32,000 nt of DNA from Thermoproteus tenax Kra 1 (GCF_000253055.1 NC_016070.1:1380001-1412000), one strand, 5' to 3'. Shown: positions 1-32,000, numbered from the stretch's first letter. Made by a program: numbers and translations. The notes: generated by a model not told the origin, from the sequence alone.

Positions 1-127
1 GCACATCCAGCCTTACGTTTACTGCTATCTTGCAGGGGGAGCCAAAGCTAACAGTGTACTCAGCAGGACCTGAAACATTGAACGAGGGGTTTTCCAATTC
101 TCCCTCGGTTATCTCAGGAAGCTCCAT
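1..127 (-). CDS. 5' end of an unidentified protein-coding gene that runs off the left edge (partial)
   Basis: ATG at 127-125 (minus) opens a frame with no stop down to position 1 (MELPEITEGELENPSFNVSGPAEYTVSFGSPCKIAVNVRLDV...). An A/T box (ctctttattcc on the minus strand, about 146-156) lies 20-28 nt upstream, the leaderless geometry seen throughout the window. It is too short for a family assignment and is not in the ORF track. Confidence 0.35.
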   Translation of the reverse strand, partial: MELPEITEGELENPSFNVSGPAEYTVSFGSPCKIAVNVRLDV

Positions 128-159
128 GTCAGCATTAATACCTAAGGAATAAAGAGTTT

Positions 160-470
160 CTCGGCCCAGAGGGGCTCTGCAAAACCGCGGCCCCCACCCT
201 GAGAGGCCATAGGCGCCCACCTCGCGCCGTCAGTCCAATCTGGAGCTCCGGGCCGCCGGAGCTGTGGCTCAGGTCAAGGGGCCGGATGTGCCCCCTGGTC
301 GCCGGGCAGTTCAAAAACGGAGGGTAGTTGAAAACTGGAACGTTTTTCGGCGGGTTTATTGCAGGTTTCTTCCTGCATCGTCATGCCGAAAATCAGAAGG
401 TCAGGAATTTTCGTGAGGCCTCGGCGGAGGCGCTGGGAATTCCTGAAGTGAATTCGCCGAAGATAGGCGC
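160..470. ncRNA. GC-rich gene-free island; candidate structured RNA, family and strand unresolved
   Basis: No credible ORF; the track ORFs 274..492(-) and 401..901(-) are Arg/Ser/Pro-rich shadows. Positions 160-300 are very GC-rich. Clear hairpins: agctccgg/gccg/ccggagct at 244-263, tgcagg..cctgca at 360-377, and caggaatt..aattcctg at 402-409/438-445. Confidence 0.3.
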
Positions 471-530
471 TCCGTGCAGGAGGAAGTGACATGTTTTGGG
501 CGGATCGATATCCTCTTACTGATTTTTTCC

Positions 531-791
531 ATGGAAGTATACAGAGCGCTCAAGGTCGAGCTGCCCCACCTTCTCGCCGAGGAGCGGCCGGACGTCCTAG
601 ACCTCGCCGTAAGGATGCGCCCTGCGGCCGAGGAGTACGCCGAAAGGCTGTTGAAGGAGCTGGCGGGGAAGGGGGAGCCCAGACTCACGGCGGAGGAGTT
701 GAACAGACTCCTCACTCCCGACAAACGCGAATTAGCGCACCGGATAATCGAGGAGGTGCCCCCAGGTACGACCTCAAGAAGTACTTCATAA
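531..791 (+). CDS. small hypothetical protein (86 aa), helical and E/R/L-rich
   Basis: Internal ATG of track ORF 474..791. Sequence is MEVYRALKVELPHLLAEERPDVLDLAVRMRPAAEEYAERLLKELAGKGEPRLTAEELNRLL... The composition is protein-like, and the opposite-strand ORF looks like a shadow. No family recognised. Confidence 0.45.
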   Translation: MEVYRALKVELPHLLAEERPDVLDLAVRMRPAAEEYAERLLKELAGKGEPRLTAEELNRLLTPDKRELAHRIIEEVPPGTTSRSTS

Positions 792-1057
792 AACAAGCTA
801 AAACGTTCTGGAGCGATGTGGCGTTCCACCGGATGATCCCGTTGAGGACGAGCCGAAGGTTTCAACAGCGAGCGTTTGGTGCGGCCAAATTCGCCGAGCA
901 TGTCCTTGATGTGCTTGACGCGATGTATGTGGAAAACGCGTTAAATCCCTTTAGCTCTGGCTGTCTAGATCAAACATCTATTTTTCTTGGCGTTTTTACT
1001 CGACGTTTAAGAGTTGGGATTCTGTGCGAGATGAGGCTCTATCTTAGCAAAGATCAG

Positions 1058-1178
1058 CGGGCCCGGTGGGATTCGAACCCACGACCTACGGCTTTCCACG
1101 GGCGCCACGCGCCCTTAGGAGGCTCGGCGGACTTGGGCTGGGTCCACCGCCGCTCTATCCATGCTGAGCTACGGGCCC
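1058..1178 (-). tRNA. tRNA-Arg (anticodon CCT) with two introns
   Basis: The reverse complement reads GGGCCCG TA GCTC AGCATGGATA GAGC G GCGG[TGGACCCAGCCCAAGTCCGCCGAG]C CTCCTAA [GGGCGCGTGGCGCCCGTGGAAA] GCCGT AGGTC GTGGG TTCGAAT CCCAC CGGGCCC G. Removing a 24-nt and a 22-nt insert gives a canonical cloverleaf. The anticodon stem is GCGGC/GCCGT and the loop is CTCCTAA. The D-loop has A at position 20. CCA is not encoded. Confidence 0.85.
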
Positions 1179-1199
1179 CTCCTCTTCTTGTTAATTGGG

Positions 1200-1208
1200 C
1201 TTTAAATG
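1200..1208 (-). promoter_or_regulatory. TATA-like box (TTTAAA) for tRNA-Arg
   Basis: ctttaaatg lies 23-30 nt upstream of the tRNA 5' end at 1178. The same box and spacing occur upstream of the other two tRNAs. Confidence 0.55.
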
Positions 1209-1218
1209 TTCAACACCC

Positions 1219-2349
1219 TTAGCTCACAGGCCTCCACACTAGGCCCAACTTGTCCGCATATCTGTACGCCTCCTCCATCTCCAACTCGCTTACGAGTCTG
1301 TTTATATCAGCATAGCGCCGGTATCTAGGCACCAGATAGTCTGGGTGATACTGGTCCATTATGTTCACCAATGCCCTCGGGCAGTTCTCCGCTATCCACT
1401 TCAGCACAGGCTTAGTACAACACTCCACATGGCCGGGCAGGACGAGGTGCCTTATTATTATGTCCTCTCCGCGCCTACAGAGCATTAGGAGATTCCTCGC
1501 GACCACCTCAACATAGCGCGGAGCTATGGAATATCTGAGCGCACATGAGTCGTTACCGTATTTGAAGTCGGGCAACCATATATCGATCACGTGGAGCATC
1601 AAGGAGAGCCCCTCGTGGGTCAAGTACATATTGCTGTTCCACAGCTGAGGGACGTTTATTCTCTTTTCCGCCAAGATCCTCATGGACTCGATTATAAAAG
1701 GTATATTTGGAGTGGGCTCTCCCCCGACCCAGTTTATATTGCGGGCTCCCTCTGACCTCAATTTGATCTGGATAAGGGCTAGCTGTCGTGAGCTGACCTC
1801 TACGCCGTTGTCAGGCCGTTGCGAGATGTCCCAGTTCTGGCAATAGACACATCTGAAGTTACAGCCTGTAAAGAACACAGTCCCCGAGGGCACGAGCGGC
1901 GCCTCCTCGCCAAGGTGATGAAACCAACTTGCCACCCTCGGCGTATCGTTGAGGAGACAAGCCCCCCTTGTCTTCGATCTATCTATGCCGCACCGCCTCT
2001 CGCACAAAAGACACCTCCTCAACATACGTCTCGAGAGCTCCACCTTGACGTCTAAGAACGAGGCCTTGGGAATTGCAGCCGATATCACCGAGGTGTCTGG
2101 GCGTTGCCTCTGGCGCGACCACTCATCGTCAAACGCCTTACCTAACTCCTCGTGTACTCTCCAGAGTCTTTCGTCCTCCATATAGATATAATCGCTCGGC
2201 GCCTCTAATCTAGCTGCTATGTGGTACTTGGCCGGCGCCCTGTTCTCCATCACTAAGTAGTACCAGCTAAGCCTCCGTCTCACCTCTTCGTCTCTCCACA
2301 CGAGTACGGCGTCGGGTCTGTAAAGTCTCCAGTCCACAATGTGATACAT
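1219..2349 (-). CDS. radical SAM protein, PflX-like (related to pyruvate formate-lyase activating enzyme)
   Basis: 376-aa ORF with the CxxxCxxC cluster motif in FFTGCNFRCVYCQNWDISQ. The downstream GGEPT motif is typical of radical-SAM activases. The start may lie further downstream. Confidence 0.85.
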   Translation of the reverse strand: MYHIVDWRLYRPDAVLVWRDEEVRRRLSWYYLVMENRAPAKYHIAARLEAPSDYIYMEDERLWRVHEELGKAFDDEWSRQRQRPDTSVISAAIPKASFLDVKVELSRRMLRRCLLCERRCGIDRSKTRGACLLNDTPRVASWFHHLGEEAPLVPSGTVFFTGCNFRCVYCQNWDISQRPDNGVEVSSRQLALIQIKLRSEGARNINWVGGEPTPNIPFIIESMRILAEKRINVPQLWNSNMYLTHEGLSLMLHVIDIWLPDFKYGNDSCALRYSIAPRYVEVVARNLLMLCRRGEDIIIRHLVLPGHVECCTKPVLKWIAENCPRALVNIMDQYHPDYLVPRYRRYADINRLVSELEMEEAYRYADKLGLVWRPVS

Positions 2350-2391
2350 TAATTGTTATTATCTCGATTTCGATGCACGCGACAGTGGGGG

Positions 2392-2497
2392 AGAGCCCCT
2401 CAGGATGTCGCGGGCAGTCGGCCGGCGTTATTTGGCCGGTAGTCTGGGCGTCTCAGACGCAAATGAGGCGTAGGCAGGTTGACCTCTGAGGGGCTCT
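2392..2497. ncRNA. 106-nt element closed by a perfect 12-bp inverted repeat; candidate small structured RNA (or MITE-like repeat)
   Basis: agagcccctcag (2392-2403) pairs perfectly with ctgaggggctct (2486-2497). Internal hairpins are gcgtc-tca-gacgc and cggcc..ggccg. A palindromic ttttaaaa box at 2511-2520 sits about 20-25 nt from the 3' arm, so a minus-strand transcript would start at the closing helix. No ORF is present. Confidence 0.35.
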
Positions 2498-2540
2498 GCT
2501 GAGCACAGGATTTTAAAATTCGCTGATCCTCTGTGTCCAT

Positions 2541-2630
2541 ATGGAGGTCCAGGCGTACCTGAGAGGTGGCAGTCTCCCGTTATTGGCTGAGGAAAGTAGA
2601 GGACTCGCCCTGTGCTCTATAGATATATGA
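2541..2630 (+). CDS. possible 29-aa upstream ORF translationally coupled to bud32
   Basis: ATG at 2541 lies about 26 nt downstream of the ttttaaaa box (2511-2520). Its TGA stop (2628-2630) overlaps the bud32 ATG (2627-2629) as ATGA. The peptide is MEVQAYLRGGSLPLLAEESRGLALCSIDI. No homology recognised. Confidence 0.25.
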   Translation: MEVQAYLRGGSLPLLAEESRGLALCSIDI

Positions 2631-3247
2631 AACTGATAGCGCGCGGCGCCGAGGCCGAGCTGTACGAGATAGACTGGTTCGGCATGAGGGCCGTTATGAA
2701 GATAAGGAGACCTAAGGCGTACCGAGACCCTGAGCTCGACCGTATCATTAGAACAAAAAGAACTTTAAACGAGGTCAGACTAATGTCGAGGGCGCACAGC
2801 GCCGGGATTAAAGTGCCCGCTGTGTACTTCTTCAATCCTGCCGAGGGGGTCATAATAATGCAGTATATAGAGGGGCCCACGGCCAAGCAGCTTCTGGAGA
2901 CCGGGAAAGAGGACGTCTTATATGAGGTCGGCGCCTTGGTTGCAAAGCTCCATAAGATCGGCATAGTCCACGGCGATCTTGCTCTGACTAATTTCATATA
3001 CCAGAGCGGTGCAACGCCGTATATAATCGATATGGGTCTCGGATATTTCGTGGAGCCGAAGAGGGCTGTCCTTGAGTATGCGCGCGATGTAAATGTGCTC
3101 ATGCGTATATTAGATACATACGGCCATAAGAGCGATGAATACAAAGAACTATTTTGGAGCGGCTATGCTTCTGTCAACGAGCTCGCAGAGGTTGTGAAAA
3201 AGGGAGTAGACGTCATCAGGGCCTCCGCCCGTTACGTTGAGCGTTGA
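2627..3247 (+). CDS. bud32: KEOPS complex kinase/ATPase Bud32 (PRPK)
   Basis: Key motifs are MKLIARGAEAELY..., YRDPELDRIIRTKRTLNEVRLMSRA, IVHGDLALTNFIY, IIDMGLG and a C-terminal SARYVER. The sequence is collinear with archaeal Bud32 as I remember it. The track ORF starts at GTG 2612, but ATG 2627 is preferred. Confidence 0.9.
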   Translation: MKLIARGAEAELYEIDWFGMRAVMKIRRPKAYRDPELDRIIRTKRTLNEVRLMSRAHSAGIKVPAVYFFNPAEGVIIMQYIEGPTAKQLLETGKEDVLYEVGALVAKLHKIGIVHGDLALTNFIYQSGATPYIIDMGLGYFVEPKRAVLEYARDVNVLMRILDTYGHKSDEYKELFWSGYASVNELAEVVKKGVDVIRASARYVER

Positions 3248-3794
3248 GGTGCGCATAAAGGCCCCATTCGTCGTAGAGCTTGAACAAACGCAATAGCTCC
3301 TCCTCCCTGGCCTCGCCGTTCACGGCTCTATATGACGAGATCAAAAGGTCTCCCTCAGACAAGCCCATGTTAGATAGAATAACGCCCAAGTTGGGCACTA
3401 GCTCGTCCAAGACCTCATATATGGGGAGATGGCCCTTGAGCCTTATTAGATCGCAGAGAGCGCCCAGCTCGTGATACTCTCTGTACAGCATACTGCAAGA
3501 CGGCACGCCTCCGAGCCTTAACCCTAAGGCTGAGTTTATAGCAATATCAGGCTTGTCATTAGCAATTCTCCATGCCAGAGAGGATAAGACCTCAGGCGGA
3601 AACATAGACCCAAGCCTCAGCCTGAGGGCACCAAATGGAGGTATAGAGAGCGTTCCCACTAGGCTCATATATGTCATTTCGGCGATCAGCCTTCTTGCGA
3701 GCGATCTTGCCACATCAATGTAATAATATGTCCTCTGATACACGTAGAGAGACTTCGCCGTATTTATATATTCGATAGACTTTATACGGGACAA
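3216..3794 (-). CDS. hypothetical protein (192 aa)
   Basis: Long ORF with a TTG start and protein-like composition. Its end overlaps the end of bud32 convergently by 32 nt. No family recognised. Confidence 0.55.
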   Translation of the reverse strand: MSRIKSIEYINTAKSLYVYQRTYYYIDVARSLARRLIAEMTYMSLVGTLSIPPFGALRLRLGSMFPPEVLSSLAWRIANDKPDIAINSALGLRLGGVPSCSMLYREYHELGALCDLIRLKGHLPIYEVLDELVPNLGVILSNMGLSEGDLLISSYRAVNGEAREEELLRLFKLYDEWGLYAHLNAQRNGRRP

Positions 3795-3838
3795 ACATTA
3801 AGTTTACGTAAACACTGAGGCCTATTTGGCGATGCAGG

Positions 3839-3958
3839 CGGGCCCGGTGGGATTCGAACCCACGACCTACGGGTTTCCACGGGCGCCACGCGCCCTTAAA
3901 AGCCTCGGCGGACTTGGGCTGGGTCCACCGCCGCTCTACCGGGCTGAGCTACGGGCCC
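3839..3958 (-). tRNA. tRNA-Lys (anticodon TTT) with two introns
   Basis: The reverse complement reads GGGCCCG TA GCTC AGCCCGGTA GAGC G GCGG[TGGACCCAGCCCAAGTCCGCCGAG]G CTTTTAA [GGGCGCGTGGCGCCCGTGGAAA] CCCGT AGGTC GTGGG TTCGAAT CCCAC CGGGCCC G. The anticodon stem is GCGGG/CCCGT. Both inserts are identical to those in the tRNA at 1058-1178. Confidence 0.85.
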
Positions 3959-3976
3959 GTTATCTGGTATAACGCT

Positions 3977-3987
3977 CTTTAAAAATT
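3977..3987 (-). promoter_or_regulatory. TATA-like box for tRNA-Lys
   Basis: ctttaaaaatt lies 19-29 nt upstream of the tRNA 5' end at 3958. Confidence 0.55.
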
Positions 3988-4016
3988 CTTCCTCCGTAGA
4001 CCATTAATGGTGTCCA

Positions 4017-4343
4017 TTACGCCACGCTCTTGAGAACCTCGGCAAATATATACAGCAACACAGCGCCTATTAGTAAGCTCCTTCCAGTATATCTGCTCAG
4101 CCTGGTGAAATAAAGAAACGCTCCTATCATCGCCATAATTACTGCCACTACCTTTGATATTTTAACTATATAATTTAACAATATACTCTGTAAATTTAAA
4201 AGAAAGTTATATCCAATATTTAAGTAGTTATTAATTATATTATTTATATTATCAAGAATATTTGAGGGCGAGGTGGCATTTAAACTTGTTGCATACGCCA
4301 GGAAGACGGCTAGGAGTACTGCAAGAGCTATAACAGTCCTCAC
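4017..4343 (-). CDS. small membrane protein (108 aa) with an N-terminal signal/TM segment and two C-terminal TM segments
   Basis: Hydrophobic N-terminus MRTVIALAVLLAVFLAYA and C-terminal TM stretches. The centre (SPSNILDNINNIINNYLNIGYNFLLNLQSILLNYIV) is encoded by an AT-rich patch at about 4140-4265. Confidence 0.6.
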   Translation of the reverse strand: MRTVIALAVLLAVFLAYATSLNATSPSNILDNINNIINNYLNIGYNFLLNLQSILLNYIVKISKVVAVIMAMIGAFLYFTRLSRYTGRSLLIGAVLLYIFAEVLKSVA

Positions 4344-4418
4344 ATACTACCTCGGCCCAATAAGTGCACCTTAGCTATTGTGGTGTGGATGGAGGCAAGC
4401 CGGCAGTTCCGCTTAAGA

Positions 4419-5327
4419 CTAGCTGACTTCCAGATATCTTCCGCCCAACTTTATTTTGACCCTAATGCTCCTCGACGTCGGGCTGTTCGGGTGCACGCCC
4501 TCCTCTGTATATAAGATACTGCCGTCGTCTACCACATATTCGTTCTCGCCGGCGTTGATCATTGCCTCGCGGAAGACCCTAGCGCCTATCTGGAACAAGT
4601 CCTTGGACTTGCTTCGACATATATGGACAGATACGCTTGATATCAGCTCCATGAGCCTCTTGGCGGACTCAAAGCTGCCGACAACAGAGTTCTCTCTGAT
4701 TTTAAACCCAAGGCGCTCGAGGCTCTGAAAGTTGCTGTCGGATACGTCCAGCTCGTTTATGTTCACGAAATCTATCAACTTCTCGGCGGCGAGTCTGTTC
4801 ACCGCCTCTGCTATAGTTTTCTCAAGCCCAGGCACGGCCGGCACCTCAACGCCCAGCGATATACCTGCTTGTTTAAGCGCGAATATCGCTGGCCTCTTCA
4901 CGGAGACCTCACTCCAGCCAAGCAGATGGAGCCTTACTTCGTCTATGCCCGAGCTGATCAATACGTCGACCGTTTCCCTATTCAGGCTCGAGGGCTTGGT
5001 GTAGAGGTGAATATGGAAGTCTTCGCCTAGCTCACGCTTGAGGGCTCTCACCGTGAGGAACACTCTATCGGGCACGGCGAGTGGGTCCCCGCCAGTTATT
5101 GCGGCCCCAGATGCGCCCGACTCAGCGACTATTTCAACTATTTCATCCACCGACTTCACAGGCACGTCGTTCACGTAGATCGCGTCCCTCCCGAACTTCT
5201 CCCTGTTTACAGGACAGTAGAAGCATCTGTATCTGCATAGCCCAGTGATGAATATCACAGCCTTTGCCCCCAACAGGCAGTACTGACAACCTCTGGCGAT
5301 TTCTCCGCGCTTTATATTATAATACAC
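4419..5327 (-). CDS. radical SAM protein (related to PFL-activase, COG2108-like)
   Basis: CRYRCFYCP is a CxxxCxxC motif, preceded by CQYC. ITGGDPL is also present. GTG start at 5327. Confidence 0.8.
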   Translation of the reverse strand: MYYNIKRGEIARGCQYCLLGAKAVIFITGLCRYRCFYCPVNREKFGRDAIYVNDVPVKSVDEIVEIVAESGASGAAITGGDPLAVPDRVFLTVRALKRELGEDFHIHLYTKPSSLNRETVDVLISSGIDEVRLHLLGWSEVSVKRPAIFALKQAGISLGVEVPAVPGLEKTIAEAVNRLAAEKLIDFVNINELDVSDSNFQSLERLGFKIRENSVVGSFESAKRLMELISSVSVHICRSKSKDLFQIGARVFREAMINAGENEYVVDDGSILYTEEGVHPNSPTSRSIRVKIKLGGRYLEVS

Positions 5328-5368
5328 TGGGGAAGCGATATGCTATATTAAAAAACCATTATGAAGAC

Positions 5369-5959
5369 ATGGGAGAGGAGCTAAGAGAGGAGGAGCGCGG
5401 CGAGGTGAGGTCCGAGCTGATCACAAAGGGCGAGAAGAAGTTAGTGCTCATTAGGTGGAACACCGGTAAAACCTCTGCGGGCAGGCTCTTTGGCCGCTAC
5501 GGTCCCGGCGGCAGACCCGAGTTCTTCAAGCTGCTCTTCGGCGCTGTCGCCGGCTCGCTGAGGGAGCAGTTCGGGCCGGATGGAGAGAATATATTCAACA
5601 GGATCAGAGATTCGGAGAAGTTCAGAGAGACCTCCAGAGAGCTGTTCGACGGTCTGAAGAAGTGGTTCTTCGAGGAGGCGGTCCCACGGTACAACCTGGA
5701 GAGGGGCGACATCTTCATGATCTCGACCGAGCTCGTGTTGGATCCCGATACCGGCGAGCTGCTCTGGAATAGGGATAAGACGCAGCTGATATATTGGATC
5801 AGGAGCGACCGCTGCGGAGGGAGCGACGCCAAACTGAGGGAGGAGCGGGACAGACTGGCCAAGGAAGTAGAGCTTCTGAAGGCCGAGAACGAGAGACTAC
5901 GTAGGGAGCTGGAGGACGTCAAGCGGAAGCTCCAGCAGATAACAAGTTTATTGAAATAA
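5369..5959 (+). CDS. hypothetical protein with a C-terminal coiled coil
   Basis: Internal ATG of track ORF 5264..5959 at a position consistent with the A/T box at 5344-5355. The C-terminus AKLREERDRLAKEVELLKAENERLRRELEDVKRKLQQITSLL is heptad-like. Family not recognised with certainty. Confidence 0.65.
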   Translation: MGEELREEERGEVRSELITKGEKKLVLIRWNTGKTSAGRLFGRYGPGGRPEFFKLLFGAVAGSLREQFGPDGENIFNRIRDSEKFRETSRELFDGLKKWFFEEAVPRYNLERGDIFMISTELVLDPDTGELLWNRDKTQLIYWIRSDRCGGSDAKLREERDRLAKEVELLKAENERLRRELEDVKRKLQQITSLLK

Positions 5960-6010
5960 ACGTATACGTTTTTAAGAAATTCTCTTTTTATTGTAAATTA
6001 CAGGAAATAT

Positions 6011-6148
6011 ATGGAGCGCGTTGTGGTCCCATTAAAGCCCAATGAGCTCAAGCTCTTGAAAGAGATCTGTAAAAAACAAGATTTAGATCTAAATGATTGT
6101 ATAAATTTAGCTATTGCAAATCTATTATATATTTATAAAGGATTATAA
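6011..6148 (+). CDS. 45-aa ribbon-helix-helix (CopG/Arc-like) protein, not in the ORF track
   Basis: The peptide is MERVVVPLKPNELKLLKEICKKQDLDLNDCINLAIANLLYIYKGL. It shows a beta-strand (RVVVPLK) followed by two short helices, the RHH pattern. A/T-rich boxes lie upstream at 5975-6000. Its end overlaps the end of the NurA-like gene convergently by 6 nt. Confidence 0.45.
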   Translation: MERVVVPLKPNELKLLKEICKKQDLDLNDCINLAIANLLYIYKGL

Positions 6149-6919
6149 GTATTCCCTATATCTATTTTGTATATCGATAAACCTAGGGATCAATACTCTA
6201 AGTGATCTCAAAAGCTCTCTAGATATTTTTGCATATCTGTGCGCAAGCCTAAGCTTGATAGGATAGCCATACTTAAAAAACGAAGATATTACTTCTAACG
6301 GTATATATCTAGGAAATTCTATATAGAATACAGAGTCTCCTTTTATGTATGTTGCAAAAAACTCTCCCAAATCCACTGGCTTAAGCATAGTGCCGCGGGG
6401 CTTATCTTGTAGGAGTATCTCTGCTCCATAAAGCTCGGATGTAAGACTGGAGATCTCCTTAAACCATTCGGCCTCTTTGCCGCCTAAGCTGCGCCAATAT
6501 CTAGCTGCAACAGGATCCTTCGAGACCCCTATCACGTAGCCTATGGGCGATCTTATATAGGGGGTTAAGGGTCCATCGACTAGTACGTAGCCCTTCTCCT
6601 CGGCCGCAGACTTAAGCTCCAATTCTCTCACATATCTATTAATATTATTATTTGTTCTCTCTATTTTTTTAATTATAACATTATTATTAATTTTATTATC
6701 TATCTTCGTAATAGTTATCAAAAGCAAATTTGTATGCCTATACTTGAGTTCAATGTATCCGGAATCTATGGCTATATAGTCCGGCGGGTCTATGGACGGC
6801 GGCTTAAGTGTGAGTTGTTCCAGCTCTTTTGCTGCATCTAAGAGCCGCGCCAACCTACCGGTGGAGTCTGGCGCCTCTAGCTCAGCAAGCCTGAGAATCT
6901 CCGAAAGTAAGCCCTTCAT
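6143..6919 (-). CDS. NurA-like nuclease (RNase H-fold 5'-3' nuclease family), non-canonical context
   Basis: Motifs in NurA order: DYIAIDSGY (first catalytic Asp), GYVLVDGPLTP (second Asp), YVIGVSKDP, and YGYPIKLRLAHRYAKIS. The ATG at 6919-6917 overlaps the upstream stop (TGATG). An AT-rich insert encodes KIDNKINNNVIIKKIERTNNNINRY. Confidence 0.7.
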   Translation of the reverse strand: MKGLLSEILRLAELEAPDSTGRLARLLDAAKELEQLTLKPPSIDPPDYIAIDSGYIELKYRHTNLLLITITKIDNKINNNVIIKKIERTNNNINRYVRELELKSAAEEKGYVLVDGPLTPYIRSPIGYVIGVSKDPVAARYWRSLGGKEAEWFKEISSLTSELYGAEILLQDKPRGTMLKPVDLGEFFATYIKGDSVFYIEFPRYIPLEVISSFFKYGYPIKLRLAHRYAKISRELLRSLRVLIPRFIDIQNRYREYL

Positions 6920-7422
6920 CAATAGATCTCTCCGTAGAGCACTTCCAACGCCTTAGCCAGCCTGTCCCTATCAATATGTCCGATCAAATCCGCTAGATAG
7001 CTGGGGAGCTCAGCCTCGCCGTCCACATACTTCTGTAACGCCAACAACGACTTCGATCTCTTGTACCTCCTCCTCTCCTCCACGACGACCTTCTTCAGCT
7101 TCTCAACTATCTCCCTCAGTTCATCTCGGCCCTTCGCGTCCTCCAACTCCTGCGCCACATATCCCAGGGCCTCGTAGAGCGAGAGCGGAACTGCCCTTAT
7201 ATATAAAACGCCGTTTAAGAGGGCTGCAACAGGTCTCCCGGTGTACTTCCCCCAAGCGACTATAGAGCCGCCTCTGGTCTCCCCCACGGCTATCAAAGAC
7301 TTCAGTTCCCTACCTCTGAATAGTATAACGTCGTAGAACTCATATGGCGGCCTGGCGTCTATTACTATATCGGCGTCCCATCTTAGATCGCCCTCCCTTA
7401 CGATGAAGATCTTACGAGACAT
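6919..7422 (-). CDS. hypothetical protein (167 aa), middle gene of the ATPase/NurA operon
   Basis: Starts MSRKIFIVREGDLRWDADIVIDARPPYEF... The N-terminal half is beta-rich and the C-terminal half is helical and charged. The ATG at 7422 lies inside the last 11 nt of the upstream ORF, and the stop overlaps the next ATG. No family recognised. Confidence 0.65.
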   Translation of the reverse strand: MSRKIFIVREGDLRWDADIVIDARPPYEFYDVILFRGRELKSLIAVGETRGGSIVAWGKYTGRPVAALLNGVLYIRAVPLSLYEALGYVAQELEDAKGRDELREIVEKLKKVVVEERRRYKRSKSLLALQKYVDGEAELPSYLADLIGHIDRDRLAKALEVLYGEIY

Positions 7423-10252
7423 ACCTCTTGACCACCAGCCCCCTTTGAGACAGCAACTCAAGATATCTCAGAATTACGTTTTTGTCTTGTGACGTCTCCT
7501 CGGCCAATCTATCTATATCTAGCTCAGTCCCTGGGCCCTTGGAGGCCACGGCCCAAAGGACTTGGTAGGGCACGCCAAGCTCTTCGGCCTTTAGCTTAAG
7601 TGTGCCCTCTATATCTGAGCTCGCAAGGCCCAGACGGCTTCTTATCCAACTAGCTGCGTTATCTCTCAACCTCGCAGCGTTCTTAAAGGCCTCGTATTTC
7701 TCTCTGGCCCGCGACGAGTAGATTCTCAATAGCGCCAAGTATTCCTCCAACCAAGGTTCAGGCAAATTCAACAAGAGCTCTAGGTCTGTCTCGACAGATA
7801 TGTTATCGCCTAACTCGGAGACTATGGGGCGCAGTGAGGTCCATATTGAGCGGATTTCGTCGACCTTAGCGACTACATCGGTTTCTCTTTTGAGAACGCT
7901 CTCGTCTAACGCCATGAACTTGATCCGTTGGGGCAACCTCTCCGCAATCTTCTCGAGCTGTTCTGCTAGCTCTTTTTTCCTCTGCGCCTCTCGCTCCAGT
8001 TCCTCCCTTATTTCCGCTGCCTTCTCTTGTATTTCCAGCAGAGTCCTCTTCAGCTCTATCACCAGCTTGGCATAGTCCTCTCTGTTTCTGAAGTCTCTGT
8101 TGCGTATCTCTATTTCTATTCTCCTGACGACTTTAATGTCGCCGAATATTTTGCTTTTAACGGAGACAGATATCTCGGCATTCTTTCTTATCTGGCCGTA
8201 GAGCTCGTCGAGGTATTTGGATGACGCCTCGGGCGTGAACCGCATGTAAGTCCTCTCGCCCCTAGGCACAAGAAGGCCGACGTACACCATCAAGGCAATT
8301 AAGTCGTCCTCGCGTATGTCCCTCCACAGGTTGACCGGGAATAGCCTTGTTATCAACGATTTCAACTCCCTTTCGTGGATAACGTCTCCGATCTTCCTCA
8401 GAAGGATCTCCGTTATTGTCCCGAAGGAGGCCATTCCCTCGGGCGTCTCGCCCGAGATTATCTGCTCAGCCGCCTTTAGCAGAGAGAGCTCCTTTTTCTC
8501 CTTCCCTCTCCTTAAGGCCAGAGTATACTTCAGCACGTGTTCGCGCAACTTCTCGCGGGAAAGCTTGGCGTTCTCCACGAACTCCAACGGCTCGGGCTCC
8601 TTCTGCAGAAGCTTATTAATATAATATTTTATTATCTTATTTTTTATTTTATCTAATTTATCTGCTCCATAAATAGATATATACATAAATTCGTTAGAGC
8701 TATCTAAGTATGAATTTTTCCAACTTAATTTCAATACCGGCCCGATGGATCTCTCGATCTCCTCTGACAAGAGTACCGGCGAGAATATAAACCCAAGCAG
8801 ATAGTCTATTGGATAGCTTTCAATAGAGCCTTCCATTATTATCTTATTTAATTTATCTTTAAGATTTGATAATGATTCCTCATTATCTATATAAGCTATA
8901 ATGAATAATTCTCTAAATCCGAGAGTATTTATCCATACGGCCTTTCCGCAACATAGCTTGAACTTAATGCCGTTGAGCCCCAATAGGTTTTCCAGTTCAT
9001 CTATCAACTGCGATGGATCTTGTAGGCGTCGAATCAGATCCTCCTTTACCTTTATCAGATCGCTTCCTTCGTCAATCCTCTTGCCTAGCTCGTCGGCTAC
9101 TAGATAGCCCTCGTCGAATAGATAGTCGCTGAGCTCTTCTACTATTTTGTCAGAAAATAGATATACCACTAAGTCTCCTTGTTCTAACGTTGTATAATAG
9201 AGATAGGGCTCATATGATACAGACCTCTCGTCCATCAGATCTATCCTTATTCCTCTCATCTCCAATAGCTCTTTAACTATATTCATACCCTCTTTATCCG
9301 AAAATCTTATTTTATATATGTATACTTTTTTAAATAAATCTTTAAATTTCTCAGACACATTCTTGACAGGTATCCCCGATGTGGCGTACTCGGCGATCTC
9401 TCTATGGGGGATCTCTAGACCTTCCTCAATGATTATGTCGGCTACGCCGCCGCCTTTCATTTTGAGCTCGTACAGCCTGGCAGTTAGCTTGAGAAGCGAT
9501 CTAGGGCTCACCTCTCTCTTCTTCATGGCTATGTGATACAATGCTGCTAGCTCGTGGAGAGCAAAGGGGCCAAGCTCCTTTTCCGAACCGGCGGAATAGG
9601 CTTGTATCCTAGACTTGACGATCTCTACATAGAGCCAGAACGGAAATCTGGTGTCTATCTGGATCTCTCTATAGACTCTGCCCGTTGTTATATCGAATAC
9701 GTCCGGTATTATATTCTTTAGTATTGTATAGTAAACTTGGGGAGTTAGTGCCGCTATTATCAAAACTTGGTCGTAATCTTCAGGGTTTTTCAATACGTGG
9801 GGATAGTTCTTCGGCTCCAACAGAGCTCTCACAACGGAGGCTAGATCCATGACCGCCCTCCTGAACTCCTCGTAGGATAGGGCGCCGAGCTTGTGCACTG
9901 CGGCGAGGCGCGATAGCTCATCAGCCTCGTCTATGAGAACGATGAGGGGTTCGCCGGCTTTTTTTCCTCCGAGGCTCTGGAGAGCTTCCTCACGAAAGGC
10001 GCCAGTGAGCGCCAACCTCACCACCTTTAGCCCTCTCCTTTGCGCCTCCTCGTACACTTCGTCGAGGAACTCGCTCTTACCATAGCCGTAAGGAGCTACG
10101 ACGACTGAGAGAATATTGTTCTTGGTCTTTGTTACAAGATCCAACAGTTCTATGACTTGTTTCAACTCTTTTTCGAATCCTACAGCACGGTGTAGCCTGT
10201 GGACGTGAGTGACCCCCGATGGATGGAACGGAAGATCCAGAATATTATACAT
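7412..10252 (-). CDS. large AAA+/STAND-like P-loop NTPase (946 aa) with a helical/coiled-coil body and a C-terminal winged-helix-like tail
   Basis: VGFEKELKQVIELL precedes Walker A (VVVAPYGYGKSEFL). Walker B is EPLIVLIDEADEL and LIIAALT is sensor-1-like, an ORC/Cdc6 or 'archaeal ATPase'-like layout. A coiled coil (EIQEKAAEIREELEREAQRKKELAEQLEKIAE) is present. The C-terminus DKNVILRYLELLSQRGLVVKRYVS is wHTH-like. The gene appears leaderless, with an atatata box at 10275-10281. Confidence 0.75.
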   Translation of the reverse strand: MYNILDLPFHPSGVTHVHRLHRAVGFEKELKQVIELLDLVTKTKNNILSVVVAPYGYGKSEFLDEVYEEAQRRGLKVVRLALTGAFREEALQSLGGKKAGEPLIVLIDEADELSRLAAVHKLGALSYEEFRRAVMDLASVVRALLEPKNYPHVLKNPEDYDQVLIIAALTPQVYYTILKNIIPDVFDITTGRVYREIQIDTRFPFWLYVEIVKSRIQAYSAGSEKELGPFALHELAALYHIAMKKREVSPRSLLKLTARLYELKMKGGGVADIIIEEGLEIPHREIAEYATSGIPVKNVSEKFKDLFKKVYIYKIRFSDKEGMNIVKELLEMRGIRIDLMDERSVSYEPYLYYTTLEQGDLVVYLFSDKIVEELSDYLFDEGYLVADELGKRIDEGSDLIKVKEDLIRRLQDPSQLIDELENLLGLNGIKFKLCCGKAVWINTLGFRELFIIAYIDNEESLSNLKDKLNKIIMEGSIESYPIDYLLGFIFSPVLLSEEIERSIGPVLKLSWKNSYLDSSNEFMYISIYGADKLDKIKNKIIKYYINKLLQKEPEPLEFVENAKLSREKLREHVLKYTLALRRGKEKKELSLLKAAEQIISGETPEGMASFGTITEILLRKIGDVIHERELKSLITRLFPVNLWRDIREDDLIALMVYVGLLVPRGERTYMRFTPEASSKYLDELYGQIRKNAEISVSVKSKIFGDIKVVRRIEIEIRNRDFRNREDYAKLVIELKRTLLEIQEKAAEIREELEREAQRKKELAEQLEKIAERLPQRIKFMALDESVLKRETDVVAKVDEIRSIWTSLRPIVSELGDNISVETDLELLLNLPEPWLEEYLALLRIYSSRAREKYEAFKNAARLRDNAASWIRSRLGLASSDIEGTLKLKAEELGVPYQVLWAVASKGPGTELDIDRLAEETSQDKNVILRYLELLSQRGLVVKRYVS

Positions 10253-10274
10253 GCTTGAGGTATCCCGATCGACA

Positions 10275-10281
10275 ATATATA
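10275..10281 (-). promoter_or_regulatory. TATA box of the ATPase/NurA operon (palindromic, possibly bidirectional)
   Basis: atatata lies 23-29 nt upstream of the ATG at 10252. Confidence 0.5.
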
Positions 10282-10304
10282 GTCTGTAAACAATTTACAA
10301 CCGA

Positions 10305-10440
10305 AAGCCTCGCCCTTCGGGGCGGGGATGGGTTCTGCGATTTTTTAATCGCTCCAGCCGCGCGCACATAACCCCAAGGAGGGGCAACGGGCGAGGCCCC
10401 CCACAGTGGAGGCCCAGCCCTTTAGGGCGGGGAGCGCGGT
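10305..10440. ncRNA. GC-rich island between divergent promoters; candidate structured RNA, family unresolved
   Basis: Two near-identical 17-mers form GC hairpins: gcccttcggggcgggga (10312-10328) and gccctttagggcgggga (10417-10433). There is also a gcgatt-tttt-aatcgc hairpin and long-range ccgcgc/gcgcgg pairing. The track ORF 10295..10549(-) is not protein-like. Confidence 0.3.
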
Positions 10441-10477
10441 CATAAATGGTAAAAACCCTACTCTCCCTCCGTAGTCC

Positions 10478-10951
10478 GTGGCTATACAGCGATGTACTAG
10501 CGATTACCTTAAGGGAGTTTACGATGTAGAGTTGGAGTCCTTCAATCAATACGATGTATATAGCCTTGAATTACTTAAGTTTTTATGCTCATTTTGTGGA
10601 GATTATTCGTATGTCTTTATTGATAATAATGAAATATTAGGATATATTATTACATGTAAAGATGACGATTCTGCACATATTATCTCCATCGCAGTCAAGA
10701 GGAAGGCAAGACGGAGGGGCATAGGAAGCGCGCTACTTTGTACTGCCTTGAGGCTACTTGAAAGAGGAGAGGTAAAGAAGGTATATTTAGAGGTACGCGT
10801 GAGCAACTCCGACGCTATAAGGCTCTATGAAAAAGCTGGATTTAAGATCGTCGAAACACTGGAGGGCTACTACGGCGATGGTGAGGCGGGATATAGGATG
10901 GAGATAACAGATAGAAAGATAGCAAAAGAATTTTGTAAAAATTATAAATAA
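10478..10951 (+). CDS. rimI: GNAT N-acetyltransferase, RimI/Ard1-like
   Basis: The acetyl-CoA binding motif is ISIAVKRKARRRGIGSALL, followed by LEVRVSNSDAIRLYEKAGFK. GTG start about 25 nt downstream of an A/T box at 10442-10457. Confidence 0.85.
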   Translation: MAIQRCTSDYLKGVYDVELESFNQYDVYSLELLKFLCSFCGDYSYVFIDNNEILGYIITCKDDDSAHIISIAVKRKARRRGIGSALLCTALRLLERGEVKKVYLEVRVSNSDAIRLYEKAGFKIVETLEGYYGDGEAGYRMEITDRKIAKEFCKNYK

Positions 10952-11098
10952 TTTATTTTCTTACTATAATATTTCTTAATTGAAATAATAAATATTTTTA
11001 TTTTGTTATTACTATATAGTATCTTTATGTAATCTTCCAGTGATATATCGCCTGAAATATACAATTTATCCAACAAGTTCACGCATTTCTAGTCGCCT

Positions 11099-11138
11099 AA
11101 AAACACCTTCTATGCTCTATAGTGTAGAGGGTGTTTTT
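11099..11138. promoter_or_regulatory. 9-bp inverted repeat (aaaaacacc / ggtgttttt) just upstream of the ParA-like gene
   Basis: Arms at 11099-11107 and 11130-11138 are separated by a 22-nt spacer that contains ctatag. The repeat ends 18 nt before the GTG at 11156. It could be an operator or a hairpin. Confidence 0.3.
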
Positions 11139-11155
11139 AACCCACATAGGAAGAT

Positions 11156-11704
11156 GTGGACATCTGCGTGGCCTCTGGAGCAAAGGGGGGCACCGGCAAA
11201 ACGACCTTTAGCTTCATACTAGGCCACATATTAAACTATTTATATAAAGACAATATTATACTTATAAATCTATCAAAAATACCATATAATATAAAAACAG
11301 ATTTATATATATCTACTGATATTAATGAGGGAGGTTCCCTCAGAGTCCTCGACTTCCCTGCCTTTCAGATGTCCGACAGATACCTATTGAGCCTATATCT
11401 CTCCTGTAAAAACATGGTTTTTGTAGTTGATGAAGATCCCTACACGGCTGAAATAGCCGAGGCCTTTCTTCGCCTTTTAAATAATAAAAATATTGCAATA
11501 ATTATTAATATGATCATAGGTAAACCTTCTATAAAATATTTAATAAAATATAGAAAAATATCAAATATATATTTAGTACCATACGATGAAAATATAAGAA
11601 TATATAGGACAGAGGGTCTTGATCCCATAAGGGTCAGAAGCCCAGGGGTCGCCAAAATGATCAGGGCGGCCGTCGACATTGCAAGAAGATTAAATAGCTC
11701 ATAA
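11156..11704 (+). CDS. short ParA/MinD-family P-loop ATPase (182 aa)
   Basis: The deviant Walker A is SGAKGGTGKTT at the N-terminus. MVFVVDEDP is Walker B-like. Two AT-rich patches encode N/I/K/Y-rich segments. Confidence 0.75.
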   Translation: MDICVASGAKGGTGKTTFSFILGHILNYLYKDNIILINLSKIPYNIKTDLYISTDINEGGSLRVLDFPAFQMSDRYLLSLYLSCKNMVFVVDEDPYTAEIAEAFLRLLNNKNIAIIINMIIGKPSIKYLIKYRKISNIYLVPYDENIRIYRTEGLDPIRVRSPGVAKMIRAAVDIARRLNSS

Positions 11705-11716
11705 CAGCAGTGACAC

Positions 11717-12520
11717 GTGAGAGGTCTTGTTGTTAAGATAGGGCGGGAGAGGATCCTCTTAGTTGCTGATACTCACGTGGGCTACGAGGTTGAATTAAGG
11801 CTTAACGGAATATATGCAACTAGCCAGACGGCGCGACTAAGGAAAAACTTAATAGAGTGGGGCGAGGAGGTAGGCGCGAACACGCTGGCTATTTTGGGCG
11901 ATATTAAACACGAGCTGCCAGTGCCCCGCGAGACCGCCAGTGAGGTTAGAGAGTTTCTGAAGGATCTGTCTAAGAGCTTCGAAAGAGTGATCCTAATACC
12001 GGGCAATCATGATTCAATGATAGATGAGATAGCTGATGGCATCCAGGGGGTTTACGTGGCCGACAGCAGGGGAGTTCTCCTAGAGGGCCCGCGCAACGTG
12101 CTCCTCCTGCATGGACACGCTAAACCGCGCCCTGAGGACCTAGCGGCGTCGGACGTATTGGTTATGGGACACACTCACCCCGCTCTGTCTATTGTCGACG
12201 AAATAGGATACATCTCTAGAGAGCCTGTTATTCTCAAAATAACCCAGAACAAGGGCGAGCTTTTCAGGAGGATGTTCGGCGGTGAGGCCGAGGGCGGCTA
12301 TATAAAGGTCGTGGTACTGCCGGCCTCACACCCTCTCATAACGGGCTATGATATCATTAATTTAATCCAGCTAAATAACGATGAAAGAACTATTATGAAA
12401 TATATGAATTTAGATTATAGATCAATTGAGGTATATTTAACTGATTTTACATTTCTAGGAACGTTAGATGTTGTAGCGGAGTCTAAAGAGGAGAGTCGGC
12501 TTGAGATGGTGACATCATAG
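11717..12520 (+). CDS. calcineurin-like metallophosphoesterase (ICC-like, COG1407-type)
   Basis: Motifs are LLVADTHVG, ILGDIKH, IPGNHD, LLHGH and MGHTHP, in the canonical metallophosphoesterase order. Confidence 0.85.
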   Translation: MRGLVVKIGRERILLVADTHVGYEVELRLNGIYATSQTARLRKNLIEWGEEVGANTLAILGDIKHELPVPRETASEVREFLKDLSKSFERVILIPGNHDSMIDEIADGIQGVYVADSRGVLLEGPRNVLLLHGHAKPRPEDLAASDVLVMGHTHPALSIVDEIGYISREPVILKITQNKGELFRRMFGGEAEGGYIKVVVLPASHPLITGYDIINLIQLNNDERTIMKYMNLDYRSIEVYLTDFTFLGTLDVVAESKEESRLEMVTS

Positions 12521-12521
12521 C

Positions 12522-13835
12522 TCAGGCGCTGCCCGCTCCCCTCATCGTATCTCCAAGTTCATCGCTTGGATATAAATATTTCAGAAGCTGGCTCACTCTT
12601 TCAATTTCTTCGAAGTTCTCATTGAGCCTTATAAGGCCTAACCTTATGCAGGAAGCCCTTGACATAGCTCTCTCGGTCTTAGACGACGTGTAAATGACTG
12701 CCTTCTTTCTGTCATAGTATATCTTCTTCAGGACCCCTAGGCCGAGGAGGAAACCCTCAGAGTCCTCAATGCCGATTAACAGTCCTCTTTCGAATCCCTC
12801 GGGCAGTCCGACCACTTTAAATGCGCCTATTCTTCTTGAGATCCATTGGTCGGTGATTATGTAGAGTGTCGAGCCCGCTTGGTTTGCGTAGGTGATATGA
12901 GAGTTCACGATGCGCGACGCCATGGCTCTGAGCTCGCTCCCCAGATCTACTCCTCGAAATAGGCCCAGCCCGCATAGTGGTAACTTGTCCAGGTCGATGG
13001 AGAGCTCCCTGAGGGGAAAGATGAATCTGGCATAGCTCATCTCTCTGTGGATCTTTCTATCTTCCTTCGTGCGTAGCCGGGCAGCCGGAGGCGGTCTCAC
13101 AATGGTCACGTTGGAATAGCCCTTGATTATCTCATCGAGCTCGTTTTCTATCTTTATTGCTACTATGTTGTTGGGTCTCAGCTCTGTTAACAAGGATCTC
13201 TTATACTCTATGGCCTCTCTCCCGTTTATCCACCCGTCTGTATTCACAATGATCGCGTCCACTGACCACGTCCTTCTGGCATAAGCAATTAGCCTCTTGA
13301 CGGCCTCTACGGCGCGCGGCCAGATCCTCTCAAGGCTCGTCGACTGCATAAATACAGACTTCTCGGCCTGCACTTGTCTGAGACTTGTAATCGGGCGCGT
13401 TACTCTGCTTATCGATATGGTGGTGGGAGGGCCAATGTCGTTCTGACCCACATCTGCGTCGATGACGGCCACCCTCAAGCCGTTCAACAGCGCCTTGTTG
13501 GCCAAAACTGCAGTCATGGTGGACTTCCCAACGTCTATTGATCCTATAACTATTGACGTGCCGCTTAAGGCCAGCTTGGAGATAGCGCCTTCCCACTCGT
13601 CCAACACCTCTTCGCCTGGCTTTGCCAGCTCCAAAACTGCGTTCGGCCCCAACGTCACGCTGACCTTGGCCCTCTCTATCGCCTTGAAGGCCAACTTTCT
13701 AGCCCTTAGGACGGTGAAGTGGCTACCGCCCGAATATATCGCGCCCACCGCGTACACCGAGCCCTCCATGACGTCTATTCTGGCCGGTCCCTCAACGCGA
13801 TATATCTGGCCAGGCTCCAGAAGGTAAATCTTCAC
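12522..13835 (-). CDS. Clp1/Grc3-like polynucleotide 5'-hydroxyl kinase (P-loop)
   Basis: An N-terminal beta domain precedes Walker A (IVIGSIDVGKSTMTAVLAN). Also present are AVIDADVGQNDIGPP and IIVNTDGWI. The layout matches archaeal Clp1-family kinases. GTG start. Confidence 0.8.
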   Translation of the reverse strand: MKIYLLEPGQIYRVEGPARIDVMEGSVYAVGAIYSGGSHFTVLRARKLAFKAIERAKVSVTLGPNAVLELAKPGEEVLDEWEGAISKLALSGTSIVIGSIDVGKSTMTAVLANKALLNGLRVAVIDADVGQNDIGPPTTISISRVTRPITSLRQVQAEKSVFMQSTSLERIWPRAVEAVKRLIAYARRTWSVDAIIVNTDGWINGREAIEYKRSLLTELRPNNIVAIKIENELDEIIKGYSNVTIVRPPPAARLRTKEDRKIHREMSYARFIFPLRELSIDLDKLPLCGLGLFRGVDLGSELRAMASRIVNSHITYANQAGSTLYIITDQWISRRIGAFKVVGLPEGFERGLLIGIEDSEGFLLGLGVLKKIYYDRKKAVIYTSSKTERAMSRASCIRLGLIRLNENFEEIERVSQLLKYLYPSDELGDTMRGAGSA

Positions 13836-13970
13836 AGAAGCTTATAACATCAGCTTTTTTAGCTTTGGGTCGTCCCCGCCTTCATCCTTTAAGGCTGGGG
13901 TAATAGGTGGTAATCAGCCCCAGTGTTTTTATTTCGATGGAACAACAAAAACGTGGAGTGTTATGCAACA

Positions 13971-15002
13971 ATGCAGGAGATAGCTTGTCTATTTCCCTAC
14001 CTTGATAAATCGGGCGAATATCTCTTCGCGCGGGGCATAACCTTGGAAAGTGCACTCAACTCCGACCACATAGTTAAAAGAGCTATCGACATAGTCGAGG
14101 AATCCCTTAAGAGGATGAAGAATAGGCCCTGTGTCGACGAGCCCGAGGTCGAGGCCGCCGCGTCTAGACTGGCTTTATACATAATTACAGGAGCCTCCAA
14201 TATATACCTATTGAGGCGTTTCGCAGATAGCCAAAGTAAGATGTTCACCTATAGGCTGAGGAATACGCCGGGAATTCAATCGTATGAATGCAAGGCAGAG
14301 ATAGCGTCAGACCTAGGGCTCAGTGTCGCCATGGCCCGCAACGTTGTCAAAGGCTCTCTTTTGGCGGCGACATACCCCATAGCGATCAGATGGCGCGACT
14401 ACATCAGATATGCGCCCCAAGATCCAGACTGGGCTATGATAAACAGACCTGTAGTAAGCGGATGGGTATTACTAGACGTCAACGACTTCGAAAGAGTTCT
14501 TGAAGACGCCTATGAGGCGAAGATACTCAAGATGGCCTCGAGGGAGGACGTTGGATATATTGTCGGCCTTCTCTCGAAGGTGGAACCTATATATCGTGAG
14601 ATTGCCAAGCTCAGATCGCTGAGACCTGTCACCATCAGAGCTGAAGGGCGCGGGGAAGATCCCCCGTGCATGCGGGCCATAATTGAGTCAATTAGGAAGG
14701 GCGAGAACGCGCCTCACACTGCCCGCTTTGCAATAACGACGTATCTCTTGAGGAGGGGGTGGGATGTGGAGCAGATAGTAGATCTGTTCCGTTCGTCGCC
14801 AGATTTTAATGAGAAGATCACAAGATATCAAGTGCAACACATAGCGGGGCAAGTCGGCGGGAGGAAGGAGTACTCAGTGCCCAGCTGCGAGACGATGAAC
14901 TCGTGGGGGCTTTGTCCTACAAACCTAGGATGTGGAGTCAAGAACCCCGTGCAGTATGGCAGAAGAGCTAGTAGAGCTACTGAGGCGAGTAGGCCTCAGT
15001 AG
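13971..15002 (+). CDS. priL: DNA primase large subunit PriL
   Basis: The C-terminal Fe-S domain reads PPCMRAIIESIRKGENAPHTARFAITTYLLRRGWDVEQIVDLF...YQVQHIAG...YSVPSCETMNSWGLCP...CGVKNPVQY. Confidence 0.9.
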   Translation: MQEIACLFPYLDKSGEYLFARGITLESALNSDHIVKRAIDIVEESLKRMKNRPCVDEPEVEAAASRLALYIITGASNIYLLRRFADSQSKMFTYRLRNTPGIQSYECKAEIASDLGLSVAMARNVVKGSLLAATYPIAIRWRDYIRYAPQDPDWAMINRPVVSGWVLLDVNDFERVLEDAYEAKILKMASREDVGYIVGLLSKVEPIYREIAKLRSLRPVTIRAEGRGEDPPCMRAIIESIRKGENAPHTARFAITTYLLRRGWDVEQIVDLFRSSPDFNEKITRYQVQHIAGQVGGRKEYSVPSCETMNSWGLCPTNLGCGVKNPVQYGRRASRATEASRPQ

Positions 15003-15696
15003 GATACTCGCCATAGAGAAGAGAGATCCTCAATATTTGGCGGTCTGTAGAGTCTGTGAGAACAGAGGAGCGGATGAGACCGCTAGACTAGTCATGCTTA
15101 ACGCCTTGATCAGCTACAGGCTTACAGGCAAGGGCGAGGAGCATTGGATGTACTTCGCTGACTTCTTCTCAACGCGACGTAATATCGATATATGTAAAGA
15201 ATTTTTTGAATATCTATCCAAAAGTCCCTATCTAATACTCAATAGGAATGCAAGAATGAGCAGAGTGAGAAAAGCTTGTGGAATAAAGCCCGATATAGAC
15301 GACTTAATCAAAACATGGAACAAACTGGCTCTGACGTTAGACGTAGACCCCAACTCAAAGACCGTCGTATTCGCGTTGAAAATGCTCAACTACGTCTATA
15401 TGTGCTGTAGAGGAGTAGATAGGCCTGTCCCCTTTGAGATCCCCATCCCCGTCGACTACAGAGTAGCCCGCATGACCTCTTGTCTCGGTTTGATAGCGAT
15501 GACTCCCGAGGAGGCCATGAGAAGATACAGAGAGATACAAACTGTCTGGAGGCGTATTGCTGAGGCCAGCGGGATACCTCCTTTGCATATAGATACCCTG
15601 CTCTGGCTGGCCGCGCGGGCGGTGCTCTACAGCGATACAGAAAATGAAGTCCCTAGAGAGCTAGTGGAGTTTTTCAAGAGATTTTGCAAGGGCTAG
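14956..15696 (+). CDS. archaeal 8-oxoguanine DNA glycosylase/lyase (AGOG)
   Basis: Motifs are RDPQYLAV, LNALISYRLTGKGEEHW, KTVVFALKMLNYVYMC, PIPVDYRVARMT and IPPLHIDTLLWLA. They closely resemble Pyrobaculum AGOG as I remember it. The start overlaps the priL 3' end by 47 nt. Confidence 0.85.
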   Translation: MAEELVELLRRVGLSRILAIEKRDPQYLAVCRVCENRGADETARLVMLNALISYRLTGKGEEHWMYFADFFSTRRNIDICKEFFEYLSKSPYLILNRNARMSRVRKACGIKPDIDDLIKTWNKLALTLDVDPNSKTVVFALKMLNYVYMCCRGVDRPVPFEIPIPVDYRVARMTSCLGLIAMTPEEAMRRYREIQTVWRRIAEASGIPPLHIDTLLWLAARAVLYSDTENEVPRELVEFFKRFCKG

Positions 15697-15957
15697 AGTC
15701 CTCCTCTCTATGTCGCTAAGACTCCTCTTTACATCTAGTGTTTTTATCAGAACCACGTAGTCCCCTTCCACTCTCAAGTAGGACGCCTCGGCGAGTTTCT
15801 TAACGATCTCATTGGCGGCGTCTTTACCCAGCCAAAACTCGGCGATTCTGTAAGTGTGCCAGTACTTCGCCTTGACTCTGCCGCCTCTCAGGGCCAGCTC
15901 TTCCAGGAAGTATATCGCCATCTCCGACAGCAGTCTCCTCCTATCTGCAAGGCTCAT
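15661..15957 (-). CDS. hypothetical small protein, possibly winged-helix-like
   Basis: The ORF lies downstream of and overlaps the AcnX small subunit gene. Sequence includes ...IVKKLAEASYLRVEGDYVVLIK... No family recognised and the start is ambiguous. Confidence 0.5.
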   Translation of the reverse strand: MSLADRRRLLSEMAIYFLEELALRGGRVKAKYWHTYRIAEFWLGKDAANEIVKKLAEASYLRVEGDYVVLIKTLDVKRSLSDIERRTLALAKSLEKLH

Positions 15958-16312
15958 AGCGTCCATCCGATAAGTCTATTTCAATGCAGTCATCCTGGAC
16001 CTCTCCTTGAAACAACGGCACTCCGGCCAGGACGGCCGCCGTCACTAACATGAGATCCACCGACTTGGCCACTATGGCCAGAGGCGCCTTGCCCTTAAGC
16101 GCCGCATGCCATAGAACATAAGGCCCTACAGTCGATCCTCTTACGTACGGGACCACAAGTATCTTGCCCGACACGGATCTACCAGCGACCTCGCCCGTCT
16201 CTGGGTTTAAATCTCCCAGAAACGATATGGGGCCCATCCTTATCACTTGGGCCTTGATGAGGCCCTTGCCTCTCACTAGGGGCTTAAGAGTAGGCATAGT
16301 TGATGCACTCAA
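15941..16312 (-). CDS. aconitase X swivel-domain protein (DUF126); putative phosphomevalonate dehydratase small subunit
   Basis: Motifs are ISFLGDLNPETGEV, GKILVVPYVRGSTVGPYVL and KGKAPLAIV...AAVLAGVPL, typical of AcnX small subunits. The gene is adjacent to DUF521 and UbiD genes. Confidence 0.75.
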   Translation of the reverse strand: MSASTMPTLKPLVRGKGLIKAQVIRMGPISFLGDLNPETGEVAGRSVSGKILVVPYVRGSTVGPYVLWHAALKGKAPLAIVAKSVDLMLVTAAVLAGVPLFQGEVQDDCIEIDLSDGRYEPCR

Positions 16313-17393
16313 GCGTTCTACAGGGCACCACCTGTACTCCGTGCAGTCTTGGGATGTAGTATATAGACTTCATGGAGTCTGTCGCAATAACCTTATACTT
16401 CCTCGTGTGAGGCGACACGACAAGGCACGATCCGGCAAAGACATATACATTATACTGCCTGAGCCTTTCGATTAGCTCCCTCATTAGGCCGTAGACGCCG
16501 GGAGATGTCGATATTAACAGTGGCTTCCTAGCGGGCCCCCTCTCTAAGATTATCGACGCTATCTTGGCCAACGTGTCTGCATCGAGATGTGGACAGCCAA
16601 GGTAGACCACGTCTGGCTCGGACGTATCTTTGATATACTTTCGTAGATCTTTTTCCTCGACGGTCAGTTTATCTCTGAAGTCGGCCAACGAGAAGTACCT
16701 CCTCCAGTTAGGGGTGACGGCTTCTATGACGGCCGAGATAATGGAGGAATAAGTAGAGAGAGAGGCCGCGAACTCCCTCCTTGACTCCTCGTCCGCTAGC
16801 GTTAGACCCGATATGTAGGGTATGCCTGATCCCAGAGCCTCGCCAACATAGGCTCCGAAGAGCCCCGCCATCAGCGCATCAGCTTGTAATCTTGTCGCCA
16901 CGTACGCAGTGGGGCGGCGTCCCTCAAGAGTGTACATCTCGGTCTTCGGCACGACCCCCGCCAGTGCGGCCAGTAGAGCCAATGGACCTGGGTTCTTGTC
17001 CGACCACGCGTCTCTGAACGTGTTTATATAGGTTATGGCGTTTGATTCGGCCCACGCGTGCACAGTGCCGCTTCTAACTAACATGAGCTCGTAGGGCGCA
17101 CAAGTCGAAAGCGGAGATATGCCCAACTTGATGAACGAGTCCAGAATACGTCTTTGCCCCCTCGCAAACTGTTCGTCTGTCTCCAATATTGAGGTCAAGT
17201 CGATGCCCATGGGGTTCGATGTAGTGAAAACTCTCACTCGGGCGCCGGACTCGGCCAAGCTCTCTATGAACTTGGCGCCGTACTCGCCTACAGTGAGATA
17301 GGATACCCCCGAGACATGCGCCGTCTCGATCTCAACGACCTCGCCTCCAGATACTGCATCGGCTATCTTTCTAACGGCCTCGATGGCGTTCAT
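16284..17393 (-). CDS. aconitase X catalytic-domain protein (DUF521); putative phosphomevalonate dehydratase large subunit
   Basis: ETAHVSGVSYLTVGEYGAKFIESLAESGARVRVFTTSNPMGIDL is the typical DUF521 N-terminus. The start overlaps the UbiD stop by 4 nt (ATGA). Confidence 0.75.
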   Translation of the reverse strand: MNAIEAVRKIADAVSGGEVVEIETAHVSGVSYLTVGEYGAKFIESLAESGARVRVFTTSNPMGIDLTSILETDEQFARGQRRILDSFIKLGISPLSTCAPYELMLVRSGTVHAWAESNAITYINTFRDAWSDKNPGPLALLAALAGVVPKTEMYTLEGRRPTAYVATRLQADALMAGLFGAYVGEALGSGIPYISGLTLADEESRREFAASLSTYSSIISAVIEAVTPNWRRYFSLADFRDKLTVEEKDLRKYIKDTSEPDVVYLGCPHLDADTLAKIASIILERGPARKPLLISTSPGVYGLMRELIERLRQYNVYVFAGSCLVVSPHTRKYKVIATDSMKSIYYIPRLHGVQVVPCRTLECINYAYS

Positions 17394-18661
17394 GGTATCT
17401 TGGCCTTCTCAAATAACCTTGGATCTTTGTCCAACGGCCTTGTTGCATCCACAGCAACTTTGAACGTCAGCCCCTCCTCGTTCAGTGCCATGGGATCCAA
17501 CGTCGATCCTCTGGCGTACGGTACTACAACAAGGCCTCTGTCGGCTCTGAACCTAGTCGCTAGAGCCCACTCTACGTCGCGCGGGTCGTCTGGATCTATA
17601 TCTTCATCTACGACCACCACGTGCTTAAGGCTTGGGTGGGCCGCGAAAGCCGCTAATGCCGCGTTTTTGGCGTCGCCCTCCACGCTCTTCTTGATCGATA
17701 TAACTGCGTGCATCCAGCCGAATCCGCCGGGGGTTAGCCTAACTTTGATTACCTTGGGCACCACCGAAGATACATAGCGCCATATCTTCGCCTCGCGCTC
17801 AAAGCCCATCAGCAGTTGGTGCTCTCGGCCGGCGGGGAGAAGGTAGTGCACAATAGGGCTGTCCTTTAGTACGTATATCTTTTCTATCTTCACGACGGGC
17901 TGTTTTCTCACTTGGTCGTAGGTTCCCACCACGTCCACATAGGGCCCCTCGTCGGCTAGCTCGTCTGTAATATAGCCCTCCATGATCACCGAGGCCAAGT
18001 ACGGCGCAGTCACGCCGTTGTCGAGCTCGACGGCCTTAAGGCCTCCTAGAAGTTTGGAGGCCACGCCTAACTCAAACACGCCATACGGAGGCGAGGATGC
18101 AGCGGCTAACAGAATGAGGGGGTGTAGACCCCACGATACGGCCACAGGGGTGGGTCTCCCGAGCTCCCTCCATTTGTTGTAAATAGAGTAGAGGTGTCTC
18201 GGCACGATCCTGATGACGGCCTTGTTGCGCCCTATAGGCGTGAACCGGTGTATAGAGGCGTTCAAGGCGCCGTCGGGCGCTCTCGCCACAATAACCGCCG
18301 ATGTTATATAGGGCGCTGCCTCTTTCTCGTAGTATCTCACACAGGGCAGTGATCTGAGGTCCTCAAGCGCCTTGTATTCGTCACGCCAGCTGGAGACCAC
18401 GGCGATGTTCGTCGGGTTCTCCTCGGCGTCTAACAACTTTCTGTACGCCTCTTCGTCGGTAGTAACGCCGAGGGCTCTCATCAACTTACTTCTTGAGTCC
18501 AACAGATTGCCTGTTCCATGGAAGTCTCCGCCGACGCTTTCAAACAACGGGACTGCAACTGCCTCCGTCTCCTTCAAGATCTTCGCAATCTTGAATTCCT
18601 CATAGGGCGGCCTATACCTTTTAACGTCGTTGAGCCTGCTTATGTACTCCTGAAGCGACAC
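17390..18661 (-). CDS. UbiD-family decarboxylase; putative anhydromevalonate phosphate decarboxylase
   Basis: A 423-aa UbiD-like sequence (...YYEKEAAPYITSAVIVARAPDG.LNASIHRF..., GGFGWMHAVISIKK...). It lies in an operon with the AcnX subunits. GTG start, with an A/T box at 18684-18694. Confidence 0.75.
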   Translation of the reverse strand: MSLQEYISRLNDVKRYRPPYEEFKIAKILKETEAVAVPLFESVGGDFHGTGNLLDSRSKLMRALGVTTDEEAYRKLLDAEENPTNIAVVSSWRDEYKALEDLRSLPCVRYYEKEAAPYITSAVIVARAPDGALNASIHRFTPIGRNKAVIRIVPRHLYSIYNKWRELGRPTPVAVSWGLHPLILLAAASSPPYGVFELGVASKLLGGLKAVELDNGVTAPYLASVIMEGYITDELADEGPYVDVVGTYDQVRKQPVVKIEKIYVLKDSPIVHYLLPAGREHQLLMGFEREAKIWRYVSSVVPKVIKVRLTPGGFGWMHAVISIKKSVEGDAKNAALAAFAAHPSLKHVVVVDEDIDPDDPRDVEWALATRFRADRGLVVVPYARGSTLDPMALNEEGLTFKVAVDATRPLDKDPRLFEKAKIP

Positions 18662-18779
18662 GGAAACTTCTGATCTCTAAGAGGTTAAAATAATGCCCAT
18701 GCCTTGCGCACCGGTCGGACTGCCGGCTAAATCACTCCTTAGGTCATGGCGCAGAGACCCACGTAGAAAGCTTAAAAAT

Positions 18780-18797
18780 GGCCCCCCTCAGGGGGCC
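18780..18797. promoter_or_regulatory. GC palindrome between the TATA box and the start codon of the zinc-ribbon gene
   Basis: ggccccc-ctca-gggggcc forms a 7-bp stem. It lies directly between cttaaaaat (18771-18779) and the ATG at 18798. Confidence 0.3.
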
Positions 18798-19049
18798 ATG
18801 TCTGAGGGAGGTGAGTGGGAGTTCCCTGAGGATTGGGAATATGCGGGCGGCGTGCCCGAGAGGACGCTTAAGGTGAAGGCCAAATGCCCCAAGTGTGGCC
18901 ACGTGTTTGAAGTTGAAATCGGAGAGAGTTGGTACAACATGGGCTTCAGCATCGCGTGTCCAAAATGTGGATACCAATTCCCGATCAATATGTACGGCGA
19001 GGTTGTCGGCGAGGTTAAGCCCCAGAAGCAACAAGCGAAGAAGAAATAA
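18798..19049 (+). CDS. small zinc-ribbon protein (83 aa)
   Basis: Two CPKCG motifs (KCPKCGHVF...ACPKCGYQF), an acidic N-terminus and a lysine-rich tail. This is the internal ATG of track ORF 18693..19049, placed about 24 nt from the TATA box. Confidence 0.7.
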   Translation: MSEGGEWEFPEDWEYAGGVPERTLKVKAKCPKCGHVFEVEIGESWYNMGFSIACPKCGYQFPINMYGEVVGEVKPQKQQAKKK

Positions 19050-19119
19050 TACAGGCATAGTTTTTGAATATAGCGATTCAATAAAACTAACCATTTAGTT
19101 ATCGACGGCCCGACTTGAT

Positions 19120-19503
19120 ATGGAGCCCATCAGGAAAATAGAGGAGGGCCTTAAAGAGCTCTACACTGCGAACGTGGGAAAGATCGAGAGAGAGCCTGAC
19201 GTAGATATATATGAGCAGGGAGAGAGCCTTCTAATATTAATAGACCTGCCAGGCTTTAGAAAAGACTCTATAAAGGTCAAACTGTTTGAACATGCAGTAG
19301 AGATAACCGCTCTTCCCAACTCGGACGTGCCGGGCCGTGCCATAACGAGGGAGAGGGCGGCTAACTTCCCGGTCCAGAGAAGAATCGAGCTGCCGTTTAG
19401 GCTTAGGGTCGATACCGCAAAGGCTATATACAAGGACGGCGTCCTTCAGATATCTGCCGTCAAGGCGGGCGAGTTGGGCACTGCCGAGCTGAAGATCGAC
19501 TAA
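19120..19503 (+). CDS. hsp20: small heat-shock protein, Hsp20/alpha-crystallin family
   Basis: Motifs are [27 protein letters not shown], then RRIELPFRL and [10 protein letters not shown]. Confidence 0.85.
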
Positions 19504-20048
19504 AGTTTCGCCCACCTGAAGCCTATTAGAGCAACTTCGTTGCTTGGTTTTAACACTGTCGCAAAAGTGAACGTTTTTCTGACAGAGTGGGAGAGACGCC
19601 CGCCTCTTGCTATATCTGTGGCGCTTATCCCTCTGTCCGGCTCTAGAAACACGACGACCATCGGCGCATGGTCTATTCCGGGCCCCTTCTCATACACTGA
19701 AAACAGCGCTCCAAACTTAAGACCCGATTTTACAATGTACCCTAAATCTCTGAAATGTTTATATATAAGATAGATATCATCGAAGTTTTTTATATTCTCT
19801 CTTCCAATTTTTCTCAGTTCTTCTATTTCTATTTTTTTATCATCTTCGTATACCTCGAGTATGCCCCTCTCGGCCAGATATAATGCCTCATACAAGGCCA
19901 GAACAAGCGGAGACTCCAGTTTGTCGACCTCATCCAGCTTGACCTTATCTTTCAACAAGAATTTGCCGTAGAAGCCCCTCTTATATATAGCCCGCGCCTC
20001 TTGCGGGTCTTCAATTACTACCGCTAGGCCTCTGAGAACTCCCCTCAT
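19500..20048 (-). CDS. endA: tRNA-splicing endonuclease, catalytic subunit
   Basis: Motifs are [39 protein letters not shown] and [13 protein letters not shown], the catalytic Y/H/K region. The 182-aa size is typical of the crenarchaeal catalytic subunit. Confidence 0.85.
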
Positions 20049-20386
20049 CTAATCTTCCTCAAAGTCACAACGGTGCCCTCGGCTATTCCCAAGGACTTGA
20101 GATCCTCGTGATTGACCCAGATCTCGTTGTGGGGCACTTTCTCGTCAACGACCACTCTGAACAATCTCTTCTTCTCGCCCTCCACAAGCTCCGCCTCGCT
20201 GGGAGACTCCATCTCTTCGGCAACAGTCTTGTTCACCTTGACGGCCCCCTTATCCACATTGTCTACTCCCTTAACTCTAAGCCTCCTCTCGCCTCTAGCC
20301 CCCCTCTTTTCCTCTTTTTCTGGTCTCAAGAACGGGGGCACAAGCACTCTCTTCCCCCGCTCGATCTCTCCCATGTATTTATCCAC
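20045..20386 (-). CDS. small protein with a Cdc48-N/VAT-Nn-like double-psi beta-barrel pattern (tentative)
   Basis: [24 protein letters not shown]...[42 protein letters not shown] resembles the duplicated barrel halves of Cdc48 N-domains. The stop overlaps the endA start (ATGA), and the gene starts 11 nt after the glyS stop. Confidence 0.45.
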
Positions 20387-20397
20387 CCTCTAAATTT

Positions 20398-22158
20398 TTA
20401 TGTGTTTCTGAAAACGATGCCGCCAAGCTCAGCCGCAACGTCGCCAAAGGGCCTTCCTGATAGTATTTTTGTCACGAATAGGACGACCATCCCTATATCG
20501 ATCCTCACTTGGCTCTTAGTATCTCTATCTCTAGCCGTCACTGTGTTGTTCTGTGGTGTGACCTCGTCTATTGTTATGGCCACTGGAGTTCCTATCTCAT
20601 CGCACATGGCGTATCTGCTACCTATAGTGCCCTCGTCGTCGTAAATAGCGGTGAGCCCAGACCTCCAGAGCCCTCTGACGAGAGATCTGCCGATCTCCAC
20701 GTACTCCTTCCTTTTAACTATGGGAAGTACGCATGCGGCCACCGGCGCGATGTCGGGGGGCAGCCTTAGGTAGGTTCTTTCGCCCTCTATAGTCACGGCA
20801 TGTTCCAATGTCACATATAGTATTCTGTCGAGACCAAAAGAGGGCTCAACTACGTGCGGTATGAACTTCTCCACGTCGGTCCTCCTGACCTCACGTTTTA
20901 TGAAGACCATGTCGCGAGTTATCTCGAAATCGCCGAGTTCTACTCTGTCTGTCTCGGCCAACCGGGCTACGAGCTGTTGGTTGCTCTGGATCGCCCTTAT
21001 GACCTCGCCCATTTTATCTCCATATTTAGCTCTAATCGCCTGCGGGTTTGGATACACTCTGACCTCCACGATCTCCCTGGGCTCCTTCAACCTTCTCTCC
21101 AGAGCCATGTCATAACCGCTGAACTGTGCGTGTCTGGATAAGTCGTAGTCAGTCCTATATGCGTGGCCAGAGACCTCGACCCAACCGAACCTCTCCGTGA
21201 GCACCATCTGGTCGTACGACCTCGAGCTATAGTGTGCCCGCTCCTGGGGCAGTTTGCCCAAAAACTTCTGTCTCTCAAGGGGGACTCCCAGCTCTTTCAT
21301 GAACTTGGCGGCCAGGGCCATGAAGAAAGCCATCCACTCGTTCGCGTAGCCTCTGGCTACGACCTCGCGCGCAGTGATCATTAAGGGCTCGGTGTTCCCC
21401 TTAGCGACTAACTCCTCGGGCACTATAGGTATCTCTAGGCTCTCCACCTCGGAGAAATAGGGACATGAGGGGTTCTGGGGATCGAAGAACAGCTCTATCT
21501 CCATTTGGCTGAACTCTCTCAGTCTGATAAGGCCTTGTCTCGGCGATATCTCGTTCCTGCCCACTCGGCCTATCTGGGCTACGCCGAAGGGCGTCCTCCT
21601 CCCCACGTACTCCGCCAAGCGTGGGAACGCCACAAACATCCCTTGGGCGGTCTCAGGTCGTAGATAGCCCGCCTCGTTGGCGTAGGGCCCTATTGTCGTC
21701 TTGAACAATAGATTGAACCTCTCCGACTTGCCCAGAGGGCCGCCGCAGGCCGGACACTTTATTCCATACTTAGCTATTATTTCGTCCAATTGCTCCCCGG
21801 AGAGTCCCTCCAAGCTTAGCTTGATGCCCTTCTCCGCGAGAGCCTCCTCTATCAGATGATCGGCTCTGTACCTCCTCCCACACTTCTGGCACGACACAAC
21901 GTAGTCCGTGAAGTGCTCTAGGTGGCCCGACGCCTTGAACACTATCTCGGGCATTATGATCGGAGTCTCCACCTCGATGATAGTGTCCTGATACGGCAAC
22001 ACAAAGGTCCGCCTCCATTTCTCGACGATATTGCGCCTCATCTGCACAGCCAGCGGCCCATAGTCGTAAAATCCGCCGACTCCGCCGTATATCTCTGAGG
22101 ACGGCCAGTAGAGTAACCTCTTCTTAACTATACTCTCCAGTTTCTCGGCGCGCTGCAT
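20398..22158 (-). CDS. glyS: glycyl-tRNA synthetase (archaeal/eukaryal alpha2 type)
   Basis: Motifs are SSEIYGGVGGFYDYGPLAVQMRRNI, LRPETAQGMF and FSQMEIELF (class II motifs). ATG 22158 is preferred over the TTG at 22170. Confidence 0.9.
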   Translation of the reverse strand: MQRAEKLESIVKKRLLYWPSSEIYGGVGGFYDYGPLAVQMRRNIVEKWRRTFVLPYQDTIIEVETPIIMPEIVFKASGHLEHFTDYVVSCQKCGRRYRADHLIEEALAEKGIKLSLEGLSGEQLDEIIAKYGIKCPACGGPLGKSERFNLLFKTTIGPYANEAGYLRPETAQGMFVAFPRLAEYVGRRTPFGVAQIGRVGRNEISPRQGLIRLREFSQMEIELFFDPQNPSCPYFSEVESLEIPIVPEELVAKGNTEPLMITAREVVARGYANEWMAFFMALAAKFMKELGVPLERQKFLGKLPQERAHYSSRSYDQMVLTERFGWVEVSGHAYRTDYDLSRHAQFSGYDMALERRLKEPREIVEVRVYPNPQAIRAKYGDKMGEVIRAIQSNQQLVARLAETDRVELGDFEITRDMVFIKREVRRTDVEKFIPHVVEPSFGLDRILYVTLEHAVTIEGERTYLRLPPDIAPVAACVLPIVKRKEYVEIGRSLVRGLWRSGLTAIYDDEGTIGSRYAMCDEIGTPVAITIDEVTPQNNTVTARDRDTKSQVRIDIGMVVLFVTKILSGRPFGDVAAELGGIVFRNT

Positions 22159-22228
22159 ATGCTCCCTCAAACACCGTTATTAATCAATTGGCCCACGTTT
22201 TTAAACTCCGTCGACAACTTCCGCGGCC

Positions 22229-23039
22229 ATGAGGCCATGTCATCCTCGCGATGTGAAATTATTGGGGGCGCCTATGGAGGATACCCTCAGCTTTAAGCCT
22301 GGCACTAAGTTCGCTCCACTGAAGTTGAGAGAGATCTTGCCCTACTTGGAGTACACACAGCATTCGGGAACGCCAACAGCCCTGCGATGTGGGGGACGTC
22401 GATCTTCTACAGGGAGCGCCCGCAGAGAATTTGGCGCGCATTGAGAGGGCTCTGAGGGCTCTGGATCCTCCGTGGATAATGGTTGGCGGCGAGCATACAG
22501 CCACATTGGCTGCGCTCAGAGCGCTGAGGCCCAAGACCTATATCCACATAGATGCCCATATGGACAGCAGAGATGCTTGGCCGCCGGGCCAGAAGCTCTC
22601 CCACGCTACATTCGTCCGGCGGGCGGCCGAGGAGCTGGGCATTTATACAATATATATAGCCGTGAGGGCCTACGACGATGAGGAGGCCGTTTTCGCGAAA
22701 AAGGCCGGCTTCCTAGTCGTAGATGGCAATAGAAAGGTCACTAGGGCCCAGCTGTTGGACGCTCTGGCCACGGCCACGAGGCCTGCTTATGTCTCTTTGG
22801 ACCTAGACGTCATGGATCCCTCCGATTTTCCCGCGGTGGGAACGCCGGAGGCGGGCGGGCTCACCTTCAGGGAGCTGGAGGGTATATATCTCGACGTATT
22901 GCTCGAGTCTAAGCCGGCCGCTGTCGACATAATGGAGTTCTCGCCCCCCAACGACGTGGCTGACATTGGAGCCGTGAAGCTGGCGAGACTGTTGCTGACG
23001 GCTACGAAGATACTGGCCGAATTGTCGCGCAGACGCTAG
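22229..23039 (+). pseudogene. speB: agmatinase/arginase-family gene interrupted by a 1-nt frameshift
   Basis: The N-terminal 45-50 aa (VKLLGAPMEDTLSFKPGTKFAPLKLREILPYLEYTQHSG) are in the frame that starts at ATG 22229, about 25 nt after the tttttaaac box. The rest (CDVGDVD...GGEHTATL...IDAHMDSRD...SLDLDVMDP) is in the next frame. The frames switch between about 22367 and 22386. The first frame stops at 22444. Confidence 0.7.
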
Positions 23040-23236
23040 ACGGCAGGCACCCTTTTGACCATAGGGGAACGGACCTTAAGTATTATCTTGTAGTTACAGT
23101 AGGGGCAACGGATGCCTGGCAAAATCTCCATCTCGCTTCTGGAGAAGGTCCTCCCGCACCTCATGCACATATAGATCTTCCTATCTCCCCCGCCGCCCGT
23201 CGTCTCCACCTCGCCGGCTGGCGTCTCCTCGGCCAT
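23036..23236 (-). CDS. rpoP: DNA-directed RNA polymerase subunit P (Rpo12/RpoP) with about a 20-aa N-terminal extension
   Basis: [10 protein letters not shown]...[15 protein letters not shown] is a zinc ribbon typical of RpoP. A tttatatat box lies about 20-28 nt upstream of the ATG at 23236. Confidence 0.8.
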
Positions 23237-23264
23237 GGGCCGTAGGAGCCTCCGAATATATAAA

Positions 23265-23765
23265 TTATCCTTCCTCGAAGAGGAGGCGCACTCTCTCCGA
23301 GCCTCCCACCTCGTCTATGAAGCTTGCGACTACGTCGGGCACTAGCTTGCGCCACTCCCCGTTGCCCGTCGCCATCATCTGTCTGATGCGCCTGCCGGAA
23401 TACCTCTCCCTCTCAAACAGAGGATGTGTTCTGACCTCAATGCCCGCATACGACAACGCGACTTTGACATAGTTGTTATTGGAAAAGGCGATGGAGAATG
23501 GCGGACACCAATGCCTAATGTAGGCCCCCCACAGACTCGACAATCCGCCTGTGTCGGGCACAGTGCATATGGCCAGACGTCTCCCGAAGGTCCTATAGAA
23601 CATCTCAATCCTCTCGCCTGCAGTGAATGGGTTGTCCTTGGTCAGCCCCTTGTCCGCCGAGCCTATGACTATCAATACGTCGTCGTACTTCTCCGTCAGC
23701 CACTCTATAACCTTAGCATGTCCCAGATGGAGGGGCTGAAATCTGCCAATGAACGCCACTCTCAC
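23265..23765 (-). CDS. nadM: nicotinamide-nucleotide adenylyltransferase (archaeal NMNAT)
   Basis: Motifs are [25 protein letters not shown] and [14 protein letters not shown] start. Confidence 0.85.
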
Positions 23766-23854
23766 AACGTCAGGTCGCAGGCGCCTATTAAAAATTCAGC
23801 CAGTATGCCTCTCTTCATAGCTACGACGCGAGCTACCTCATCATAACCAATGGA

Positions 23855-23947
23855 TGGGGCCGCCGGGATTTGAACTTCCCCCGGCGTCCGCCGTCCGGGG
23901 TCTCGCGGGCCCAAGCCGCGCATCCTACCAGGCTAGACCACGGCCCC
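23855..23947 (-). tRNA. tRNA-Pro (anticodon TGG) with a 19-nt intron in the T-arm
   Basis: The reverse complement reads GGGGCCG TG GTCT AGCCTGGTA GGAT G CGCGG CTTGGGC CCGCG AGACC CCGG[ACGGCGGACGCCGGGGGAA]G TTCAAAT CCCGG CGGCCCC A. The T-stem CCGGG/CCCGG forms only after the insert is removed. Exon CCCCGG can pair with intron CCGGGG, a BHB-like arrangement. Confidence 0.8.
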
Positions 23948-23966
23948 CTTTGCTTTCTATGGCCAG

Positions 23967-23976
23967 ATTTTAAAAC
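23967..23976 (-). promoter_or_regulatory. TATA-like box for tRNA-Pro
   Basis: attttaaaac lies 20-29 nt upstream of the tRNA 5' end at 23947. Confidence 0.55.
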
Positions 23977-23985
23977 AATAGCTGC

Positions 23986-24020
23986 CTAGAGGACGCCGCA
24001 ACGGACCTAGGGACGCCGCA
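23986..24020. repeat. two direct copies of CTAG(A)GGACGCCGCA spaced 20 bp apart
   Basis: GGACGCCGCA occurs exactly at 23991-24000 and 24011-24020, each time preceded by CTAG(A). The copies lie upstream of the tRNA-Pro TATA box and just 3' of the CBS gene stop codon. Confidence 0.4.
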
Positions 24021-24425
24021 CTACCTCGGGCTAGTGCGTTGGGCCAACATGGAGAGGACTATCCTCTCTGCTAAGAAATCTCTTATCGAGATAACCCCGT
24101 AGATTTCCTCTCCCCTCATCACGACTACATGCCTAATGTTTAATTGTCTCATTAGAGACCAGACTGCCTCGATATCGTCATTGAAGTTCACTGTGACAAC
24201 CTCTCGTTGCATTATAGACTCAACAGGAGTATCTGGGGAGACCCCCGATGCAACAGCCTTCACAATATCTCTCTCAGACACTACACCGACCAATCTGCCC
24301 GAGGACAGCACAGGCAGAAAGCCTATGCGCCGCTCCGCCATAAGTCTGGCTGCGTCCGCTATAGTGGCCTTGGAATCTATAACTATGGGGGGTCTCTTGG
24401 CGATAGAGCCCGCCTTCATATTCAA
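24021..24425 (-). CDS. CBS-domain pair protein
   Basis: Two CBS repeats: IGFLPVLSSGRLVGVVSERDIV and IRHVVVMRGEEIYGVISIRDFL. Confidence 0.85.
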   Translation of the reverse strand: MNMKAGSIAKRPPIVIDSKATIADAARLMAERRIGFLPVLSSGRLVGVVSERDIVKAVASGVSPDTPVESIMQREVVTVNFNDDIEAVWSLMRQLNIRHVVVMRGEEIYGVISIRDFLAERIVLSMLAQRTSPR

Positions 24426-24659
24426 AAATGTGACTTAAACTTTTAAAATAGTATTTCGAATAAGTTAGCAAATTTATTATATATAAATATATGTTATTCT
24501 TTTTGTTTTACAATATATATTTCTAATAATTATCTAAAAATAAATTTTTATTTTAATTGTAGTTGCTGTGTAACTATGGCAAAATTTGCTTTCAATTGTC
24601 CATTGATTTCTCTTTCAACTATCTTGTTGTGTTAGTCTGCCCCAGCTAACACTGACTTC

Positions 24660-25091
24660 TCATCTCGCAGCCCTTTCCGCCATTTTCTCAGCCAGAGTTG
24701 TCCAGAAAATTTCCGCAAGTTCGTTTTTCTTCGGCGTATAACTCTTCGCTGCTTCAAGAACTAACGATGCCAGCTTTTTCTCCTCCTCGCTGGGCCGGAG
24801 CCCCAACATCTCTAGGACCCACGGGTTTTCTCTAAGGAATTCAGCCAACGCCTCAAGAGCGACCTTAACCGCGCTTTTCACGAGATCCTCTTGAGGGCAC
24901 TTCCTCTCTCCCTCTGTTTCGGCCCCTTTGCGCAAACGCTCTACTTCCTCCTCTGGAATAAGCCATTTTTCTCCCTCTCTTACCGCCTTTATTTTCCCTT
25001 TCCTTGCCCAATATCTAACTGCTGCTGGAGTCACATTTAGTATTTTTGCTACTTCTTCCGTAGTGTAAAATTTCATACCTCCTTTTCTCAT
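24660..25091 (-). CDS. helix-turn-helix DNA-binding protein, excisionase/MerR-like HTH
   Basis: FYTTEEVAKILNVTPAAVRYWARKGKIKAVREGEKWLIPEEEVERL matches the excisionase-family HTH pattern. The protein is K/E-rich and purine-rich, which differs from its neighbours. Confidence 0.7.
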   Translation of the reverse strand: MRKGGMKFYTTEEVAKILNVTPAAVRYWARKGKIKAVREGEKWLIPEEEVERLRKGAETEGERKCPQEDLVKSAVKVALEALAEFLRENPWVLEMLGLRPSEEEKKLASLVLEAAKSYTPKKNELAEIFWTTLAEKMAERAAR

Positions 25092-25131
25092 CGAGGAAAA
25101 AAGCTTTTCTCGTTTTATTTTTGCTTGAGCT

Positions 25132-27024
25132 CTACACTATGCTTCTTATAATCTCGTCTATCGCCTTAGTTCTAATGGCGACCGCCACAGCAATGTAGTG
25201 GAACACTACAGTGACAGCCGCTACCAACAGAGTGTCCCACGGGAATGGTATCACGGTATTCAGCCCGAACGGGCCGTAGTATGAGATGATCAACATAGTG
25301 ATCATATAGGCAGGAAGCCAGAGCCCGGCCTTTATCTCTAACTTTGCCTCAGGCCTCACAGCTCTGTACATAAACAGCAGACCGAGGCCTACGGCTGCCG
25401 ATAGCGCCACTATGAAGGTCCAGAAGGCTACATCATTGGGGGCGGACAGCCCGTTCGTTGCGCTGTACAGATACCAGAGGGATAGAGCTATAACTATCGC
25501 GGAGCCCCAACCTAGAGCGTTTGCGCGCGCCTCGCTCAGCCCAAGCATCTTATGTCCATAGTAGCCTAAGAACAACGGCAAGCCTGCAAATACCGATACT
25601 ACTACCATAGAGAGAGTTGCGAAGCCTGCCCAATACACTACGAGACCCGCCGCGGCCGTTGCTATTGGCGCTATTATGGAGGCGCCCTTCAGCTTGAACG
25701 GGCGGTTAAGCTCTGGAGCGGTCCTCCTCAAGGCCTCTAGCCCTATACCTCCCATCATATACGTGAGAACTGTGGCGGACCCCTCGTAGGTGACTATAGC
25801 CTGCCAGGTGGGGAAGGGCAGAAGGAAGAGACCCCCTATTATTAATCCCACTATTAACGACAGGGTGGGCACCTTGGTCTTACCGAGTTTCATAAACATC
25901 TCTGGCAGATATCCGTTGGCGGCCAAGCCGTATAGAGACCTGGTTGTCGTGCCCGTATATATCCAACCGGTGCCCATAGGGGAAATTACGGCGTCTATAA
26001 GTAGCACTATTATGATGATGCCTAAAATGGGCGCCAAGAGGGGCTTTATCTCAGCTATATATGTTATAATGCTTGCGTAAGGGCTTGACGCTATGTTGCT
26101 GTTGGGCAATGCAGTCCAATTGCCCGGGGTCACTGCGACGCCGGAGACTGTTATACGGCTCCAGTCAAGAGCTCCAATAAACGCTGTTTGAAGGAGTGCG
26201 TAAAGCAATAGCGCTATAAGGAGCGTGCCCACTACCGCAAACGGTATGTCCCTCTGGGGGTTCCTTCCCTCGCCTGCATATTCTATCGATTGCCTGAAGC
26301 CTGAGTAGGAAAACACTATACCCGCCGCAGGTATTGCGTACAATATGGCGGTCCATCCAACATATGGTGCTGTACCAGTTGTGGGTATGAAGCCTCCCCC
26401 CGCCGTCAAATTCAACGCATTGAAATATGTAGAAACCAATATGAAGCCCGTGACGGCCGGGACTATTAACTTCCACCAACCCGTTAAGTGCGATGCAGTC
26501 CCTAAGACTTTAACTCCGAGATAATTTAATAATCCATAGAAAATCATAAAGAGAATTACAACTGAATAATATACGATTTGTGATTGTGAGATTTGTGGTA
26601 CCAAATAAGTTAAATAATTGGTGGAAGCCAAAGCCTCTGTGGGGGCCGTCGTAGCTGCCGATAAGAGATAGGCCCACGCCATTAAAAAGCCGGCCACTCC
26701 TCCGTGGGTATAGTGAGCGTATCTGACGATGCCTCCCGACTTGGGGATCGCCGAGCTTATCTCAGCGTAAGCTAACCCTATCGTCAACATCAAAAGCCCA
26801 CCTATGATCCAAGAGAGTATGGCGGCAGCGCCCGCATAGGAGGCGGCGTATAGAGCGGCGAAGAGCCAACCTGAGCCAATCACGCCGCCCAACGAGAGAT
26901 ACAGGAGCTCCCAACGCGATAAGACTTTGCGCAGTTCTTTGTCGTAAACAATGCCCTTGTCAGGCGCGATGCCGGTCTCCTTGTCGCGGCTATTTTGATA
27001 TCCTTGATTCATGAAAATTATCAT
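25132..27024 (-). CDS. APC-superfamily amino acid/polyamine permease
   Basis: A 630-aa protein with at least 12 predicted TM segments. The N-terminal signature is LSLGGVIGSGWLFAALYAA...AYAEISSAIPKSGGIVRY. Confidence 0.85.
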   Translation of the reverse strand: MIIFMNQGYQNSRDKETGIAPDKGIVYDKELRKVLSRWELLYLSLGGVIGSGWLFAALYAASYAGAAAILSWIIGGLLMLTIGLAYAEISSAIPKSGGIVRYAHYTHGGVAGFLMAWAYLLSAATTAPTEALASTNYLTYLVPQISQSQIVYYSVVILFMIFYGLLNYLGVKVLGTASHLTGWWKLIVPAVTGFILVSTYFNALNLTAGGGFIPTTGTAPYVGWTAILYAIPAAGIVFSYSGFRQSIEYAGEGRNPQRDIPFAVVGTLLIALLLYALLQTAFIGALDWSRITVSGVAVTPGNWTALPNSNIASSPYASIITYIAEIKPLLAPILGIIIIVLLIDAVISPMGTGWIYTGTTTRSLYGLAANGYLPEMFMKLGKTKVPTLSLIVGLIIGGLFLLPFPTWQAIVTYEGSATVLTYMMGGIGLEALRRTAPELNRPFKLKGASIIAPIATAAAGLVVYWAGFATLSMVVVSVFAGLPLFLGYYGHKMLGLSEARANALGWGSAIVIALSLWYLYSATNGLSAPNDVAFWTFIVALSAAVGLGLLFMYRAVRPEAKLEIKAGLWLPAYMITMLIISYYGPFGLNTVIPFPWDTLLVAAVTVVFHYIAVAVAIRTKAIDEIIRSIV

Positions 27025-27101
27025 TTATATATCCCATTTATAAATGTATATTTGGGCTAGATGCCTAAGTGCTATTTTAATATTAGGCCCTTAGTACGTC
27101 A

Positions 27102-27824
27102 ATGAATGAAACCTCATCGGCCTATGTAGTTGTAGCCGCCCTAGCGATAGCCATCGCCTCATATGTAGCCGTGAAGATAGGTCTCTCACGCCTTGCGGAC
27201 AAATTGGGCATCGAGCTGCCAGCGTTCTTCACAGGCGTTTCGGCTCTCTCCGCCTTCACTATATTTTTATCGATTACTTCAATAGTTTTTAACCTATTAC
27301 CACTATTTACATTAACAATAGTAATTCTTGTTTTTATTTTGGTAGGATTTCTTATAGCAGTACGGCATGTTCTGGAGGAGTACTTCGCGGGCACTCTGTC
27401 CTCTAAAATCTATGGGATACATGTGGGCGACTACATACGCCTGGGAAGAGTCGCAGGCTACATCACAGCGATGAAGCCCACTTCTCTCGTCGTGCGCGAC
27501 ATGCGCCGCAACCTCGTCTACATACCCTACACCAAGCTACTTCACGAGGTCTTCAGAGTGGTTAAGATAGAGGAGGGCTATGAGCTCAGAGTCTACATAT
27601 ACGTGCCGCATGGGACAGATATTTCTAAACTGAGGGATGAGCTGGCAACTGTGGCGGCTGAATACGGCATAGAGGGCTTCAGAATAGACCTAGAGCATAT
27701 AGGCTTTAGAGGCGCCGTGCTCGCCGCGCGCGGCATACTGAGAGACCCAAGGAGGGAGGAGGAGGCTCGGTTCGCGCTCCTAGACAAGGCATATTCCGTT
27801 CTCACGGCCGGAGGTCTGAAATAG
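27102..27824 (+). CDS. MscS-like small mechanosensitive channel family protein
   Basis: Three N-terminal TM helices are followed by IHVGDYIRLGRVAGYITAMKPTSLVVRDMRRNLVYIPYTKL, an MscS beta-domain pattern. Confidence 0.65.
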   Translation: MNETSSAYVVVAALAIAIASYVAVKIGLSRLADKLGIELPAFFTGVSALSAFTIFLSITSIVFNLLPLFTLTIVILVFILVGFLIAVRHVLEEYFAGTLSSKIYGIHVGDYIRLGRVAGYITAMKPTSLVVRDMRRNLVYIPYTKLLHEVFRVVKIEEGYELRVYIYVPHGTDISKLRDELATVAAEYGIEGFRIDLEHIGFRGAVLAARGILRDPRREEEARFALLDKAYSVLTAGGLK

Positions 27825-27858
27825 AGCTGGGAGCTCCGCGCCCGGTCGGCGTGTTAAT

Positions 27859-28491
27859 CTAAGAGGACAGATCCTTTAGGGAATCTATGGGGCCTATGGC
27901 CATGAAATAGTCGCCTTCTTGGATCTCCGAGTCCGGCGATGTCGTGAATTCGTCGCCCCTCAAAATGGCGGCTTTAACTCCGTATGACTCATCGACGTCT
28001 CTTATAGTGTGGCCTAAAACCTTGGAGTCCGACGTCACCAACATCTCAAGGAATCCTATGTTCCCTCTTATGGGGGTAATCCTCGTGAACTTCAGGTCTA
28101 ACACTCTATATAGCCTTCCCAACAGACACTGGGATGCGCTGACCGCGATTATGCCGAACTTGTCGGCCTCCTCCTCGAAACGATTATTGCGCAATACGGC
28201 CACCACGCGCGGAATCCCTCTGGATCTGCAAAACTTAGCTAAAGATATATTTAGAGAATCATTGAATGAAATAAAAAGAGCAATCTCTATATCTTCTAAT
28301 CCAATTTTATTTAATAGCTCTTCATAATTCTCGCTTTTTATAGTATGTATATAAACTGGATATTTTGTGAACTCCCTTCCTCTATCTTCATTCGAGACCA
28401 AGTGGATTATGTATCCATTTTCGGCCAACGCCTCAATGACTATTCTCGTCAGATCGTCGCCACTGTCGAGCACGAGAGCCCTCTTGGCCAC
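27859..28491 (-). CDS. TrkA/RCK-domain protein (degenerate TrkA-N plus TrkA-C)
   Basis: The C-terminus LEMLVTSDSKVLGHTIRDVD...VKAAILRGDEFTTSPDSEIQEGDYFMAIGP is a typical TrkA-C. The N-terminal Rossmann-like part lacks GxGxxG. Confidence 0.65.
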   Translation of the reverse strand: MAKRALVLDSGDDLTRIVIEALAENGYIIHLVSNEDRGREFTKYPVYIHTIKSENYEELLNKIGLEDIEIALFISFNDSLNISLAKFCRSRGIPRVVAVLRNNRFEEEADKFGIIAVSASQCLLGRLYRVLDLKFTRITPIRGNIGFLEMLVTSDSKVLGHTIRDVDESYGVKAAILRGDEFTTSPDSEIQEGDYFMAIGPIDSLKDLSS

Positions 28492-28529
28492 GAGATACCA
28501 GGTGAGTATTAATATATCATTGGGCGTTG

Positions 28530-29681
28530 CTACTGCCTAAATAGTTGAAACATTAGTACTACTATTATTACCTCTAAATATATTATAAATAATTTTATAT
28601 TTTTTCTATTGTTTAAAAATATTGATATAAATTTATAATATATTAATGACCCTATTAAAACAGAGATAATACCCTCGAACGCGCCGTAGGCCAACGGTAG
28701 CGCCGAAGATATCGAGAGACCCGTGAAAAATTTTGCTAAGTTAGATGCCGATCTGCTCGTTATCCTTGACCTTGTTGCAAATAATATTATTTTCTCATTT
28801 ATTATAGATAATAAACTAATTACTATATAAATAATTATTACTAATAAGAAATTGAATAAAATTATACTTTGATACTCCTTTGAGTAATTTGCTATAACCG
28901 GCACCATCTCGGTCGCGCCCAAAAGAGAGAATAACAATGGGAACTCCCAAGGGGCGTGGGGGGCCATGTGGTCTCCCGCCAACAGAGCTATGTCGCCGGA
29001 GGTGTGAGTTATCCGCGAAGTGAGCGGCTGATAGCGCCGCCCATATCTCTCCTTTACAAACTTAATATAGAGGTCATAAGATCTGGGGCCAACCGATCTA
29101 TAAACATACACATCAGCTTGTATCTCCAATATTCTTATAATTACTATCAATAAATATAAAGTACTTATTATTAGACTCGATGAAAATATGTATATATATT
29201 GTGGAGTTTGAGGGCCCATTAATATATACATAGAGGAGAGGGCGGAGACTTCCCCGAACAGCATAGAGCCTATCGTCCAGACTTTGGCAGGATGTCTAAA
29301 CCGCGCGTGCGCCTCCTCATGCAGGGCGATAAACCTCTCGACTTCGGCGTCGTCGGCGATGACCACAGAGATGGATCTGTAAAGGCCGCCTACAGTGAAG
29401 CCGCGGGGCTTGTCGTGAGGCGAGCGTACTCTTACTATCTTGAACTCCCTCTCGAGACCGATAAGGCGGCCGACGGTCTCCTCCACTAGATATACTGCAA
29501 AGAGGAATAGAGAGGCTCCTGACGATAACAAAAGCAGGTAAAGCTCAAGAGACGCGTACGGGCCTCCTAGCATGGGTGAGATCAACCTACCCAACGTCTC
29601 AAGTAGGTAGAGTATGAGCAGACCTGAAGGCACTAACGCAGACGATAGAACGAGCGATAGTCTGACGATGCTGATTTGCAC
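28530..29681 (-). CDS. polytopic membrane protein with an HExxH metalloprotease motif (M48/M56-like)
   Basis: FIALHEEAHARFRHP is flanked by many TM segments. The termini are encoded by strongly AT-rich DNA. Confidence 0.6.
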   Translation of the reverse strand: MQISIVRLSLVLSSALVPSGLLILYLLETLGRLISPMLGGPYASLELYLLLLSSGASLFLFAVYLVEETVGRLIGLEREFKIVRVRSPHDKPRGFTVGGLYRSISVVIADDAEVERFIALHEEAHARFRHPAKVWTIGSMLFGEVSALSSMYILMGPQTPQYIYIFSSSLIISTLYLLIVIIRILEIQADVYVYRSVGPRSYDLYIKFVKERYGRRYQPLTSRITHTSGDIALLAGDHMAPHAPWEFPLLFSLLGATEMVPVIANYSKEYQSIILFNFLLVIIIYIVISLLSIINEKIILFATRSRITSRSASNLAKFFTGLSISSALPLAYGAFEGIISVLIGSLIYYKFISIFLNNRKNIKLFIIYLEVIIVVLMFQLFRQ

Positions 29682-29699
29682 GTGAACATTAGAATTATA

Positions 29700-30110
29700 C
29701 TTTTGAGTTTAGAGGCTCTCTGTCAGTCTTTGTTCCGTGTCGCCGGCTATCCTTGAGGGGCTCGGGCGTGCCTATAGATACGCCTTCGGGCAACCGCAGA
29801 AGCGCGGAGGACTTGTCGCGCGAACGGTCACCGCGGGCTACGACGATCGGCCGAACCCCCAGAGCTTGTTGGCCCATAGTGAGAGGGGGCCACGAGTTTA
29901 AAAGCGAGATCCCTTGCCGCAATCTGCGCAGTCGGATGACCTCTCTCCTCGCCCCTGCCGTCCAGGAGTTGGGTTCTACAAATGTGTCACAATGGGTTAG
30001 GAGAGTGCGATTGTCGGGAGTCAACTTTCTATCATTTCGGATATCTGATGATAGGGGCGCCGAAAGTTGGATGAGGCGTTTTATGTTGATATAAATCGTT
30101 TATCCCTCTA
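29700..30110. ncRNA. about 400-bp GC-rich gene-free region; candidate structured RNA gene(s), family unresolved
   Basis: The only ORFs are mutually antisense and Arg/Ser/Gly/Pro-rich (29695..30024(-) and 29753..30094(+)). Many short GC helices are present: ggcgt..acgcc at 29765-29784, ccgc-agaa-gcgcgg, and ccccc..ggggg. An internal gtttaaaag box lies at 29896-29904 and a CTGATGA at 30045-30051. Confidence 0.35.
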
Positions 30111-30218
30111 ATTAAGTCATGGACCCAGAGGCTATATATATCCTCGACACTCTTGACGACATAAGTCAAGAGGAAATGTGCAATGGCGTCTCAGCTACGG
30201 CAAGGCCCGCCGCTAGCC

Positions 30219-30779
30219 ATGCAGATCTTTAGGCCGTATATAGACTGGAGCAGAAGCGCCGGCGTATTGGACGACAAAAGGCTAGGAAAGCAGAGAGTGG
30301 AGGCTAAACAAGTCATACTGGCTATATTGAGGAGGCTGGGGGTATTGCAGGACGGAAGGAGGGGATGGCTGAATCACCCAATCGTTCTGTTGTATTACAA
30401 TAGAGGCATACCATACATAGAAGACTTAATAGGCTTCTTCCACGCAACCGTTGAGGAGTGGGTTCGTAGAGGACACCAGAACAACATCTCTCTCGATGAT
30501 ATAGAGTCCTTGCTCTCTAGAGTCCCTAGGGCCAAGGGCACGCCTATCACTCACGTCCACGAGGTAGAGTATAGAAGAGTGCTTCTGCTCAAGGATCCCT
30601 GCCATTACTTAAGGAAGTTCAGCAAAGAGGAGGTAGAGGAGGTGGTCGAGAGCGAGCCGGTCCCCCTCAAGGGGATAAACACTTGGATATTCGACGTCTA
30701 CGAACAATATGGGGAGTTCGTGCGGAGGCTCAAGTCGGGCGACATCGATTGTAGACCTATTTTCCCAAGGAGGATTTAA
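30219..30779 (+). CDS. conserved protein resembling the pyrimidine-dimer DNA glycosylase (T4 EndoV-like) superfamily (tentative)
   Basis: The N-terminus is MQIFRPYIDWSRSAGVLDDKRLGKQRVEAKQVILAIL...GWLNHPIVLLY...EWVRRGHQN. I recognise this pattern from a widespread family that starts MQxF.PY..LD..RLGKQR.E. The track ORF starts at 30183. Confidence 0.55.
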   Translation: MQIFRPYIDWSRSAGVLDDKRLGKQRVEAKQVILAILRRLGVLQDGRRGWLNHPIVLLYYNRGIPYIEDLIGFFHATVEEWVRRGHQNNISLDDIESLLSRVPRAKGTPITHVHEVEYRRVLLLKDPCHYLRKFSKEEVEEVVESEPVPLKGINTWIFDVYEQYGEFVRRLKSGDIDCRPIFPRRI

Positions 30780-31273
30780 CGGCGCAGACGTAACCTTAAG
30801 AAGCATTTGTCGCAGAAGCCCGGCCCCTTCAAGTCTGTATCATGAACCGTGTTGCTGAAGTACATAACGCACCGCGGATCCCCGCAGTGGCCTAAGCCGA
30901 ACGTGTGGCCTAGCTCATGGATTATCTCTTTGGCGATCCTCTCGTAGAACAGCTCTCGCTCAGCCGCAAGTCTCTCTGTGAAGACTACGGCTATATTGCC
31001 TTGAGCTACACCAAAGACGAAGTTAAGACCAGGGACGTATCCGTCGCCTACAACAACATAGACTGCTCTGTCGCGCCCTCTGGGTCTCGGCAACAGAGAC
31101 AGCGCCTTGTCGGCCCTAATCTGTCCCCTTCGTGCATCAAACGACCGTGCCTTGACCTCGGACAGATCCGCCTTCTTCAGCTCGACGCCGACGAGACCTC
31201 TAAAGGCCGAGGACACTGTGTCAATGACGTAGTTGGGCAGGTCGAGCTCCGCGACTATGAGGACAGAAGCCAT
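30776..31273 (-). CDS. amzA: archaemetzincin (peptidase M54)
   Basis: HELGHTFGLGHCGDPRCVMYFSNTVHDTDLKGPGFCDKC contains HExxHxxGxxH plus a Cys4 zinc site. ATG 31273 is preferred because it avoids a divergent overlap with the next gene. Confidence 0.85.
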   Translation of the reverse strand: MASVLIVAELDLPNYVIDTVSSAFRGLVGVELKKADLSEVKARSFDARRGQIRADKALSLLPRPRGRDRAVYVVVGDGYVPGLNFVFGVAQGNIAVVFTERLAAERELFYERIAKEIIHELGHTFGLGHCGDPRCVMYFSNTVHDTDLKGPGFCDKCFLRLRLRR

Positions 31274-31298
31274 ATCTATTTGTTCTTGAGAACTTTTT

Positions 31299-31994
31299 AT
31301 GAACAAAGTTATTGAGGCGCTGAGGCGAGGCGCCGTGATAGGCCACAGAGGCTATCCTCTGAGACGGCGGGAGAACACTCTGGCCTCATTCGCCGCAGCT
31401 ATCGAGGCAGGCGCCGATATTGTCGAGATGGACGTCCGGTCCACAAAGGATGGAGTAGTCGTGGTCTCCCACGACGACAAGATAGCTGTGGCGGGCGGGT
31501 ACGTCGACATTAGGGAGTCGAGGTGGCTCGACATATCTACAATTAAAGTGGGCGGTGAGCCCATCCCCCGCCTCGAGGATGCGCTCTCGTTAATAGACGG
31601 AAAAGTCGGCGTGTTTATCGAAATAAAGGATCCTGCGGACGCCCCGCTGGTCGCCGAATTAGTGAAGGGTATGTCCGCTGAGAATTGGGTTGCCGTGATA
31701 AGTTTTCACGAAGAGGCGCTGATGAAAACTAGAGGACTCGCGCCATTGGGTCTCATTTACGCCCGTCCGCCCGGCAAGATAGAGACGGCTAGACGGCTCA
31801 GTTGTGACATAGTCCTGCCCAACTTCCGGTTGGCCACGGCGAAGGCCATAGCCTTTGCCCATAGACTCGGCTTGTTGGTGGCCGCTTGGACGGTCAACGA
31901 CTACGATGTTATGAGAATGCTCTGGGCCAGAGGAGTTGACGGAATCGCCAGCGATGACGTAGAGTTGGCCGTTAAATCAAGAAAAAGTATTTAG
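31299..31994 (+). CDS. glycerophosphodiester phosphodiesterase (GDPD family)
   Basis: Motifs are VIGHRGYPLRRRENTLASFAAAIEAGADIVEMDVRSTKDGVVVVSHDD and FIEIK. Confidence 0.85.
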   Translation: MNKVIEALRRGAVIGHRGYPLRRRENTLASFAAAIEAGADIVEMDVRSTKDGVVVVSHDDKIAVAGGYVDIRESRWLDISTIKVGGEPIPRLEDALSLIDGKVGVFIEIKDPADAPLVAELVKGMSAENWVAVISFHEEALMKTRGLAPLGLIYARPPGKIETARRLSCDIVLPNFRLATAKAIAFAHRLGLLVAAWTVNDYDVMRMLWARGVDGIASDDVELAVKSRKSI

Positions 31995-32000
31995 TTATTC

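Follow-up and report, generated by a model that had tools for sequence, protein, structure and literature searches.

A three-gene operon of Thermoproteales pairs a NurA-family nuclease with a predicted AAA+ ATPase

Comparison with HerA-NurA systems

The usual partner of the NurA nuclease is HerA. To our knowledge, a HerA-class protein accompanies every NurA that has been characterised or catalogued, be it one that acts in DNA repair, belongs to a CRISPR-associated cluster or takes part in Thermus DNA transfer. The operon described here lies in a 32,000-nt stretch of the Thermoproteus tenax genome (the whole stretch analysed, hereafter the window) and resembles the HerA-NurA systems of S. solfataricus, P. 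furiosus and T. kodakarensis in two respects: it encodes a NurA-family nuclease with Asp/Glu/Asp and Lys/Tyr residues, and a P-loop ATPase, presumably required by the nuclease, is co-encoded with it. It differs from them in that the partner is an AAA+ protein with ORC/Cdc6-like structural matches, whereas theirs is of the HerA/FtsK class; in always having a third subunit without a sequence or structural match; in the size of its nuclease (258 aa, against approximately 330-450 for canonical NurA); in having no linkage to Mre11/Rad50; and in being confined to Thermoproteales and related Thermoprotei, coexisting with HerA-NurA in Pyrobaculum. The operon pairing is described nowhere in the searchable literature. 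In neither that literature nor any curated family is a pathway assigned to the ATPase or to the operon, in keeping with the view of an earlier note on this DNA that the system was a candidate for an undescribed one.

Three coupled minus-strand genes had been proposed, and the corresponding ORFs are present, preceded by a promoter region:

7412..10252 (-), ATPase gene, 946 aa, ATG start
6919..7422 (-), middle gene, 167 aa counted from ATG
6143..6919 (-), NurA-like gene, 258 aa counted from ATG
10253..10295 (-), promoter region, with a TATA-like box (TATATAT) at approximately 10275-10281 and an upstream element

The ATPase and middle genes overlap by 11 nt and the middle and nuclease genes join at TGATG, both as first described, and the start codons of all three are supported because homologues start at the same residues. 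The TATA box had been called leaderless-type, and rightly so: TATATAT falls at -24 to -30 from the ATPase ATG, and an (A/T)ATATAT box is kept at equal distance in the homologous loci of Thermoproteus and Pyrobaculum. The operon mRNA is probably leaderless, a reading that the box-to-ATG distance fits. Directly upstream of the box is the element ATTGTTTACAG (10284-10294 in the window's copy), corresponding to TTTTGTCTAYAG, its conserved form in relatives; the positions of box and element are conserved across the Thermoproteus and Pyrobaculum loci, and the element shows no enrichment elsewhere within the 32,000-nt window.

The ATPase had been described as standing in for HerA. This holds for the operon itself, as no DUF87/HerA/FtsK profile matched the 946-aa protein or any of its 30 homologues, a Foldseek search of the PDB with the ATPase model returned AAA+ proteins and no FtsK/HerA fold, and no HerA/FtsK-class ATPase gene is found beside the nuclease gene or elsewhere in the window. 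The reported absence of HerA, Rad50 and Mre11 from the window was also borne out, since no sizeable ORF gave a Pfam match to them. It does not hold for the organisms: Pyrobaculum species carrying the operon have at least three canonical nurA-herA pairs as well (PMC3396285), and in P. oguniense these comprise a putative recombination pair, Pogu_1338/1337, plus further pairs (PMC3396285). That the operon is a direct functional replacement for HerA-NurA end resection, in organisms that lost the canonical system, thus appears very unlikely. A NurA-family nuclease tied to an ATPase, a window without HerA, Mre11 and Rad50, and an SbcD-related phosphoesterase gene 1.5 kb upstream would all suit such a replacement, but the retention of nurA-herA in operon-bearing species such as P. 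oguniense (PMC3396285) and the lack of Pfam or fold similarity between the ATPase and FtsK/HerA translocases speak against it.

The same organisms also carry a second NurA paralogue that is CRISPR-associated (PMC3396285). The cluster containing it, described in 2012, is like the operon in having a lineage-specific NurA and an intervening gene that parts nurA from the ATPase gene. That cluster adjoins CRISPR arrays and has a CARF protein, Csm6, together with a HerA paralogue, whereas the operon uses an AAA+ ATPase and has no CRISPR/cas neighbours.

The predicted proteins

The AF2 model of the ATPase has a mean pLDDT of 85.7, and reading of its secondary structure gives the following domain bounds:

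residues 1-26, conserved N-terminal peptide
residues ~27-300, AAA+ base and lid, with Walker A G56-S60, Walker B D108-E109 and sensor-1 T170
R192, candidate Arg finger; P250-R251, candidate sensor-2
residues ~301-556, two alpha/beta domains
residues ~557-723, basic helical region, winged-helix-like by reading of the model
residues 724-880, coiled coil
residues 881-946, C-terminal winged helix-turn-helix

An ORC/Cdc6-like AAA+ module with a C-terminal winged helix, and nothing HerA-like, is what had been read from the sequence, and the structural matches agree. The best Foldseek matches in the PDB are the AAA+ proteins Cdc48/p97, Orc1/Cdc6 and ORC (E 6e-6 to 1e-3), the last two represented by 2qby, 1fnn and 7jgr; the probability is 1.0 against many AAA+ structures, and the match is partial, with TM normalised to the target of 0.40-0.46. 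The Walker A, Walker B and sensor-1 motifs were correctly picked out, for K59, D108/E109 and T170 are invariant among the 30 homologues. R192 and R251 are likewise invariant and, by position, are candidates for the Arg finger and sensor 2. With a base and lid fold, invariant Walker A/B and sensor-1, the protein has the features of AAA+ membership. It exceeds no curated family threshold, and Pfam gives only sub-threshold P-loop matches. Conservation is spread across all domains. Profile matches to the C-terminal winged helix (MarR_2, TrmB, HTH_5) were obtained for 14 of the 30 family members, and one homologue carries an ArsR-family regulator annotation. Motifs and model together predict that the AAA+ ATPase is catalytically intact, and place it in the ORC/Cdc6-STAND neighbourhood.

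Three features are shared with Orc1/Cdc6/ORC proteins: an N-terminal VGFEKEL motif ahead of Walker A, a lid helix ('SPRSLLKL') that resembles sensor 2, and the C-terminal winged helix-turn-helix. The basal members P0034 and P0035 have an extra segment right behind the lid, and in P0034 this segment scores above threshold as a winged helix of the TrmB type, an arrangement reminiscent of the domain order in ORC/Cdc6. The ATPase differs from Orc1/Cdc6 in having some 550 further residues (the two alpha/beta domains, the basic helical region and a 150-residue coiled coil), in being encoded together with a nuclease and, by reading of secondary structure, in having no two-helix initiator-specific insert between strand 2 and Walker B, where the model shows one short helix only (86-94). 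No Cdc6/ORC profile in Pfam or NCBIfam matched. Membership of the Orc1/Cdc6 initiator clade was rejected because there is neither a profile match nor the insert, and because the post-lid winged helix is confirmed only in P0034.

Similarity to STAND NTPases is weak, contrary to the defence-module likeness that had been drawn. The nSTAND5, AAA_16 and BrxC_BrxD matches all lie below Pfam thresholds and in the P-loop region only: for nSTAND_NTPase5 the best E-value in the family is 2e-4, at 17-20 bits against a cutoff of 34, and AAA_16 scores stay below the cutoff of 32.6. The AF2 model has no repeat superstructure or repeat-type sensor domain, and the family conservation profile shows no hypervariable sensor region along the ATPase. 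Membership of the STAND NTPases was therefore rejected, on the sub-threshold matches and the lack of a repeat sensor in the model. What is shared with STAND/nSTAND proteins and with BREX BrxC/BrxD is weak P-loop similarity and the general plan of a large multidomain NTPase with a nuclease; the operon differs from them in lacking both a fused effector and a repeat sensor domain, in being absent from PADLOC, and in belonging to the vertically inherited core genome rather than to variable islands.

All three genes had been thought to carry AT-rich, low-complexity inserts. The AT-rich stretches are real (local GC 0.15-0.30) but are neither inserts nor of low complexity. They align to homologues free of gaps and include the invariant residues W511, K512, Y528 and G529, and in the model their pLDDT is >90; because of this gapless alignment, the invariant residues and the good folding in the model they are not inserts. 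The relaxed or rapid evolution read from them was mistaken, as the segments are conserved and well folded.

The 167-aa middle protein was said to match nothing recognisable, and both its sequence and its low-confidence model uphold this. No match was found in Pfam, NCBIfam, PADLOC or PHROGs. The AF2 model is poor (pLDDT 63.5 overall, <50 at residues 1-57, approximately 88 at roughly 100-167), and Foldseek returned nothing with it, the best E-value being 0.08. The protein has a beta-rich N-terminal half and a helical C-terminal half, and its gene sits between those of the ATPase and nuclease in every complete operon; presumably it is an adaptor or regulatory subunit.

The third protein had been assigned to the NurA family with its catalytic residues, an assignment that stands. 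It matches Pfam NurA (PF09376) with 29.9 bits against a cutoff of 21, over positions 3-254 of the 254-residue profile; the profile is matched by 23 of 23 family members at E<=0.01 (best 8.4e-12), and the nuclease homologue of L020 has a precomputed NurA match. When the family alignment was searched as a profile against the PDB, no solved NurA structure came up, so that the tie to NurA comes from Pfam alone. The predicted active site is as follows:

D52, E101, D115, H227, plus conserved K134 and Y219

These residues are invariant in the 23 homologues; in the distant Vulcanisaeta and L014 nucleases D takes the place of H227, with D52, E101, D115, K134 and Y219 retained. The reference residues in S. 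solfataricus NurA are D58/E116/D133/K202/Y298 (PMC3326311), to which, from motif order and the span of the Pfam match, D52/E101/D115/K134/Y219 plausibly correspond. The protein thus appears to be a compact, RNase H-fold NurA with a complete predicted metal-binding site, and is apparently active.

Distribution and genomic setting

The ATPase family is tiny, with only 37 representatives among 1.84 billion proteins, and the members that could be placed belong to Thermoproteus, Pyrobaculum, Vulcanisaeta and uncultured Thermoprotei; the operon is restricted to Thermoproteales and related Thermoprotei. [quoted passage not shown] The trio also proved syntenic, being linked across the family down to approximately 30% identity, with order and tight spacing kept in Thermoproteus, Pyrobaculum, Vulcanisaeta and uncultured Thermoproteales. 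In L020, a Thermoprotei metagenome-assembled genome, the trio is intact and every neighbouring gene is different, RNase P subunit genes being nearby; the neighbours are thus not part of the module. The L018 locus has the ATPase and middle genes without a nuclease gene downstream, and in L004 the ATPase gene is followed by different small genes, so that the nuclease is not strictly obligatory.

In all Thermoproteus and Pyrobaculum loci whose contig extends far enough, the shared neighbours are RimI, a ParA-like gene, the SbcD-related phosphoesterase, a Clp1-like kinase (swapped out in two Pyrobaculum-lineage loci), PriL, AGOG and ThermoDBP, the last encoded 0.2-2 kb downstream of the operon. 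No mobile-element, cas or defence genes were found near these loci. Divergence follows the genera at rates approximating those of the neighbours (45% for the ATPase and 35% for NurA, compared with 58% for PriL and 37% for the ParA-like gene), the three operon genes evolving somewhat faster than the adjoining core replication genes. The locus looks to be vertically inherited within a housekeeping region.

This setting bears on the idea of a fixed immune or conflict module, in which a large AAA+/STAND-like NTPase would sense virus or plasmid DNA or protein from an invader and unleash the NurA effector. The systems that such a module would resemble are Avs/nSTAND and the ATPase-nuclease pairs Gabija, Septu and DUF4297-HerA. 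We consider it unlikely. It would draw on the P-loop similarity to nSTAND_NTPase5 (recurrent though weak, in 15 of the 30 members), AAA_16 and BrxC_BrxD, on the broad principle of joining a nuclease to a large multidomain NTPase, on a nuclease and ATPase that outpace the neighbouring replication genes in evolution, and on the CRISPR-associated NurA paralogue of the same organisms (PMC3396285). Against this, the NTPase matches are all under Pfam cutoffs and cover approximately 60-90 residues; the ATPase has no repeat-type sensor and is evenly conserved along its length; in every Thermoproteus and Pyrobaculum locus the operon occupies the same spot between the same housekeeping genes, away from mobile-element, cas or defence genes; and its phyletic pattern is order-wide and apparently vertical rather than patchy. 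PADLOC gave noise only (E>=0.009, unrelated models), a PHROGs search with the operon proteins gave nothing, and a scan of viral contigs revealed no relatives. The lack of PADLOC, PHROGs or viral matches and the conserved housekeeping neighbourhood also led to rejection of any known anti-phage defence system.

A proposed role in DNA maintenance

The observations of the earlier note are confirmed, and its interpretation is supported only in part. We read the operon as a DNA-maintenance system rather than a mobile defence module. With modest confidence, we favour the view that it encodes one ATP-regulated nuclease complex acting in chromosomal DNA repair or maintenance; a single complex is suggested because the genes overlap behind one conserved promoter and the trio stays linked. 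Rather than feeding DNA into NurA as a ring translocase of the HerA type, the ATPase would be a nucleotide-dependent switch or loader, like ORC/Cdc6, clamp loaders and MuB, which would bind a DNA end or structure via its winged-helix and basic regions, probably dimerise or oligomerise through its coiled coil and AAA+ interfaces, and recruit and license the nuclease via the middle protein as adaptor. Such a complex would most likely work in chromosomal repair or maintenance beside HerA-NurA, without replacing it.

A non-nucleolytic or RNA-directed machine would be a different matter: an AAA+ chromatin, segregation or transcription factor whose NurA-like subunit is structural or nucleic-acid-binding, or an RNA-processing complex. 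It is consistent with the coiled coil and the two regions of HTH type that the ATPase has, with the ArsR-family annotation of one homologue, with nearby genes for a ParA-like P-loop protein, for a Clp1-like polynucleotide kinase and, in the case of L020, for subunits of RNase P, and with one lineage that has ATPase and middle genes without the nuclease. It is nevertheless improbable in our view, as lineages at approximately 25-30% identity share an invariant, complete set of catalytic residues in the nuclease, the H-to-D change at the fourth position is tolerable for a metal ligand and so argues for retained catalysis, and characterised NurA proteins are nucleases that cut DNA (PMC3326311).

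The nuclease-complex reading can be taken further, more tentatively, to an unrecognised order-wide DNA-maintenance machine, possible though rather doubtful, in which an ORC/Cdc6-like AAA+ switch, not a translocase, recognises a specific DNA structure and licenses NurA via a novel adaptor. If true, NurA would here be regulated by a mechanism of a new class, and a NurA fixed to an ORC-like AAA+ protein plus a new adaptor would demonstrate that an ATPase of another kind can drive this nuclease. It would add a lineage-specific genome-maintenance component for hyperthermophilic Crenarchaeota, assign function to three conserved hypothetical genes, and may link them to the unusual replication and recombination toolkit of the Thermoproteales, exemplified by ThermoDBP, which replaces canonical SSB. 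The tiny size of the family and its confinement to a single archaeal order limit the significance. As a separate observation, RNA instead of DNA is a possible substrate, with a Clp1-like kinase and, in L020, RNase P subunits encoded nearby.

Structure of the operon and its promoter

The three tightly coupled minus-strand genes lie exactly where the earlier note had placed them, and both the 11-nt overlap of the ATPase ORF with the middle gene and the TGATG junction that joins the middle gene to the nuclease gene are present.

The three genes of the operon
7412-10252, minus strand, ATPase ORF, 946 aa
6919-7422, minus strand, middle gene, 167 aa counted from the ATG
6143-6919, minus strand, NurA-like nuclease gene, 258 aa counted from the ATG

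The protein motifs quoted in that note are likewise all present and are invariant, or nearly so, among the homologues. A TATATAT box is located 24-30 nt upstream of the first ATG of the operon, and in other Thermoproteus and Pyrobaculum genomes the homologous locus keeps an (A/T)ATATAT box at an equal distance; since the box is conserved at a fixed distance, a leaderless operon transcript is plausible. Immediately upstream of the box, Thermoproteus and Pyrobaculum share a conserved element, TTTTGTCTAYAG (window 10284-10294, where the copy reads ATTGTTTACAG; homologous loci L001, L005-L008, L013, L015 and L016), which may be a BRE or a regulator-binding site. No enrichment of this element was seen elsewhere within the window, and the idea that it is a regulon signal there was dropped for that reason.

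A GC-rich intergenic segment of ~150 nt (10285-10440) separates the start of the ATPase gene from the divergent rimI-like gene; at other Thermoproteus loci this spacing is only ~70-80 nt. As plus-strand RNA the segment is more stably folded than shuffled controls (MFE -72.9 kcal/mol, z = -2.8). Its identification as a known RNA was abandoned, the sole Rfam match being HgcC at 19 bits against a cutoff of 50.

The nuclease, the AAA+ ATPase and the middle protein

Judged from its sequence, the 258-aa protein is a NurA-family nuclease whose predicted catalytic residues are intact. It scores 29.9 bits against the Pfam NurA family (cutoff 21) over nearly the full profile, and the same family was matched independently by all 23 aligned relatives (best E 8.4e-12). 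Across Thermoproteus, Pyrobaculum and one distant lineage, six residues never vary: D52, E101, D115, K134, Y219 and H227. Vulcanisaeta and a second distant lineage retain all of these but H227, which is an Asp there, and a metal ligand at position four of an RNase H-like site would tolerate just such a change. The T. tenax residues agree in order and context with those of S. solfataricus NurA, in which D58, E116 and D133 are catalytic and the conserved K202 and Y298 lie beside the active site (PMC3326311). A PDB sequence-profile search with the NurA-like family gave nothing useful and reached no solved NurA structure, because the family is too divergent.

The AlphaFold2 model of the ATPase, built from an alignment of 30 homologues, is confident (mean pLDDT 85.7) and was used to delimit the domains.

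Domains of the ATPase (approximate bounds, as we read them from the model)
residues 1-26, N-terminal peptide, where conservation is highest
residues ~27-300, AAA+ base and lid
residues ~301-556, two alpha/beta domains
residues ~557-723, basic helical/winged-helix region
residues ~724-880, coiled coil
residues ~881-946, C-terminal winged helix-turn-helix

When this model was compared with the PDB using Foldseek, only AAA+ proteins were matched (E 6e-6 to 1e-3). Cdc48/p97 and Orc1/Cdc6/ORC, P. aerophilum Cdc6 (1fnn) among them, ranked highest, and clamp loaders, MuB and Bcs1 came next; viral structures yielded generic AAA+ matches and nothing else. The homologue alignment shows Walker A K59, Walker B D108/E109, T170, R192 and P250-R251 to be invariant, and we take T170 to be sensor 1, with R192 a candidate arginine finger and P250-R251 resembling sensor 2. 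The sole sequence-level signal for the NTPase part comes from sub-threshold P-loop matches (nSTAND_NTPase5 in 15, AAA_16 in 10 and BrxC_BrxD in 9 of 30 family members), and a PDB sequence-profile search with the family returned only designed P-loop or coiled-coil proteins (E of at least 0.002). The C-terminal HTH was matched consistently, by MarR_2 in 14 of the 30 members and also by TrmB and ArsR-type HTH_5. Family-profile scans of the ATPase and 30 family members gave no HerA/FtsK signal whatever. As neither the initiator-specific insert between strand 2 and Walker B nor a pre-sensor-1 hairpin is seen in the model, we call this an orphan AAA+ family, near ORC/Cdc6 and STAND and a member of neither. 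The basal homologues P0034 and P0035 carry an additional segment straight after the lid, which in P0034 scores above threshold as a TrmB-type winged helix and gives that protein an ORC/Cdc6-like domain order. Conservation is distributed over every domain of the ATPase. The AT-rich segments (local GC 0.15-0.30), which the earlier note had taken for low-complexity inserts in relaxed regions, align to the homologues, hold invariant residues and are confidently folded, so that this interpretation was rejected.

The 167-aa middle protein, searched as a single sequence, had no match in Pfam, NCBIfam, PADLOC or PHROGs, and Pfam scans of 22 of its homologues gave no consistent match. Its AlphaFold2 model, from an alignment of ten Thermoproteus sequences, is poor (pLDDT 63.5), and Foldseek found nothing with it; the N-terminal half is beta-rich and the C-terminal half helical. 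Solely from its constant place between the ATPase and nuclease genes, we infer that it is an adaptor.

Distribution, linkage and neighbouring genes

A profile search run exhaustively against 1.84 billion representative proteins recovered only 37 ATPase relatives at E<=1e-3, of which 24 reached E<=1e-30. The named members come from T. tenax, Thermoproteus MAGs, Vulcanisaeta, uncultured Thermoproteales/Thermoprotei and Pyrobaculum (P. oguniense, P. arsenaticum, P. ferrireducens, P. islandicum, P. neutrophilum, P. calidifontis and strain WP30); T. uzoniensis is represented through the middle protein. At 14 distinct loci, counted where the contig reaches far enough and with ATPase identity down to ~30%, the ATPase, middle and NurA-like genes follow one another in the same order with gaps or overlaps of a few nucleotides. 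The decisive case for this linkage is L020, the locus of the most divergent full-length ATPase (1245 aa; Thermoprotei MAG GCA_003649205.1), where the three genes stay together in wholly different surroundings: RNase P subunits are encoded upstream of them, and downstream a B12-binding protein. There are two exceptions: one lineage keeps the ATPase and middle genes but lacks the nuclease gene downstream, and at L004 (10633-11459), near a contig end, the gene of the divergent homologue P0035 (893 aa) precedes a 99-aa gene and then one for a 176-aa protein bearing a DnaG-type primase zinc ribbon, which stand where the middle and NurA-like genes would follow.

At L020 a further 272-aa gene (5196-6014), with no family match, overlaps the ATPase gene at its start and may represent a fourth component peculiar to that lineage. 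In the draft genome of Vulcanisaeta distributa JCM 11216 (locus L019, 5983-11037) the ATPase and NurA-like genes are broken into several ORFs, and either pseudogenisation or sequencing errors that shift the frame could account for this; L017, a related Vulcanisaeta locus, is intact.

The same set of genes flanks the operon in T. tenax and in the Thermoproteus and Pyrobaculum contigs that reach far enough, save that the Clp1-type kinase is swapped for other genes in two Pyrobaculum-lineage loci.

Genes flanking the operon
one side: RimI-type acetyltransferase, ParA-like 182-aa P-loop protein, SbcD-related/PdeM-like phosphoesterase, Clp1-type kinase, primase PriL, AGOG glycosylase
other side: ThermoDBP, radical-SAM protein

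ThermoDBP, reported in crenarchaea without a classical SSB, is a non-canonical ssDNA-binding protein. Its gene (5264-5959, plus strand; PF18361, E 4e-94) converges on the NurA-like gene and lies 0.2-2 kb downstream of the operon at all examined Thermoproteus and Pyrobaculum loci; the true start is probably inside the listed TTG ORF, since the Pfam domain starts at residue 48. On the other side, the conserved cluster at 11156-13835, consisting of the 182-aa ParA/MinD-like P-loop protein, the SbcD-related/PdeM-like metallophosphoesterase (80.7 bits against TIGR00024, under the cutoff) and the Clp1-type polynucleotide kinase, may form another nucleic-acid repair module close to the operon. At a distant locus (L002, 3494-5265) the phosphoesterase instead adjoins a DUF87/CedD/HerA-like ATPase.

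Proposed role of the operon

The evidence supports a conserved ATPase-adaptor-nuclease module in which both enzymes are predicted to be catalytically intact. Our working hypothesis is that the ATPase would act as a nucleotide-dependent switch for DNA recognition and licensing, not as a HerA-like threading motor, because it combines an AAA+ ORC/Cdc6-like core with HTH-type and basic regions and a coiled coil. Possible alternatives to such a DNA switch are that the substrate is RNA and that the role of the operon is mainly architectural.

Between T. tenax and P. oguniense the ATPase and middle protein are each 45% and the nuclease 35% identical, compared with 37% to 58% for the neighbouring genes; on these figures the operon is evolving a little faster than the replication genes, yet in step with the species. 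Neither CRISPR arrays nor cas, mobile-element or defence genes occur within the window, a viral-contig scan found no relatives, and the operon proteins were negative in PADLOC, PHROGs and NCBIfam. A defence function fixed in these genomes is a further alternative; core-genome placement and vertical inheritance lead us to favour DNA repair or maintenance over mobile immunity.

The suggestion that the operon replaces HerA-NurA was dropped, as canonical pairs coexist with it in Pyrobaculum: Bernick et al. (PMC3396285) reported at least three nurA-herA pairs in the same Pyrobaculum genomes, including a putative recombination pair, in a table that does not contain the operon described here. Literature searches by locus tag, accession and NurA-related topics found no description of the operon, nor any account of a NurA paired with a non-HerA AAA+ ATPase, and database labels for its proteins go no further than "NurA", "ATPase", "hypothetical protein" and "ArsR family regulator". 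An ATPase-coupled NurA nuclease is of an already known kind; what sets this operon apart is the partner switch and the putative adaptor, and its taxonomic range is narrow.

Elsewhere in the window are three minus-strand tRNA genes (1058-1178, 3839-3958 and 23855-23947), one of them tRNA-Pro(TGG), which presumably contain introns because they are 93-121 nt long; a tRNA-splicing endonuclease gene is also present (19500-20048, minus strand).
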